Part shown: piece after piece, positions 1 to 64,000 of the stretch
Layout of the letters: each line of letters begins with the position of its first letter
Position numbering within the stretch: position 1 is the stretch's first letter
NCBI GenBank assembly: GCA_964418255.1
Contig: CAYQKV010000002.1
Location: 108,421-172,420, forward strand
Direction of reading: 5' to 3'
DNA from: an uncultured Christensenella sp.
GTDB lineage: Bacteria; Bacillota; Clostridia; Christensenellales; DTU072
DNA: 64,000 bases
The notes under the pieces: model-generated
Seen by the model: the letters and a program-made list of their open reading frames with translations, nothing else
Databases searched by the model: none
Told to the model about the DNA's origin: nothing
Program-made: the position numbers and the translations under genes

Positions 1-194
1 CCGTACCCGAGATGCTTGAAAAAGCGGACCATATAGTCGCGAAGATGAAGGAAGACGACCCGTCTCTGCTCGGCAAATCTCAGCGTCATTTCTATTCCTG
101 GCAGAAACTTCTCGTAGGCGCAATCAATCAGTCAAACGTCGCAAAGAACGACAATTCGGACGGAGACGCGTTCGGAGAAGATTTCGAGATATAA
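1..194 (+). CDS. 3' end of an unidentified CDS entering from upstream of the window
   Basis: Frame is open from the window edge to TAA at 192-194 (ORF track 12..194). No motif recognised. Confidence 0.3.
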   Translation, partial: VPEMLEKADHIVAKMKEDDPSLLGKSQRHFYSWQKLLVGAINQSNVAKNDNSDGDAFGEDFEI

Positions 195-221
195 AGGCGA
201 AAACGGTTGAGGGTGGTAAAA

Positions 222-1904
222 ATGAAAAGAAAATTTACGATTTTTGCGCTTGCGGTCGGTATTGCTATGTGCCTGCTCGCGTTTACGGGGTGTAGCGGCG
301 AATGTAAAGTTCACGAGTTTACCTCGGCGGAATGTATATGGAACGACGACGGAACCGCGCTTGTCGTGGCGACGTGCGGCGTATGCGGAGGGCAGATTAC
401 CGAACAGGCGGCGGTGAGCGAGACTGTGACCAAACAACCTACCTGCACGCAAAGCGGAACGCTTAAAAGAACGGCTACCGTCAGCATAGGCGGCAATACG
501 TTCAACACTTTCGAGTCGCCGGAGCAGCAGATTAAACCCGTGGGGCACGACTACGGCGCGACGAAATACACGTGGAGAGAACAAGGCGGCGTGCAATATT
601 GCAAAGCGAGTAAATCCTGCGCGCACTGCAACGATAAAATTGAAGAGGAAGTCGCATCAAGAAAGGTGACAACCGCGCCGACCTGTTATAGGGAAGGGGA
701 AAACGAATACACCGCTACCTTTACAAAGGGTTTCAAAACCGCTCAAAAGACGGAAAGCATAGCGAAAACCGCGCATAATTACGGCAACAATATCACGTAT
801 ACCTGGAAAAATCATAAATGTACCGCGACGGAATCCTGCCTTGTGTGCGGAGAAAAACGCACGGTAAGCGCGGCGTCGGTCGTGTACGAAGAAGTGCGCG
901 CGGCGACCTGCACCGAGGACGGAGTGGGAAGAAACGTAGCTACGTTTACCGATTCCAAATTCGCTACGCAGACCGAGACGGTGACTATCCCCAAACACCA
1001 CGACTACGGCGAGCCCGAATGTCGTTGGGACGCGGGACACACCGAGTGTACGGCAAAGAGTGTGTGCGTTAGGTGCGGAGACGAAGTATATAAAACCGCC
1101 AACGCGTCCGATATAAAGATAGCTATTACCAAAGCGGCGACCTGCACGGAAGACGGAGAACGCGTTTATTCGGCGACGTTCGAGTTTGACGGGAAAAGGT
1201 ATACGAGCAACGATAGAGAGGTTATTCCGTCCAAAGGCGGGCACGACTACGGCGAAATCGTCTATTTATGGAGCGCGGACTATCGCACTTGCACGGCGAA
1301 AAAAGTCTGTAAGGAGTGCGGAGACAAGATAAGCGAAGTGCAAAGCGCGACTTCGACTGTGACGAAAAACCCGACCTGCACGGAAGACGGAAATATGAAG
1401 TATACCGTAAGTTTCGTAAACGAGGAATTCGTAGGGCAGACCAAAGAGGTTATTATTCCGAGAAAAGGACACAGCCAAGGAAAAGTTGATTATCTGTGGA
1501 ACGACAATCATACGAGTTGTACGGTAAAAATTTACTGCTCGGCGTGCGACGAAGTCTACTACGAAGAGACGACGGACAATATCACGAACACGGTTATAAA
1601 AGAACCTACCTGCTCGGAAAAAGGCGAGAGGAGATACGTCGCCGTATTCTCGCGCTCGGACCTTAGAGACGTAGAATACGTGGAGGAAACCGCTACGCAT
1701 AAGTACGACAAACCGACGTACAGATATTTCTGGGAAGACGGCGTGCTTAAATGCGAAGCGTCGAAAACCTGCGTATTCGGCGAAACAGTAAGCGAAATAG
1801 CGACGGGTAAATTCGTCAGCGACAACGGCAAAGTGAAGTTCGTCGTAGAGTTCGAGGACGAGGACTTCGAAACGCAAACTTACGAAATAACTATAAGCGA
1901 ATAA
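222..1904 (+). CDS. Cys-rich tandem-repeat lipoprotein (about 7 repeats of about 75 aa), function unknown
   Basis: ATG at 222 follows gagggtgg. Signal peptide with lipobox LLAFTG-C. Repeats share HDYG..Y.W....C.A...C..CG......PTCTEDG...Y.A.F. The upstream TTG at 207 is less likely as the start. Confidence 0.8.
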   Translation: MKRKFTIFALAVGIAMCLLAFTGCSGECKVHEFTSAECIWNDDGTALVVATCGVCGGQITEQAAVSETVTKQPTCTQSGTLKRTATVSIGGNTFNTFESPEQQIKPVGHDYGATKYTWREQGGVQYCKASKSCAHCNDKIEEEVASRKVTTAPTCYREGENEYTATFTKGFKTAQKTESIAKTAHNYGNNITYTWKNHKCTATESCLVCGEKRTVSAASVVYEEVRAATCTEDGVGRNVATFTDSKFATQTETVTIPKHHDYGEPECRWDAGHTECTAKSVCVRCGDEVYKTANASDIKIAITKAATCTEDGERVYSATFEFDGKRYTSNDREVIPSKGGHDYGEIVYLWSADYRTCTAKKVCKECGDKISEVQSATSTVTKNPTCTEDGNMKYTVSFVNEEFVGQTKEVIIPRKGHSQGKVDYLWNDNHTSCTVKIYCSACDEVYYEETTDNITNTVIKEPTCSEKGERRYVAVFSRSDLRDVEYVEETATHKYDKPTYRYFWEDGVLKCEASKTCVFGETVSEIATGKFVSDNGKVKFVVEFEDEDFETQTYEITISE

Positions 1905-1993
1905 GTATAAGGGAGAAAAGCGGGCGACGCGAATGCGGCGCCCGTAAACGGAATAAGACGAGTCGTTTTATAACAACAGTCCGAGTTCCGACA

Positions 1994-2030
1994 AACAAGG
2001 CGTTGCCGTAAGGGACGCCTTGTTTGTATA
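1994..2030 (+). terminator. Rho-independent terminator after the Cys-rich lipoprotein gene
   Basis: Stem aacaaggcgt/acgccttgtt followed by a T-rich tract ttgtatat. Confidence 0.6.
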
Positions 2031-2222
2031 TAATAAACGGAAAGAGAGAAAACGAAAATAAAACGGTAGGCAAAATCGAGACGAAAACGCCGCCGTCCGT
2101 CCGCGAAAATATACGAAAGGGAAACAAATGTCGAAACAAAGTAAAACCGAGTTTACGGCGGGATTTTCGAGGAATTCGCAGCAATGAAAGGACAAGGAAA
2201 GGACGCGGTTTGAATTATAATG

Positions 2223-2256
2223 AAAGAGACTGTTCGCGAATGCGGACAGTCTCTTT
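2223..2256 (-). terminator. Terminator hairpin downstream of the dihydroxyacetone kinase gene
   Basis: Stem aaagagactgt/acagtctcttt, 27 nt past the stop of the minus-strand gene. The U-tract is weak. Confidence 0.5.
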
Positions 2257-2282
2257 ACGTTGGTTATAAGTGAGAGTTGTTA

Positions 2283-4112
2283 TTAAAAGTTTTTGATATA
2301 AGCGGCGAGTTCGTTGAAGATAACGTCTAAGCCGTGCGCGCCTGCGTCGGGATAACCGATACTGCGTTCGCCGACCGTTCCCGCTCTTCCGAGGGTAGCG
2401 ACGTGAGATTTGGTAGCCTCCGCGCCTTCGTGAGCCGCTTTCGCGCCGAGGTCTAAGCCTTCTTGCAGTTTCTTGCCGTCTTTCGCCGCTTTGGTAAGAG
2501 CGATAGCGCAGGGTTTCAACGCGTCTACGAGGGTCTTGTCTCCGATGTCCGCGCCTTTGCCGAAGCTCTTTTTACCGGTTTCGTAAACGCCTCTGTTGGC
2601 TTCGGTGAAGAGGAACGCAACGTCGGTGAGGTTTACTTCTTTCTTGCCGAGCATCGCTTTTCCTGCGTATTTGAACGCGGAACCCCAGATAGGACCGGAC
2701 GCGCCGCCGCAGTATTCTTTGATGATTTCCGAGCAGCTTACGAGGAACTGACCGATGTCGCCTTTCTTTCTCGTCGCCCAGTCCGCTTTGAGCTGTCTGA
2801 AACCTTTCGCAATGCTCATTCCGAAGTCTCCGTCGCCCATTTTGTCGGCTTCGCAGAAGGGAACTTCGTTTTCGATGATTACGTCCGCCATTTTTTCCAC
2901 GATTTTAACGAAAGCCGCGGTGTTAATGGTTTCTCCGATAGCGGGGGTGCCTTCCACTTCGTAAACGGCGTTGGCGTCGTCTTCTTCGGCAGCCGCTTTT
3001 TTGGCTTTCTTAGCCGCGGGAGCAACCGCGCCGGGAGTGATGTTGAGGGCTTTCGCGATAGCGTTCATAGCTTCTACCGCCGCTTCAGCCTGCGCGCCCA
3101 TAGCCGCGCCCCAAGTGAGTGCGGGAGTGCTTACCGGATAATCTACGAGCTTTTTGAGTTCGTCGTCTACTCTTAATACGGTAACCGACGCGCCCGCCAT
3201 ATCGATGGACGTCATATAGTTGCCGACCATAGTGCGGTGAATTTTAATTCCGTCCGCTTCGAGAGCTTTGGTTACGGAGTTGTTGAGGATATAGAGTTCC
3301 TGCAACGGGCTTCCGCCGAAACCGTTGATGAGAAGAACTACTTCTTCGCCGGATTTAAGTTTGAGGTCTTCTTCGAGGTCTTTAACTATTCTCACCGAGA
3401 GGTCGTCGCAGAACGTGCCTTTCGAATAGTCGATTTTTTCACGGAAACGTCCGGGTTCGCCGTGGATGCCTACGCCGAATTCCATTTCGTCGTCGCCGAT
3501 TTCAAACGTCGGATGTCCCGCCGCCGGAACGGTGCAGGAGGTGAACGCGAAACCGAAACTTCTTACGTTTTCGATAACTTTGTTGGCTACGGCTTTGACT
3601 TCTTCGAGTTCTTTGCCTTGTTCCGCCGCCGCGCCCGCGCATTTATGAACGAGTACGGTTCCCGCAACGCCTCTGCGACCTACGGTGTAAAGGCTGTCTT
3701 TAACGGCGATATCGTCGTTTACGTAAACCGCGTCTACTTTGATTCCGTCTTCCTGAGCGTCCGCCATAGCGTTGTTGAAGTTCATACAGTCGCCCGAGTA
3801 GTTCTTTATAATGAGGAGAACGCCCTTGTCGGTAGCGCATTTTTTAATCGCGTTGTAGACCTGTACCTGGCTGGGAGAAGCGAAAACGTCTCCGCAAACC
3901 GCGCAGTCGAGCATTCCTTTGCCTACGAAACCCGCGTGAGCAGGTTCGTGTCCCGAACCGCCGCCGGATATAAGGCTGACTTTGTCGTCGTTTATTTCAA
4001 CTTTCTTAACGATTTTGAACTTTTCTACGAATTCGAGGTCGGGATGAGCTTTCGCCAGTCCGTGACACATATCGTATACGAAAGTTTCGGGGGTGTTCAT
4101 TATTTTTTTCAT
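2283..4112 (-). CDS. dhaK: Dihydroxyacetone (glycerone) kinase, single-chain DhaK+DhaL (Dak1+Dak2) type
   Basis: 609 aa. The N-terminal Dak1-like region contains SGGGSGHEPAH. An Ala/Lys-rich linker (AAKKAKKAAAEEDD) precedes a C-terminal Dak2-like half (DGDFG, GASGPIWG). RBS aaaggaga. Sits immediately downstream of gldA. Confidence 0.9.
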   Translation of the reverse strand: MKKIMNTPETFVYDMCHGLAKAHPDLEFVEKFKIVKKVEINDDKVSLISGGGSGHEPAHAGFVGKGMLDCAVCGDVFASPSQVQVYNAIKKCATDKGVLLIIKNYSGDCMNFNNAMADAQEDGIKVDAVYVNDDIAVKDSLYTVGRRGVAGTVLVHKCAGAAAEQGKELEEVKAVANKVIENVRSFGFAFTSCTVPAAGHPTFEIGDDEMEFGVGIHGEPGRFREKIDYSKGTFCDDLSVRIVKDLEEDLKLKSGEEVVLLINGFGGSPLQELYILNNSVTKALEADGIKIHRTMVGNYMTSIDMAGASVTVLRVDDELKKLVDYPVSTPALTWGAAMGAQAEAAVEAMNAIAKALNITPGAVAPAAKKAKKAAAEEDDANAVYEVEGTPAIGETINTAAFVKIVEKMADVIIENEVPFCEADKMGDGDFGMSIAKGFRQLKADWATRKKGDIGQFLVSCSEIIKEYCGGASGPIWGSAFKYAGKAMLGKKEVNLTDVAFLFTEANRGVYETGKKSFGKGADIGDKTLVDALKPCAIALTKAAKDGKKLQEGLDLGAKAAHEGAEATKSHVATLGRAGTVGERSIGYPDAGAHGLDVIFNELAAYIKNF

Positions 4113-4139
4113 TTCAGAAATCTCCTTTAATTCGAAAAT

Positions 4140-4173
4140 GACGTTACGACCGAGAAATCTCGGGCGTAACGTC
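4140..4173 (-). terminator. Intercistronic hairpin between gldA and the kinase gene (possible attenuator or processing site)
   Basis: 9-bp stem gacgttacg/cgtaacgtc with an inner ccgag/ctcgg stem. On the minus strand only a short attttc tract follows. Confidence 0.35.
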
Positions 4174-4192
4174 GAAATCGTGTTTTAATGGC

Positions 4193-5332
4193 TTATTCGC
4201 CGTATTTGTAGTCGTAACCGATTTTGTCTGCGGTCTTGATAGCCGCGGCAACCATATCGACCGTCACGGGGAAGGGCATATTGTGAATGGATTCGTCGGG
4301 GATGCAGGTCTTTTCCGCGATAGCTTTGAGCATTTCGTCGTCGATGGAATCGGTGCCGATGTCCTTCAAGCATACGGGAAGTCCTACCGTCAGGCAGAAA
4401 GCGAGAACTTCGTAGAGCTCTTCTTCGGGAGCGTTTTCGAGGACGAGCTGGCAGATTGTTCCGAACGCAACCATTTCGCCGTGGAAGTATTTGGTGTGCG
4501 AGGGAAGCAACGTAAGTCCGTCGTGGATAGCGTGAGCAGCCGCAAGACCGCCGCTTTCGAAACCGAGACCGGAAAGAAGAATGTTGGTTTCGATGATTTT
4601 TTCAAGAGCGGGAGTAACGACTTTGTTTTCGCAAGCCGCAACCGCTTTCGCACCGTCGGAAAGAAGTGTCTGATAGCAAAGGGTTGCGAGAGCCATAGAC
4701 GCCATCGTGCCGTATCCGAGAAGAGTTCCCTTAGCGCGGTTAGCTCCGCAGGGAAGTCCCGCGTTTACGTTGCTGAAAGACCTTTCGTTCGCGCGAGCTT
4801 CGAAATAGGTGCTCAGAGCGTCGCCCATACCGCTGATAAGGAAACGGGCGGGAGCGTTGGCGATAACTTTGGTATCGATAAGAACTACGCTGGGGTTCTG
4901 ACGGAAATACGCGTAGTCGTCGAAGTGATGGTCGTCGGTATAGAGAACCGCGCTGTGCGAAGTGGGAGCGTCGGTAGCCGCAATCGTCGGGCAGATGATA
5001 AGGTTGCTGCCTTGCGCTACGCATTTAGCAGTGTCGATGGCTTTTCCGCCGCCGAGACCGATGGTGCAGGCGCATTTGTTTTCTTTCGCAAAATCCTGCA
5101 ATGCTTTTACTACGTTACGGGAACATTCGCCTTTGAAAATGTCTCCGCAGGGGTAAAATTCAACGCCGTATTTCGCAGCCGTTGCGTCAAGTTTGTCTTT
5201 AACGAGGTTGTATGCGAACGGGTCGGCTATAAGCAACGCCTTTTTCCCGAAAGTTTTCACAAAATAACCTAAGTTAAGTAATTCGTCCTCGCCTTGAACG
5301 TACTTAGACGGACAGATAAACGCTTTTCTCAT
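4193..5332 (-). CDS. gldA: Glycerol dehydrogenase (iron-containing alcohol dehydrogenase family)
   Basis: 379 aa. Typical GldA N-terminus (FICPSKYVQGEDEL), GLGGGKAIDTAK nucleotide-binding loop, and His ligands (AAHAIHDG, HGEMVAFG). RBS aaggaga. Confidence 0.9.
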   Translation of the reverse strand: MRKAFICPSKYVQGEDELLNLGYFVKTFGKKALLIADPFAYNLVKDKLDATAAKYGVEFYPCGDIFKGECSRNVVKALQDFAKENKCACTIGLGGGKAIDTAKCVAQGSNLIICPTIAATDAPTSHSAVLYTDDHHFDDYAYFRQNPSVVLIDTKVIANAPARFLISGMGDALSTYFEARANERSFSNVNAGLPCGANRAKGTLLGYGTMASMALATLCYQTLLSDGAKAVAACENKVVTPALEKIIETNILLSGLGFESGGLAAAHAIHDGLTLLPSHTKYFHGEMVAFGTICQLVLENAPEEELYEVLAFCLTVGLPVCLKDIGTDSIDDEMLKAIAEKTCIPDESIHNMPFPVTVDMVAAAIKTADKIGYDYKYGE

Positions 5333-5422
5333 AAATCAAATCTCCTTTTTTGATAAATTTTTTCTTTTTTGTCGGCATAACGCCGTTAAAAATATTATAT
5401 CTTATACGGTTAGAACATTTCA

Positions 5423-5452
5423 TTAGACAATCTTATTTTATTATGGTATAAT
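5423..5452 (+). promoter_or_regulatory. Candidate sigma-70 promoter for the AraC-family gene
   Basis: ttagac (5423-5428), 18-nt spacer, tataat (5447-5452). Confidence 0.4.
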
Positions 5453-5486
5453 TTTGACATTACGCGGAATTCTTTAAGGAAGGTTT

Positions 5487-5975
5487 ATGGAAAAAATTTT
5501 TTTGAGCAGCCCTAAAGAGGTGTTGGCGGCGATAGAAAAGGAAAAAAAACTGGCGATTTTCGAGGTTGACGACGACGGAAAACCGATTTTTCCCATAAGT
5601 GAAATAAATGTAAAAAAAATCGGGATTTTGCCTAAAAATCGCGAAATCATAAAACCCGCGGTAAAATACGTGCACGAACACTTTAATAAGGAAATAAGGC
5701 TGGATATGCTCGCTGGGCTGTGCGACGTGTCGAAGAGTTATTTTTGCAGACTGTTCAAGGAAGCGTACGGCATAGGCGTGGCGGCGTACGTAATTAAACT
5801 GCGTATGGACGAGGCGTGCCGCCTGCTGGAAAAAACCGACAGTTCGGTCGTCGCGATAGCGTTCGAGGTCGGATACGTCGATTGCGGATATTTCAATAAA
5901 CTTTTCAAAAAAAACGTAGGGTGCACCCCGCTCGAATACAGACGGCAGCCGAGGTTTGTCTTTATCGACGCGTAA
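5487..5975 (+). CDS. AraC-family transcriptional regulator, divergent from gldA-dhaK
   Basis: C-terminal double HTH typical of AraC/XylS (SKSYFCRLFKEAYG..., IAFEVGYVDCGYFNKLFKKNVGCTPLEYR). Confidence 0.85.
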   Translation: MEKIFLSSPKEVLAAIEKEKKLAIFEVDDDGKPIFPISEINVKKIGILPKNREIIKPAVKYVHEHFNKEIRLDMLAGLCDVSKSYFCRLFKEAYGIGVAAYVIKLRMDEACRLLEKTDSSVVAIAFEVGYVDCGYFNKLFKKNVGCTPLEYRRQPRFVFIDA

Positions 5976-6147
5976 TTTTCGGAAAAAACACGGAGTGGAG
6001 AGATTGCGTTGATTTTTTTCGTAAGTGAACCGTCGCTGTACCGACGTACAGAAATATCACCCCCAAAAGCATATATCTTTTCGGGGACCCCGACTAAACT
6101 TACGGAAAAGTGGAAAAAACTCAGATTTTGTCCGCTTTTTACTGCTT

Positions 6148-6346
6148 AAATACTCAAAAAGTAAAAATCGCACTTTTTACTTTTTGCCCTTATGGGGTTC
6201 GAGCAAGGGGAAACCCCTTGCGAACTTACATAACAAGCGGAACGGTACGCTCCGCTTCCTTGTAAGTCCGACTTGCGTGGATAAAGATTTTATCGGCACA
6301 AAGATTAGCGACTTGCCGTAAAATCCCGCGCAACGTCTGGTCGGAA
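6148..6346 (+). repeat. Structured repeat element, subfamily 1, copy 1 (orientation A on + strand)
   Basis: Homologous to 17326-17531(-), 48275-48475(+) and 57230-57428(+). Hairpins: caaaaagtaaaaa/tttttactttttg, gcaagggg/ccccttgc, aagcggaacg/cgctccgctt. Long 3' helix: tccgac..ttgcgtgg..gattttatcggca / tgccgtaaaatc..ccgcgcaa..gtcgga. Confidence 0.85.
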
Positions 6347-6614
6347 AATTTCCGGGCGTAAAGCAACGCGATATATACACTCGTAAAAAGCATATTGACA
6401 AGTAATATTTTATCGCTTACCATAAAATAAATAGGGGTTTAATAATTGATTTCGCACAAAACGGAATCGAAGAAGACGGCTTATTGACAATTTTTGAGAG
6501 GAAAAAATTTTTTTTTACAAATTTCGTGGACAAAACGGCTTGTCGGATTGTTATAGTTTATAGGTGAAAAAAACCGACACTATAAACGCTATAAGAGGAG
6601 GCGTCGGAGCGGAG

Positions 6615-7202
6615 ATGTTTATATCAAAACGGCACAAGAAGAATATTTTACCTTTGCTTATAACGGTACTGCTCGCGATAACTTTTATGTTGTCTTTTGT
6701 CGGGTGCCGGAAACAATATGATAATAAATACAATAACAAATACAATGCGGCTATACTGTACTCCGAATATAAATTCCGAGAAGGATTTCTTCAAGAAAAC
6801 GTTACTCGCGGAAGTTACGGTCATTACTGGGATGAAAACAGAAAAGGGTGCCAAAGCGAAACGGACGATTATAGTTCGAAAGAGGTCGACGACGGTTTGC
6901 CGAAGACAATACTTCGCGTTATAAATACCGAGGAAGAAGCGGACGCCGTTTTTTTCGAGCTGCCCGAAGACGTGGATTTTGAAAAACATACCGTGTGCGT
7001 TTACGTATTTACCACTACGTGTTATCGTCAATGCCTGGTGAAAATGTCGGGTTTGCAAAATGGCATTTTAAGCATTTACTTTGATTTCGAAAAAGATAAA
7101 CATCCGAATGCAGACAGTGCGACTATGCCGAGTTCCAAACATTTAGTCATCAAAGTCGACAAGGTAAACGCAGACAAGATAGAAATTGTTAAAATGAGTT
7201 AA
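6615..7202 (+). CDS. Hypothetical lipoprotein
   Basis: Signal peptide with lipobox MLSFVG-C. The ATG at 6615 is preferred over the GTG at 6564 used in the track. No functional motif recognised. Confidence 0.6.
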   Translation: MFISKRHKKNILPLLITVLLAITFMLSFVGCRKQYDNKYNNKYNAAILYSEYKFREGFLQENVTRGSYGHYWDENRKGCQSETDDYSSKEVDDGLPKTILRVINTEEEADAVFFELPEDVDFEKHTVCVYVFTTTCYRQCLVKMSGLQNGILSIYFDFEKDKHPNADSATMPSSKHLVIKVDKVNADKIEIVKMS

Positions 7203-7341
7203 TTGTATCGTTTTATCACAGATATAACAACGAAGTATATTTAGCGCAATAATACAACTAAAATGAGAAAAGTTTAAGGGGACATTACGAATTAAAATTG
7301 TGTAAATATAAGGTTGTAAACGGACGTTTGGCAGGGTACAC

Positions 7342-7373
7342 GAAAAGCGCGGCAGATTTTGCCGCGCTTTTTC
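7342..7373. terminator. Bidirectional terminator between convergent genes (lipoprotein and corA)
   Basis: Stem gaaaagcgcggc/gccgcgcttttc, flanked by A-runs and T-runs on both strands. Confidence 0.7.
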
Positions 7374-7407
7374 GAGTTGTTTTAACGTAAAGCCATATTT
7401 ATGGAAA

Positions 7408-8385
7408 TTACATAAGTTTTTTGCGTTTGAGTATCCAGGCTATTACCACGGCGAGTATCATAGAAACGCCGGTTACTACGCCGAACGCCCAGGGAGCGTT
7501 TTTCGCGCCGGGAATTCCGTCGAGGTTCATACCGAACAGGCTTGCGATTAACGTAGGCACGGAAATGATGAGCGTGATTGAAGTAAGCACTTTCATTACT
7601 ATATTGAGGTTGTTGCTGATTACCGAGGCGTACGCGTCCATAGTCCCGCTTAAAATGTCGCGGTAAATGTTACACATTTCTATTGCCTGGCTGTTTTCTA
7701 TCGCTACGTCTTCGATTAAGTCCTGGTCTTCTTCGTGTTTTTTGATGAGGCTCGTGCGCGTAAGTTTATCGATTATCGCCGAGTTCGCTCGCAGAGAAGT
7801 GGAAAAATATACGAGGGAGTTTTCGATATCGAGCAATTCGATAAGTTCTTTATTCTTCATCGACTTGTGCAATTCGGTTTGGATTCTCTGGCTGCTTTTG
7901 TCGATTCTTCTGAGATAAAAAAGGTATTTGGTCGCTATCTGGAAAAGCAGTTGAAAGGTCGTGCGGCTGTGCATTTGGAGTTTTACGCCTTTTACCTTGC
8001 TCATTCCCTGTCCGAATTCCTGTAAAATAGGCGAATCTTCGAGGCAAACCGTTACGAAGAAGTTATCGCGCATAATTATGCCGAGAGGGATTGTCGAATA
8101 GGTGCAGTACGATTTTTTTTCGTCCATAATCACCGTGGGAATGTCGACGACGATAAGAAGGCAGTCGTCTTCTTTTTCTATACGGGAACGTTCCTCTTCG
8201 TCCAACGCCGCTTTGAGAAAATCGGGGAAAATTCCCGTTTTACTTGCGATAAAATCGATTTCACGTTCGTCCGGGTTTATAAGTTGAACCCATTTGTTGG
8301 AAAAATCGGAACTCTCGTTAATGAGTTCCTTAGGAACTTTCGTTACTCTGCCGGAATTAGTATCCGTGTAACAAACGCTAATCAT
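7408..8385 (-). CDS. corA: CorA-family Mg2+/Co2+ transporter
   Basis: 325 aa. C-terminal two TM helices carrying the signature GMN motif (LFGMNLDG). Confidence 0.85.
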   Translation of the reverse strand: MISVCYTDTNSGRVTKVPKELINESSDFSNKWVQLINPDEREIDFIASKTGIFPDFLKAALDEEERSRIEKEDDCLLIVVDIPTVIMDEKKSYCTYSTIPLGIIMRDNFFVTVCLEDSPILQEFGQGMSKVKGVKLQMHSRTTFQLLFQIATKYLFYLRRIDKSSQRIQTELHKSMKNKELIELLDIENSLVYFSTSLRANSAIIDKLTRTSLIKKHEEDQDLIEDVAIENSQAIEMCNIYRDILSGTMDAYASVISNNLNIVMKVLTSITLIISVPTLIASLFGMNLDGIPGAKNAPWAFGVVTGVSMILAVVIAWILKRKKLM

Positions 8386-8391
8386 AAAAAA

Positions 8392-8512
8392 ACCTCCTAA
8401 TGGCAGTACGCATAAACCCGACGTGCCGTCAGAAGGACTACATCGGGCGTATCAACCTAAACAATATCGACTGTAAGGGTCAGGGTCCATTACGCTACCT
8501 CCGAAAATAATA
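8392..8512 (-). promoter_or_regulatory. Structured 5' leader of corA; possible Mg2+-responsive (M-box-related) element
   Basis: About 120-nt leader with mutually exclusive helices (ctgacg/cgtcgg versus cccga/tcggg). The segment GCGUAAUGG..ACAGUCGAUAU..UAGGUUGAU resembles the M-box core (GCUAAUGGGUCAACAG..AUCGACAUAAGGUGAU). The 5' half of a canonical M-box is not seen. Confidence 0.3.
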
Positions 8513-8517
8513 AAACA

Positions 8518-8546
8518 ATTATATCACCGCAAACCCGCGTTTGCAA
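8518..8546 (-). promoter_or_regulatory. Sigma-70 promoter for corA
   Basis: Read on the minus strand: TTGCAA (8541-8546), 17-nt spacer, TATAAT (8518-8523). Confidence 0.6.
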
Positions 8547-8582
8547 GCCTTTGCCCAAAAAAAATTTCCGTCGAAAAAATCG

Positions 8583-9422
8583 CTATACGGACGGGTCGTC
8601 GCGGTAGAGTTCGTTAAAAGATTTTTTAATCCCGTTATGCTTGTATCCGAGAATTTTATCGATAATTACGTTGTTTGCCGCGGTGAAAATGTTCTTTTCC
8701 GCGACGGGGTTATATTCGGTGAGAACTTTTATCAGTTCCTTCGTCTTTTTGCGCTGAGAGACGGTTTCCGGGTTGCTTTGAGCGTCCTTTTCGGTGAAAC
8801 GGCACGCGCATTGCAGGAATTTTAGTCCGTGATACTCCGACCACGCGATTATGTCTTTTTCTCTTATAAGGTACATCGGGCGTATGAGTTCCATACCTTC
8901 GAAATTTTGACTTCTCAGTTTCGGAAGCATAGTCTGGAACGCGCCCGCGTTGAGCATACTCAAAAGCGTGGTTGCGATAACATCGTCGAAATGGTGCCCG
9001 AGAGCTATTTTATTGCAACCCAAATCGCGCGCAATAGAGTACAACGCGCCTCGGCGCATTTTCGCGCAGAGGTAGCAGGCGATTTTGCCTTGCGAAGCGG
9101 TTACTTCGAAAATGTTGCTGTCTTTTATTTCGGCGGGAATGCCGAGAAGGGTTATATTACTTTTGATTAGTTCGAGATTTTCCTCGTTGTAACCGGGGTT
9201 CATAACAAGATAGGTTACGTCGAAAGGAATATTCGAATGGCGGTGAAGTTCCTGAAAAAGTTTGGCGAGAAGCATCGAGTCTTTTCCGCCCGAAATGCAA
9301 ACGCAGATACGGTCGTTTTCTTCGACGAGTTCGTATTCCTTTACCGCTTTGGTGAACTTCGACCAAAGACGGGAACGGAAGTTGGTGATTATGCTTTTTT
9401 CGATGTTTTGTACGTCCGACAT
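8583..9422 (-). CDS. ttcA: tRNA 2-thiocytidine synthetase TtcA-like PP-loop ATPase
   Basis: PP-loop SGGKDS (CVCISGGKDSML), plus CYLCAKMRRG and CACRF cysteine motifs. The track starts at 9473, but the internal ATG at 9422 (MSDVQNIEK) is more plausible. Confidence 0.8.
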   Translation of the reverse strand: MSDVQNIEKSIITNFRSRLWSKFTKAVKEYELVEENDRICVCISGGKDSMLLAKLFQELHRHSNIPFDVTYLVMNPGYNEENLELIKSNITLLGIPAEIKDSNIFEVTASQGKIACYLCAKMRRGALYSIARDLGCNKIALGHHFDDVIATTLLSMLNAGAFQTMLPKLRSQNFEGMELIRPMYLIREKDIIAWSEYHGLKFLQCACRFTEKDAQSNPETVSQRKKTKELIKVLTEYNPVAEKNIFTAANNVIIDKILGYKHNGIKKSFNELYRDDPSV

Positions 9423-9562
9423 ATTTTCCTTACGGCGGAAATTGTACCAAAAAATATTTCCCGTGTCAAACAAGGTAAACGGTCGAACACTTTGTACTTG
9501 CCTGTCTGCGCTTTTGCGTGTATAATAAGATTAAAACACATAAAAACTTACGGAGTGGAACA

Positions 9563-10690
9563 ATGAAAAAAATTCTCGTTGCCGCAGACTCGTTCAAAGG
9601 CTCGCTGTCCTCTAAGGAAATCGCGGATATTTTCGCGGAACAGGCGAGAGAAGAAAATTTGGACGCGGTCGTTACGGGCGTGAGCATAGCCGACGGCGGG
9701 GAAGGAACGCTTGACGCGGTTTTGTCTTGCGGAAAGTACAGGGAAGTAAAAATCGTCTGCCGCAATCCGCTGTTTGACGATGTCACGGCAAGATACGCGC
9801 TCGGAAACGGCGAAGCCGTGGTGGAAATGGCGGAAGCGTCGGGGCTGACTCTCATAGATTACGCCGACGGAAACGCTTTGAAGACGACTACGTACGGAAC
9901 GGGAGAACTCATCGCCGACGCGGTAAAGAACGGCGCGAAACACGTCTACGTATGCGTGGGCGGAAGCGCAACCAACGACGGCGGAGCGGGCGCGCTGTCC
10001 GCGCTCGGGGTTAAATTTTTCGACGAAAAGGGCGACGTTTTCCTTCCCATAGGCGGGACGCTCGATAAAATAAGCGGCGCGGATACTGAGGGATTGAAAA
10101 AATACGACGGCGTGAAATTTACGTTGGTTGCCGACGTCGACAACCCTTTGCTCGGAAAGACGGGCGCGACTATGTTTTACGGCGGACAGAAAGGCGCGGT
10201 CGGGAAAGATTTCGAAGTCCTCGAAAACGGAATGAAAAATTACGCCGAAGTGACGGAAAAAGTTACGGGCGCGAGTATCGGAGAAATGAAGAGCGCGGGC
10301 GCGGCGGGCGGACTCGCGGGGGGATTGATTGCATACCTCGGCGCGGAAGTGCGGAGCGGGATAGGAACCGTGTTGGAAATCATCGGGTTTGACAAATACC
10401 TTGACGGAAAGGACGCTGTCGTTACGGGAGAGGGCAGGATAGACGAACAGTCTCTGCACGGGAAAGCGGTGTGCGGCGTGTGCGCGGCGGCGCGGAAGAA
10501 AAACGCGGCGATTTACGCGATAGCGGGGTGCACGAGTTTAAGCGCGGAGCGGTACGAAGAGATAGGAATACGGCATATAGAAACACTCGTAAGCTATGCG
10601 GAATCGGCGGAAGACTCGATAAACAACGCGAAAAAATACGCGGAAAAAGCGGCGAAAAAATTATTGAAAATCATTTGCGAGGAGGAGTAA
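9563..10690 (+). CDS. glxK: Glycerate kinase
   Basis: N-terminus MKKILVAADSFKGSLSS is typical of the glycerate kinase family. Also GGSATNDGGAG and TGEGRID motifs. The ATG at 9563 is preceded by cggagtgg. Confidence 0.85.
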   Translation: MKKILVAADSFKGSLSSKEIADIFAEQAREENLDAVVTGVSIADGGEGTLDAVLSCGKYREVKIVCRNPLFDDVTARYALGNGEAVVEMAEASGLTLIDYADGNALKTTTYGTGELIADAVKNGAKHVYVCVGGSATNDGGAGALSALGVKFFDEKGDVFLPIGGTLDKISGADTEGLKKYDGVKFTLVADVDNPLLGKTGATMFYGGQKGAVGKDFEVLENGMKNYAEVTEKVTGASIGEMKSAGAAGGLAGGLIAYLGAEVRSGIGTVLEIIGFDKYLDGKDAVVTGEGRIDEQSLHGKAVCGVCAAARKKNAAIYAIAGCTSLSAERYEEIGIRHIETLVSYAESAEDSINNAKKYAEKAAKKLLKIICEEE

Positions 10691-10691
10691 A

Positions 10692-11594
10692 ATGAAAAAA
10701 GAGGAATTGAAAGAATTAGTCGGAAGAATGGAAAAATTCGAATTGACCGACGAAGAAAGAGCGAAGAAAAACGGTAAATTTATCAAACTTCCGAGCGGAA
10801 ATATCCATTACGAAATCAAAGGAGAAGGGGAAACCGTCGTGCTTGTGCACGGCTACGCCACCCCTTATTATCTCTATGATAAACTGTTCGACAGGCTGGT
10901 GAGCGCAGGATACAAAGTACTTCGGTACGACCTTCCGGGAAGAGGATACTCGGAAAGAGTGGATACGGTTTATTCGCCCGAATTTTTTGCAAAAAACCTC
11001 GACGAACTCACGAGCGCGCTATTAGGCGATGAAAAGTTTTATCTTGCGGGAACGAGTATGGGCGGTACGATTTGCGCCGCGTTCTGCGCGATGAGACCGG
11101 AAAAAGTCAAAAAACTCATTCTGCTCGCCCCTGCGGGAATGGATACGTTCAAAGCGCCCGCTTATATGAAACTTTGTAAAATAAAAGGTTTCGGCGAGTT
11201 CCTTTTCTACAACGTCGCAGGGAAAATTCTGTTGAAAAAATGCGCCTCGGAAATGTACTTCTCTCCCGAAGAAGACAAGGACGAATATATGCGCCTCTTT
11301 GCGGACGCGGCGCAATATAAAGATTTCTTAAAATGCACGCTTTCGTCGCTCAGAAACACGATTTTGAGAACCGATATAGCGATAAAAGGATACAAAGAAG
11401 TGGCTAAAAACGGAATTCCCGTACTTTGCATATGGGGAACGGCGGATAAGACGATGCCTTACTATCAGCACGAAAGACTGCTTGAAGTATGCCCGCAGAC
11501 GAAACTGATAACTTATGAAAATTCGGGACATATTTTCCTGTACGACGAGGGAGAAAGAACGGCGGACGACGTCCTCGAATTCATAAAGGGTTAG
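10692..11594 (+). CDS. Alpha/beta-fold hydrolase
   Basis: HG oxyanion motif (VLVHGY), nucleophile elbow GTSMGG, and a C-terminal His (SGHIFLYDE). Confidence 0.8.
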   Translation: MKKEELKELVGRMEKFELTDEERAKKNGKFIKLPSGNIHYEIKGEGETVVLVHGYATPYYLYDKLFDRLVSAGYKVLRYDLPGRGYSERVDTVYSPEFFAKNLDELTSALLGDEKFYLAGTSMGGTICAAFCAMRPEKVKKLILLAPAGMDTFKAPAYMKLCKIKGFGEFLFYNVAGKILLKKCASEMYFSPEEDKDEYMRLFADAAQYKDFLKCTLSSLRNTILRTDIAIKGYKEVAKNGIPVLCIWGTADKTMPYYQHERLLEVCPQTKLITYENSGHIFLYDEGERTADDVLEFIKG

Positions 11595-11620
11595 AAAGAA
11601 AGTTTTTAAGAAGAAATGTT

Positions 11621-11648
11621 AAAGGCGCGGCGAACTTGCCGCGCCTTT
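11621..11648. terminator. Bidirectional terminator between convergent hydrolase and cupin genes
   Basis: Stem aaaggcgcggc/gccgcgccttt. Confidence 0.7.
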
Positions 11649-11665
11649 ATGAGTTTTGCGACAGA

Positions 11666-12016
11666 TTAAACGATAGCGTCGGTCATAGTGTAGTTTTCAA
11701 GAGAACCCGCTTTTGTCTGAATACAGATATATTTCAAAGATTGCGTGGACGAAGCGAAAAACTGTCTCTTTGCCGCGGGAGAAACGCGAAGCCAGTCGCC
11801 GGCTTTCAAGGCGATTTCTTCTCCGTCTATCACGGCGACGCCTTCTCCGTCGAGAATTCCGTAGACCTCTTCGTTTTGTTTGTGAGAATGGATAAAAGGA
11901 ACGCTTGCGCCCGCGGGCAGTACGTTAATACTGATTTCCGAACCCGAGAGGTTGAGTTTGTCGTGAAGTTCCGCGCGCGGTTCTTCCGCCACGCCGTATT
12001 TGGTGTAATTTGTCAT
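11666..12016 (-). CDS. Cupin-domain protein
   Basis: 116 aa. Cupin motifs around PFIHSHKQNEEVY and GDWLRVSP. Confidence 0.75.
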   Translation of the reverse strand: MTNYTKYGVAEEPRAELHDKLNLSGSEISINVLPAGASVPFIHSHKQNEEVYGILDGEGVAVIDGEEIALKAGDWLRVSPAAKRQFFASSTQSLKYICIQTKAGSLENYTMTDAIV

Positions 12017-12179
12017 AGTAATACCTCCGAAACGATTTTATTTTGCAACTTTTACTTGTTACGTTTTCAGTATAGCAAAAGAACACCGATAAGACGTGAA
12101 GGTTACTTTTTTATTATCGGATAATAAATTGGTTACAAGGTTACTTTTGGGAAACCTTTGGGAATTTCCGATACTTTTT

Positions 12180-12977
12180 TCAGTAAGGTTTTCGGGAAAT
12201 TTCGAACGCGTCCGTAAGTTTGTCGGGGAAACAATCTTCGTTTAACGAATGTTTTCGACGGTATTTTATGCCGTAGGCGTTCAGTCCGTAAAAAGCCGCG
12301 ATAAACGCGCAGAGAGCGACGCAGACTCCTACGTAGTACAGCGCAAGTTGCCAGCCGAGGAGGGACGCGCCTTGCGGGAACAGGAATTGCAAAATCTGCC
12401 CGTCCGTTATCTTTATTATTATGGGTTTTCCTTCGGTCTGACTGTAATTTGTGCAACCGTAAATCAACCAGGAATAACCGACCATAAGAGCAATACCTAT
12501 AAAATGCTGATATACGGTTTTCTTGAATTCATAGCGACGAACGTTGGCGAGCATAAGCATACCGCCTGCGAAAAGCATATGGTGGTTGATGATAGCCATA
12601 GCAAACAGGAACTTGCTTTCTTCGCCGTTTACAAAACTATCGGGAGAAATCCAGAAGGAAACCGAATAGAAAAAGCCTGCGAGTATCGCCGTAAACGCCG
12701 CGAAACAGTCGCACTTTTTTATGCGGAAAGTCGTGAATATTCCGAATATGAAATAACTGAGCGCGGAAAATTCCACGGGAAAATGCATATGGCGACCTAT
12801 CGCTTGCCAGTAGAGATATTCGCATATTTTGTAGACTAATAGAAACGCGCCGATGGCATAAGCCGTCGCGTAACTCGCTTTCGGAGATTTGCGTAAAAAA
12901 ATTATTCCGACGTTTATTGCGATAAACAGTAAAAAGATTAGTAAACCGCAATACCAGTATTGATTATTTCCAAACAT
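12180..12977 (-). CDS. Integral membrane protein, function unknown
   Basis: 265 aa with about 7 hydrophobic segments. No motif recognised. Confidence 0.6.
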   Translation of the reverse strand: MFGNNQYWYCGLLIFLLFIAINVGIIFLRKSPKASYATAYAIGAFLLVYKICEYLYWQAIGRHMHFPVEFSALSYFIFGIFTTFRIKKCDCFAAFTAILAGFFYSVSFWISPDSFVNGEESKFLFAMAIINHHMLFAGGMLMLANVRRYEFKKTVYQHFIGIALMVGYSWLIYGCTNYSQTEGKPIIIKITDGQILQFLFPQGASLLGWQLALYYVGVCVALCAFIAAFYGLNAYGIKYRRKHSLNEDCFPDKLTDAFEISRKPY

Positions 12978-13252
12978 TATTCATTGTCGCCTAACTATTG
13001 TAGATAATGATTATATAATAATTTTGTCGAGAAAGCAAGACAAATTAAAATTGATTGTTCGTCGCGCACCGTTCCAACGGAGATATAGCGGAGTAATTCT
13101 TCGTGTTTTTATCTTTCATATTTAGAAAGCCGCCTGTTAATGAAATGTCGCAAAAGCGACATAAAATATCTTTCGATGTGAAATACGGCAAAAGCCGTGT
13201 GAAATAAAATTCGCCTTTTGCTTGATACTTTTTTGGTATAAAGGGACGTAAA

Positions 13253-13392
13253 AAATGAAGTCGCTGTCGCTAATGAAGACGTTACGCTAATGAAAAATGA
13301 AGCGAAGCGCCACCATAATTAGCGCAATTTTTGCGCGACTTCATTAGGCGAAGCCGTCTTCATTCTTCATTCAACAAAAGTGGCGCTTCATT
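13253..13392. repeat. Cluster of convergent AATGAAG motifs (3 on the + strand, then 4 on the - strand)
   Basis: The + strand carries aatgaagtcgc, aatgaagacg and aatgaagcg..gcgccac. Their complements follow in the same order: gcgacttcatt, cgtcttcatt(cttcatt), gtggcgcttcatt. Confidence 0.5.
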
Positions 13393-13393
13393 T

Positions 13394-13427
13394 CAAACCC
13401 CCCTTTGAAAAAACAAAGGGGGGTTTG
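13394..13427 (-). other. GC-rich perfect hairpin closing the structured segment downstream of tRNA-Leu
   Basis: caaacccccctttg / caaaggggggtttg with a tttttt loop. No clear U-tail after the stem. Confidence 0.4.
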
Positions 13428-13428
13428 A

Positions 13429-13572
13429 TGGTGCCGATGGTGGGGGTCGCTCCGACATCCGAACTTTGTTCGGACTTCGCGGTTAACACCGCTACGCAGA
13501 CCACGCTGTGTCTATCACGCCGGGGCGGACGACAACTCATCGGATTGTCGTTTAATCCGCCCGTTCGACCCC
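13429..13572 (-). ncRNA. Candidate 144-nt structured RNA, or att-bounded remnant, ending in a copy of the tRNA-Leu 3' end
   Basis: Closing stem GGGGTCG/CGACCCC. Internal helices GGGCGGA/TCCGCCC, ACGACAA/TTGTCGT, GCGGT/ACCGC and TCCGAAC/GTTCGGA. The last 21 nt are identical to the tRNA-Leu 3' end including CCA. Class not recognised. Confidence 0.3.
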
Positions 13573-13584
13573 ATAAAATATATC

Positions 13585-13622
13585 AAGAAATAAAATAATC
13601 CGAGATTTTATCTCGGATTATT
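13585..13622 (-). terminator. Rho-independent terminator after tRNA-Leu
   Basis: Stem aataatccgaga/tctcggattatt, followed on the minus strand by ttttatttctt. Confidence 0.7.
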
Positions 13623-13627
13623 TTATT

Positions 13628-13714
13628 TGGTGCCGATGGTGGGGGTCGAACCCACACGATGTTGCCATCACGGGATTTTGAGTCCCGCGCGTCTGCCAGT
13701 TCCACCACATCGGC
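13628..13714 (-). tRNA. tRNA-Leu (anticodon CAA), type II with long variable arm, CCA encoded
   Basis: Manual cloverleaf: acceptor GCCGATG/CATCGGC, anticodon stem CGGGA/TCCCG with loop CTCAAAA, variable arm TGATGGCAACATCGT, T arm GTGGG-TTCGACC-CCCAC, and terminal ACCA. Confidence 0.9.
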
Positions 13715-13809
13715 TTGAAATGTATTATTATATTATCACATATTTTTTCGCGTGGCAAGCGTTACGGCGTTTTTTTCACTGATTTTTAGTTCGCCTGACT
13801 TTGCCTTTT

Positions 13810-14337
13810 TCAGTCTATGAGCATTTCGACGTACGTTTTGTATACTTCGGGCGCGGTTTCCTGCCATTTCGTGGCTACGCTGTTTGCTTTCGCTTTGGTC
13901 GGAACGGTGAATTTCAGCTCGAACATAGTGGTTTCTCCGTTCAGCACCATACAGTTTACGGAATAAGTTCCGTCGGGGTTTTGCTCGTTCGTGCAGACAA
14001 ACTCCTGTTTTTTGCGGTATTCCAGCTTATTGTTGCGTATGTATTCCGCCACGTCGTCGCGCACGGATTTGAAAATACTGCTGTAAAAATAACTCAGACA
14101 GACTTTTCCGTCTTCGCTTATCGTCAGCAAACTGTCGTTTTTGTTGTGCGGGTCGGGTTTGGAGAAAACGAAACGCGCGCCGACGAGTTCGTCTATAAAA
14201 TGGGCGAAGCAAAAGTACGGAACCCAGTTGTTTTCCACGCAGCACATTTGCGTGAGCAACTCCTGATTTATCGGGGTTTCGTATTTGTCAAGTATAAACA
14301 ATATCAATAATTTATTCTTTATATCTTCGTCAATCAT
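13810..14337 (-). CDS. DUF4364-family protein (putative regulator)
   Basis: 175 aa. The N-terminal NKLLILFILDKYETPINQELLTQ pattern matches my memory of DUF4364 proteins. Confidence 0.55.
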   Translation of the reverse strand: MIDEDIKNKLLILFILDKYETPINQELLTQMCCVENNWVPYFCFAHFIDELVGARFVFSKPDPHNKNDSLLTISEDGKVCLSYFYSSIFKSVRDDVAEYIRNNKLEYRKKQEFVCTNEQNPDGTYSVNCMVLNGETTMFELKFTVPTKAKANSVATKWQETAPEVYKTYVEMLID

Positions 14338-14542
14338 TTCTAAAAAAGTATACAGATTTTACTTCGTTTTGTCAAATCAACCGCGATAATAAAACCGATA
14401 AAAAACGGCGGTCGCAATATCTTGTACCGCGAAAAGTGTCAGGTCACAATTTTATCCGTTTTATCTGTCGCGAAGAATTATTTTTACGATTGCGCTTTAC
14501 CTGTGCGTATTATCGTTCGGCAAGGCGCGCTTTAACATATTT

Positions 14543-15043
14543 CTATTTATTCGTGCTTCCGAACCCGCCGTTGCGTTCGCCCGTGGCTTCGTCGTCCGTC
14601 GTTATTCCGAACTGCAGGAAAATTCCCTGGCAAAAGCCGCCGCCTTTTTTTACGGTTAACGCCTTGTTTTCGCGGGAATCATTGGTTATTTTGCAAAAAA
14701 TATGCCCTTGATTATCGCTTTCATAGTAGTCCGCGTCGATTATTCCCACGGTGTTGTCGAGTTGCATTCTGAACTTAAAACCGAGTCCGCTTCTCGGAAA
14801 GAGCGCGAGCACCCAGCCGTCCGCGATTTTAACCCGTATTCCCGTCGGAATTTTCACGCTTTCTCCTGCGGACAGCGAAAATTCGTACGGGGCGTAAAAG
14901 TCATATCCCGCGCTTCCTTTCGTCGCGCGTTTCGGAAGAATGATTTCGTCGTAAATTTCCTTTATTTTGTCGTCGGAAACGCCGTTAAAAGCCTTTTTGT
15001 ATTCGTCGAAACTTACTTTTTCGAACCTTGCGATTTTTTCCAT
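14543..15043 (-). CDS. dut: dUTP diphosphatase (trimeric dUTPase family)
   Basis: Motifs KGSAGYDF, PRSG, GIIDADY and the C-terminal GGFGSTN. Confidence 0.8.
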   Translation of the reverse strand: MEKIARFEKVSFDEYKKAFNGVSDDKIKEIYDEIILPKRATKGSAGYDFYAPYEFSLSAGESVKIPTGIRVKIADGWVLALFPRSGLGFKFRMQLDNTVGIIDADYYESDNQGHIFCKITNDSRENKALTVKKGGGFCQGIFLQFGITTDDEATGERNGGFGSTNK

Positions 15044-15049
15044 ATTGCC

Positions 15050-16399
15050 TCAGTTTTTATGCGCCCATACGGGAGCGGGAATTCTTCCTCCGCGGGCGAT
15101 AAAAGCGGCGGGGGAGAACTTGCTTATCGGCATTATCGGCGCGCTTCCGAGGAGTCCGCCGAAATCGACCGAGCCTTCTTCTTTTCCGCATACGGGGATA
15201 ACTCTTACCGCCGTCGTTTTGCCGTTTACCATACCGATTGCCGCTTCGTCGGCAATAAGCGCGGAGATTACCTCTTTGCTCGTGCTGCCCGGGACGGCTA
15301 TCATATCCAGTCCGACGGAGCATACCGCCGTCATCGCTTCGAGTTTTTCTATTTTCAACGCGCCGCGTTTTACGGCGTTAATCATTCCTATATCTTCGCT
15401 TACGGGGATAAACGCGCCGCTGAGCCCTCCGACGTGGCTCGTCGCCATAAATCCGCCTTTTTTAACCGCGTCGTTCAGAAGGGCAAGGCACGCCGTCGTG
15501 CCGCAAGCTCCTACGCTTTCAAGACCTATTTCTTCGAGAATGTGCGCGACGGAGTCGCCCATAACGGGAGTGGGGGCAAGGCTTAAATCCACTATGCCGA
15601 AGTTGGCGTTAAGGCGTTTCGACGCTTCGAGCGCGACGAACTGACCTACGCGCGTGATTTTATACGCGATTTTTTTAACCGTTTCCGCTACCGTCGTGAG
15701 GTCGGCGCCTTTGACTTGTTCGAGGGCGGCTTTGACTACGCCCGGACCGCTTACGCCTACGTTAATTACCGCGTCCGCTTCTCCTACGCCGTGAAACGCG
15801 CCCGCCATAAACGGATTGTCTTCCACCGCGTTGGCGAAAACGACGAGCTTCGCGCAACCGATACTTCCGTCGTCGCGCGTCTTTTCCGCGGTTTTTTTGA
15901 TTATGTCGCCCATTAAAGCGACCGCGTCCATATTTATACCCGTGCGCGTGGAAGCCACGTTTACCGACGAACAGAGTTTTTTCGTGGAAGCGAGGGTGTC
16001 GGGAATGGTTTCGATAAATTTTTTCTCGTAGTCGGTCATACCTTTATGGACGAGGGCGGTGTAGCCGCCGATAAAGTCCACGCCGCAGACTTCCGAGCAT
16101 TTGTCGAGAACCGCCGCGACTTTTTCCGAACCGCCCGTTCTTGCCGTTATGAGGCTGACGGGAGTAACGGAAATGCGCTTGTTTACTATCGGAATGCCCG
16201 TTTCTTTCGCTATGTCGTCCGCGGTTTTTACGAGTGAACCCGCGTAAGAGGTTATTTTATCGTATACGTTGGCGCAGGTCTCTTCCACAGTGCCGCCTAC
16301 GCAGTCGAAAAGGGAAATGCCCATAGTGACGGTACGCACGTCAAGGTGTTGCGCGTTTACCATACGGTTTGTTTCGAGAACTTCGTTAATGGAAATCAT
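15050..16399 (-). CDS. UPF0210 (DUF711/PFL-like) family protein
   Basis: 449 aa. N-terminus ...VLETNRMV....[12 protein letters not shown] is typical of UPF0210. Paired with an upstream ACT-domain gene, as is usual for this family. Confidence 0.8.
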
Positions 16400-16410
16400 A
16401 ATTTACCGCC

Positions 16411-16680
16411 TTAAATTCTGTGCATCGCCTGGAAAATCGCTTCGCTTTGAATACGTATGTCTACGCCGATGGAAGAGCCTACCTCTTTGAGTTTGCTGTC
16501 TATGCCGTCGAAGGCAAGGTTCGCTTCGCCGAGGTCGACGAGCATAATCATAGTGAAATAGTCCTGCATAATCGTCTGGGATATGTCCTCGACGTTTACG
16601 TTCATTTCCCATAAAGCGGTCGTCACCTTTGCGATTATACCGCGCTTGTCCGTGCCGATAACTGATACAATTGCTTTCAT
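16411..16680 (-). CDS. ACT-domain protein (UPF0237 family)
   Basis: MKAIVSVIGTDKRGIIAKVT... is an ACT fold signature. The ATG at 16680 is preferred over the track start at 16740. Confidence 0.8.
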   Translation of the reverse strand: MKAIVSVIGTDKRGIIAKVTTALWEMNVNVEDISQTIMQDYFTMIMLVDLGEANLAFDGIDSKLKEVGSSIGVDIRIQSEAIFQAMHRI

Positions 16681-16793
16681 TTTTTCTCCGTTACACCGTT
16701 TTTTTTCTGCTATTATACCAAATTTCCCACAATAAGACAACCGTTTACAAAATAAAACAAAATATTACACGCACCCGAGTCCATAATCAGTTT

Positions 16794-17318
16794 ATGAAAC
16801 CGAGAAAGAAACTAAAAAAAGATAACGGGACGAAAACAGACGAAGCGATGCTGATAAAACAGCAGGCTGAAAGAATAGAAGAATTAAGAGAGGAAAACCG
16901 CGCGCTCGAACTGTCTCTGGAAAGTTACAGAAACAGGGAAAAGGAAATCGTCGCTACGCTCGAATTCGCTAAAAAGAAAGGCGAAGAGTACGTCGCTATG
17001 GTAAGGGTAAAATACGCCCTCGAATGCGACCGTCTCGCAAGGTTCAGAACGAAACTCAAAGCATATAGGACGAAAGAAGAATTGATAAAGGGTTATGACG
17101 ACGCTTACGGACAGCTCAAAGAATGGCAGAACGAACTCGAACAGGCTATCGCGAAAGACTTCGGCAACCCGATGAAAGACTACCTCGGCGAAAGAAAAAG
17201 ATTAAACGACGAACCCGCCCTTAATTACGGCGCGATTATCGGAGAGGGAACGACCGACCTCGAAAACGCAACGCAGATAAGCGAAGAGGAACTTAAAGAA
17301 TTACTTGAACAGATATAA
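16794..17318 (+). CDS. Coiled-coil protein, DivIVA-domain-like
   Basis: Charged heptad-rich sequence (EELREENRALELSLESYRNREKEIVATLEFAKKKGEEY). The ATG at 16794 is preferred over the track start at 16671, which overlaps the ACT gene promoter region. Confidence 0.5.
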   Translation: MKPRKKLKKDNGTKTDEAMLIKQQAERIEELREENRALELSLESYRNREKEIVATLEFAKKKGEEYVAMVRVKYALECDRLARFRTKLKAYRTKEELIKGYDDAYGQLKEWQNELEQAIAKDFGNPMKDYLGERKRLNDEPALNYGAIIGEGTTDLENATQISEEELKELLEQI

Positions 17319-17325
17319 ACGCAAG

Positions 17326-17531
17326 GCTTCCGACCAGTCGTTGCGCGGAGATTTTCCGTCAGTCGCTAACGCTTTGTGCCGATAAAATTTTGTATCCGCG
17401 CAAGTCGGACTTCCGCGGAAGCAAAATGACACATTTTGCTTAATAGTTTAGTTCGCAAGGGGTTTACGCCCCTTGCTCGAACCCCATAAGGGCAAAAAGC
17501 GAAAAGTGCGATTTTCACTTTTTGGGTATTT
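17326..17531 (-). repeat. Structured repeat element, subfamily 1, copy 2 (orientation A on - strand)
   Basis: Reverse complement aligns end to end with 6148-6346. Helices ttgcgcgga/tccgcgcaa, ggaagcaaaatg/cattttgctt, gcaagggg/ccccttgc and caaaaagtgaaaa/ttttcgctttttg. Confidence 0.85.
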
Positions 17532-17672
17532 TGACGTAAAACTTATCGGGTCACCCCGCCCGCCCACCCGATAGAGTGGGTGTTTTTTATCTGTTATCCT
17601 TATCCGCTTTATTTCACTTTATTTACAGAGATACTTAATTAGGGAGAAAACTATAATAAACAATACGAAAGA

Positions 17673-17825
17673 TTTTTGTAAGGGAAGAGCGCGAGAGGGG
17701 AGAAACTTTTTGCTAAAAAAGGTTTCCTCTCTCGCAATTTTAACATACCAACTTACGAAAAGTTTTTGTAAAGAGGGAGCACGAGGGAGAAGAAACTTTT
17801 TGTCAAAAAAGGTTTTCGCCCTCGT
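17673..17825. repeat. Two 'empty' inverted-repeat hairpin units (the same arms that flank subfamily-2 cores, but without a core)
   Basis: Unit 1 (17673-17735): gcgagaggggagaaac-tttttgctaaaaaag-gtttcctctctcgc. Unit 2 (17763-17825): acgagggagaagaaac-tttttgtcaaaaaag-gttttcgccctcgt. About 85-90 bp spacing, continuing into the full element at 17846. Confidence 0.7.
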
Positions 17826-17845
17826 AAACTCTCTAATAAAATTTT

Positions 17846-18115
17846 TGTTTTTGTAAGGGAAGAGCGCGAGAGGGGAGAAACTTATATATTCGACACGAAC
17901 GTGCGCGTACCGAGAGTGTCGCCTTTATGGGGGTAAGCAAGGGGAGTGAACCCCTTGCGAGCTTACATAACAAGCAAAATGTGTCATTTTGCTTCCTTGG
18001 TAGTCCGACTTATGCGGATTAAGAAATCGTCCGCGTGTCGAATTCATCTCGACCGCGAGCGATTTTCCGCATAACGTTTGGTCGGGTGTAGTCTAAAAAG
18101 TTTTCCTCTCTCGCA
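17846..18115 (+). repeat. Structured repeat element, subfamily 2, single core inside inverted-repeat arms
   Basis: Left arm gcgcgagaggggagaaactt (17864-17883). Core begins cgacacgaacg..gtgtcg. Right arm aaagttttcctctctcgc (18098-18115). Core is homologous to the 203-bp units at 56477-57150. Confidence 0.85.
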
Positions 18116-18120
18116 CGCTA

Positions 18121-19188
18121 CTATTGCACAAAAGAAAAAGCGAAATCGCCGTCGCTGTCGATGGTAAGAATGATGGTGCCGTTAAGGTCGGTGCGGTAGA
18201 CCGAGGCGTCTGCCGCTTCGAGACGGGCGAGGGCGTCGGGAGTGGGGTGACCGTATTTGTTATCCTGTTCGTCAACGCAGATAATCGCGTACTCGGCTTG
18301 CACGTAAGCGAGAAATTCGGTCGTGGACGAATGTTGGCTGCCGTGGTGAGCGACTTTGAGAAAATCGACGTCCATATCGTAACTTTCGCTGTACAGAATA
18401 AACCATTCCTCTTCTTCGCTCGGCGCGTCGCCCGTAAGAAGGAGTTTTCTCCCGCCGTAGGTAAGCAAGGTAATAATCGACATACCGTTTTTGATTTTGC
18501 TTTCGGTCTTTGTAAAGCCGTCGTTGCCGGGAGAAAAGAAAGTGAGAACGCAGTCGCCGACCGTTAAATCAAACGTAGAACTTTCGGGCGTATCGATAAT
18601 ATGTAACGTCGCGCCGTCCTCGGCTTTCGCCTTGTCCGTGAACTTTCGATAGGTAGCGGAACCGTCCTCATAATAATCGTTAAAATAAAAGTTTTTTATA
18701 ACGTAGTCGTCCACGACCTGACTCATCATATTGACGTGGTCGCTGTCCGGATGTGTGACGACAAGATAGTCGATAACGTCTCCCTCCACGACGTCGGATA
18801 AGTATGAATAATACCGCGTCTTCGTCGCGGACGAAGCGGAAAGTCCGCTGCCCGCGTCCACAAGCATATATTTGTTTTCGGGAAGTTCGATTACTATCCC
18901 GTCGCCCTGACCGACGAACACGAAATGAATTTTTATCGGCACGCCGTCTATTTCGCCGACGGAATCGCCCCGCACCGTAGCGGAAGTCCCGCCGCTTGCG
19001 CCGCCATTATTGCCGTTTCCGTCGTCTAAGTTGTCGTCCTGCGTTTCGCCGAGGATAGCGTCGATTACGCTATCGAGTTTTCCTGTTTTATATAAAACTA
19101 TCGTTAAGGCTACCAAAACGAGGATAAGGAGCACCGCAATTATGATTATTGCTGTCTGATTACTTTTTCGAGATTTTCTTTTTGCCAT
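18121..19188 (-). CDS. Membrane-anchored MBL-fold hydrolase, ComEC/Rec2 C-terminal-domain-like
   Basis: N-terminal TM anchor, HxHxDH-type motif (VVTHPDSDHVNMM), and VAHHGSQHS. Confidence 0.7.
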   Translation of the reverse strand: MAKRKSRKSNQTAIIIIAVLLILVLVALTIVLYKTGKLDSVIDAILGETQDDNLDDGNGNNGGASGGTSATVRGDSVGEIDGVPIKIHFVFVGQGDGIVIELPENKYMLVDAGSGLSASSATKTRYYSYLSDVVEGDVIDYLVVTHPDSDHVNMMSQVVDDYVIKNFYFNDYYEDGSATYRKFTDKAKAEDGATLHIIDTPESSTFDLTVGDCVLTFFSPGNDGFTKTESKIKNGMSIITLLTYGGRKLLLTGDAPSEEEEWFILYSESYDMDVDFLKVAHHGSQHSSTTEFLAYVQAEYAIICVDEQDNKYGHPTPDALARLEAADASVYRTDLNGTIILTIDSDGDFAFSFVQ

Positions 19189-19425
19189 ACCGTCCGCCTT
19201 ATAGTATTTTGCAGGCTTATGAGCCCGAGAAAAATTTTATCGAAAATATTATATGCCAAACGCGATTTTTGCGCAAGAAAAAGGGCGGGCATATCGCATT
19301 TTTGCGCAATAAAAACAAAGTCGCGGAATAGCGGTTTTATTTCGATAAGCGGGATACGGGCAAGGTTTGCTTATCGGTTTTCTCCGAAATAACAGCAAGC
19401 GTATAAGCTGAAATAGATTTTAACA

Positions 19426-19455
19426 TTGACAAAACGCGCGGTATTATTGTATAAT
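19426..19455 (+). promoter_or_regulatory. Sigma-70 promoter for the giant LRR lipoprotein gene
   Basis: ttgaca (19426-19431), 18-nt spacer, tataat (19450-19455). Implies a 5' UTR of about 170 nt. Confidence 0.55.
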
Positions 19456-19633
19456 CGTTTTGTATTTTTATTTATGCGCGCACGCAGAGCGCGTACGCAT
19501 AAAGAAAAGACGGAGTGCGCATATAGCGTTTTGCCGATTGTCCGGAAAGTCCGCTTCGTTTATGCGGCGGCGAAATTACTTACTTTTCCGAAAGACAAAC
19601 GCAATCTGTTCACACCGTGTAAAGGCGCGAGGT

Positions 19634-22600
19634 ATGATGATGAAAACTAAAAGATGTACGGGTCTGAAAATTGCCGTTACGGCTATCGCGGCGGCGCTGC
19701 TTACGATGTTGCTTTCGGCGTGTTTCGGGACGCATACCGTAATTACGTTTCAGACGAACGGCGGTTCTCCCTGCGAGTCGATTACCGTAGACGGAGAAAC
19801 CGAAAGCATTACGTTGCCCACGCCGACGAGAGACGGTTACGACTTCGACGGGTGGTACGCCAACCGCGCGTTGACCGAGTCCGTTCCGAACGTTCTCACG
19901 GGAGAGAGTATTCCCACCGCAAGCGTTACTTTTTACGCGAAATGGCTCGTTAAACAGATTACCATAACTTTTGTGGCGGGAGACGACGTCGTCGAAAAAC
20001 GCGTGCTCGACTACGACTCGTACGTTTATGCGGAAGATTTTCCGTCTCTTGCCGACTATCCCGATTATCGTTGGAACAACGCTACGTTCAGGGCGCAGTA
20101 CGACCGTACGATAACCGCGGTGAAAGTGACGGTCGAAGACCCGGAATACACCGTGTCTTACTATGTCCCCGGTGAAGACGGTTTTTCCTTATACGCTTCC
20201 CGAAAAGGGACGGAAGGCACGGCTATCGTATCTCCCGAAAATCCCGTTTCTCCCGACGGCGACTCCGCTAAATATTTCGCGGGATGGTACTACGACGAAA
20301 ATTACGTCAATCTCTGCCGCGAGCTTCCGAGCAGTATAGGGGGAGAAAACCTTTCTTTCTACGCTAAGTTCGAAGAGGCGGGAGACGATTCGAGATACTT
20401 ATTCTATGAAGAAACCGCCGACGGAACGGGCGTGACTATTATCGGTTTTACCGTGGTCGGAGGATACCAGCCTACGGTGTCCATTCCTTCCGAGATAGGC
20501 GGCAAACCCGTAGTCGCGTTGGGTACGGGCGGAGAGCCCGCGGCAAAAGGCGCGCTCGGCTCGACGTTTTTGAAACGCGTGGTGGTTCCCGCGTCGGTGC
20601 GGGAGATAAGAGACTGGGCTTTCGCGGGGTGTACCGCGCTCGAAGAGGTTATTTTTACGGGCGACGCGGTTACTTCGATAGGTAAAGGAGCGTTCGCGGG
20701 GTGCGTTTCTCTTGCGGCGTTTAACCTACCCGATAACGTGACGAGCGTGGGCGATTACGCGTTCGCGGGGATAGGAACGGGCGGAACGGAAGACGTCGAA
20801 ATCGACGGGCTTACGGGAAAATGGACGAAAACGGAAATGAAACTTGCGCGTTTCAACTCGGGTTCGGCGAGCAAACTTTCCGCGCTCGGCGCGTATGCGT
20901 TTTATAACTGCCCGCAACTTGTCGGCGTCAAACTCGGCGCGGTTATGAGAGAATTCAACTACCTTGCGTTTATGGGAAGCGGCATTGCCGAAGTGGAATT
21001 TTACGAAGGGGGCAACCTTACGGGCATAGACGGCGCGGTGTATTCGCGTTCGGGAGCGACCCTTTACTATTATCCGCTTAACGGTAAAGTTGAATATACG
21101 ATGCCGCAAAGCGTAACGGCTGTCGCGCCTTACGCGTTCTACGCAAACGGCAATATAAAAACAGTCACGGTTTCGCCGCGGCTTGTTTCGATAGGAGAAA
21201 AAGCCTTCGCCGAGTGCTCTGCGCTCGAAAGCGCGTATTTAAGAGATTCCGTCCTTTCTTCTGTGGGAGAAAGCGCGTTCGAAAACTGCGTGTCTCTCGG
21301 AAGAATAGTTTTCCCTGCGACGCTCGTAACTCTTTCTTCTTCCGCGTTCGCTTCCTGCTCTGCGCTCGAAAGCGTTACGTTCGAAGGAAGCGCGCTTTCC
21401 GCGATAGGGGACAGGGCGTTTGAAAATTGCGTTTCGCTCGGTTCGATTACCGTACCGACGGACGTGACGAGCATAGGAAATTATGCGTTCGGAAATTGTA
21501 CTTCTCTCGCGTATCTGCGGTTCGGGACGAGGAGTAAACTGACGTTCGTCGGCGATTACGCGTTTTACGAATGCAGAAGCATCGGCTCGGTGTTGTTGCC
21601 GTCGGGAATAACTTCGATAGGAAGGTACGCGTTCGCTTCGGAAAGCGGCAGAATGGAATTCGAATTCGACGGAGATACCGATTTAAGCAACCTCGAATAC
21701 ATAGGCGATTGCGCGTTTATGAACACGCGAATAGCTTCGGTTACCATATCGGGGAAAATCGCGTCGAACGACGCGCTCGGGAAATACGTTTTCAAAAACT
21801 GCACTATGCTTAGACAGGCGTTCTTCTCGCCCGCCGCGTATACCGCTGTGCCCGAAGGACTGTTTTACGGTTGTACTTCTCTTACGAGAATAAGATTTTC
21901 GGGAAATATCCGCTCGGTGGGAGCGTACGCGTTTTATAACTGCGCGGCTATGGAATGGGCGGAATTCGGTTCGGGCGTTACGGAAATTTACGAAAGCGCG
22001 TTCGAAAACTGCGTTTCCCTTACCAACCCGGGAGCGGACCAAAGAGTTCTGCCACGCAACCTTACCTATCTCGGGTCGAGGGCGTTTTATAACTGTTCTT
22101 CCCTCGAAACCGTCAATATACCCGCAAATCTTGCGAAAATAGAGAAAGAAACTTTCGCGCGGTGCTCTTCGCTTACCGATATAAACTACGACGACGGTGC
22201 GGTTCTCGCCACGATAGGGGAAAACGCGTTTGCGTACTGTTCGAGCCTGCAAAGGGCGGCTTTGCCCGTTTCCCTTGCGGAGAGGAACGAAGACAACGCG
22301 AGCGGATTTGTGGGAAATCCTTTCTACGGGTGCGCGAATTTGAGAGAATACGTCTTCGCGGGAACGCCAGAAGGAACGTTGTTCGCCGAGGACGGAGTTG
22401 TCTATCGCAAGCTGGAAAAGGCGAGCGTTGAGGGCGAATACGCCGCGGAAAGGGCGATTTACGCGTATCCTACCGCAAAATCCACGGCGACGTTCAATGT
22501 TTCGACAAACGTCGCGGTTATCGACGCGTACGCGTTTTACGGATGCGTAATAAGAGGGCTCGGGTTTGCGAGAAATACCGAAGTCGGCGGAACGGAAAGC

Positions 22601-25600
22601 GTGGTTTTGGTGTCGATAGGGGACTACGCGTTCGCCGACACGCAGATAACGACGGCGAATATTTCCTTCCGCGTGTACGAAATAGGAGAAGGCGCGTTCA
22701 GAAACAGCCAACTGAGCAGCGTGACCGTGGACGGAACTTATATTTACGACGGAATAAGCGATTATTCGATAATAAATACCGATACCGACAGAGCGAACAA
22801 TCTGATTTCCATAGGAGCGTACGCGTTTGCCGAGACTTCGATAGCGACGTTTACCGCGCCGTCGAGAACGGCTTTGCTCGGAGAGGGTGCGCTCAGTTCG
22901 GATTACAAACTTTCGTCGGTGACGCTTACGGGAGGGAATTTAACCGAACTTACGCTCGGCGCGCGGCTTTTCGAAAAGGACAACCTCATTACCGAAATCA
23001 CCCTGCCGTCCTCGGTAGTCGAAGTGGGAGCGTACGCGTTTTATCGCTGTTCCAACCTCGGTTCGGTGCGCTTTGTTTCGGGCGGTTCGTTCGGACTGAC
23101 CATCGGAGACTACGCGTTTTCCGAAGCGCATTATCTGTATGAAATAACTTTGCCGTCCACCGTGGTTTCCCTCGGAACGGGCGTGTTCGACGGCGATACC
23201 AGACTTAAATACGTATACTTCCCGGAGACTCTTACCGTTGCGACCGACCTTGCCGTACCCGACAGAGCTTTTGAAGGTATGCCCGCGCTTAACGAGCTGG
23301 AAATTCCCGAGTATATCTCGAAAATAGGGGAAAAAGCGTTCGCGTCATCCGCGCTTAGAAGCATAACCTTCCTCGGAACGGAAGATTCGGTCGGACTGGA
23401 AATAGCAAGCGAAGCGTTCGCAAAACTCGACGGACTTACCGAAATAACCCTTCCCGCGAATTTAACCGCAATAGGAGAAAGAGCGTTCGCGTATTCTGCG
23501 TTGAAAGAAGTAGTTTACGGAGAGGGCAAAACCTTTACGATAGGCGACGGAGCGTTTGAAGGAACCGCGCTTACCCAATTTACGGCGACGGAAAGAGTGT
23601 CGAAAATCGGGAAGAGAAGTTTTGCAAACGTCGCTACCCTTACCTCTTTTACATCCGCGGATACGGTGACGGAAATACCCGATATGGCGTTCTACGGAGA
23701 CGCGCGCCTTTCGAATTTATCCCTCGGAAACGCGGTGACGAGCCTTGGAAGAGAATGTTTTTACGGAACGGGAATTACCGAATTCCTTTCCGAATCGGTG
23801 ACGGAAATAGGCGTCTCCGCGTTCGGGAATTCGGCGGTTAAGAAAGTATCGTTTGTTTCTTCTTCGAAAATCACGGTGGAAGAAAGAGCGTTCGAAAACG
23901 CGAGAGCGCTTGCGGAAGCGAGCTTCGAAGCGGCGGGAGAAATAGTTATCGGCGAAAACGCGTTCGAAAACAACGCGGCGCTTATCGCGCTTACTGTAAA
24001 AGGCGCGACGGCGGTACTTGCGGACGGGTTCGCTTCGGGAGCGACCTCGCTCGGAGAAGGGTTCTCGTTCGAAGAAACCGACTCTGCGTACGCTAATTAC
24101 AAGTTCGACGAAGAGGAAAAAGTACTGTACTCGGCGGATGGAAAGAAATTCGTATATTATCCCGCGGGCAAGACGGGTTCGGTGTTTACCCTTGCAAGCG
24201 AAGTGGAAGAAATCGGTCCTTACGCGTTCTATGCGAACGCGGGGATTACCGCGCTTATTATAGAAGGGGAAAACGTCGTAAGGAGCGATACCAGTTTCGG
24301 ATATACGAGCGCGGACCTTACTTTCTACGTCGCTTCCGACCTGGTGGAACAGTATATAAACAGATGGCAGACGAGCGCGTTTGCGGCGCGGTCGACCGTG
24401 CTCGGCGGGTTCGTTCTCGCGTTGCAGAGTTCGGGAGATTACAGCGTAACCGAATACCTCGGAGCGGACGACTACGTGGAAATAACCGGCGAAATGACGG
24501 ACGAAGAGGGTAAAACTTACGTCGTTTCTTCCGTCGGAGAAAACGCGTTCAGAAACAATACCGTCATACGGACTCTCGTAATAGACGGAGGGATAAAGAC
24601 GATAGCGAGCGGAGCGTTCCGCAACTGTTACAAACTCGCCTCGGTTACGATAGGAGAAAACGTGACGAGCGTGAAGAGTTACGCGTTTTATAACTGCGCC
24701 GCGCTGGAAAGCGTGGAGTTTGCGGGAGAAAGCAGTCTGATAAGCATAGGAAATTACGCGTTTGCGCGGGACGGTGAGCTCAAAGAATTCTCCGTACCAG
24801 ACGGGGTGGAGAGCATAGGAATATTCGCGTTTTCGGGAGATTACAGTCTTAAAGAAATCACGATAGGAAACGGGCTTGCGGAAATAGGCAACAACGCGTT
24901 CGAAAACTGTTCGTCAATCGTATCCGTCGCTATGCCCGCGTCGCTGTCGAAAATGGGAAGTTACGTTTTCAGCGGTTGCGATAACCTCGTATACCTCGAT
25001 ATAGGCAATCCGTCGGTGTGCTCGATAGAAAGCAACACGTTTAACGGAACGCCCGAAAGTTTGTATTTCTTCGTTCCCGATTCTGCGGCGGCAAGACTTT
25101 ACAAAGCGGACGGGGTGTGGAGAACGCATATCAGCAAAATTCTGTCCGCGGAAGAGCGTTGCGCGGAAGAAGGGTTTGAAAACTACGTCCTTAGAAACGA
25201 CGGGACGGGGTATACGCTTATAGCGTATCTCGGCACGGAAACCGACGTGGAAATCGTATCCGATATTTCCGACGACGTGAAAATCGAAGAAATAGGCGAG
25301 TATGCGATAGGACAGTTTGCGAAAAACGTGACGGTTGATGACGGCGTAAAAGTAATAGGAGAACGCGCGTTCTATCAGGCGAAAAACCTCGCTACGCTCG
25401 TTCTTCCGTCAAGCTTGGAAGAAATCGGTTCTTACGCGTTTCAATATCTCGAAAAATTGACTTCGGTAACCGTAAACGACGGGTCCGTCCTCGCTTCGAT
25501 AGGACCTTACGCGTTTTACGGATGTACGGGACTTACCGAAATCGTGTTGCCCGCTTCTTTAAGAACCGTGGGGGACTACGCGTTTTCGTGCGCGGACGGA

Positions 25601-27775
25601 GAAAGTATGAACTTGAAAACGGCGCTTTTCTTACACGACGCCGTAGGCGGAACGGACGGGACGGGAGCGAGCGTATATATTTCGATAGGAAGAAAGGCGT
25701 TCGCAAACAACGCCGAGCTTAAAACGCTTACGTTCAACTGCCGCGTGTCGGCAATCGGAGACGGCGCGTTCGACGGGTGCGAAAGTCTCGACAGTCTGTA
25801 CCTTAATTACAATCCGACGAGAAACACTTCCGATATGGTGGCTTCGGTAAGCGGAAACGGAGTGTTCGGCGGGTGCGAAAAACTTTCGGTGTTCCTGCCC
25901 ACGACGGCGATAACGGGACAGTACAGGACGGTATGGACGTCGGACTACGACAAACATAAACTTACCGCGGTTACTTACCGCGACACTCTCGGCTTCGTGT
26001 ACGCGGTTACTTCCACGTCGAACAGACAGGTTACCGTTATTAACTATCTCGGCGATGATACCGAAGTTAACTTCCCGACGGAGACGCAAATCGGACAGGA
26101 AGTGTACAGAGTGGTGCGTATAGGCAGAGAGAAATACGGGACTGCGGAAGAGGTAAACGGACGGATTATAGGAAACAACGTTACGAAAGTAACGATACCC
26201 TCCACGGTCGTCACGATAGGAGAGGACGCGTTCAGGGACAGCGAAAATCTTAAAGAAGTCACGATGGGGACGAGCGTAAACACGATAGAAGGATATGCGT
26301 TTGCCGGGTGCAAAAAACTTACCGACATAACCATACCTCTTTCGGTGACGACGATAGAAGCGTACGCGTTTTACGACTGCGACAGTCTTAACACGGGACT
26401 GCGTTTTGCGGAGTCTGTCGCCCCGCCCGCCACCCCCACCCTTATTATCGGAGGATACGCGTTTGCCGAGTGCGACGAACTTGCTTCTTTCTACGTGCCC
26501 AACCACGTCAGAACGATAGGCGGCGTAAGAACGACGGGAAGCGTAAACGTCGGGCATACGTTCGAAAACTGCGTAAACCTTACTAAAATAACTTTCTCGT
26601 CCGACGCGCTCATTACGGCAATCGAAGGATATAACTTCGTGAATACGGCGATTGAAGAAATCGTCCTTCCCCGTTCGCTGGAAACGGTGGCGGATTACGC
26701 GTTTGCAAACTGCTCGAAACTTCTGAGAGTGGTAGTGGAAAGGGAAATCGGCGCGGGCGTTTCCACACCGACGACTGCGGGGAACAACGTGTTCGACGGC
26801 ATAGACAACCCTCAATTAAAAGTTTACGTTCCGTCGGCGTCTTACGACGTGTACGCGGCAAGCCGCGGTTGGAACGTAAAAACGGTAATAGAAAACAACG
26901 TTACGCCCGACGGACTGTTCGCTTATAAACTCGACGGAACGGGCGACGGCGCGTACATAACCCTTACCGACTATCGCGGAACGGAGGAAATCTGCGTCGT
27001 GCCGAGGTTGGTGACGTTGCAAAGCCGTGATTATTACGTTACCACGATAGGCAGATATTTTGCCGCTTCGTACGTGAAAAAAGTCGAGTTCGAAAACGTT
27101 TCGTCGGTTACGGCTTTGGCGGAGTACGCGTTCGCGTCGTGCTATATGCTCGAAGAAATACATCTGCCCGACGGAATAACGACGATAGGAGCGCACGCGT
27201 TCGAAGGGTGCGTAAAACTTACCGATATAACGCTTTCCGCTTCTCTGTCGGAAATCAAAGAATTTACGTTCTATAATTGCAATTCGCTTAAAGAAATCGT
27301 TCTGCCCGAGGAAATTCTCAGCATCGGACCGTCGGCGTTTTACCGCTGTTCCAACCTTTCGAGAGTGGTCGTTAAGTTCGGGAAAAACCTCAACGAAAGC
27401 AACGTGGGCGCGTCGATAGGAAACTCCGCGTTCGGTGACGCGGGCACGGGCGCGGGCGGACTGGCTATTATAGTCCCCGACGACAAATACGCGGTATTCC
27501 GCGCGGGCTGGATTGCGGACAGAGACCGTATTTATTCGGCAAGCAACGTCGTGGGCGACTACGTGGTCAGAATAAACGATATGGGAACCGCGCTTACCCT
27601 CGTGCAGTACGTCGGCAACGCCGAGACGCTTGACCTTACGGAAATTTCTATGATGGGACTGTACGTCGATACAATCGCGGAAAACGCCATAGCGAGCGAA
27701 CTTACTACGATAATCGTGGGTAAAAACGTAGTTTTCCCGTCGGATATTGCGGACAGGATACAGATAAAGGAATAA
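19634..27775 (+). CDS. Giant surface lipoprotein (2713 aa) with a Listeria-Bacteroides-type repeat and many BspA-type leucine-rich repeats
   Basis: Start moved to ATG 19634 (MMMKTKR...LLSAC lipobox). The N-terminal segment FQTNGGS....P.RDGYDFDGWY is followed by dozens of repeats of the form IGxYAFxxCxSLxSVxIPxSVTSIGxxAF. Confidence 0.9.
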   Translation: MMMKTKRCTGLKIAVTAIAAALLTMLLSACFGTHTVITFQTNGGSPCESITVDGETESITLPTPTRDGYDFDGWYANRALTESVPNVLTGESIPTASVTFYAKWLVKQITITFVAGDDVVEKRVLDYDSYVYAEDFPSLADYPDYRWNNATFRAQYDRTITAVKVTVEDPEYTVSYYVPGEDGFSLYASRKGTEGTAIVSPENPVSPDGDSAKYFAGWYYDENYVNLCRELPSSIGGENLSFYAKFEEAGDDSRYLFYEETADGTGVTIIGFTVVGGYQPTVSIPSEIGGKPVVALGTGGEPAAKGALGSTFLKRVVVPASVREIRDWAFAGCTALEEVIFTGDAVTSIGKGAFAGCVSLAAFNLPDNVTSVGDYAFAGIGTGGTEDVEIDGLTGKWTKTEMKLARFNSGSASKLSALGAYAFYNCPQLVGVKLGAVMREFNYLAFMGSGIAEVEFYEGGNLTGIDGAVYSRSGATLYYYPLNGKVEYTMPQSVTAVAPYAFYANGNIKTVTVSPRLVSIGEKAFAECSALESAYLRDSVLSSVGESAFENCVSLGRIVFPATLVTLSSSAFASCSALESVTFEGSALSAIGDRAFENCVSLGSITVPTDVTSIGNYAFGNCTSLAYLRFGTRSKLTFVGDYAFYECRSIGSVLLPSGITSIGRYAFASESGRMEFEFDGDTDLSNLEYIGDCAFMNTRIASVTISGKIASNDALGKYVFKNCTMLRQAFFSPAAYTAVPEGLFYGCTSLTRIRFSGNIRSVGAYAFYNCAAMEWAEFGSGVTEIYESAFENCVSLTNPGADQRVLPRNLTYLGSRAFYNCSSLETVNIPANLAKIEKETFARCSSLTDINYDDGAVLATIGENAFAYCSSLQRAALPVSLAERNEDNASGFVGNPFYGCANLREYVFAGTPEGTLFAEDGVVYRKLEKASVEGEYAAERAIYAYPTAKSTATFNVSTNVAVIDAYAFYGCVIRGLGFARNTEVGGTESVVLVSIGDYAFADTQITTANISFRVYEIGEGAFRNSQLSSVTVDGTYIYDGISDYSIINTDTDRANNLISIGAYAFAETSIATFTAPSRTALLGEGALSSDYKLSSVTLTGGNLTELTLGARLFEKDNLITEITLPSSVVEVGAYAFYRCSNLGSVRFVSGGSFGLTIGDYAFSEAHYLYEITLPSTVVSLGTGVFDGDTRLKYVYFPETLTVATDLAVPDRAFEGMPALNELEIPEYISKIGEKAFASSALRSITFLGTEDSVGLEIASEAFAKLDGLTEITLPANLTAIGERAFAYSALKEVVYGEGKTFTIGDGAFEGTALTQFTATERVSKIGKRSFANVATLTSFTSADTVTEIPDMAFYGDARLSNLSLGNAVTSLGRECFYGTGITEFLSESVTEIGVSAFGNSAVKKVSFVSSSKITVEERAFENARALAEASFEAAGEIVIGENAFENNAALIALTVKGATAVLADGFASGATSLGEGFSFEETDSAYANYKFDEEEKVLYSADGKKFVYYPAGKTGSVFTLASEVEEIGPYAFYANAGITALIIEGENVVRSDTSFGYTSADLTFYVASDLVEQYINRWQTSAFAARSTVLGGFVLALQSSGDYSVTEYLGADDYVEITGEMTDEEGKTYVVSSVGENAFRNNTVIRTLVIDGGIKTIASGAFRNCYKLASVTIGENVTSVKSYAFYNCAALESVEFAGESSLISIGNYAFARDGELKEFSVPDGVESIGIFAFSGDYSLKEITIGNGLAEIGNNAFENCSSIVSVAMPASLSKMGSYVFSGCDNLVYLDIGNPSVCSIESNTFNGTPESLYFFVPDSAAARLYKADGVWRTHISKILSAEERCAEEGFENYVLRNDGTGYTLIAYLGTETDVEIVSDISDDVKIEEIGEYAIGQFAKNVTVDDGVKVIGERAFYQAKNLATLVLPSSLEEIGSYAFQYLEKLTSVTVNDGSVLASIGPYAFYGCTGLTEIVLPASLRTVGDYAFSCADGESMNLKTALFLHDAVGGTDGTGASVYISIGRKAFANNAELKTLTFNCRVSAIGDGAFDGCESLDSLYLNYNPTRNTSDMVASVSGNGVFGGCEKLSVFLPTTAITGQYRTVWTSDYDKHKLTAVTYRDTLGFVYAVTSTSNRQVTVINYLGDDTEVNFPTETQIGQEVYRVVRIGREKYGTAEEVNGRIIGNNVTKVTIPSTVVTIGEDAFRDSENLKEVTMGTSVNTIEGYAFAGCKKLTDITIPLSVTTIEAYAFYDCDSLNTGLRFAESVAPPATPTLIIGGYAFAECDELASFYVPNHVRTIGGVRTTGSVNVGHTFENCVNLTKITFSSDALITAIEGYNFVNTAIEEIVLPRSLETVADYAFANCSKLLRVVVEREIGAGVSTPTTAGNNVFDGIDNPQLKVYVPSASYDVYAASRGWNVKTVIENNVTPDGLFAYKLDGTGDGAYITLTDYRGTEEICVVPRLVTLQSRDYYVTTIGRYFAASYVKKVEFENVSSVTALAEYAFASCYMLEEIHLPDGITTIGAHAFEGCVKLTDITLSASLSEIKEFTFYNCNSLKEIVLPEEILSIGPSAFYRCSNLSRVVVKFGKNLNESNVGASIGNSAFGDAGTGAGGLAIIVPDDKYAVFRAGWIADRDRIYSASNVVGDYVVRINDMGTALTLVQYVGNAETLDLTEISMMGLYVDTIAENAIASELTTIIVGKNVVFPSDIADRIQIKE

Positions 27776-27817
27776 AAACAAAACGCCGTTTTATAACGGA
27801 ACAAAAGAGGTGAAGAT

Positions 27818-28357
27818 ATGGAATTTTACACAGTGGACATCGACGGGAGAAAGGAAGACCTTCCCGTTCTTACGATAGGAGAAAACCTGAAAATAGCGTT
27901 TTTCAATTTGCACGGAGCGCAGGAACTTACCGAGTATTGCGCGGTTAAACTTGCTAAGAAGATAAGAGAGACGGGCGCGGAAGTGGTGATGACGGCGGAA
28001 AGCAAAGGATTACAGCTTGCGCATTGCGTGGCGAGAGAACTCGGACAGAAATTTTACGCGGTGGCAAGAAAATCGAAAAAACTCTATATGCAGGACGGCA
28101 TCAGTTCTACCGTAAAATCGATAACGACGGCGGGAGAGCAGACGCTGTATCTTTCAAAGCACGACGCCGAACTCATAAAAGGAAAGAAAATAGCTATCGT
28201 GGACGACGTCATCAGTACGGGCGGAAGTCTTAAAGGACTGGAAGAACTTGCCAATCAGATGGGCGCGGAAATCGTATGCAAAGCGTTCGTGCTTGCCGAA
28301 GGCGCGGCGGCGGAGAGAGAAGACGTCGTGTATCTCGGCACGATTCCGCTGCTGTAA
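27818..28357 (+). CDS. Phosphoribosyltransferase-family protein (purine PRT-like)
   Basis: PRPP-binding motif KKIAIVDDVISTGGSL. Confidence 0.7.
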   Translation: MEFYTVDIDGRKEDLPVLTIGENLKIAFFNLHGAQELTEYCAVKLAKKIRETGAEVVMTAESKGLQLAHCVARELGQKFYAVARKSKKLYMQDGISSTVKSITTAGEQTLYLSKHDAELIKGKKIAIVDDVISTGGSLKGLEELANQMGAEIVCKAFVLAEGAAAEREDVVYLGTIPLL

Positions 28358-28393
28358 TTTAATATCTGACAAAGGAAGAAGTTTTAATATTAT

Positions 28394-29161
28394 ATGGAAA
28401 TAAGCGTATATTCTCTCGGGAGCGGGTCGAAAGGCAACTGTTTCATCCTTTCCGACGGGAAAACGAATATTATGATAGACGCGGGACTGAGTATCCGCGC
28501 TACGGTGAGCAAACTTGCGGAAATCGGCTTGCGTTTGCAGGACGTCGGCGGCATTTTGCTTACTCACGAACATAACGACCATATAAGGAGCCTTCCGCAA
28601 CTCAGTACGTATCTGTCCGTGTATTCGCACGAAGAAACCCTGCGCGAAGCGGAAAAAATCGACGGGACGAGGCTTGCTTCTCTTAACGTCGCGGATAAAG
28701 GGTTTTACATCGGCAACTTTTTTATAACGCCGTTCGACGTAAGCCACGACGCCGCGCACCCGTACGGGTTTGTGGTGGAGACGGAAAAAGAAAAAGTCGC
28801 TTACGTCACCGACACGGGGTATATCAGCAATGGCATTATGAAAAAAATCGAGGGGTGCGGAACCGCGATAATCGAGAGCAATCACGATAAAGAACTGCTT
28901 ATGCGAGGAGGGTACCCCGAGCGGCTCAAACGACGCATACTTTCCGACAAGGGACACCTATGCAACGAAGAAGCCGCGCTCACTGTAAGAGACCTCGTAA
29001 AGTCGGGCGCGAAACGTCTTATGCTCGCGCATTTAAGCGAAAACAACAACCTCGGAGAACTTGCGTATTGGACTACCGCAAAATTGCTTTCGGGAGTCGG
29101 AATACGTAAAGGCGACGTAAAACTTGCGGTGGCAAGACAAAGGGAAACGGTGATACTGTGA
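28394..29161 (+). CDS. MBL-fold metallo-hydrolase (YycJ/WalJ-like)
   Basis: SLGSGSKGNC...IDAG, then the HxHxDH motif LLTHEHNDHI. Confidence 0.8.
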   Translation: MEISVYSLGSGSKGNCFILSDGKTNIMIDAGLSIRATVSKLAEIGLRLQDVGGILLTHEHNDHIRSLPQLSTYLSVYSHEETLREAEKIDGTRLASLNVADKGFYIGNFFITPFDVSHDAAHPYGFVVETEKEKVAYVTDTGYISNGIMKKIEGCGTAIIESNHDKELLMRGGYPERLKRRILSDKGHLCNEEAALTVRDLVKSGAKRLMLAHLSENNNLGELAYWTTAKLLSGVGIRKGDVKLAVARQRETVIL

Positions 29162-30030
29162 CGGAAAAAACGGAAAGAGCGATAGACCAGAAATTCGCGG
29201 TGATTTCATACGCGGCGGCGGTGTGCATAAGCGCGGTGCTGTCCGCTCTCGTGCAGGCTACCGTAGAAAGCGGAACAAATCTCTATATTTACCTTGCCTA
29301 TCTGTTTCCGCAGATGGGATATATAGCGGTGTTCGCGGTTATGTGGCTTAGGTATAAGCATAGTTTCAAAACGTTGGTTAGAAGAGAAAACGTAAGAGGC
29401 GCGGACTACGTTTTAAGCGCGCTTATAGCGGTAGGACTACTGTTTTTCGCGCTTTTACCCAACTACGGAATGAACAGACTGTTCGAAGTTATGGGAATAA
29501 AGGCGAGCGTAATCGTGCCCGAAATGAATTACTGGTACGAATACGTTTTATGCGGAATAACTATCTGTTTATTGCCCGCGGTCGGAGAAGAACTTGTGTT
29601 CAGAAAGGCGTTCTGCGACGGAATGGAGAACGTGGCGGATTATAAAACCGTGCTGCTTTGCGGACTGTGTTTTTCCTTGTCTCACCTCAACGCCGCGCAG
29701 ACGGTGCACCAGTTCGTACTCGGGTGCGTGCTCGCCCTGGTTTACGTAAGGACGAAAAACGTAACCGTCACGATGACGATGCACTTTATAAACAACGCGC
29801 TCGCGCTGTATCTCGAACGGATAACGGGCGCGGAAGTATGGAATAATATAACGGTAACGGCGATTTGTTGCGCGGTTGGCGCGGTCGCGGTTGCGGTCGG
29901 GATTTACCTTTTGTTAAGAAAAGGAAAACTCGACAATAAAAAAGAAGGGAAAATCGAACCCGTCACAGTGATACTCATAGCCGTGCTGAGCGCGGCGTGG
30001 GCGATTACGTTCGGGTTTGCTTTCAGATAA
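29158..30030 (+). CDS. CPBP-family intramembrane glutamic endopeptidase (CAAX protease-like)
   Basis: Motifs EELVFR, FSLSH and HFINN. The GTG start overlaps the upstream stop (GTGA). Confidence 0.8.
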   Translation: MTEKTERAIDQKFAVISYAAAVCISAVLSALVQATVESGTNLYIYLAYLFPQMGYIAVFAVMWLRYKHSFKTLVRRENVRGADYVLSALIAVGLLFFALLPNYGMNRLFEVMGIKASVIVPEMNYWYEYVLCGITICLLPAVGEELVFRKAFCDGMENVADYKTVLLCGLCFSLSHLNAAQTVHQFVLGCVLALVYVRTKNVTVTMTMHFINNALALYLERITGAEVWNNITVTAICCAVGAVAVAVGIYLLLRKGKLDNKKEGKIEPVTVILIAVLSAAWAITFGFAFR

Positions 30031-30044
30031 AAATCGGAGGAAAT

Positions 30045-31058
30045 GTGACGAAAACTTTCAAAACGTGCGCAATTTTTTGTTTTACCACCCTGTGGCTGGT
30101 AATTATGCGCATTATCGTGAGCGCAATAAACCTTTCTGATAACGTTGCCGACTGGGTATTTTCTTTCTGTGTGCAGGTTATAGGGCTGGGCGCAATTCCT
30201 ATGCTCTTGTATAAGTTCTGGGTGAAAGAGGACGTAAAAACGGGCTTTTTCTTCAACGTCAAAATCAACCCGCTTATTTATTTGATTGCCGTAGGCGTCG
30301 GGTTGTCTTTGCATTTTCTCATTCGTTCGGTTTCCGTGCTGTGGCAGAGCGTCGCGATTATGATGGGATACACGCCGTCGAACAGCGTGGGAACGATTTA
30401 TTCGGGTCCGGAAGTTCTTATAATGAGTTTGCTTTGTACCGCAGTTCTGCCCGCGATTTTCGAAGAGACGACTTATCGCGGACTGGGTATGCAGATGCTT
30501 TCGGCGGTTAAGGACGAAAAAACCGTTATTCTGATAATGGGATTATTGTTCGGACTCGGGCATCAGTTCATTTTGCAGACGGGATACGCGTTCGTCGCGG
30601 GAATGGCGTTCGCGTACCTCGCAATTAAAACGAAGAGCATAATTCCGGGTATGATTATCCACTTTATAAACAATGGACTCAGCGTGATAAGCGAGTACTC
30701 GGAACAGAGACAAAACGCGTATTACGCTATGGAAACAAGCATAAACAACGTGCTTTTCCGTTCTTACGGAACGGTAATACTGACGCTCGTCGTTTCCGCG
30801 GCGGTTACGGTCGGACTGCTGTACGCGGCTAAAAATCTCACGAAAAAATCGCGCGTAGAAGAAAACGCGGAAGAGGGGACTTATTTTTATCCGAACACGA
30901 CGCAGTATATCGACGATTTGTTCGGAAAATCTTTGAGAGCGGAAGTAAAAGTCAGACCCGAATCGGTCGCCTGGTACGAATACGCGTTTTTATACGGAGC
31001 GATTGCGATTATGACGCTCACGACCGTGTTCACCTTCGTATGGGGCGTTATGCAATGA
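30045..31058 (+). CDS. CPBP-family intramembrane glutamic endopeptidase, second paralog
   Basis: Motifs FEETTYRG, GLGH and HFINN. The GTG at 30045, with GGAGG upstream, is preferred over the track ATG at 29997. Confidence 0.8.
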   Translation: MTKTFKTCAIFCFTTLWLVIMRIIVSAINLSDNVADWVFSFCVQVIGLGAIPMLLYKFWVKEDVKTGFFFNVKINPLIYLIAVGVGLSLHFLIRSVSVLWQSVAIMMGYTPSNSVGTIYSGPEVLIMSLLCTAVLPAIFEETTYRGLGMQMLSAVKDEKTVILIMGLLFGLGHQFILQTGYAFVAGMAFAYLAIKTKSIIPGMIIHFINNGLSVISEYSEQRQNAYYAMETSINNVLFRSYGTVILTLVVSAAVTVGLLYAAKNLTKKSRVEENAEEGTYFYPNTTQYIDDLFGKSLRAEVKVRPESVAWYEYAFLYGAIAIMTLTTVFTFVWGVMQ

Positions 31059-31495
31059 TAAAACTCAATATAGTCGCGGTGGGGAAAATCAAAGAAACGT
31101 TTTTTACCGAAGCGGTAAACGAATATGCAAAACGTATCGGGCGTTTCGCCTCGCTTAAAATAATCGAACTTTCCGAAAGACGAACGATAGAGGAAGAAGG
31201 AGAGGAGATACTCGCAAAAGCGAGCGGAACGGTTGTCGCGACCGACGTAAAAGGCGAGCTTGTTTCCAGCGAAGATTTGGCTCGACTTATAAAAAACGAG
31301 GCGAATTACGGAAAAAGCGAAATTACTTTCGTCATCGGAAGCAGCGAAGGGCTTTCCGACAAGGTAAAAAAATCGGCGGATAAAAGAATCTCTTTCGGCA
31401 AAGTCACGTTTCCGCACCAGCTTATGCGCGTGATACTATCCGAACAGCTTTACCGCGCGATGACGATACTTAACAACGTTACTTACCATAAGTAA
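31055..31495 (+). CDS. rlmH: 23S rRNA (pseudouridine1915-N3)-methyltransferase RlmH
   Basis: MIKLNIVAVGKIKE...EY.KRI N-terminus and a SPOUT C-terminus (SFGKVTFPHQLMRVILSEQLYRA). ATGA overlap with the upstream gene. Confidence 0.9.
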   Translation: MIKLNIVAVGKIKETFFTEAVNEYAKRIGRFASLKIIELSERRTIEEEGEEILAKASGTVVATDVKGELVSSEDLARLIKNEANYGKSEITFVIGSSEGLSDKVKKSADKRISFGKVTFPHQLMRVILSEQLYRAMTILNNVTYHK

Positions 31496-31557
31496 CCGCC
31501 TTAAAACGACAAGAGAACGGGTATATAACGAGTGAAACCGTCATATACTTCGTTATT

Positions 31558-32403
31558 ATGATAAAATTAAACGATAAACTAACCCGGTGTTATGAAAAAC
31601 TGGGTCGCATTGCCGCGTCCGAAACCGTAGGGAAAAGCGTTCTCGGCAGGGAAATCAGAATGTTTCGGTTCGGAAACAACCCGAAAACATTGATTTTCGG
31701 CGGCATACACGCGCGCGAGTGGATAACCGTTCTTCTTTTAAGCGAACTCTCGGAAAGAGAGGGGAAAAACGCAAAATACGGTTTCGACCTCGTGCCCTGT
31801 CTCAATCCCGACGGAATGAGCCTGTGTCTCGACGGAATAGGGTCGGTTCCCGACGAAAAACTCGGGAAAGAACTGATAAAAATCAACGGCGGAGCGGACT
31901 TTTCGCAATGGAAAGCCAACGCGAGAGGAGTAGACCTCAACGTCAATTTCGACGCGGACTGGGGAGAGGGAAGATATAACGTAACCGAACCCGCGCCCGC
32001 AAACTACATAGGAAGGGAACCTTTCAGCGAGCCCGAAACGCGCGCCGCGGCGTCACTTATGCAAAGAGGATACTCCCTTGTAGTGAGTTATCACTCCCTC
32101 GGGGAAGAAATTTACTGGGGGTACGAAAGTAATTTCAGACACTACGCGGAAGCCAAAGAGTACGCGGAGAAGGTAGGATACAGACTTAAACGGAGCGAAA
32201 ATTCCTCGGGCGGATTAAAGGACTTCTACGCGCTTTCTTACGACGGACTGGGACTTACGGTGGAAGTGGGCGAGGAAAAGGAAGGACATCCGTATCCCGA
32301 AGAGAAACTTACGTCGCTTGTAAAAAGACACGAAGGAAGCATAGAACTGCTTACCTCGCTTGGAGAAAGAATAAATGCAAGACTTTATGGAGGAAGCGCT
32401 TAA
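31558..32403 (+). CDS. M14-family zinc carboxypeptidase (gamma-D-glutamyl-meso-DAP peptidase-like)
   Basis: Zn-binding HxxE motif GGIHAREWIT, then the downstream SYHS motif. Confidence 0.75.
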   Translation: MIKLNDKLTRCYEKLGRIAASETVGKSVLGREIRMFRFGNNPKTLIFGGIHAREWITVLLLSELSEREGKNAKYGFDLVPCLNPDGMSLCLDGIGSVPDEKLGKELIKINGGADFSQWKANARGVDLNVNFDADWGEGRYNVTEPAPANYIGREPFSEPETRAAASLMQRGYSLVVSYHSLGEEIYWGYESNFRHYAEAKEYAEKVGYRLKRSENSSGGLKDFYALSYDGLGLTVEVGEEKEGHPYPEEKLTSLVKRHEGSIELLTSLGERINARLYGGSA

Positions 32404-32821
32404 AGAAGCGAAAAAAGCGTATAAGAAAGACGAGGTGCCCGTCGGGTGCGTCGTCGTTTGCGACGGCAAAATAATCGCGAGAGCGCACAATAGCAAAATT
32501 TCCGACAACGACTCGCTTGCGCACGCGGAAATCAAAGCGCTTAAAAAAGCGCAGAAATTTTTAGGGACGAAATACTTGTACGACTGCGAAATGTTCGTCA
32601 CGCTTGAACCTTGCGCAATGTGCGCGGGAGCGATAGTAAACGCGCGACTCGGGAAACTTCACTATGCGGTTAAAGAACCCAAAACAGGGTGTTGCGGAAG
32701 CGTTTGCAACCTCGTAAACGGGACGTTTAACCACACGGCGGAAGTGTTTTGCGGGGAAAAGGAAGAGGAAGCGAAAAAACTTTTGCAGGAGTTTTTCAAA
32801 GAAAAGAGGAGAGACAAATGA
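32375..32821 (+). CDS. tadA: tRNA adenosine(34) deaminase TadA
   Basis: CMP/dCMP deaminase motifs HAE(IKAL) and PCAMCAGA. Confidence 0.9.
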   Translation: MQDFMEEALKEAKKAYKKDEVPVGCVVVCDGKIIARAHNSKISDNDSLAHAEIKALKKAQKFLGTKYLYDCEMFVTLEPCAMCAGAIVNARLGKLHYAVKEPKTGCCGSVCNLVNGTFNHTAEVFCGEKEEEAKKLLQEFFKEKRRDK

Positions 32822-33384
32822 TAATAATCGGACTGGGAAACCCGGGGGTGCAGTATAAAGGAACCTATCATAACGCGGGGTACGGCGTAGCGGAAGCGGC
32901 GGCGAAACTCGTAGGGAAAAAAATAAACAGGGCGGAATGCAATTCGCTTACCGCCGTCACCGAATATAAGGGGAGCAAGCTCGTTATCGCCAAACCGCTT
33001 ACATATATGAACAACAGCGGAGAAGCGGTCGCAAGCCTGGTCGCAAAATACGGAAAAGAAGCGGGGGAAGCGTTCGTCTGTTACGACGATATAGACCTCG
33101 AAAGATTTTCCGTGCGGATACGGGCAAAGGGAAGTGGCGGAACGCATAACGGAATGCGCGACGTTGTACGGGTAATGAAGACGGAGGATATAAAACGGCT
33201 CAGGGTCGGCATAGGAAAACCCGACTATAATCTGAGAGACTACGTCCTTGACAAACCCGCGAAAGACGACGGAAAAAAATTCGAAGAAGTGTTCGACGAA
33301 TGTGCGAAACTGCTTTTAGCCTACGCCGCCGACGGGGACTTCGATAAACTTATGAGAGAGGGAAATTCTCTTGGCAACAGATAA
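32818..33384 (+). CDS. pth: Peptidyl-tRNA hydrolase
   Basis: MIIIGLGNPG..Y..T.HN.G N-terminus, and GTHNGMRD. The ATG at 32818 overlaps the tadA stop. Confidence 0.9.
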   Translation: MIIIGLGNPGVQYKGTYHNAGYGVAEAAAKLVGKKINRAECNSLTAVTEYKGSKLVIAKPLTYMNNSGEAVASLVAKYGKEAGEAFVCYDDIDLERFSVRIRAKGSGGTHNGMRDVVRVMKTEDIKRLRVGIGKPDYNLRDYVLDKPAKDDGKKFEEVFDECAKLLLAYAADGDFDKLMREGNSLGNR

Positions 33385-36300
33385 AATCTTTTCTCCCGAA
33401 AAAGGCGCGATAGGAGAAATAAAGAAAAACATAAACGCGGGAAGGAACGTAACCGTCTTTAACGCCGCGCCGAACAACCGCAGACACATAGCTTCCGCGC
33501 TCGGTAAAAAGTTTATCTACGTAGTCGCGGACGTAAGCGAAGCGAGGAAAACGTGCGACAGACTTAACGAATACGGCGAGGGCGTTTACGCGGTGATGCC
33601 CGAAAAGGAAGACCCCCTCGTTAAACGCAAAATGTGCGACTATTCCGCGCTCGGCGAGAGAATGAGCGTACTTAACGGACTGTCGAATAAAACCCTTGAC
33701 GGAGTGGTAGTCACCTGCGAAAGTCTGCTTGCGAGATACCCCGAAAAAAACAGATTTCTTTCTTCACGCATAGTTTTGAAAAAAGGGGAAGAAACCGAAA
33801 CTTCCGCTTTGACCGAAAGACTGCTTTTCGCAGGATATAAACGGGTCGCGGAGACGGATAAACCCGGTTCGTTCAGGCTTTCCGGCGACTGCCTGGAAAT
33901 CTTTCCGACTACCGAAAGCAACCCTTTAAGGGTGGATTTTTTCGGCGACGAGGTCGAGTCAATCCGCGTTTTCACACCCGAAACGCACGTCTCGGGAGAA
34001 GAACGCGAAACTTTGGAAATTCTTCCGGCAAGCGACATTTTAGTGCGCCGAGACGAAGTAAACGGTATCCTTAACTCGCTCAAAAAGGCGATACGCTTAG
34101 TCAAACCCGAATACAGAAACGCAATGGCGGAAGAGGGAGAAGAATTTGTAAACAATCCGTCTTCGCCTCTGAATACTTTTATGCTTCCCTTCCTCGAAGA
34201 GCAGACGGGAAGTTTTCTTTCGTACGCGGACGGGTACGTTCTCGTAATAGACGACGCGAGACAGATTACCGATAAACTCAAACTTACCGCGAAAGCCTGC
34301 GAAAACCGCGCGGAAGCGATGGCGGAAGGGGGCAAAGCGTTGCCTTGCCACAGGCGTTCGATATTTTCCGCGGAAGAAGGAATAAAGTTCGGCGGAACGA
34401 CGCTCGCGTTCGGGAGAATGACGGCTTCGTCGGGGTATTTTACTCCGCAGGAAGTTTTCGATTTGAAAACCACGCCGCTGCCCCCATACTACAACGATAT
34501 GGAAGGCTTTTTTACGACGGTAAAACAGATGCTTATTCGCGGAGTGAAAATAAGGGCGTACGCAAAAGACGAAAATTCCAAACGCGCGCTCATCGAGGCG
34601 TTCAACGAGCACGACGTGGGAATAGCGGACGGGTTCGACGAAAAAGCGGATATAGCGATAGAGGTCGGGAAAGTCGGCTACGGGTTCGTTTATCCCACGG
34701 AAAAACTTCTGTGCATAGGAATTTACGACCTCGTCAGAAAGAACGCGCCGATAAGGACGGCGAAAAAGAAACCCATAACGTTCGAACTCCCGATGAAAGG
34801 GGATTACGTCGTCCACGAAAAGCACGGCATAGGCATAAGCGAAGGTATGCAGAGGGTGAAAACCCTTTCGGGCGAGAAAGATTTCTTCGTCGTACTTTAC
34901 CGCGGAGGAGACAGGCTTTTCTTGCCCGTGGAACAACTTGACGCGATAGAAAAATACAACGGTTCGGACAAGCCCGCTTTGCACAGACTGGGCGGCGCGG
35001 AGTTCGAACGGGTCAAGAACAGAGTGCGGGAAAGCGTCAAGGAAATGGCGATAGACCTTTTGGAAATCTATCGGGCGAGAGCGGGGAGAAAAGGGCACGT
35101 CTACCAGCCCGACACGCCGTGGCAGAAAGAACTCGAAGACGACTTCGAATTTACCGAAACCGACGACCAGCTCGACGCGATAGCCGCGGTAAAACGCGAT
35201 ATGGAAAGCGGCAGGATAATGGACAGACTTATCTGCGGAGACGTGGGATACGGGAAGACGGAAGTCGCCGTGCGGGCGATTTTCAAGACGGTTATCGAGG
35301 GTAAACAGGCGGCGATTCTCGCCCCTACGACCGTTCTCGCTCAACAACACTACAATCTTTTAAGCGCGAGAATGAACAAATTCAAGCTGAAAATCGAGCT
35401 TCTGAGCCGTTTTGCGCAGCCCGCGGAGATGAGGGAAGCGTTAAAGAGGATAAAGAGCGGAGAGAGCAATATTATCGTCGCGACGCACAGAATTTTGGGG
35501 AAAGACGTGGTTTTTAACGACCTCGGGCTTCTCGTGCTCGACGAAGAACAGAGATTCGGCGTGGAGCAGAAAGAAAAACTGAAAGGGATAAAAAACACGG
35601 TGAACGTGCTCAGTCTGTCGGCTACGCCGATACCCAGAACTCTTCATATGGCGTTGTCGGGGATACGGGATATTTCCACGCTGGAAACTCCGCCGAAAAA
35701 CCGTTTGCCCGTTGAGACATACGTCACAGAGTATTCCGACGAACTTCTGGGCGACGCGCTCGGAAGGGAAATAGGTCGGGGCGGTCAGGCGTTCGTTCTG
35801 TACAACCGCGTGCAGGGAATTGAAAAGTTTTATCAAAAAGTGCAGGAAATCGTGGGAGAAAAGGGAAAAGTCGTCTACGCTCACGGGCAGATGAACGAAG
35901 AAGACCTCGAAGACGCGATTAAAAAATTCTACGACGGGGAAGCGAACGTGCTCGTTTCCACTACGATTATCGAAAACGGGATTGACTTACCCAACGCGAA
36001 CACTCTTTTCGTGCTCGACGCCGACAGGCTCGGACTGAGCCAGTTGTACCAGCTCAGAGGAAGGGTAGGAAGAAGCGATACCCTCGCGTACGCGTATTTC
36101 ACCGTGCGGGAAGGGAAAGTGCTTACCGAAAACGCGGCGAACAGACTGGACGCGCTTATGGCGCATACCGAACTCGGGAGCGGATTTAAGATAGCGATGC
36201 GGGATTTGGAAATCCGCGGAGCGGGCAATATCTTAGGCAGAGAACAGCACGGACAGATGGAAAAAGTCGGGTACGATATGTATCTCAAACTCATCCGCGA

Positions 36301-36790
36301 AGGCGTGGAAGAAGCGATGGGACATTCGGTGGAAGAACAAAAAGAAACCGAACTGAAAATCGACGGGGATTTCGCGCTCGAAGAAAATTATATAAAAGAC
36401 GCGAAAGCGAGAATAGCGATATACCGCGCGGCGGCGGAGCTTGTTTCCACCGAAGAGGGGAACGAGTTTTACAAAAAAACCGCGGCGGCGTACGGGGAAA
36501 ACTCAAGGTTAAAAAACATAGTGAGAATGGGAATTCTGAAAAATCTCGCGAAAAAAACCGGAGTGAAAAAAGCGGTGGCGGACGGCTCGGGAACGGGACT
36601 GTTTTTCGCCGATTCGCGTATTCTCGCCGACGAAAAATTGTTCTTTGCGCTGGAAAAATACAAAAAAGCCGCCGTGCTATGCCCGACTAATCCGCCGAGC
36701 GTGATTTTCGGCGGAATAAACAGACCGATAGGCGCGAGGATAAAAGAACTCAAAGATTTTCTCGAAGAGGTTGCGGGTAAAACCGAATAA
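33371..36790 (+). CDS. mfd: Transcription-repair coupling factor Mfd
   Basis: 1139 aa. CarD-like segment (GDYVVHEKHGIG), SF2 helicase motifs (GDVGYGKTEVA, DEEQRFGV, SATPIPRT) and a TRCF C-terminal domain. Confidence 0.95.
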   Translation: MATDKIFSPEKGAIGEIKKNINAGRNVTVFNAAPNNRRHIASALGKKFIYVVADVSEARKTCDRLNEYGEGVYAVMPEKEDPLVKRKMCDYSALGERMSVLNGLSNKTLDGVVVTCESLLARYPEKNRFLSSRIVLKKGEETETSALTERLLFAGYKRVAETDKPGSFRLSGDCLEIFPTTESNPLRVDFFGDEVESIRVFTPETHVSGEERETLEILPASDILVRRDEVNGILNSLKKAIRLVKPEYRNAMAEEGEEFVNNPSSPLNTFMLPFLEEQTGSFLSYADGYVLVIDDARQITDKLKLTAKACENRAEAMAEGGKALPCHRRSIFSAEEGIKFGGTTLAFGRMTASSGYFTPQEVFDLKTTPLPPYYNDMEGFFTTVKQMLIRGVKIRAYAKDENSKRALIEAFNEHDVGIADGFDEKADIAIEVGKVGYGFVYPTEKLLCIGIYDLVRKNAPIRTAKKKPITFELPMKGDYVVHEKHGIGISEGMQRVKTLSGEKDFFVVLYRGGDRLFLPVEQLDAIEKYNGSDKPALHRLGGAEFERVKNRVRESVKEMAIDLLEIYRARAGRKGHVYQPDTPWQKELEDDFEFTETDDQLDAIAAVKRDMESGRIMDRLICGDVGYGKTEVAVRAIFKTVIEGKQAAILAPTTVLAQQHYNLLSARMNKFKLKIELLSRFAQPAEMREALKRIKSGESNIIVATHRILGKDVVFNDLGLLVLDEEQRFGVEQKEKLKGIKNTVNVLSLSATPIPRTLHMALSGIRDISTLETPPKNRLPVETYVTEYSDELLGDALGREIGRGGQAFVLYNRVQGIEKFYQKVQEIVGEKGKVVYAHGQMNEEDLEDAIKKFYDGEANVLVSTTIIENGIDLPNANTLFVLDADRLGLSQLYQLRGRVGRSDTLAYAYFTVREGKVLTENAANRLDALMAHTELGSGFKIAMRDLEIRGAGNILGREQHGQMEKVGYDMYLKLIREGVEEAMGHSVEEQKETELKIDGDFALEENYIKDAKARIAIYRAAAELVSTEEGNEFYKKTAAAYGENSRLKNIVRMGILKNLAKKTGVKKAVADGSGTGLFFADSRILADEKLFFALEKYKKAAVLCPTNPPSVIFGGINRPIGARIKELKDFLEEVAGKTE

Positions 36791-36988
36791 CGCGGAATTA
36801 AAACCGAAGAGTCCGTCTTTTCGCATAAATAAACGCAATCTGTTTTTTCCGAATTCTTAAATTTACTTGCTTTCCGTAGGAAAGTAGTGTATACTCTTAT
36901 GAGTAGCTTGTCGGCAAGCGGGTTTTCGCTTACCGTCGAAGCGATTCGGGCGCGGAAAACCGCGGTATCAACTCTAAGAAGGAGTAGG

Positions 36989-39496
36989 ATGATGAAGAAG
37001 AAAGGATTATTGTTTTTGCTGATTTGTATGACGCTTGCGTTCTGCGTGGCTCTGAGCGCGTGTTCGTTGGTGCAGGTCAACGAAGAGAGACAAGCCAACC
37101 GCGTTATGGCTACGGTTACCGTAGACCTCGCGAAAGAATACGGCGACGGCGTGAAAGTGCTCGGCAACGACTGGGATTATACCGTTTCGATGGATATTAC
37201 GCGAAGAGAACTGATTTCCACGGTAAACTACGCAATCAACTATTATTCGCAACTCTACGCGACGTACGGAATGACGTACAGTTACGATATAAAAACCCTT
37301 CTCGACTCCGCGTTGAAAACTCTTAAATCGCAAAAATACAATACCATATGCGCAATGGGAGAACTTCTTGCGGAATCGAAAAGCACGGGAAGGTTCGACG
37401 CGTTGTACTGCCGCACGGAAAAGTATGCGGAAATCTACGGCAAAACCCTCGTGCCCGAAGGCGTGCTCACCGTTGCGGAAAGATATTCCGCGATAAAAAC
37501 GATAAACGACCAGTTTACTTCGCAGCTCGAAACCTACCTCGGAGAGAGCAAGGACGAAGAAAGAGACAGAGAAAAGAGCGAAGCCAACGACAGCCTCGCC
37601 AAATACTATGCCGACGGATATTTCGTAGCGGGAGTTTCCGTTGCCAACAAAGGGGATAACGGAGAATACGCCGACGGACTGTACGCGAAAGAAGTGGTGG
37701 ACGACGGCGACGAAGACACCGCGGAACTCGACTACACGAAAGTGTATTCGAAAGTAAGACTTGTAAAGACGGGCGAAGAAGACGTTTACGTTTACGTTCC
37801 GATAGAGGAAGAAAATCTTACCGTGGCGGAAGACGAAGGCGCGGTCAACGCGAAATACCTCACGGCAAAGACGGCTACCGTCACTTATTCGGGCAGAGTT
37901 TACGCGGAAGTTACCGAGGATAACGACTCGGGTTACGACATAGAGAGCTTTACTTCGGAAGCGGAAAATTACACGCTTATAAGCGCGCGTTCCGTTCCTT
38001 CGGAAGAGGAAGAAGAGAGTTCCCTTCTCGACGCTCTCCGTTATATAACCAACGAAGTGTGGGCGGACGAAAGTTCGTATACCGAAGATATGACCGAGTT
38101 CAAAGCGGAAATTTTCAACCCCAATCCGGATAGTTTCGAAAGCAACGAAGAAAAGGACGCTTACAGACAGTTAAGAAACACTTTCAATACGAATAACATC
38201 GGTTACGTAGAGACCGACCCCGGCAAGGAAAACGTAAGCGATTACAGAAACTACAAGTTCTACAACGGTTTGCAGTATTACTACGATTCGCAATTCTCCA
38301 CCGTATTGCTCAACGCGAAGAACTACGAAATCGGCGCGAAGATAACCGAAGCTACGCCGGAGGAAATTGCCGCGGAATACAGCCTGCTCGTGCTTAAAGA
38401 CAAAGCGAACTACGAATATCTCACCGCGGAAGAGCAGGTTAAAAAGTTCTTCGATACGATAAAGGGTACGGACGCAGACGGACTCAGCAAAGTTTATTAC
38501 GTGCCGATTGACGCGCTGTGCTCGGTTTCTTACGAAATAGACCCGACGGAGAAAGCATACGCGCCTTTGTTTACGCTTGACGCGGCGGACAACGTAGTTT
38601 CCTATAATACGACTTACGTTGCCGAAGAAAACGGAAAATATACGATGAAATACGCGTATGACAACGGCGACGGAACGTACACAATCAATATGATTTTCGT
38701 TACGCACGTTCTTCTGAGTTTCGACAACGTGCCCGGGCTTGCCGACCAATACAAGGAAGCGGCGAAAGACTTTACCGACGAACAGAAGATGGTGTTCATT
38801 AAACTTTTCGCGGAAAAAATCAAGACCTGCCCGCAGCTGGAAAGTTATATTGCCAACTACGATAAGGACAAAGCCTATAAAGTAAGCGACGTCTTTGCGA
38901 CCGACGAAAACGGAAATCTCAAATATCAGACGTATGCGGAAGCGGAAAGCGCGATGAACGCGATTATCCAAGAAGCGTTCGCGACCGGCAGTTATCAAGA
39001 TTTACTCGACGCGTTTATCAGACTTACCGAGATTTACGACGACGACGGCGGAAAACTCACCGATTCGGGTTATCTCGTCAGCGCGGGAGAAATGGAAAAC
39101 GGCTGGTACGAAGATTTTACCGCGACCGCGCTCAATATCTATTTCGGATTGCTTAACGATGGATATAAACCCACGGGATACGAGCAAGCGGACGGAACGA
39201 ACGTCGAAGACAGAATAAAAGACGCTTATTCCGATTACGGCGTGCATAAAATGTTTATAAGTTTCGCGCCTCTTTACAACGTTAAGATTGACGTCAACGG
39301 CGCGATGGCTGTAGATACCGTGCTTAACCTCGACGGACTTACGAGATGGGACGAAATAGGCAAGAGCCTGGTCGAGAGCAAACGCACGAAGGCGTATTCC
39401 GACTGGACGGCGAAACTTACCGAAGAAAAGGCGGACGCGCATACGGTCGTCAACGAAAAGTATTACAACCGCGTGGTTAAAGAAGTAACCGACTAA
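36989..39496 (+). CDS. Large acidic lipoprotein with a degenerate C-terminal parvulin-like (PrsA/SurA-like) segment
   Basis: Start at ATG 36989 (MMKKKGLLFLLICMTLAFCVALSAC lipobox). The C-terminal DDGGKL..SGYL..GEM...W...F....YGVHKMFI resembles the parvulin PPIase pattern. Position after mfd matches PrsA-like genes in Firmicutes. Confidence 0.6.
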   Translation: MMKKKGLLFLLICMTLAFCVALSACSLVQVNEERQANRVMATVTVDLAKEYGDGVKVLGNDWDYTVSMDITRRELISTVNYAINYYSQLYATYGMTYSYDIKTLLDSALKTLKSQKYNTICAMGELLAESKSTGRFDALYCRTEKYAEIYGKTLVPEGVLTVAERYSAIKTINDQFTSQLETYLGESKDEERDREKSEANDSLAKYYADGYFVAGVSVANKGDNGEYADGLYAKEVVDDGDEDTAELDYTKVYSKVRLVKTGEEDVYVYVPIEEENLTVAEDEGAVNAKYLTAKTATVTYSGRVYAEVTEDNDSGYDIESFTSEAENYTLISARSVPSEEEEESSLLDALRYITNEVWADESSYTEDMTEFKAEIFNPNPDSFESNEEKDAYRQLRNTFNTNNIGYVETDPGKENVSDYRNYKFYNGLQYYYDSQFSTVLLNAKNYEIGAKITEATPEEIAAEYSLLVLKDKANYEYLTAEEQVKKFFDTIKGTDADGLSKVYYVPIDALCSVSYEIDPTEKAYAPLFTLDAADNVVSYNTTYVAEENGKYTMKYAYDNGDGTYTINMIFVTHVLLSFDNVPGLADQYKEAAKDFTDEQKMVFIKLFAEKIKTCPQLESYIANYDKDKAYKVSDVFATDENGNLKYQTYAEAESAMNAIIQEAFATGSYQDLLDAFIRLTEIYDDDGGKLTDSGYLVSAGEMENGWYEDFTATALNIYFGLLNDGYKPTGYEQADGTNVEDRIKDAYSDYGVHKMFISFAPLYNVKIDVNGAMAVDTVLNLDGLTRWDEIGKSLVESKRTKAYSDWTAKLTEEKADAHTVVNEKYYNRVVKEVTD

Positions 39497-39528
39497 CGGG
39501 CGGAAATAAACTAAAATATAAAGATGAG

Positions 39529-39564
39529 AAGAAGTTATCTTGTCGTTCAGGATAACTTCTTTTA
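39529..39564 (+). terminator. Rho-independent terminator
   Basis: Stem agaagttatc/gataacttct followed by tttt. Confidence 0.6.
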
Positions 39565-39582
39565 CTCGGACGGAGAAAAAAT

Positions 39583-40410
39583 ATGGCGGAATTCGATATA
39601 GAACTTGTCGGAAAAGTGGGAAGTATGGCGCTTATAAACCGCGACCACGACGATATGGATTATAATATCATCGCGAGAATAGGGCGGTATCTTCACCCGG
39701 GAGTTATATGGGTTACGAGCGGCGCGTCGGAAATCGGGCGGCTCGACTACATAAAACGCACGGGGAAGGAATTAGATGGCGACATAGAGGAGATAAAAGC
39801 CGACTACGCCGCGCAGGGGCAGTGCGTGCTTATGACGCAGTACAGGCAGTTTATCGACAGCAAATACAGTTTGCGGCAGATACTTGTCGAGCATCAGCAT
39901 TTCAACGACGCGGCGAAACGCGAGCATCTTAAAAGGTTGCTTTTAAGGAGTTGCGAGCAGGGCGCGGTTCCGATAATTAACTACAACGACCCGGTAAACG
40001 ACGAAGAAGTGCGAAAACTCGAAATACGTTCGCTCATTCTTGCGAGGGGCAACGCCGTCGAGTGCGTCGACAACGACGAAACGGCGAGCCAGATAGCCTG
40101 CCTCGTGAAACCGAGAACGTTGGTTATTCTCACGGGAGTGGACGGTATATATAAGGATAAGGACGACAAAGAAACCCTGATTAAGGAAATCTGCGGGAGC
40201 ACCGTTTACGAAACGGTGGAAGAAGTGGAACGGTATCGCACGTTTTGCGACGGAGCGAGCAGAAAAGGCGCGCACGGAGCGAGAGCGAAACTCGGTTACG
40301 TCAAAGAACCATTGAAAAACGGCACTACGGTGTTTATCGCCAACAGCAAATACAATATCGGCGATATAATTACGGGCAAAGCGCCGTCGACCAAAATTTA
40401 CACGAGATAG
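39583..40410 (+). CDS. Amino-acid kinase family protein (glutamate 5-kinase-like)
   Basis: KVGSMAL N-terminal strand, VTSGA, and VDNDETASQIA (compare the ProB GDNDxLSA motif). Confidence 0.6.
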   Translation: MAEFDIELVGKVGSMALINRDHDDMDYNIIARIGRYLHPGVIWVTSGASEIGRLDYIKRTGKELDGDIEEIKADYAAQGQCVLMTQYRQFIDSKYSLRQILVEHQHFNDAAKREHLKRLLLRSCEQGAVPIINYNDPVNDEEVRKLEIRSLILARGNAVECVDNDETASQIACLVKPRTLVILTGVDGIYKDKDDKETLIKEICGSTVYETVEEVERYRTFCDGASRKGAHGARAKLGYVKEPLKNGTTVFIANSKYNIGDIITGKAPSTKIYTR

Positions 40411-40474
40411 GGCTTTCAGCCTTTGTTAAGAATAGCCGATTAGAATTAAGAAAACGGCACAGGAGGGAGAATTT

Positions 40475-41569
40475 ATGAAAAAATTCGGTAAGATTTTAAT
40501 AGCGGTCTGCGCCGCCGTTCTCGTGATTTGTTCGGTATTTACGTTTACCGCGTGCAACGCTTCGTCCGATAAAGATGGCGCGTATTCCCCTGCGGAAGAC
40601 GGGAGTTCGAACGGTGGAGACGGGCTGAATTCGATAGTAATTACCGAAGACAGACTTGTGGTTTATACCGTCGATATGGATATGACCGTCGAAGACCTGA
40701 CAAAGACGGTTAAAACCGTCAGAGCAAAATTGAAAGAAGTCGGCGGTTGGGAAAAGAATATGTCGGTCGACGGTTACGACGACAGTCAATACGCAAGTTT
40801 CGTTTTGCGGGTGCCGACCGAAAAACTTGACGAATTTCTTAACGCGATAGAAGAGGGAAACAAAGTCGGTTCCAAAAGCATACGGGGAGTAGACGTCACC
40901 GAAGAATATACGGGTGTGGAATCGAAAAAGAGAGCGTTGGAAATCGAAAAAGAAATGCTTGAAAGAATTCTCGCGGAAGAGGAACCTGATTATTCTACGA
41001 AGAAGGAAATTTATACAAGGCTCAACGAAATCGCGGCGCAAATGGATGAATATACCGCGGAAATGACGGAGTATAAAAAACAGGTCGAATACAGTACGGT
41101 TAATCTGTCCATACATAAAAATAACAGCGGAGCGAAAGAGAGTTTCTGGGACAGACTGGGCAGAGTTTTGTCGGGAAGCGGTTCCAGTCTCGGTAGCGTG
41201 TTCGGATGGATACTTACGATAATAGTCGCAATCCTGCCGTATCTCGGAGTAATAGCGGCGATATTCGGACTGTACGTTCTCATTAAGTTCATCGTGTGCA
41301 AAATCCGCAAAGTTCCGTTCACGTTGTTTGCAAAGGCAAGAGAAAGAGCGAAAGCGAGAAAGGAAATGAAACGCCGTATGGCGGAAGCGTATGAAAAACG
41401 CGAACGCAAAAGAAACGGCAAAAAAGAGGAAAAAACCGAGGAAAAACCGAAAGAAATAGAAACTTTAATCGAAACCCGAGAAACCGCGCCCGAAACGAAA
41501 GAAAGCGCAGGCGAAGAAAAGAAAGGGGAAGATAAGCCAGAAGAAACGGATAAAAACGATAACGAATAA
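40475..41569 (+). CDS. DUF4349-domain lipoprotein with a C-terminal TM helix and a charged tail
   Basis: Lipobox FTFTA-C. Central region matches my memory of DUF4349 (..VDMDMTVEDL...FVLRVP.EKLDEFL...VTEEY..VES...LE.E). C-terminal TM plus a Lys/Glu-rich tail. Confidence 0.7.
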   Translation: MKKFGKILIAVCAAVLVICSVFTFTACNASSDKDGAYSPAEDGSSNGGDGLNSIVITEDRLVVYTVDMDMTVEDLTKTVKTVRAKLKEVGGWEKNMSVDGYDDSQYASFVLRVPTEKLDEFLNAIEEGNKVGSKSIRGVDVTEEYTGVESKKRALEIEKEMLERILAEEEPDYSTKKEIYTRLNEIAAQMDEYTAEMTEYKKQVEYSTVNLSIHKNNSGAKESFWDRLGRVLSGSGSSLGSVFGWILTIIVAILPYLGVIAAIFGLYVLIKFIVCKIRKVPFTLFAKARERAKARKEMKRRMAEAYEKRERKRNGKKEEKTEEKPKEIETLIETRETAPETKESAGEEKKGEDKPEETDKNDNE

Positions 41570-41575
41570 AGGTTA

Positions 41576-41605
41576 AAAACGTCCGCCTGATAGCGGACGT
41601 TTTTT
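41576..41605 (+). terminator. Rho-independent terminator
   Basis: aaaacgtccgc-ctgata-gcggacgtttttt. Confidence 0.85.
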
Positions 41606-41621
41606 GTAAAACGGAGGGAAT

Positions 41622-42614
41622 ATGCCCAAAAGCGAGCATCAGAAACTGAAAGCGTTGGTTTTACTCGACGTGTTACGGACGTATACCGACGAAGAACACC
41701 CTATGTCTACAAACGAGATAATAGCGAAACTCGCGGAACTCGGGATAGAGACGGGGAGAAAGGCGTTGTACGACGATATAGCCGCGCTTAATTCGTTCGG
41801 GTACGAGGTTATGACGGTCAAGTCGAGAAGCAATCTTTATTACGTCGCAGACAGGAGATTCGACCCCGCGGAGCTTCGTATACTGATGGACGCGGTTATT
41901 TCCGCGGATTTTATAACCGAAAAGAAAACCGCCGTGCTTACGAAAAAAATTGCGGAAACGGCGGGCGTGCACAGAGCGAAAATTATGACGAAAAACGTCG
42001 TTTATTCGGACACTTCGAAACATACGAATGAAAAAGTATACTACTCCGTAGACGCGGCGGACAGGGCGATTGCCTCGGGTAAAAAACTCGAATTTCGATA
42101 TTTCGACCTCGATTGCCACGGACAGAGACAGTACAGAAAAAACGGAGAAAAGTATATTGTCAACCCCGTTGCGCTGATTTTCAACGAGAACAAGTATTAT
42201 CTCACTTGCTATAACGACAAATATATGAATATTTCCAACTACCGTATAGACAGAATGGACGACGTGGCGGTTACTGAAGCGCCGATTACGCCATCGCACG
42301 ATATGGAAGAATTCAACGTAAACAGGCATAGAAAACAGGCGTTTTCTATGTATTGCGGAAAGACGGAAAAAGTGACTTTTGCCGTGGAAAGCGACGCGCT
42401 CGACGTTGTTTTCGACCGTTTCGGAGAGAAAACGCGCTTTTCTTACTACGGCGACAAATTTAAGTTCGGAGCGAACGTACAGATAAGCCCGACTTTTTAT
42501 GCCTGGTGCGCCTCATTGGGAACAAAACTCAAAATACTCTCGCCGACAGAGGTTGCGGAAGGGTATTCCGATTACCTTAAAAAAATAGTAGGCTTGTACG
42601 ACGAGAAACCATAA
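41622..42614 (+). CDS. HTH + WYL-domain transcriptional regulator
   Basis: N-terminal winged HTH (MSTNEIIAKLAELGIETGRKALYDDI), and a central WYL-type segment (KYYLTCYNDKYMNISNYRIDRM). Confidence 0.8.
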   Translation: MPKSEHQKLKALVLLDVLRTYTDEEHPMSTNEIIAKLAELGIETGRKALYDDIAALNSFGYEVMTVKSRSNLYYVADRRFDPAELRILMDAVISADFITEKKTAVLTKKIAETAGVHRAKIMTKNVVYSDTSKHTNEKVYYSVDAADRAIASGKKLEFRYFDLDCHGQRQYRKNGEKYIVNPVALIFNENKYYLTCYNDKYMNISNYRIDRMDDVAVTEAPITPSHDMEEFNVNRHRKQAFSMYCGKTEKVTFAVESDALDVVFDRFGEKTRFSYYGDKFKFGANVQISPTFYAWCASLGTKLKILSPTEVAEGYSDYLKKIVGLYDEKP

Positions 42615-42618
42615 ACCG

Positions 42619-42645
42619 AAAAACGCGAAAATATCGCGTTTTTTT
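42619..42645 (+). terminator. Rho-independent terminator
   Basis: aaaaacgcg-aaaatat-cgcgttttttt. Confidence 0.8.
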
Positions 42646-42700
42646 CGCCGAAACGAAGATATAAGTTACTTTTATTTTACGGGGCGACGGGAAAAAAGCG

Positions 42701-42729
42701 TTGACAGCGGTTGATGACGGAATTATAAT
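42701..42729 (+). promoter_or_regulatory. Sigma-70 promoter of the FMN riboswitch/ribU unit
   Basis: ttgaca (42701-42706), 17-nt spacer, tataat (42724-42729). Confidence 0.65.
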
Positions 42730-42744
42730 TTGAATAATAAATCA

Positions 42745-42925
42745 ATTCTTTGGGTGGGTAACCAACCGGCGGTAATGCCGCTTTGCGTCAAAAGCGAACG
42801 CGGACGAGTCCGACAGCCCCAGCAGCCGATGCGGTGAGATTCCGCAACCGCCTGTAAAGTCAGAATGGGAAAGAATGTCATATCACGGTGTATATGTTTG
42901 TGCGCGCGTTCGTACATTCTTTTTC
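42745..42925 (+). promoter_or_regulatory. FMN riboswitch (RFN element) with a terminator-like expression platform
   Basis: P1 is auucuuu (42745-51) / aaagaau (42870-76). Conserved RFN strings ACCGGCGGUA, GGUGAGAUUCC and CUGUAAAGUCAGAAUGGGAAAGAAUG (compare GACAGUAAAGUCUGGAUGGGAGAAG). gaatgt/acattc plus ttttt (42873-42924) overlaps the 3' strand of P1. Confidence 0.7.
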
Positions 42926-42956
42926 GGTAAGATTTTACCCCGAAGCGGAGGGTAAT

Positions 42957-43577
42957 ATGAAAAAAATGTCGAACAAAGCCATTCTCACTACAAAAGTCAT
43001 TGCGTACGCCGCAGTAAGCGCGGCGGCGGTAATGGTAGCCACGCTGCTCGGTTTTTCTTCCGCGCAGTTTTATTTTAACCTCGGGGATTCGGTTATTTTA
43101 ATCGTTTCCGCGATTTTCGGACCTGTTATCGGTATGTTTGCGGGCGGAATAGGGAGTTTCTTCGCGGATTTGGCGGTATATCCCGTCACAATGTTTTATA
43201 CGCTTATAATCAAAGGGCTGGAAGGACTTATAGTCGGCTTACTTATAAAACTCGTCAAAAAATTCGTAAAGAAAAAACCGCTTAATATAACCTTGTCGAT
43301 AGCTTCGATGGCGCTCGGCGCATACCTTATGATGACGGGCTATTTTATCTGCCAGACTTTCTTTTACGGAAGTTACGCTTCCGCGCTCGTCGCGCTTCCT
43401 ATGGACGCGGTGCAAGCTACCGTATCCCTTTTCGTCGCGTCAATCGCATTGTATCCGCTTAAACTCATAGATAAAAGCGACAAGGTCTTTTCCGTTAAAT
43501 CGCTTGACGAAAAGATTAAAAAAGAAAAAACCGCGAAAGAAAAATTTGATGAAACAGAAAACTCTGACAATAAATAA
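42957..43577 (+). CDS. ribU: ECF-transporter S component, riboflavin (RibU)-like
   Basis: About 6 TM helices, with an S-component-like GDSVILIVSAIFGPVIGMFAGGIGSFFADL segment. Preceded directly by the FMN riboswitch. The ATG at 42957 has a GGAGGG RBS. Confidence 0.65.
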   Translation: MKKMSNKAILTTKVIAYAAVSAAAVMVATLLGFSSAQFYFNLGDSVILIVSAIFGPVIGMFAGGIGSFFADLAVYPVTMFYTLIIKGLEGLIVGLLIKLVKKFVKKKPLNITLSIASMALGAYLMMTGYFICQTFFYGSYASALVALPMDAVQATVSLFVASIALYPLKLIDKSDKVFSVKSLDEKIKKEKTAKEKFDETENSDNK

Positions 43578-43596
43578 CCGTTACTTAAAATGTATT

Positions 43597-43914
43597 TTAG
43601 GGTAACGGTTTAACCGAGTACAGGTCATCAAAATAGATTTTGGAAGTTGTTGTTTGAATAAAGCCGACGTTGACGTCTATTGATTTTACCACGTATACGT
43701 CGGTGACGTAGTTGCCTCCGATATAGTGAGTTATTTCCGCGGAAGAACCTTTTTTGAGGGTACTAAGCGCGTCGGAAATTTCTTTTTGCTGAGTTTCCGA
43801 AAGCACGGCGCGTTCTACGCGAGTTCGCATACGTTCGCGACGAAGAAGTTCTTCGCGCAAGCCTTTAAGCGCGTCGAAAGGAAGAAACTGTTTAGCTCGG
43901 TCGGTTCTATTCAC
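43597..43914 (-). CDS. YolD-like protein
   Basis: RAKQFLPFDALKGLRE motif typical of YolD. Overlaps the stop of the upstream Y-family polymerase gene. Confidence 0.75.
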   Translation of the reverse strand: MNRTDRAKQFLPFDALKGLREELLRRERMRTRVERAVLSETQQKEISDALSTLKKGSSAEITHYIGGNYVTDVYVVKSIDVNVGFIQTTTSKIYFDDLYSVKPLP

Positions 43915-45169
43915 CGTTGTGTCCTCCGATTAAAGTATTGCGTTTTCTCGTCGTGGCTTCGTCTCTGAGGTCTATGCCGCGTAAAATTGAGTTTTTGCCG
44001 AATTTATCTTTGATGTCGAGGACGGCGGTTTCCGCGCTTTTTTCTTTGTTGATTTTATCCACGTCCGTTAGAAGCCCGTAGTTTTCGAATTCGTCGGACA
44101 CGACCGACCCGAAATCGACGCTAAGTCGCCGTATGGGCGCGTTTTTTCGCGTGGTTTTGCGGAAAAGTTCGGTAAAATACGGAAGCAGAACGGAAAACGA
44201 CGAAGTGTGCTCGCTTATTTTTGCAGACCCTCCCGTCGAGGGCAGTTCGTCGGACGAATATCCGACGTAAAACGCTATTCTGTCGGTAACCGCCTTTCTC
44301 CGCATAAGTTCCTGACAGCCGGAAAGCACCATTTCTTTCATAACGGTTTCCGCTTTGTTGTAGTCGTAGTCTTCGAAAAGTATCTGCGAAAAGGATACCG
44401 AAGTGTTTTTCCGTTTATATGCTTTTATGTCCGCCATCGTGCAGGACTCCCTGCCGTAGGCGTGGTCTATAAGCAGTTCCGCGTTTACCCCGAATTCTTC
44501 GTACAACGCCTGTTCGGGGTAGGCGGCGATGTCTTTCATCGTGTAAATTTTTCTCTTTCGCAGTCGTTGAGCCGTGCCGCGCGCGATTTGCCAGAAATCG
44601 GTTATCGGCGTGTGGTTCCATAAGGTTTTTTGATACAAATTTTCATCAAGATAACCTATTCCGTCGGGAGTTTTTTTTGCCGTTATGTCGAGGGCGACTT
44701 TGGCAAGGTAGAGATTCGTGCCGATACCTGCCGTGGCGGGGATATTTTTGCGGGTGCGGATTTCTTCTATCAGGCGTTCGGCAAAGGCGCGGGGTTTGGT
44801 TTTATAGACCGAGAGATAGCGGGTCGCGTCGAGGAAACATTCGTCGATGGAATAAACGTGAATGTCGTCGGGGGAGAAGAAATCGAGATAAATATCGTAA
44901 ATATCCGCGGCGTATTCGATGTATTTTTTCATACGGGGTTTGGCGATGATAAAGTCCGCGCCCGCGGGGATTTCGAAAAGGCGGCATCTGTTTTTTACGC
45001 CCATAGCTTTGAGCTTCGGAGAAACCGCAAGACAGAGCGCGCCGCGACCGCGCGTTTCGTCGGCGACGACAAGACAGGTTTTCATAGGGTCGAGCCCGCG
45101 TTCGGCGCATTCCACCGACGCGAAGAAAGATTTCATATCTATACAGAAGTAAATGCGGCTTTCGTCCAT
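43907..45169 (-). CDS. Y-family DNA polymerase (UmuC/UvrX/DinB-like)
   Basis: IYFCIDMKSFFASVECAER (catalytic D..SFFASVE), SIDECFLD, and the palm, finger and little-finger layout. The ATG at 45169 is preferred over the track start at 45223. Confidence 0.9.
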   Translation of the reverse strand: MDESRIYFCIDMKSFFASVECAERGLDPMKTCLVVADETRGRGALCLAVSPKLKAMGVKNRCRLFEIPAGADFIIAKPRMKKYIEYAADIYDIYLDFFSPDDIHVYSIDECFLDATRYLSVYKTKPRAFAERLIEEIRTRKNIPATAGIGTNLYLAKVALDITAKKTPDGIGYLDENLYQKTLWNHTPITDFWQIARGTAQRLRKRKIYTMKDIAAYPEQALYEEFGVNAELLIDHAYGRESCTMADIKAYKRKNTSVSFSQILFEDYDYNKAETVMKEMVLSGCQELMRRKAVTDRIAFYVGYSSDELPSTGGSAKISEHTSSFSVLLPYFTELFRKTTRKNAPIRRLSVDFGSVVSDEFENYGLLTDVDKINKEKSAETAVLDIKDKFGKNSILRGIDLRDEATTRKRNTLIGGHNGE

Positions 45170-45194
45170 ATAAGAATTATCCCCGATTATTGAA

Positions 45195-45223
45195 ATTATA
45201 CCCCACGGTTGAATTCGGGTCAA
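45195..45223 (-). promoter_or_regulatory. Candidate promoter of the Y-family polymerase/yolD operon
   Basis: Read on the minus strand: TTGACC, 17-nt spacer, TATAAT. Confidence 0.45.
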
Positions 45224-45291
45224 CAGGTAAAAGAGAGAAACGTTCGTTTGATGCTCGACATATAAATATATAAAAGGAGGTAACGGAAAAA

Positions 45292-45780
45292 ATGGAATGT
45301 TTATATAAATCGGATTTGCCGTATCCGGAAGTAGCGGCGGGGAAAAGTCCGTTCGAAGTCAGACTGCTGATGCCCGTATACGGCGGCAAAACAAGCGAAA
45401 CCACCGCAATTATGGGGTACATATTTCAAAGTTACGCGCTAGGGGATAAAGAACCGGAGATTTCCAAATGTCTGGAAAAAATCGCAATAAGCGAGATGCG
45501 TCATCACGATATGCTGGGAACGGCAATCGTAAGGCTCGGCGGCGTGCCGTATATAGGAGACAACCGCGGGTTCTGGCAAGGCGGGTTTGTCAATTATATG
45601 CTTAATCCCAAAGAGATGATTCAGTCGGACATCAACGGCGAAAAAGAAGCGATACGGGGCTACAGGGACGTCATACGACTGTCGAAGAACGACGAGATAA
45701 AAGCGCTTATAGAACGCATAATAATCGACGAGGAAATACATATAGAAACCCTCGAAAGCATATTGCGTTCGCTTTTATAA
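45292..45780 (+). CDS. Ferritin-like diiron-fold protein (CotJC/Mn-catalase-related)
   Basis: Paired metal-binding helices with E..H motifs (ISEMRHH, IIDEEIHIE). Confidence 0.6.
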   Translation: MECLYKSDLPYPEVAAGKSPFEVRLLMPVYGGKTSETTAIMGYIFQSYALGDKEPEISKCLEKIAISEMRHHDMLGTAIVRLGGVPYIGDNRGFWQGGFVNYMLNPKEMIQSDINGEKEAIRGYRDVIRLSKNDEIKALIERIIIDEEIHIETLESILRSLL

Positions 45781-45836
45781 AACATATCCGGAAGGGCGCG
45801 GGATAAAATTTTGCAAGAAGTAAATAGGTTAAGACG

Positions 45837-45871
45837 GCGGGCTGTTCGTTTAATGCGAACAGCCCGTTTTT
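45837..45871 (+). terminator. Rho-independent terminator
   Basis: gcgggctgttcg-tttaat-cgaacagcccg followed by ttttt. Confidence 0.85.
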
Positions 45872-46000
45872 CATACGGATTTTTATATTTTGACGTTTCC
45901 CTTCGAATTCCGTAGAAAGTATTTTATAAATCGCTATTGAAATAAACCGTGCAAAATGATAAAATCATAGGGAAAGCCATAAAGTGCAAGGAGAGAAAAG

Positions 46001-47569
46001 ATGAAAAAAGCGAAAAATTTAAGTACCGTTCGGAATAAAGTTACGGCGTGCGTGGTAGCGCTCTTTGCGTTTATCGCGCCGTGGATTTTTTATTCCTGTC
46101 GGGTGGGATACGTTTTTATAGACAGTTATACTTTCTCGGGTTTGAGTATGACGCTGTTTTTTATAATGGTATTTAACGCGCTTGTTGCGGCGGCAAACGC
46201 GTTTTTATTGCTGACCGGTTTGGAAAGAGTTCCCGAGGGAAAGAAAGAGAAACTGCCGCTTATAGCAAAAGGCGTGTGGATTTCGGAAATCGTCGTCTCA
46301 ATTCTTACGGCTTTGTTCACGGTCGCGTGGGTCGTGTTTTTTGTAGTGCTCGGGGAAGAATCTTCGCCTCTTGCGGGGAGAATGCTCGCCTCGGTTGCGC
46401 CTTATATGGCGATTACTTTCTGCGCCGTGTTTTTCGCGTTGTTCTTCCCCGCGGTTAAAAACGGAAAAGCAAGGCTTACGGTATTGTGTTTTTGCGTTGT
46501 CGCAGGTATAATCGGTCTTACAAGCGCGATTTTTCCCTTCGGAAAGTTTGAATTTATCTCCGACCCCGCGGTCATCGACACGGGAGACGGATATTCGGTT
46601 GTTTTTGCGCTTTCGGATACCGGAACAGGATATATAGAATACGAATTCGGCGGAAAAGAGTATAGAATATACAATGAGGACGGCGGACGGAAAGTGAACG
46701 CGAGGATACATAGTTTTACCGTTCCGTACGAAGCGGCGGCAAGCGGCTATAAGGTAGGAGCGACGCGGGTGACAGACGAGCTTACTTACGGCGGGAGGGT
46801 CGGAAAGAGCATAGAGAGCGGCGAGTACGAAATCAAGCCGATTAAGGGCGAAGAACAGAAATATTTATGTGTGTCCGACTGGCATACGGAGTTGAAAAAG
46901 GCGAAAAAAACCGCGGGATATATAAGCGGATACGACGGAATAATTCTGCTCGGAGACGCGGCGGCGGGTTTGCAATACGAAGAGGAAGCCGCGGAATACG
47001 TGGTGGGATTTGCGGGCGACCTGTCAAAGGGCAGCGTACCGATAATTTACGCGAGAGGAAATCACGAAACAAGGGGAGCGTATGCGTCCGAACTTAGGGA
47101 CGCGCTCAATCTTAAAGAATTTTATACGGATATAAAGGTGGGAAATTATCGATTCATCGTGCTTGATTCGGCGGAGGATAAAGAGGACGGACACGCGGAA
47201 TACGGACAAATGGCGGATTATTCGGCTTATAGGGAAAGAATGGTTGAATTTCTCGAAGGGCTCAACGCGGAAGAGGGGGAGAAAATCGTCGTTATATGCC
47301 ACGATTATAAAATATGTCGGGAAGAGGAATTGTCGGAAAGAGCGCTTGCAAAACTCGGAAATTTAGGCGCGACGGTAATTCTTTGCGGACACTATCACGA
47401 AGTGGGGTTCGGAGAAATCGGCGGGATACCGTATTTTATCGACGGGGGTAAAACGGACGAAGGGTTTATCGTAAGCGAAGTCAGGATAAGAGAAAGCGGA
47501 ATAACGATGACGGCGATAGACGAAGACGGAAAAACGGTCGATAGTTATAAAATAGACGAGTGGAAGTAA
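46001..47569 (+). CDS. Membrane-anchored metallophosphoesterase
   Basis: N-terminal region of about 190 aa with several TM helices. Calcineurin-like motifs follow: SDWH, GD, GNHE and GHYH. Confidence 0.7.
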   Translation: MKKAKNLSTVRNKVTACVVALFAFIAPWIFYSCRVGYVFIDSYTFSGLSMTLFFIMVFNALVAAANAFLLLTGLERVPEGKKEKLPLIAKGVWISEIVVSILTALFTVAWVVFFVVLGEESSPLAGRMLASVAPYMAITFCAVFFALFFPAVKNGKARLTVLCFCVVAGIIGLTSAIFPFGKFEFISDPAVIDTGDGYSVVFALSDTGTGYIEYEFGGKEYRIYNEDGGRKVNARIHSFTVPYEAAASGYKVGATRVTDELTYGGRVGKSIESGEYEIKPIKGEEQKYLCVSDWHTELKKAKKTAGYISGYDGIILLGDAAAGLQYEEEAAEYVVGFAGDLSKGSVPIIYARGNHETRGAYASELRDALNLKEFYTDIKVGNYRFIVLDSAEDKEDGHAEYGQMADYSAYRERMVEFLEGLNAEEGEKIVVICHDYKICREEELSERALAKLGNLGATVILCGHYHEVGFGEIGGIPYFIDGGKTDEGFIVSEVRIRESGITMTAIDEDGKTVDSYKIDEWK

Positions 47570-47623
47570 AAAACGAGCAAGGAAGTTTTTCGAAAATTTT
47601 GCAAATTTTTGAAAAATACCCCC

Positions 47624-47652
47624 TTGACAGAAAATGAAGGATACAATATACT
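47624..47652 (+). promoter_or_regulatory. Sigma-70 promoter for hup
   Basis: ttgaca (47624-29), 17-nt spacer, tatact (47647-52). Confidence 0.6.
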
Positions 47653-47765
47653 GAAATTGAGGGAAACGTCGGAATAAACGCCGATTATCCCCGAAAAGCA
47701 GGAGAAAACGGATAAGCGGGCGACGCAAAAACCGATTCTTAATACATAATTTGGAGGAAAGTATA

Positions 47766-48041
47766 ATGAACAAAAAAGAATTTGTCAAGGCAATCGCCAA
47801 GGAAATGGACGCGTCCAACCAGGTTGCGGAAAAGGCATACGACGCATTTGTGGCGGCGGTAACCAACGCGCTTAAAGACGGCGACAAAATTCAGCTTGCG
47901 GGATTCGGCACGTTCGAAGTGAAAGAAGTGCCGGCAAAAACGGGAATAAACCCGCGTACGCAGGAAAAAGTAGAAATCCCCGCGTCGAAAAAACCGGTGC
48001 TTAAATTCGGAAAAGCATACAAAGAGATAATCAATAAATAA
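47766..48041 (+). CDS. hup: DNA-binding protein HU
   Basis: MNKKEFVKAIA...GFGTFEVKE.PA..G.NPRT...V.IPA...P.FK.GK is the canonical HU sequence. Confidence 0.95.
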   Translation: MNKKEFVKAIAKEMDASNQVAEKAYDAFVAAVTNALKDGDKIQLAGFGTFEVKEVPAKTGINPRTQEKVEIPASKKPVLKFGKAYKEIINK

Positions 48042-48083
48042 GATTTTTACGCAAGATAGTCGATTTCCATATTCAGATTTGGC

Positions 48084-48118
48084 AATGAGTTCGGGAAAAC
48101 TCCGAACTCATTTCATTT
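48084..48118 (+). terminator. Rho-independent terminator after hup
   Basis: aatgagttcgg-gaaaact-ccgaactcatt followed by tcattt. Confidence 0.7.
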
Positions 48119-48274
48119 ACAAAAGGAAGCGAAACATACCGTTCCGCTTTCGGTTATTTGTACTATAAAATATCGTATCAACCCACCCGCCCGCCCGAAT
48201 TGCTTTTCTTCTTTATCCGCTTCCGGGGTTTAATAAGGAGTCTCCCCTTATTTCGTGAAAGGGTGTAGGGAATT

Positions 48275-48475
48275 CATATTCAAAAAGCGAAAACTACGTT
48301 TTTCGTTTTTTGCCCTTATGGAAATAATTAAGGGGAGTGAACCCCTTGCGGACTTAAATGAAAAGGAAGTCGGTACGAATTCATTCATTATGAGTCCGAC
48401 TTGCGCGGATATAAGGTTTTATCGGCACAAAGCGTAGCGACTGGCGGAAAATCTCCGCGCAACGACTGGTCGGAT
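48275..48475 (+). repeat. Structured repeat element, subfamily 1, copy 4 (partly degenerate)
   Basis: H1 is caaaaagcgaaaa/ttttcgttttttg. H2 is aagggg/cccctt. H4 is ttgcgcgga/tccgcgcaa and tccgac/gtcgga. H3 and the inner part of H4 carry mismatches. Confidence 0.8.
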
Positions 48476-48498
48476 AAAACAGATAATAAAGCCAATGC

Positions 48499-48527
48499 TT
48501 GACATATTGCGCGTCATTATATATAAT
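48499..48527 (+). promoter_or_regulatory. Sigma-70 promoter for rplI
   Basis: ttgaca (48499-504), 17-nt spacer, tataat (48522-27). Confidence 0.7.
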
Positions 48528-48556
48528 TTAGTGGAAAAAACTTACGGAGAATCAGT

Positions 48557-48997
48557 ATGAAAGTCATATTATTGCAAGACGTTAAACCCTTAGGCAAAAA
48601 AGGCGACATAGCCGAAGTGAACGACGGATACGCGAAGAATTTTCTCATACCTAAGAAAATGGCGACGGCGGCGACCAAAGACGCGCAGAACGAACGCAAT
48701 CAGCGTATAGCCAACGAAGAGAAGAGAAAAGCGGAAGAAAAAGCCGAGGCGTTGGCGTTATACGCGAAAATTAACGGAGCGACGGTAAAAGTGCCCGTCA
48801 AATGCTTCGAAGGAAAGATGTACGGAAGCGTAACCGCGGCGGACGTTGCGAACGGGCTGGCGCAGATGGGTTTTACCGTAGACAAGAAGAAAATAACCGT
48901 GCCTTCCTCGATAAAGAACGTGGGAGAATACGACGCCGAAGTATGGTGCTATAAAGAAACGGTGGCGAAAATCCGTATCGCGGTCGTAGCGGAGTAG
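48557..48997 (+). CDS. rplI: 50S ribosomal protein L9
   Basis: [30 protein letters not shown] is the canonical L9 N-terminus. Confidence 0.95.
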
Positions 48998-49037
48998 TTT
49001 TTTAACAGAAAAACCGGTTTTTTAAGTAAGAATTCGG

Positions 49038-49066
49038 ACGCGCCGCATTTTTGCGGCGTTTTTCTT
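49038..49066 (+). terminator. Rho-independent terminator after rplI
   Basis: acgcgccgca-ttt-tgcggcgt followed by ttttcttt. Confidence 0.7.
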
Positions 49067-49135
49067 TATCAAACCTTGAAAAACCTCGGTTATCTTTACA
49101 AAAAAAGCAAAGTGCGGTATAATTACGTAGACAAA

Positions 49136-50725
49136 ATGAAGAAAAAGTTACTGTTTTTAATTCTTGTCGCGCTTGTTGCGGCGATATTTACGGGTTGCGA
49201 AAAGACGTTCCCGTCCGATTTGTATATCGAGGCGACGGACGTAGTAAACGCGCCCGCAGGGGAGTATTATCTTCCTTATTCCGTCAATAATTTTTCCTCG
49301 TACGAAATGAAATACGATTTGTTCGTTTCGGTGAAGGCATACGTTTTGCCCGACAACACCCCTGTTACAGTCAACAATAACCGCTCGATAACGGTGGAAA
49401 AAGAAAAGACGTATTCGGTCGTAGTGCGGCTTTACGGCGCGGTTGACGGAAAAAATCTGAGTCAGACCAAGTCGTTTACCGTCGAAGCGGAAAAAGCGGA
49501 CAGAGTTATCACGTTTATGCACGAAGACAATACGGTCGTCAAAAAATTTATCGTGCCTTACGGCGGCAGTCTCGCTTTCGACGAGGTGCCCGAACTTCCC
49601 GACAGATACGAACTTTCTGACGAGAGCCATTATACGGAAATCGTTTCAAAACGTTGGGTCGTATACGAAAAAGTAGGGGAAAACACGGAAACGCGCGAAC
49701 TTATCGAAGAGTATCTTACAAACGTAACGGAAAATATTCCCGTGTACAGCGAGTACGTTTATTCTACAAAGCCTCTCGAATGTACGGTAAAGTTCGATAC
49801 CGACGGCGGTTCGGAAATTCCCGACTACCACGGCGATACCGACACGGTTATGCCCAAATCCGCTTCTCCCGTTAAAGACGGATATACGTTCGTAGGGTGG
49901 TGTACCGACGAAGAAAGAACGGAGTTTTATAACTGGGCGCAGAGCGTAAAATTGAAAAAAGATATGGTTTTATACGCCAAATGGGTAAAAAACACGGAAA
50001 ATGCAACGCCGAATTCGAATTTCAATTTTTATCTTTCCGAGGACAACTACGGGAACGAGTTTTATCTGATAGAAGCTAAGGACAAAGAAAATCTCGGCGG
50101 AATTCTCGTTTTGCCGAACAATTATCTCGGCTTGCCCGTAAGAGGAATGACCGAGCGCGCGTTTCAAGGGACGTCGATTACTTCGGTAATAATCCCCAAC
50201 TGCTACGTGCTCGATAATCAGAGAGGGTTCGCCGAATGCAGAAATCTGAAAACCGCTACGATAGAAGCGGGAGGCGTCACCGACACGATTGCGTCGGAAT
50301 TTTTCTATCAATGCACCGCGCTCGAATACGTCGATTTGCCCGACGGAATTAACATAATACGCCCCGGCGCGTTTACGAACTGCCTCTCTTTAAGGGAAAT
50401 AACTTTGCCTTCCTCGCTATATTTCATCAACAGTCGCGCGTTCGTCGGGTGTAAGGCCTTACGGCGGGTGGATATTCCCGATACCGTGACGGTAATAGGA
50501 GAAGAGGCATTTTCGGGATGCGCCGAACTTGCCGAACTCATAATAGGGGAAAAGAGTGGGATAAAAGCAATCGAAACAAACGCGCTTAAAGATACGAAAA
50601 TAACCGAAATAACCTTGCCGTATAAATGGAGTCTTGAGGAAAATCTGCCGATAGACGATAAGAATATCACCGTAAAGTTCTACCCCGACAGACAGGAAGA
50701 GGAAGAAGAGGGAACGGAAGAATAA
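49136..50725 (+). CDS. Lipoprotein with a Listeria-Bacteroides-type repeat and BspA-type LRRs (small paralog of the giant protein)
   Basis: The ATG at 49136 gives MKKKLLFLILVALVAAIFTGC (lipobox). The segment FDTDGGSEIP....DGYTFVGW is followed by IxxxAFxxCxxLxxIxLP repeats. The C-terminal tail is acidic. Confidence 0.85.
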   Translation: MKKKLLFLILVALVAAIFTGCEKTFPSDLYIEATDVVNAPAGEYYLPYSVNNFSSYEMKYDLFVSVKAYVLPDNTPVTVNNNRSITVEKEKTYSVVVRLYGAVDGKNLSQTKSFTVEAEKADRVITFMHEDNTVVKKFIVPYGGSLAFDEVPELPDRYELSDESHYTEIVSKRWVVYEKVGENTETRELIEEYLTNVTENIPVYSEYVYSTKPLECTVKFDTDGGSEIPDYHGDTDTVMPKSASPVKDGYTFVGWCTDEERTEFYNWAQSVKLKKDMVLYAKWVKNTENATPNSNFNFYLSEDNYGNEFYLIEAKDKENLGGILVLPNNYLGLPVRGMTERAFQGTSITSVIIPNCYVLDNQRGFAECRNLKTATIEAGGVTDTIASEFFYQCTALEYVDLPDGINIIRPGAFTNCLSLREITLPSSLYFINSRAFVGCKALRRVDIPDTVTVIGEEAFSGCAELAELIIGEKSGIKAIETNALKDTKITEITLPYKWSLEENLPIDDKNITVKFYPDRQEEEEEGTEE

Positions 50726-50747
50726 CGGGTTCATAGTATAAAAAAAT

Positions 50748-50782
50748 AACTGTTTCCGTGTGAAATGCGGAAACAGTTTTTC
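50748..50782. terminator. Bidirectional terminator between the LRR lipoprotein gene and secG
   Basis: aactgtttccg-tgtgaaatg-cggaaacagtt, flanked by an A-run and a T-run. Confidence 0.8.
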
Positions 50783-50816
50783 TATTTTGTAAGGTTTTTG
50801 TTTAACGGGAATTCTT

Positions 50817-51113
50817 TTAGCCGAGTCTGTGGAGAAGAACCTGGAACACAAAGAAGAGAATGGAGAAGACGAGCATACTCGAAGCTACGATGATCGTCGC
50901 AAGTTTGAATTTGCCGTCTATGCTTCTCGATTTGTGTCTGCCGAAGAACGTGTCCGTTCCGCCGGTTATAGCGCTCATCCCGTTGTTATCGCTGCCGCGT
51001 TGCATAAGAACGATAACAATCATCGCTATGGCTGCGAGTACGAGCAGCACCATAAAAGCGATGCAAAATCCGAAATATACGTCCGCGGCAGTAGCCGCAA
51101 TCAAACCAAACAT
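50817..51113 (-). CDS. secG: Preprotein translocase subunit SecG
   Basis: Two TM helices around LMQRGSDNNGMSAITGG...FFG (compare the LLQ.GKG..LSGAFGG pattern). Confidence 0.7.
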   Translation of the reverse strand: MFGLIAATAADVYFGFCIAFMVLLVLAAIAMIVIVLMQRGSDNNGMSAITGGTDTFFGRHKSRSIDGKFKLATIIVASSMLVFSILFFVFQVLLHRLG

Positions 51114-51228
51114 CTATCTAACTCCTTAAAGTAATAATTCGATATTGCTAAAACATTTTATCATAACTTACGCGCTATGACAAGCGTTTTTTGCGTTTTG
51201 GCGTAAATTTAAGTTTTTTACGCGTAAA

Positions 51229-52170
51229 TCAGTAGAACATAGTAACCACGTCTTCGGGCGCGGGCTCGGTCGCTTTTTCGAATTTCATAGCGAGAAGAAT
51301 GGGTCCTTCGCCGCCGTAAACCTTGTGCTTGTTTACGCATATCTTTGCCGTAAGATAGTACCACTGTCCCGTTGCAAACGAACGCGAACCGTTATGTTCG
51401 CATACCAAACCGCAGTATTTGGTATCCGCTTCGCAACAAGTCATTATGTGTCTTCCTACGACGACGGTGGTTTTTCCCAGGCTTCTGTCGTAAGCGGTTA
51501 CGCAAAGAAAGCGCACGGTTTTGCCGTGATAGGCTTTCATATTTTCCGTAAGTTCGCGGTAAAAGTACGCGTAGTCTCTGTCTTCGATTTCGATAATCGG
51601 CGCGTTTACGTCGAAGGGCAACGGGTCTTCTATGTCGTCGCGTTCGATTTCTTTACGTTCGTTTTCGTAAATTATGTCGTTGTTTCTCGAAATACCTCTG
51701 ACGATTTTATGATACGGCGTCTTGTCATCGCCGCTTTTGTAACGGTTGAAGACGATGAGGTCGGCGTACTGAATTTTATCGAAAACCAGTTGGCGCATAT
51801 TTGCGTTGTAAATGAGAATATTCGTACAGTCGAATATAGCCATAATCTGGCATACGACCCAGTTTTCGGGCATTGCGTCGAGGAAATCGCCGAGTTCCCA
51901 CATACCGTTGTATTCGACGAAAATACGCGTATAATCGCCGTCGGTTTCCGCTTTCGACATCTTTTCGAGCGTGATGAAATTTTTATCGAGGTGGAAAACG
52001 TCGGTGTTTTTCAACTTCTTTTCTTCGTATTCTTCCTCTCCGTCTTCGAAAACGAACAAAGCGGTCTTTTCGCCCGTGTCCAGCTCTTCGCTCGCAAGAG
52101 CGTTGGATATGAAAGTCGTCTTTCCCGCTTCGAGAAAACCGCAGAAAATGTAAACTCCTACTTCGTGCAT
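51229..52170 (-). CDS. P-loop NTPase (G3E/CobW-like N-domain) fused to a Cys-rich C-domain with a CCxxD motif (DUF1980-like)
   Basis: Walker A GFLEAGKTT. C-terminal GRHIMTCCEADTKYCGLVC resembles the R..M.CC.AD motif I recall from DUF1980/TIGR03943 proteins. Starts 9 nt downstream of the COG0523 gene. Confidence 0.6.
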   Translation of the reverse strand: MHEVGVYIFCGFLEAGKTTFISNALASEELDTGEKTALFVFEDGEEEYEEKKLKNTDVFHLDKNFITLEKMSKAETDGDYTRIFVEYNGMWELGDFLDAMPENWVVCQIMAIFDCTNILIYNANMRQLVFDKIQYADLIVFNRYKSGDDKTPYHKIVRGISRNNDIIYENERKEIERDDIEDPLPFDVNAPIIEIEDRDYAYFYRELTENMKAYHGKTVRFLCVTAYDRSLGKTTVVVGRHIMTCCEADTKYCGLVCEHNGSRSFATGQWYYLTAKICVNKHKVYGGEGPILLAMKFEKATEPAPEDVVTMFY

Positions 52171-52179
52171 TTTTACCTC

Positions 52180-53304
52180 TTAAAGTCCGAAAAGTTCTCC
52201 GAGCGCGCTCTCGTTAAGTTTGCTTCCGATAACGCATATTTTACCGATTACGTCCGCGCTTCCGCTTCTTACGTCCGCGCCGTCGGGGATATAGTCGAAG
52301 TGTAACCACTCGTTTTCCCCGCGTACGATACCTTTCGCGCGGAGAACCGCTCCGAATTTTTCTTCGTCTCCCAAAGCGGAGAGAATCGCTTCAAGCCGCT
52401 CTTTCGTATAGGTCGCCGTCGTTTCTTTCCCCCACGAAACGAAAACTTCGTCCGCGTCGTGTCCGTGATGATGGTGATGACAGCAGTGTTCGTGTTCATC
52501 TTCCTCGTCGTGGTGATGACAGCAATGTTCGTGCTCGTCGTCCTCGTCGTGGTGATGGTGGCAGTGTTCGTGCTCATCTTCCTCGTCGTGGTGATGGTGG
52601 CAGTGTTCGTGCTCATCTTCCTCGTCGTGGTGATGACAGCAGTGCTCGTCTTCTTCGTCGTGATGATGGCAATGTTCGTGTTCGGAGAGGAGTTCGTCTG
52701 CCATTTTTTTTGCGGAAGAACGGCTTTCCATTGCGGCAAGGACGGTTTTTCCGTCGAGTTCGCTCAAAGGAGAGGCGATAACGGACGCGTTGGGGTTATG
52801 CTCTTTTACGAACGCGAGACATTCCGCGGTTTTCGTTTCGGTCGCGTCGTCGGTGTGGCTAAGCACCACGCAGTCGGCGTTTTCAAGTTGGTCGAGGAAG
52901 AATTCGCCGAAGTTTTTCGCGTACATAAGGCATTTTTTGACGTTCACGACGGTAGTTTTCGTGTTAATAGGCGCGTTGTCGAGACCTCTTTCCACGGCTT
53001 TTTCCACGTCGCTCAGTTTGCCTACTCCCGACGGTTCGATTATTATACGGTCGGGCGAATAGTCCTCGGTTACTTTTTTGAGGGCTTTTGCGAAATCGCC
53101 GACAAGGCTGCAACAAATGCAACCGCTGTTCATTTCCGTGATTTCCACGCCCGCGTCGCGTAAGAAACCGCCGTCTACGCCGATTTCTCCGAATTCGTTT
53201 TCTATAAGGACGACTTTTTCGCCTTTATAGGCTTCTTTTATCAGTTTTTTGATTAAAGTGGTCTTTCCCGCTCCGAGAAAGCCCGAAAAAATATCTATTT
53301 TCAT
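52180..53304 (-). CDS. COG0523/CobW-family metallochaperone GTPase with a long His/Cys/acidic repeat insert
   Basis: Walker A GFLGAGKTT, the CxCC motif GCICCS, a CobW C-domain, and about 75 aa of (HEHC[C/H]HHHDEEDE)n. The ATG at 53304 is preferred over the track start at 53367. Confidence 0.85.
   Translation of the reverse strand: MKIDIFSGFLGAGKTTLIKKLIKEAYKGEKVVLIENEFGEIGVDGGFLRDAGVEITEMNSGCICCSLVGDFAKALKKVTEDYSPDRIIIEPSGVGKLSDVEKAVERGLDNAPINTKTTVVNVKKCLMYAKNFGEFFLDQLENADCVVLSHTDDATETKTAECLAFVKEHNPNASVIASPLSELDGKTVLAAMESRSSAKKMADELLSEHEHCHHHDEEDEHCCHHHDEEDEHEHCHHHHDEEDEHEHCHHHHDEDDEHEHCCHHHDEEDEHEHCCHHHHHGHDADEVFVSWGKETTATYTKERLEAILSALGDEEKFGAVLRAKGIVRGENEWLHFDYIPDGADVRSGSADVIGKICVIGSKLNESALGELFGL
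52455..52690 (-). repeat. In-frame tandem DNA repeats (about 33-39 bp) encoding the His-rich tract
   Basis: 52561-52599 and 52600-52635 are identical for 36 nt. Flanking units are diverged copies. Confidence 0.8.
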
Positions 53305-53375
53305 TTTCCGTAAACCTCCGTTAAAGAAAATTTTTTGAGTTTTGTATTTTTTTGCCGCTTTGCGCAAAACTATCG

Positions 53376-54047
53376 TCAGTCGAAGTCCGCGCTTTGCGAC
53401 GGTTTGAGTATCAGAGTTTTCCCTTTTACGAGGGAGGCGAAACGCTCCGCGTCCGCTTTAATCGGCGGAAACGTGTCGTAGTGAATGGGAATGACGGTAT
53501 CGAACGAGAAATATTCGTTGCAGACAAACGCCGCTTTTTCTTCGTTCATAGTAAACCTGCCGCCTATGGGCACGAGCCCTATCGTCGGACGGTGGAAGCG
53601 GTTTATTAACGCCATATCGCCGAAAGCGTCGGTGTCGCCGAAGTGGTAGACCGTGTTATTACCCATTTTTATCACGAAACCGCCCGCTTCTCCGAGGTAA
53701 ACGCCCTTGTCCGAAGAGCTGTGAACGGCGGGGACGAGGGAAAAAGAGACGTCTCCGAAGTCGAGCGTGCCGCCGAAATTCATTCCGTAAGTATTGGTAA
53801 AGCCGTGGGAAGAGAGGTAAGAGCAGAGTTCGACTATGCCGACTATTACGGTGTTTTTGCCCGCTATCGAAGTAAGCGCGGCGGTGTGGTCGTCGTGTCC
53901 GTGAGTGAGAGCGATATAGTCGGGGTGTAAAAAGTTTGGATATTCCCGCATAACCGCGTCGAGGTTGGACGTAAACGGGTCGATAACCACCGTCGTTCCG
54001 TTATGTTCGAGCATTACGCAGGCGTGTTCTATAAAAGTAAGTTTCAT
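53376..54047 (-). CDS. UPF0173-family MBL-fold metal-dependent hydrolase
   Basis: MKLTFIEHACVMLEHNG..VVIDPF N-terminus and the LTHGHDDH motif. First gene of the operon with the two GTPase-like genes. Confidence 0.8.
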   Translation of the reverse strand: MKLTFIEHACVMLEHNGTTVVIDPFTSNLDAVMREYPNFLHPDYIALTHGHDDHTAALTSIAGKNTVIVGIVELCSYLSSHGFTNTYGMNFGGTLDFGDVSFSLVPAVHSSSDKGVYLGEAGGFVIKMGNNTVYHFGDTDAFGDMALINRFHRPTIGLVPIGGRFTMNEEKAAFVCNEYFSFDTVIPIHYDTFPPIKADAERFASLVKGKTLILKPSQSADFD

Positions 54048-54065
54048 AATCGATAATCTCCGAAA

Positions 54066-54097
54066 CGGTTATATTATATTAGTATACCATATAACCG
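54066..54097. promoter_or_regulatory. Inverted repeat over the putative -10 of the MBL/COG0523 operon (candidate operator)
   Basis: cggttatat, 14-nt spacer, atataaccg. The spacer contains tatact/tataat on the minus strand. Lies 19-50 nt upstream of the start codon. Confidence 0.35.
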
Positions 54098-54178
54098 AAC
54101 GGATTACAAACGAAAGGGAACAATGAATTATGCGTTCAAACGCAATTTGTCCGAACCGCAAATCAAAAAGTATATCGA

Positions 54179-55063
54179 TTAGTTAGCAGATTTATCGTTT
54201 TGTTTTTTTTGCGCTTTTTTCAATTTGATTTTTACGGCGAGAGGGTGGAACATATCGCAGAGTTCGTCTTCGTCGGGTTCGCCCTTAATCAAAGCGAGTT
54301 TTCCGTTCTCGTTCCGTTTCAGACGGGAAATAAGGAAAGAAGAGCGGTTGAGGATTACAAGCCCCACGCCGAAAATGGTCGGCCACAGCAAAATCCACCA
54401 CCACTGATGAAAGGTCGCGTCGTCGTAGAAAAAGAACGGGTTTGCAACGCCGTACATTCCCGCGTTCAACAATCCTTGTTCTCCGCCGTATACGGATTTC
54501 ATAATAATTCCGAAAATTTTGTCTGTAAGATAAAATATCGTCGGCGGGACGATGCCCAACGTGCCGTAGATTTTGCGCGTTTTTCCTTTTTCTTCGAACA
54601 AGACGTACATAATAACGTACAAAACGGGGCACAGGAAGAAGGACAGGAATATTTTTAAGTCAAGCCAATATCCTGCCGTCGCGATGGCGGGGTAGATACT
54701 GCCGTACGCCGTGGACGAAGTCAGGCGATAATTTCCTATTCTGTCGATAAAGAACGAACCGCAGATAAAGCAAAACAGCATACTGCTTAAAGCGCAGAAT
54801 TTAAGGAAGGAAAATTTCTTCGTATAGGTTGAAAACTCTCCGCTTTTGTAAATTTTCACGTCTTCGACAAGCGCGCCCGCCGTGCAGACGATAGACATAA
54901 TCAATGCCCAGACGAAATAGTTCGTGAAAAAGTACGCGTCGAATCCGCTCGGTTCGCTTCCCCCTCCGATAGACAAAAATCCGAGGTTTGCCAAAAGCCC
55001 TACGCACGCGATAACAAGATACGCGGTGCGGAAAATTATTTCTTTTATAAGTCTGTTTTGCAT
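54179..55063 (-). CDS. Integral membrane protein, function unknown
   Basis: 294 aa with about 8 hydrophobic segments and a basic C-terminal tail. Confidence 0.6.
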   Translation of the reverse strand: MQNRLIKEIIFRTAYLVIACVGLLANLGFLSIGGGSEPSGFDAYFFTNYFVWALIMSIVCTAGALVEDVKIYKSGEFSTYTKKFSFLKFCALSSMLFCFICGSFFIDRIGNYRLTSSTAYGSIYPAIATAGYWLDLKIFLSFFLCPVLYVIMYVLFEEKGKTRKIYGTLGIVPPTIFYLTDKIFGIIMKSVYGGEQGLLNAGMYGVANPFFFYDDATFHQWWWILLWPTIFGVGLVILNRSSFLISRLKRNENGKLALIKGEPDEDELCDMFHPLAVKIKLKKAQKKQNDKSAN

Positions 55064-55315
55064 TAGTGAATTAGTGCCCCTTTCTTTTTTTACCGTAAGT
55101 TCTTTACGGTTTTTTACATTATATCAGAAAGTCGTATCGTTGTAAAGACCGAACGCAATAAACGGTTCTAAATATATATGCGTGCGTTTTAGGCGGTTTT
55201 ATTAGAAATAACGACGCCGAGCGGAAACTTGTCCCGGTTTGAGTTGCGTTTTTTTTCAGTTCTGATATAATAGTTCTATTATAATAGTGTAGAGCGCAAA
55301 GCCGAACTAAGGAGA

Positions 55316-56467
55316 ATGAAATTGAGTAAAGTATTTGATTTGATTAAAAAAGAAGAAGAACGCCAGAGCCGAAACATAGAACTTATCGCGAGCGAAAATT
55401 TTTGCAGCGAAGACATTATGAAAGCGGTGGGCAGTTGCCTTACGAATAAATACAGCGAAGGGTATCCGGGTAAAAGATATTACGGCGGGTGCGAAGTCGT
55501 AGACGAGATAGAGACATATTGTATAGAGATGTGGCAAAAAGTGTTCAATACCGATTACCACGTCAACGTCCAGCCCCACAGCGGTTCGAGCGCGAACCTT
55601 GCTTCTTACCAGGCGATTCTTGTTCCCGGAGACAAGGTTCTCAGTATGGAACTTAACAACGGCAGTCATCTTACCCACGGTTCGGCGGTAAACGCGAGCG
55701 GAAAACTCTATAACTTTTCTTTTTACGGAGTGGACGAAAGAGGTTATATCGATTACGAAGACGCGAGAAAGAAAGCTCTCGAAATCCGTCCGAAACTCAT
55801 AGTGGCGGGCGCGAGCGCGTATTCGAGAATAATCGATTTCGCCAAATTTTCCGAGATAGCGAAAGAAGCCGGCGCGCTTCTTATGGTAGACATCGCGCAT
55901 ATAGCCGGACTTGTCGCTACGGGTTATCATCCTACGCCGTTCGGGTATGCCGATATAGTAACTACGACTACGCATAAGACGCTGAGAGGACCGAGAGGCG
56001 GTTTGATTTTCTGTAAGGAAGAACTTGCCAAAAAAATCGACTCGGCAATCTTCCCGGGAACGCAGGGCGGACCTTTGCAACACGTTATCGCAGGCAAAGC
56101 AATCGCCGCGGAAGAAGCGTTGACACCCGAGTACAAGGAGTATATAGGAAAGGTAGTCGAAAGCTGTCGCGTTATGGCGGAGGAGTTCGTAAAAATGGGC
56201 TATAAGGTCGTCACGGGCGGCACCGACAACCATCTTTTCCTTGTGGACTTGACGGACAAAGGAGTAAGCGGAAAACAGGTGCAGGAGGCTTGCGACGCAG
56301 TCGGTATAACCCTCAACAAAAATTGCGTGCCCAACGAAACCCGTTCTCCTATGCAGACGAGCGGCGTGAGAATAGGCACCGCGGCAATGACAACAAAAGG
56401 CTTTACCGCAAAAGATTTTGTCGAAACCGCTCATAAAATCGATAAAGTTATTAAAAATATTTTATAA
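55316..56467 (+). CDS. glyA: Serine hydroxymethyltransferase
   Basis: [32 protein letters not shown] and [14 protein letters not shown] (PLP lysine). At 383 aa it is shorter than the roughly 415 aa of well-known GlyA proteins. Confidence 0.95.
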
Positions 56468-56476
56468 ATTTAGATT

Positions 56477-57150
56477 GCGAGAGAGGAAAACTTTTTAGAC
56501 TACACCCGACCAAACGTTATGCGGAAAATCGCTCGCGGTCGGCATTTAGCCGACGCGCGGACGATTTTTTTAATCCGCATAAGTCGGACTACCAAGGAAG
56601 CAAAATGACACATTTTGCTTATTATGTAAGTTCGCAAGGGGTTTACTCCCCTTGCTTATCCCCATAAGGGCGACACTCTCGGTACACGCCCGTTCGTGTC
56701 GATTATCTCCGACCACACGTTATGCGGAAAATCGCTCGCGGTCGGCATTCAGCCGACGCGCGGACGATTTTTTTAATCCGCATAAGTCGGACTACCAAGG
56801 AAGCAAAATGACACATTTTGCTTATTATGTAAGTTCGCAAGGGGTTTACTCCCCTTGCTTATCCCCATAAGGGCGACACTCTCGGTACACGCCCGTTCGT
56901 GTCGATTATCTCCGACCACACGTTATGCGGAAAATCGCTCGCGGTCGGCATTTAGTCGACGCGCGGACGATTTTTTTTATCCGCATAAGTCGGACTTCCA
57001 AGGAAGCAAAATGACACATTTTGCTTGTTATTTAAGTTCGTAAGGGGTTCACTCCCCTTACTTATCCCCATAAGGGCGACACTCTCGGTACACGCCCGTT
57101 CGTGTCGAATATATAAGTTTCTTCTCCCTCGCGCTCCCTCTTTACAAAAA
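56477..57150 (-). repeat. Structured repeat element, subfamily 2: three tandem 203-bp cores inside a single pair of inverted-repeat arms
   Basis: Unit phase markers gacca[a/c]acgttatgcgg lie at 56508, 56711 and 56914 (period 203). Arms are gcgagagaggaaaacttt (56477-94) and aagtttcttctccctcgcgc (57115-34). Units are nearly identical. Confidence 0.9.
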
Positions 57151-57229
57151 CTTTCCTTATTTATGTATTTAATCTTTCCCTTACATTAAGTGTAAACTTA
57201 AATGGATGGAAAAGAAAAAGGAATAAAAT

Positions 57230-57428
57230 AAATTCAAAAAGTGGAAAGCACATTTTTCACTTTTTGCCCTTACAGGGGTCGAGCAGGGGAATATCCCCTG
57301 CGAACTGTGGATATAAGGAAGTCGGTACGACTTTCTTCCTTATAAGTCCGCCTTACACGGAAATAAATTTTATCCGCACAAAGGTTTTACCGATTGCGGT
57401 AAAATTCCGTGTAACGTTTGGTCGGAAG
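57230..57428 (+). repeat. Structured repeat element, subfamily 1, copy 8
   Basis: H1 is caaaaagtggaaa/ttttcactttttg. H2 is gcagggg/cccctgc. H3 is aaggaagtcg/cgactttcttcctt. H4 is ttacacgga/tccgtgtaa and aattttatccgca/tgcggtaaaatt. Confidence 0.85.
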
Positions 57429-57544
57429 CCTGCCGCCGTTTGGTTGGAAGCTTGCCTTGACTATTTTAGTTATAATGTAGTATACTTTATTTAAGGTAGA
57501 TGTTTACCTAAAATATATTTTGTCATATTAGGAGGATAGTTATT

Positions 57545-58018
57545 ATGACTGTATTAAGCGGTTTGGCGGCGATGCAACCGTGGCTTATGTGGCTTATAAT
57601 CATACTTGCGGCGGTAATCGTTTTCGGCGTTATTATGCACTTTATCAACCGTTCGTTCCGCATCAAGTACGATTTGAACCTTTTCGGCGGCGGCTTGCTT
57701 ATGGCTATCGCGCTTGCAAGCGCGGTCGGCGGCTTTTTCTTGGTTAAAGGAGAATCTAAAATCGGATACGCGCTGTTTGCGCTTACGGCGATACTTATTA
57801 TCGTGACGCTTATTTACGACGTAAAAAAATGCGGAGGAATGGGCGTCGTAGCTCTTATATGTCAAATTCTCTTCTCGGTAGGTTCGATTTTATTGATATT
57901 CGATTTCTTCGGGAATAAATCCCGTTCGTCGGTCTCGCACTCGATTCGCGAGGACAGAATCGTTAGAAGAGAACGTGAAAGAAGAGGATATAACGACCGC
58001 GACCGCGGATATTATTGA
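57545..58018 (+). CDS. Small membrane protein with an Arg/Asp-rich C-terminal tail
   Basis: 4 TM segments, then RERERRGYNDRDRGYY. Good RBS (taggagga). Confidence 0.6.
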   Translation: MTVLSGLAAMQPWLMWLIIILAAVIVFGVIMHFINRSFRIKYDLNLFGGGLLMAIALASAVGGFFLVKGESKIGYALFALTAILIIVTLIYDVKKCGGMGVVALICQILFSVGSILLIFDFFGNKSRSSVSHSIREDRIVRRERERRGYNDRDRGYY

Positions 58019-58036
58019 TAACGCGGTAAAAAGCAT

Positions 58037-58765
58037 ATGAGAAACGACAGGTTAGAAGCCAAATTCAGAGCTAAAAAAGAAGTACGAGGGAATTGGGTAG
58101 CGCTGTTTTTTACGAGCGTGCTTATAGGACTGCCGAGTTCGGTAATCGACGCGGTTGCCGCGGCGATGCAAAGGAACGTAGGGAACGGAGCGGAATATGC
58201 GCTTATAGGCGCAATTCTCGGAGTGATAGGTTTTGTCGTTGCGATTTTGCTCTTTCCCGCTTCCGCCGCGCTGAATAAGAAATATCTTGCTGTGGCGAGA
58301 GGGGAAGACAGAAGAAACACGTCCGTTTTGTGCTATTACAGAGAACGCGACTGGTCGGAAAAAGTCAAAGCGTATTTTCTCGTAATGCTGTATACTACGC
58401 TCGGACTTATTTTGTGCGTCATTCCCGGAATAATCATAGCGATAAAATATTCTATGCTCGGATACGTTTTCGCGGACAATCCGAATATCGGATACCGCGA
58501 CGCGATGGATAAATGCAAAGAGCTTACTGCGGGAAGAACGTGGGAAATTTTCGTTTTTCATCTCAGTTTTATCGGTTGGCACCTGCTTTCCGTGCTCACG
58601 TTCGGCATTCTCGAAATATGGGTCATTCCGTACGAAAATACCGCGTTTGCCGCATGGTACGATTTGAACAGACCCGTCGAAGATGATTTTGCTTCGGGCG
58701 AAACGGATGAACTTTTTCAATCGGGGACTTCCGATTTTTACGAAAATACAAATACGTTGTTTTGA
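58037..58765 (+). CDS. DUF975-family membrane protein
   Basis: The N-terminal ...AK..V.GNW pattern and TM layout match my memory of DUF975. Confidence 0.65.
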   Translation: MRNDRLEAKFRAKKEVRGNWVALFFTSVLIGLPSSVIDAVAAAMQRNVGNGAEYALIGAILGVIGFVVAILLFPASAALNKKYLAVARGEDRRNTSVLCYYRERDWSEKVKAYFLVMLYTTLGLILCVIPGIIIAIKYSMLGYVFADNPNIGYRDAMDKCKELTAGRTWEIFVFHLSFIGWHLLSVLTFGILEIWVIPYENTAFAAWYDLNRPVEDDFASGETDELFQSGTSDFYENTNTLF

Positions 58766-58821
58766 TAATTACGCCGATTTGCGCTTGGTTTTCGCGGTGC
58801 AGAAAAGGCGCGGAGAAAAAT

Positions 58822-60225
58822 ATGGATAAGTCGCTAACCTACTCTTTGCAGTCAAGATGGAAGCAAGAGGGCAGTATTCTGCGTTATTACGGTTTAAGGA
58901 ACAAGGAACACCTGTTTGAAAATACCGTAAAACTGACTGAAAAGCAAAAAAATATTATAGAAAAACTTCCGTGCGCAATTACGGATAAAGAGTTGTCCGT
59001 ACTGGGAAAGCTTGTAGGAAACGCGGTGGTAAGAACAGAGGAAGTGAGAAAAATTCCGAAAAATCTTTCGGAAGCGCGTTTTTGCGCAAATTGCATTGCA
59101 AACGATTTTATAATTCCGGGGTTGGAATTTGACGGCAACGGGTTTTGTCCTATGTGCCAGACAAAAAAAGAAACGGAAAAACTCAAAAGTATAGTCCCGA
59201 TAAAAAATACCTTTCCTCATTCGAAAAAATCGCGCTTCGACGTCGCGCTGTTTTATACGGGAGGTAAGGATTCCACATATTTACTCTATTATCTTGCAAA
59301 AGTACAGAGATTAAAAGTGCTTGCGCTTACTTGGGAAATCCCGTACATATCCGACAGCGCGAGGGAAAGTATCGGCGAAGCAAAGAAGAGGCTGCCGAAC
59401 GTCGAGTTTATTTCGAGAAAGGTAGCGGACAGCGACTTAAAACTGATGTACGGACGACTGTATGAATTAAGCGGAAACACCTGCGCCTGCCCGTCGCTTG
59501 CATACGCGCTGTTCTATCCGGAGCTTGTTTCGAATAAAGTTCCGTATTTCGTAGTAGGAAACGAAACCGCGCAAATCGTCGGACTTTACTATAACCGTAT
59601 GGCTCCGAAATTCGCATATTCGTTTGCGGATAATAAAACAGCAAACTTTTTTATAAACGTCGGAAGAGTTGTTACGCTCCGTCCGCCGTTGAAAAGAGGA
59701 CAGTTTCATACGATTGCGACAATGAAACAGCTTGCTTACGGCGACAACCCTTTGAAAAAAATCTTCGGCTACGGGAACGAGTTGGTAAGTAACGTAGTAG
59801 AATCCATGCTTACCGTGCCGAATATGGTAAAACCGTTAAAAAGAGCGATAAGAATTTCATCGCTTACGGGTAATATACCCGTTTTTGCTCAGGTAGACTT
59901 CGACGAAATAAGCGGAGGAAAGTACGACTGGAAAAAAATTAAATCGATAATAGTGAAGGAATGCGGATGGGTAGAACCCGAAGAAAACGCAAAAGGCTTG
60001 CACACAAGCTGTAATATAGAAAAGTGCAAGGAATATTCGCAATTTAAGCGGTTTTACGATATGGAAAGCGATATGATACCGTTCAGCGCGCTTGAACTTG
60101 CCATCGCGGTACGAGACGGCAACGCGACGAGGGAAGACGCCTTGAAAGAGCTCGATTGCGCGCTCGGTTTCAGTCTCGAAGAAGTTCCCGAATGTGCGAT
60201 AATGAAAGAATATTTGGCAAAATGA
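58822..60225 (+). CDS. PP-loop ATP-pyrophosphatase-like protein with an N-terminal Cys4 ribbon (N-acetyl-sugar amidotransferase/WbpG-like)
   Basis: CANC....PG.EFD..G.CPMC, followed by the PP-loop variant LFYTGGKDSTYLLYYL. The ATG at 58822 is preferred over the track start at 58762. Confidence 0.6.
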   Translation: MDKSLTYSLQSRWKQEGSILRYYGLRNKEHLFENTVKLTEKQKNIIEKLPCAITDKELSVLGKLVGNAVVRTEEVRKIPKNLSEARFCANCIANDFIIPGLEFDGNGFCPMCQTKKETEKLKSIVPIKNTFPHSKKSRFDVALFYTGGKDSTYLLYYLAKVQRLKVLALTWEIPYISDSARESIGEAKKRLPNVEFISRKVADSDLKLMYGRLYELSGNTCACPSLAYALFYPELVSNKVPYFVVGNETAQIVGLYYNRMAPKFAYSFADNKTANFFINVGRVVTLRPPLKRGQFHTIATMKQLAYGDNPLKKIFGYGNELVSNVVESMLTVPNMVKPLKRAIRISSLTGNIPVFAQVDFDEISGGKYDWKKIKSIIVKECGWVEPEENAKGLHTSCNIEKCKEYSQFKRFYDMESDMIPFSALELAIAVRDGNATREDALKELDCALGFSLEEVPECAIMKEYLAK

Positions 60226-60905
60226 ACGCCGTAGTCTATTACTCAAATACGGGAGAAAGCCGTAAAATAGCGGAATATTTCAGCGAAAAGCTGGGTTATC
60301 CCGTTTTCGATATCGGCGGTTTAAATATATACGAATTCGATACCGTCGCGCTTGTTTTTCCGGTGCATTGTCAAAATATCCCGAAAGCGGTAAAAGGGTT
60401 TCTGAAAAAATTAAACGCAAAAAACGTAGCCGTCGCCGCAACTTACGGAAAAATGTGCAGAGGCAACGTTCTGTACGAAGCGCAGAACCGTTTTAAGCTC
60501 AACGTTATCGCAGGAGCGTATATTCCGACGAAGCATTCGTATATCGAGGAGAAAGAATTTACGGAATTTGACGAGCTCGACCGTTTTATCGAAAAAATAA
60601 AAACTCCTACGTCGGTTAAAATACCTCGTTTGTATAAAAATCCGCTCGCAAACTTCTTTCCTAAGTTACGCAGTGCGGTAGGAGTCAGAATCGAAACGAA
60701 AAAAGAGAAGTGTATCCGATGCGGCGAGTGCGGAAAGGCGTGTAAGAACAGCGCGATAGAGTGCGGCAGTATAAATTCCGAATGTATCAGATGCCTTGCG
60801 TGCGTAAATGCGTGCAAAAACGGCGCGTTGACGGTTAAATACACATTCCCGATGAAAATTTATCTTAACGGGAAAAAACATAACGATTTTATTTTTTACG
60901 TTTGA
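60222..60905 (+). CDS. Flavodoxin-like + 2x[4Fe-4S] ferredoxin fusion (EFR1-type)
   Basis: N-terminal VVYYSNTGESRKIAEYF. C-terminal CIRCGECGKAC and CIRCLACVNAC. ATGA overlap with the upstream PP-loop gene. Confidence 0.75.
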   Translation: MNAVVYYSNTGESRKIAEYFSEKLGYPVFDIGGLNIYEFDTVALVFPVHCQNIPKAVKGFLKKLNAKNVAVAATYGKMCRGNVLYEAQNRFKLNVIAGAYIPTKHSYIEEKEFTEFDELDRFIEKIKTPTSVKIPRLYKNPLANFFPKLRSAVGVRIETKKEKCIRCGECGKACKNSAIECGSINSECIRCLACVNACKNGALTVKYTFPMKIYLNGKKHNDFIFYV

Positions 60906-60913
60906 TTAGCTTT

Positions 60914-61849
60914 TTATTGTTCCGTTTCCGACCGAGAGGAGCTGCGGTATTCTTCGATTAGACCGAGGAAATAGGCGTCGTAATCTTCGGGCGATTTGAC
61001 GTTTTCGTCGTAGAATGCGTACATATTTTCCTGCCCGTCGTGGGTTATGCCTTCTTCGAGGGGAACGGTAACGTCGCGAGTGAAAGTAAGGTCGTTAATC
61101 TCGAATTCGACGCCGCTTATTTTAATTTTTTCGGGGACGGACGTTTGTTCGTTTCTGACAAACGTAAGAGTAAGATTTTCTTCCGTTATCGGAGTTAAGT
61201 CGGATTTGAGCGCGTAATAGAGGGTCGCTTTTCCGTTAATTACGTCGAGGTCGTAAAACTTATAGATATAATCGGAGTAGTTTGCGTAAGGTTTAGCTAT
61301 TTCCGCATAGAACAAACGGTTGTACTCGGAAGTGGCGTACGGGAATGCGCGCAAACCTTTATATACGGTTTTTACATAGGATAAGTCCGTCGCTTTACTC
61401 ACCTTTTTATACTGTCTTTCGTAGGCGTCGATGAGTTTGGAAGCGCTCGGCCAACGCGCGACGAGATAAACCGTTCCGTCGCGGGCGTCCACGTTGTAAG
61501 AAGAAGTCTTCCGATAAATATCGGCGGTGTAGGTGACGGACGTGATTTTGTCGTCGTCGTTTTTGTTATATGAAAGTTTTACGGTTTTGCAGGTAACGGA
61601 CGTGTACTTATCTTCGTAAATGTAATAACCGTAATCGCCGTCGGTCAAGACGAGATAGGATTTTACGCCGTATTCGGCTATTCTGTCCACCGTTTCCTGT
61701 TCGTATTGTTGATATGTGTCGATTATAAGTTCGTAGGTGCCGACGACTTTCGACATTTTCGCGGGAGTACAGCCCGCAAAGACAGCGGCGAAAGAAACGA
61801 GCAAAGCAAACAGAACGGCAAGCGACGTTATTTTTGTGATTTTCTTCAT
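60914..61849 (-). CDS. Hypothetical lipoprotein
   Basis: Signal peptide with lipobox VFAG-C. No functional motif recognised. Confidence 0.7.
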   Translation of the reverse strand: MKKITKITSLAVLFALLVSFAAVFAGCTPAKMSKVVGTYELIIDTYQQYEQETVDRIAEYGVKSYLVLTDGDYGYYIYEDKYTSVTCKTVKLSYNKNDDDKITSVTYTADIYRKTSSYNVDARDGTVYLVARWPSASKLIDAYERQYKKVSKATDLSYVKTVYKGLRAFPYATSEYNRLFYAEIAKPYANYSDYIYKFYDLDVINGKATLYYALKSDLTPITEENLTLTFVRNEQTSVPEKIKISGVEFEINDLTFTRDVTVPLEEGITHDGQENMYAFYDENVKSPEDYDAYFLGLIEEYRSSSRSETEQ

Positions 61850-62002
61850 AATTTCCTTATTATAGCGGGGAAAGCGCGTTTTATTTTTATTATATTCCCC
61901 GTTTCGATTTTAATTATGGCACGAAAGAATAATTTTGTCAATACGGGGTAAATTCCGTCAGCCGCTTGACAACTGACATTTTGTCGGTGTAAGATAACGG
62001 CA

Positions 62003-62046
62003 ATGAAGGTTTTCGGTAAACACTTCATAATAAAAAAACCGAGGTA
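62003..62046 (+). promoter_or_regulatory. preQ1-I-type riboswitch candidate
   Basis: UGAAG-GUUUUCGGUAAACA-CUUCA-UAAUAAAAAAACCGAGG. It has a 5-bp P1, an A-rich tail, and P2 UCGG/CCGA overlapping the RBS. This parallels B. subtilis AGAGGUUCUAGCUACACCCUCUAUAAAAAACUAAGG. Located upstream of queT. Confidence 0.6.
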
Positions 62047-62052
62047 ACTATT

Positions 62053-62640
62053 TTGAAAAAATCAAAAACTCTCGTTATCGCGCGCGCCGCGCTTATCTGC
62101 GCCCTCTACGTCGCGCTTACTTACGCGTGTATGCCCCTTGCTTACGGTCCGTTGCAAATCCGTATAGGCGAAGCGCTTACCGTTTTGCCCCTTTTGTACG
62201 TCGAAAGTATACCCGCGCTGTTTATCGGCTGTATTCTTTCTAATATCGGTTCGCCTTTCGGCTTTTACGATATTATTTTCGGTTCGATAGCGACGCTCAT
62301 CGCGTCTCTGTTTACCTTTCTCGTCGGCAGAAAAGTAAAAAACAGACCGCTTAAAATCGTCCTCGGCGGACTTCCTCCAGTGCTTGTAAACGCTTTTATC
62401 TTGCCGCTTATGTGGCTTTTGTTCGATTTCGATGCCGGGTACGTAGCTAATATGCTTTCAATTTTGCTTACGCAGAGCGTTTTCGTCTACGCGGCGGGGA
62501 CTCCGCTTTATCTTGCGGCGGACAGGCTGAGAAGGAAAAACGTAAAAGGTTTTCAGACTTGCGACGAGCTGTTTACGCGGAAAAAGATGAAGAAAAGGCG
62601 TAATTTTCAGGCGTTTTTTAATTCAAAAAAGGTAGAATAG
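62053..62640 (+). CDS. queT: QueT-family queuosine-precursor transporter (ECF S-component-like)
   Basis: TTG start. ARAALICALYVALTY...GPLQIRIGEALTVLP is typical of QueT. Confidence 0.8.
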   Translation: MKKSKTLVIARAALICALYVALTYACMPLAYGPLQIRIGEALTVLPLLYVESIPALFIGCILSNIGSPFGFYDIIFGSIATLIASLFTFLVGRKVKNRPLKIVLGGLPPVLVNAFILPLMWLLFDFDAGYVANMLSILLTQSVFVYAAGTPLYLAADRLRRKNVKGFQTCDELFTRKKMKKRRNFQAFFNSKKVE

Positions 62641-63097
62641 AAGAGTACGAGGAAACGAGGTCGTCGAATTTTACGGCGCAGTTCGCCGGACTCGGGCTCG
62701 GAAGAAGGACGGGCGTTTCGCCCGTGAAACGGCGGTAAAGGGCGTACGCGGTTTTGCCCGTCGTAAAAACGCGTTTGATATCCGCAGCCGAAAAAATAAC
62801 CGAAAAATCGTTGGGAACGGCGTTTTTTATGCTCGAATCCGACGCGCCGTTTATGTCGCAGGAATAGATTACGTCCCAGAGTGCGATTCCTTTTCCGAGA
62901 AGAAAGGCGCGTTTAGCTTCGTTTGAATCGGGAATTTCTTCGTTGAAAACTTTTTCGAGAACGCGCCAGAAACGATTTTGCGGATGCCCGTAGTAGAAAC
63001 CTTTGGCGCGGGAAAGGGGAGAAGGAAGACTTCCGAGAACGAGAACTTTGCTGTTTTCGTCGAACACGGGTTCGAGCGTGTGAAAAACTTTTTCCAT
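62618..63097 (-). CDS. DNA-deoxyinosine (hypoxanthine) glycosylase, UDG superfamily
   Basis: VLVLGSLPS..S......YYGHPQNRFW motif. The 3' end overlaps queT convergently by 23 nt. Confidence 0.75.
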   Translation of the reverse strand: MEKVFHTLEPVFDENSKVLVLGSLPSPLSRAKGFYYGHPQNRFWRVLEKVFNEEIPDSNEAKRAFLLGKGIALWDVIYSCDINGASDSSIKNAVPNDFSVIFSAADIKRVFTTGKTAYALYRRFTGETPVLLPSPSPANCAVKFDDLVSSYSSILPFLN

Positions 63098-63177
63098 AAA
63101 GGCATTATATCACGATTTATAAGAGGAGGAGCGCGAAAAAAAATATTACGGCTCGGGAAAAAATTTTTTCATTATGT

Positions 63178-63207
63178 TTGACAAGGCGCGCCGCGCGGTT
63201 GTATCAT
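63178..63207 (+). promoter_or_regulatory. Candidate promoter for gdhA
   Basis: ttgaca (63178-83), 18-nt spacer, tatcat (63202-07). Confidence 0.45.
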
Positions 63208-63256
63208 ATAAAAAACACTCTTGCGTGCGTAGGCGCGCGACTAAAATGCTTTTTAA

Positions 63257-64000
<744 letters not shown>

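Follow-up and report, generated by a model that had tools for sequence, protein, structure and literature searches.

Head-to-head repeat pairs in an uncultured Christensenella may be nested mosaics of two non-coding repeat families at gene ends

Pneumococcal BOX elements have the form boxA-boxB(n)-boxC, and RUP and SPRITE are further repeats of the pneumococcus. IS1397 and ISKpn1, which are autonomous, transposase-encoding members of the IS3 family, insert into the loops of REP palindromes. BIMEs are built from REP palindromes and are found in Enterobacteria and Pseudomonas (PMC2817692), and REPs have also been treated as 3'-UTR elements (bioRxiv 10.64898/2026.03.23.713779). MITEs, such as Correia, ERIC and bcr1, are likewise small and non-coding (PMC10969869).

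Here we consider two non-coding repeats, a core of ~200 nt and a palindrome of ~80 nt termed HP, that are combined in head-to-head pairs within a window of 64,000 nucleotides (the whole stretch of DNA analysed, C2:108421-172420) of a Christensenella genome. A search of the literature found no description of these repeats in Christensenellales. Their closest analogues are BIME/REP mosaics and BOX, and they belong to neither, since the genome has no RAYT (Y1_Tnp) and homology is lacking. Like BIMEs they are high-copy extragenic palindromes behind genes, forming mosaic clusters with short motifs in fixed relative orientations, and by analogy they may be co-transcribed with the upstream gene and act, as REPs are thought to do, on termination or mRNA decay. 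HP, considered without the core, fits the description of a REP-type sequence, being a short imperfect palindrome of high copy number situated after genes. However, the core is a 200-nt covarying module of several helices where a REP is a 35-nt stem-loop, and it lies inside the loop of a palindrome whereas BIME units alternate side by side. With BOX, RUP and SPRITE the repeats share a modular, non-coding and intergenic character, a variable number of internal units, stable folds and a Firmicute host with few insertion sequences, and they may resemble BOX in being co-transcribed with neighbouring genes; yet they have no sequence relation to it, and the modules of BOX constitute one element while HP and core are separately distributed. 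IS1397 and ISKpn1 offer a parallel for one repeat sitting specifically in the apical loop of another, palindromic one, but the nested unit here is non-coding.

The first-pass annotation had noted that the same pairing occurs twice in the window in mirror image, at 56477-57429 and 17326-18116, with the first hairpins (H1) of the paired copies facing each other, and this description is accurate. At the first locus, three tandem 203-nt copies of the core form a minus-strand array (56506-57114), the second unit being 99% and the third 95% identical to the first, although the source is a metagenome-assembled genome of 21 contigs with several composites at contig ends, and the copy number of the array is possibly mis-assembled. 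The H1 of these copies, and of the copy at 17886, is CGACACGAACGGGCGTGTACCGAGAGTGTCG (type 2). A spacer of 115 nt (57115-57229) separates the array from a plus-strand copy (57230-57429) whose H1 is CAAAAAGTGGAAAGCACATTTTTCACTTTTTG (type 1), and the H1 ends on either side of the spacer point at each other. At the second locus a type-1 copy (17326-17531, minus strand) faces a type-2 copy (17886-18090, plus strand). The AU-rich type-1 H1 is present in the window copies at 6148, 17326, 48275 and 57230. The features are as follows:

6148-6348, plus strand: solitary core copy A with type-1 H1, directly behind repeat U3 (5976-6147)
17326-17531, minus strand: core copy B with type-1 H1, its 3' end 8 nt from the stop codon of convergent gene 16671-17318
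17532-17600, plus strand: module U2, with a G-run on the core strand and a terminator-like hairpin (17561-17582) then T6 on the plus strand
17664-17885, minus strand: two empty HPs and the proximal arm of a third, loaded HP, in the same sense orientation as gene 18121-19188
17886-18116, plus strand: core copy C with type-2 H1 (17886-18090) in an HP loop, and the distal arm (18091-18116)
48275-48477, plus strand: solitary core copy D with type-1 H1, ahead of the rplI (48557-48997) promoter
56477-56505, plus strand: HP distal arm GCGAGAGAGGAAAACTTTTTAG and ACTACAC, pairing with 57115-57135, 9 nt past the glyA stop codon (56465-56467)
56506-56708, 56709-56911 and 56912-57114, minus strand: core copies E1, E2 and E3 with type-2 H1, scoring 170-172 bits with covariance model R1
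56527-56571, plus strand (glyA sense): G+C-rich hairpin then T7, the reverse complement of core helix H5
57115-57150, plus strand: HP proximal arm and extension AAGTTTCTTCTCCCTCGCGCTCCCTCTTTACAAAAA, with -35-like TTTACA at 57141-57146
57151-57229, plus strand: HP trailer and U1 leader, with -10-like TATTTA at 57166-57171, small hairpin TTAAGTGTAAACTTAA and GGAATAAAATAAAT
57230-57429, plus strand: core copy F with AU-rich type-1 H1, 160 bits, in the same sense as HP and the gene downstream
57433-57448, plus strand: mini-duplicate of the final 16 nt of the core, CCGCCGTTTGGTTGGA
57457-57486, plus strand: promoter-like TTGACT-N18-TATACT for gene 57545-58018, with no other copy in the genome

The eight core copies of the window align over ~200 nt with a mean column identity of 69%, and their differences fall on both sides of stems. 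In order, the core comprises H1, a short GCCC/GGGG hairpin, H2, H3 and then a closing helix, AGUCCGAC...GGUCGG, around H4 and H5; it is well supported as a structured family with six covarying helices. RNAalifold, applied to 21 diverse copies of this genome, returned 44 pairs, of which 19 show compensatory changes. Covariance model R1 was built from the part of the core after H1 and used to align 38 distinct copies, drawn from this species and others; paired cells make up 95.5% of that alignment, and both sides change in 31 of the 44 pairs. As controls, none of 500 shuffles reached as high a value and partners slid by 1-3 columns were only 36-49% paired; the alignment is fitted to the model, which favours pairing, yet the difference from the controls is wide. 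As the closing helix AGUCCGAC/GGUCGG is invariant, covariation leaves it unproven. A search of the window against Rfam 15 at gathering score returned only tRNA-Leu and no match for the core, while relaxing the search to E <= 10 on 56400-57550 gave only chance-level matches, far below gathering scores.

Modules H1, H2, H3 and H4/H5 each occur in three to five discrete variants, which are shuffled among copies. The two subfamilies previously proposed are therefore a simplification resting on H1 alone: the H1 types do differ, but their bearers are variants of one ~200-nt core with shuffled modules. Since the apical motif of H1, ACGGGCGUGUACCGA, is kept in distant species, type-2 H1 is taken to be ancestral and the AU-rich type 1 to be derived. 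The strand reading from H1 to GGTCGG is the more stable (mean -79.2 versus -76.9 kcal/mol; 41 of 60 copies; Wilcoxon p = 2.6e-4), and its G-U pairs stand to A-C pairs as 85 to 33, or as 49 to 33 (p = 0.10) without one invariant U-G pair. We lean mildly towards this forward strand as the one that folds, the folded molecule being conceivably RNA or single-stranded DNA. The siting of cores by convergent stop codons suggests that the opposite strand is most often transcribed.

An nhmmer census of the assembly (1.78 Mb in 21 contigs) recovered 81 core copies of at least 50 bits, 60 of them full length. Partial copies always keep the 3' end, begin at model positions of about 27, 90 and 118, and mostly stand in tandem behind a full copy. 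Among neighbours at most 600 bp apart, 23 pairs are tandem, nine head-to-head and none tail-to-tail (binomial p = 0.004 for inverted pairs), so the pairing first seen in the window is non-random across the genome. Type-2 H1 occurs at nine loci genome-wide, of which seven are flanked by HP arms, these same seven being paired with a type-1 copy or remnant. The sequence upstream of type-1 cores is U1 in 16 cases, U2 (the G-run module) in 11, U3 in nine and something else in 11, with one further copy in tandem behind another; U1 is a leader of ~60 nt preceded by one or more HPs and the trailer. Solitary copies at 6148 and 48275 had been interpreted as half-sites of a larger element. They have other upstream modules instead, such as U3 (at least 40 copies) at 6148; moreover, the HPs are empty at 11 of the 16 cores that stand behind HP trailer and leader, and 36 of 48 type-1 copies have no U1 leader; solitary copies are therefore not half-sites.

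HP is a palindrome of ~80 nt with a stem of 14-20 bp. Its inverted arms, GCGAGAGGGGAGAAACTT and AAGTTTTCCTCTCTCGC, bracket the type-2 copies of the window, and the same arms joined by a short loop constitute the ~40 empty HPs of the genome, which read GAAACTTTTTGCCTAAAAAGG and often form runs of two or three that repeat every ~85 nt. An empty HP folds at -18.8 kcal/mol (z = -2.9). The repeat is asymmetric, one side running on as GCTC(C/T)C(T/C)CTTTACAAAAAC and then a trailer that starts TTTACAAAAAC. The proximal arm has 42 copies genome-wide, with a mirror TGTAAA on the opposite side of empty HPs, and the module at 57151-57229 has 15 related copies of 74-99% identity. Genes upstream of HP are co-oriented with it in 24 of 36 cases in this genome, and the HPs of a related genome (G017) lie directly behind stop codons in sense orientation with a conserved trailer.

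HP and core have different distributions among genomes. Within the genus, R1 matched in 10 of the 27 other species, and across the family in 14 of 81 genomes, which represent five of 17 genera; in 24 other families of the order, each sampled by a single genome, the same model found no core. Genomes with matches hold from three to at least 35-47 of them, and this genome (G000) about 80 to 95 copies. HP numbers ~40 here, 28 in G017, six in G021 and one or two in a few other genomes. Thus G017 has 28 HPs and no core, while G009, G012, G013 and G025 have from 26 to more than 35 cores and no HP; in such HP-free relatives, cores among the matches listed are mostly single or tandem. It follows that HP and core are separate families, and that the HP arms are not terminal repeats belonging to the core. 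Scanning 185,579 species genomes with a pattern and then with R1 brought in more distant, high-G+C homologues from rabbit, sheep and other gut assemblies labelled Clostridia, Catabacter or Christensenella, which retain the full architecture, the ACGG(G/A)C.UG..CCGA motif at the apex of H1 and the duplication of the 3' tail. Duplicates of the 3' end like that at 57433-57448 are also found in G020 and in rabbit-gut and RGIG5500 assemblies. One core copy is orthologous by its flanks between this genome (C20:5645) and G024 (C81), and is ~93% identical by eye compared with ~80% for glyA.

Type-2 cores are nested in HP at C2:126303, C2:164925-165535, C6:39232, C10:2-403, C14:610, C15:30 and C16:741, and the two parts of an eighth such locus stand at contig ends, one on C8 and the other on C14. 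Within these loops every core is antisense to its HP, has H1 towards the trailer side and is joined at the identical nucleotide, the junctions being GAGAAACTT|ATATATTCGACACG and GGTCGGG(T/C)GTAG(T/C)|CTAAAAAG; an empty loop reads GAAACTT-TTTGC-CTAAAAAGG and a filled one GAAACTT-[ ATATATTC...GGTCGGG(T/C)GTAG(T/C) ]-CTAAAAAGG. Arms and junctions are identical at C2:126303, C2:164925-165535, C6:39232, C15:30 and C16:741 and are variant at C10 and C14. In the window, E1-E3 sit in the HP loop antisense to both glyA and HP, and the arm and junction at 56477-56505 recur at 18091-18116 and on C6, C15 and C16. Each of the seven nested loci faces a type-1 core at 111-351 bp, except that at C10 only a remnant is left in its place, made up of the leader and the final 20 nt of a core. 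By a rough tally of loci, no type-1 copy lies between intact HP arms (Fisher p = 7e-7), though one, C7:60426, adjoins a degenerate arm; the type-2 copies at C6:16814 and C4:138024 are not nested. The nested cores carry four different H4/H5 (3' domain) variants, and both flavours of HP arm occur loaded.

Cores are also placed with respect to genes. The gene at the 3' end of the core is convergent in 42 of 66 cases in this genome, often at 2-50 nt from the stop codon, and in 25 of 33 cases in other species, in 15 of which the distance is at most 20 nt; this is a preference of ~2:1 and not absolute. Given that cores tend to lie antisense to genes and HPs in sense, a core within the loop of a gene-end HP fits both rules, and core polarity combined with sense-oriented HPs at gene ends yields a head-to-head layout. 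In G025, two convergent genes enclose a head-to-head pair that has no HP and is 11 nt away from either stop codon, and coordinates indicate a further HP-free pair in G012. Co-oriented genes downstream of cores have their own canonical TTGACA-N17-TATAAT promoter past the core. These promoters, and the unrelated nature of the downstream genes (L9, glutamine synthetase, a copper ATPase, lipoproteins and others), led us to reject a riboswitch-like regulon leader.

We think it somewhat better than an even chance that the head-to-head pairs arise by nesting, as mosaics of two non-coding repeat families that are unrelated to each other and both reside at gene ends. The H1 ends face each other because an antisense core in the HP loop is followed, behind the trailer, by a sense core. 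At 16 loci of this genome an HP and its trailer lead into a sense core by way of a ~60-nt leader, and at eight loci the apical loop of such an HP is filled by a type-2 core, single or tandemly amplified. Cores would enter, or stay at, gene-end hairpins with the GGTCGG end towards the stop codon of an antisense gene, HP loops being one target among such hairpins; arrays may grow by unequal recombination and hairpin modules may be shuffled by gene conversion; and the modules, co-transcribed as 3' UTR, would supply terminators. We infer insertion into the HP loop, since no filled-versus-empty polymorphism was seen for a single core in a loop. The identical junctions could equally reflect a site-specific process or a single ancestral event after which the loaded HP spread, while the presence of four 3' domains and of both arm flavours among loaded HPs argues for several nesting events or for frequent gene conversion. 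The earlier contention that the pair is a composite and not a product of independent insertions thus holds in part: orientation is fixed and the halves are physically linked by a conserved spacer, but what is linked is a nesting of separate families, not one unit. That the halves are the left and right parts of a single element is contradicted by the nesting of the type-2 copy in HP, which has a taxonomic distribution of its own, and by the occurrence of type-2 H1 outside HP loops and of leader-type cores with empty HPs.

The glyA locus illustrates what such a mosaic may do to a gene. The distance from glyA to the next gene, which encodes a small membrane protein, is 15-60 nt in four relatives (G024, G004, G009 and G020) and here comprises 1077 nt of repeats. 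In the relatives, the gene after glyA has no promoter like TTGACT-N18-TATACT. The G+C-rich hairpin at 56527-56571 with its U7 tract is a plausible terminator for glyA; it recurs in E2 and E3, and a stretch of 133 nt that includes it folds at -46.9 kcal/mol (z = -5.6). If so, the T7-tailed hairpin would terminate glyA and the former operon partner would be served by its own promoter. A terminator-like appearance of the reverse strand is confined to two of the five H4/H5 variants. Apart from this one, the only contigs that encode the downstream protein end at the repeat, 141 nt short of it, and offered no strain-level polymorphism. At the mirror locus, the convergent intergenic region 17319-18120 is made wholly of repeats; the U2 hairpin and T6 (17561-17582) are terminator-like on the strand of the left gene (16671-17318), and the distal arm 18091-18116 ends 5 nt short of the stop codon of gene 18121-19188.

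One alternative is that a single nesting event created a composite mobile unit, the loaded HP, trailer, leader and core then spreading as a block and being altered later by gene conversion. This would account for the identical junctions and common H1 type of all nested copies, for the spacers of 111-115 nt at four loci, two of which (C2:165555-165649 and C15:253-344) are 99% identical, and for the absence of the entire ~1.05-kb block from the glyA locus of four relatives. It accords poorly with spacers that range from 111 to 351 nt according to the presence of zero to two empty HPs between cores, with the loading of both HP arm flavours and the four 3' domains among nested cores, with a partner core that is led by U2 at 17326 and by U1 elsewhere, and with the lack of terminal repeats, target duplications or a transposase for the block. 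We consider it unlikely.

A second alternative, to which we give fractionally less credence, is a divergent transcription unit, in which a bidirectional promoter in the spacer would express the type-1 core rightwards and the type-2 core leftwards as non-coding RNA genes, the HP arms forming a long stem around the type-2 RNA, for instance as an RNase III site. Behind the last HP of most arrays, TTTACA is followed at 17-20 nt by a TA-rich hexamer (TATAGT, TATTAT, TATATT or TATTTA); at 57115-57229, TATTTA (57166-57171) comes 19 nt after TTTACA (57141-57146). However, the spacing to the -10-like hexamer is mostly 18-20 nt, TTTACA mirrors the TGTAAA on the other HP flank and is hence part of the palindrome, it also occurs between tandem HPs with nothing behind it, and the same trailer exists in G017, which has no core. 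A site CTTACA-N18-TATTAT directed at copy B was scored at 17682-17653, and a possible opposing TTGCAC/TTTACA-N17-19 -10, read by eye, overlaps it, but promoter scans were no richer in sites than shuffles. The spacer RNA at 57151-57229 is unstructured (z = -0.7 and -0.4). All copies have a -10-like TAnAnT 2-4 nt ahead of H1, as do distant species, the forward strand is slightly better folded, and in the HAN102 assembly a core stands 9 nt before the ribosome-binding site of a co-oriented small gene, so that at that locus the forward strand must be transcribed. Against this, a forward transcript would have no terminator and would run antisense into a convergent gene 2-40 nt away, and about 80 to 95 copies with a patchy distribution (14 of 81 genomes) are unlike a housekeeping RNA gene.

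Several kinds of element were compared with the core. MITEs are similarly small, non-coding and intergenic, patchy among species, and marked by nested insertions and outward promoter- or terminator-like sequences, but the core has neither terminal inverted repeats nor a target-site duplication, incomplete copies of it retain the 3' end without exception, and no related transposase or parent insertion sequence was found in this genome. The two ends of the core, TA(n)A(n)TC-H1 and ACGNNTGGTCGGA, do not form an inverted repeat; duplications are absent from the flanks of 60 copies, and no clear target duplication is seen around the palindromic HP. The PATEs and omega RNAs of IS200/IS605 elements are closer in having asymmetric ends, subterminal hairpins and no inverted repeats or duplications, and in being strongly structured units, 150-250 nt long, that have a constant 3' end and insert in a specific orientation. 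They differ in that the genome encodes no TnpA (PF01797) or TnpB (PF07282), that the core has no HEARO match, and that no conserved target motif was found beside its 5' end.

Searches for TnpB (PF07282) and Y1_Tnp (PF01797) returned no match in this genome, which is 97.7% complete, with controls matching in eight and six of 14 genomes respectively, and PF01797 is present in only three of 28 genomes of the genus, with no correlation with HP or core. Reverse transcriptase (RVT_1, PF00078) likewise has no match, nor is there an Rfam match to an intron or retron; a TnpB/IscB guide RNA, an IS200/IS605 PATE and a retroelement were rejected on the absence of PF07282, PF01797 and PF00078. Y2_Tnp (PF04986), sought as the mark of an IS91-type rolling-circle element, had no match here, but its control had none anywhere either. 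Open reading frames of at least 120 aa include a single paralogue pair of at least 70% identity, and there is therefore no multicopy transposase. A larger autonomous element bounded by core ends was discounted because ordinary genes account for the open reading frames beside partial copies on C8, C7 and C4, and a phage origin because the core pattern is absent from viral contigs.

Core copies that retain only the 3' end resemble 5' truncations. The constant 3' end, nested partials, conserved 3' mini-duplicates and lack of terminal repeats fit polar copying or recombination. It is conceivable, though in our view improbable, that the core is a structure-dependent mobile element or self-propagating RNA that homes with fixed polarity to gene-end hairpins (terminators and HP), moved by an unrecognised single-copy enzyme of host or element that reads the H1 loop and the AGTCCGAC/GGTCGG boxes. 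If the core homes to hairpins, the head-to-head composites would be snapshots of hairpin-loop targeting.

Finally, independent insertion, each core settling with its 3' end against a convergent stop codon so that pairs are head-to-head by necessity and without any link, would suit the polarity rule (42 of 66 and 25 of 33), the HP-free pair of G025 with 11 nt to each stop codon, and the loci between convergent genes (17326-18116, C6:38922-39432 and C3:64995-65490), but is very improbable, for it explains neither the constant spacer nor the strict link of type-2 H1 to HP arms (7 versus 0), and the gene downstream is co-oriented at the 57230 copy, C14:610 and C7:60426/60812.

Nesting and orientation rules thus explain the pairing, and no new two-part element is needed. 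Whole intergenic regions, for example 17319-18120 and 56468-57544, consist of three to five repeat modules and retain only 5-10 native bases beside each gene, and the modules now probably provide housekeeping genes with terminators and, at some sites, with promoters; to judge from the sequence comparison, glyA has probably been cut off by repeats from its former operon partner. Our interest lies mostly in the undescribed structured core and the manner of its spread. The core is a structured family missing from Rfam and present in at least five genera of gut Clostridia, and a non-coding unit residing in the loop of another repeat, with strict polarity and no obvious mobilising enzyme, is a tractable case for studying how repeats spread.

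In the source assembly of the window (the uncultured Christensenella sp., G000), several non-coding repeat families are each present in approximately 40 to 80 copies: the folded core of about 200 nt, the palindromic hairpin found at gene ends (HP) and the upstream module U3. Among ORFs of at least 120 aa in the whole assembly, a single pair (C2:178911-180104 and C3:130963-132156) reaches 70% identity or more, so multicopy IS elements are essentially absent from this genome.

The U3 module and the G-run module U2 are found upstream of cores:

Window 5976-6147, U3 module upstream of the solitary core copy A, GGAGTGGAGAGATTGCGTTGATTTTTT...TTTTACTGCTTAAATAC
C2:92291-92443, C16:15327-15479 and C7:82548-82698, examples of further U3 copies in G000
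Window 17532-17600, U2 module, whose core strand carries the G-quadruplex-like run GGGNGGGNGGGNGGG

U3 is an abundant repeat in its own right, approximately 150-170 nt long and with at least 40 further copies elsewhere in G000; most copies are not adjacent to a core. U2 immediately precedes 11 cores in G000 and one core in the related genome G009 (L033), and in two tandem arrays (C2:6546-7243 and C3:64506-65191) it lies between successive units; its reverse complement forms a terminator-like hairpin followed by T6 (17561-17582).

Repeats also occur within ORFs of the window. A GTGATG/CATCAC-rich 39-nt tandem repeat (52433-52674; five copies, 64-88% identity) sits within overlapping long ORFs (52180-53367, minus strand) and would encode a His-rich repeat on one strand. 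An ORF of 2771 aa (19460-27775) contains dispersed internal repeats (families D5 and D9; GCGTTTTATAACTG motif), and probably encodes a large surface protein with repeat domains.

Further core copies, in G000 and in other genomes, lie at the following positions:

G000 C20:5645-5846 and G024:C81:4311-4474 (L027), one orthologous core copy in two species
L061 6006-6179 (-) and 2268-2441 (+), cores in MAG HAN102, a distant, high-G+C homologue

The orthologous copies have in common an upstream repeat, a TTGACA promoter and a downstream lipoprotein gene, and the core is approximately 93% identical by eye, as against approximately 80% for glyA, which suggests purifying selection on, or recent exchange of, the intergenic region. 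In HAN102, one core stops 9 nt short of the RBS belonging to a small gene in the same orientation, a position that would place this core in a 5' UTR. The end of the other core lies 1 nt from the stop codon of the convergent obg.

G017, a related genome with 28 HPs and no core, carries at two loci (L140 and L142) a second hairpin repeat that is laid out identically to HP but has different arms (CGGGGGCGACAACCTTTTTCGGCAAAAAGGTTATTCGCCCCCG + ACTTTCCAAAAACTTTT); this suggests that gene-end palindromes with a common loop and trailer constitute a wider superfamily.
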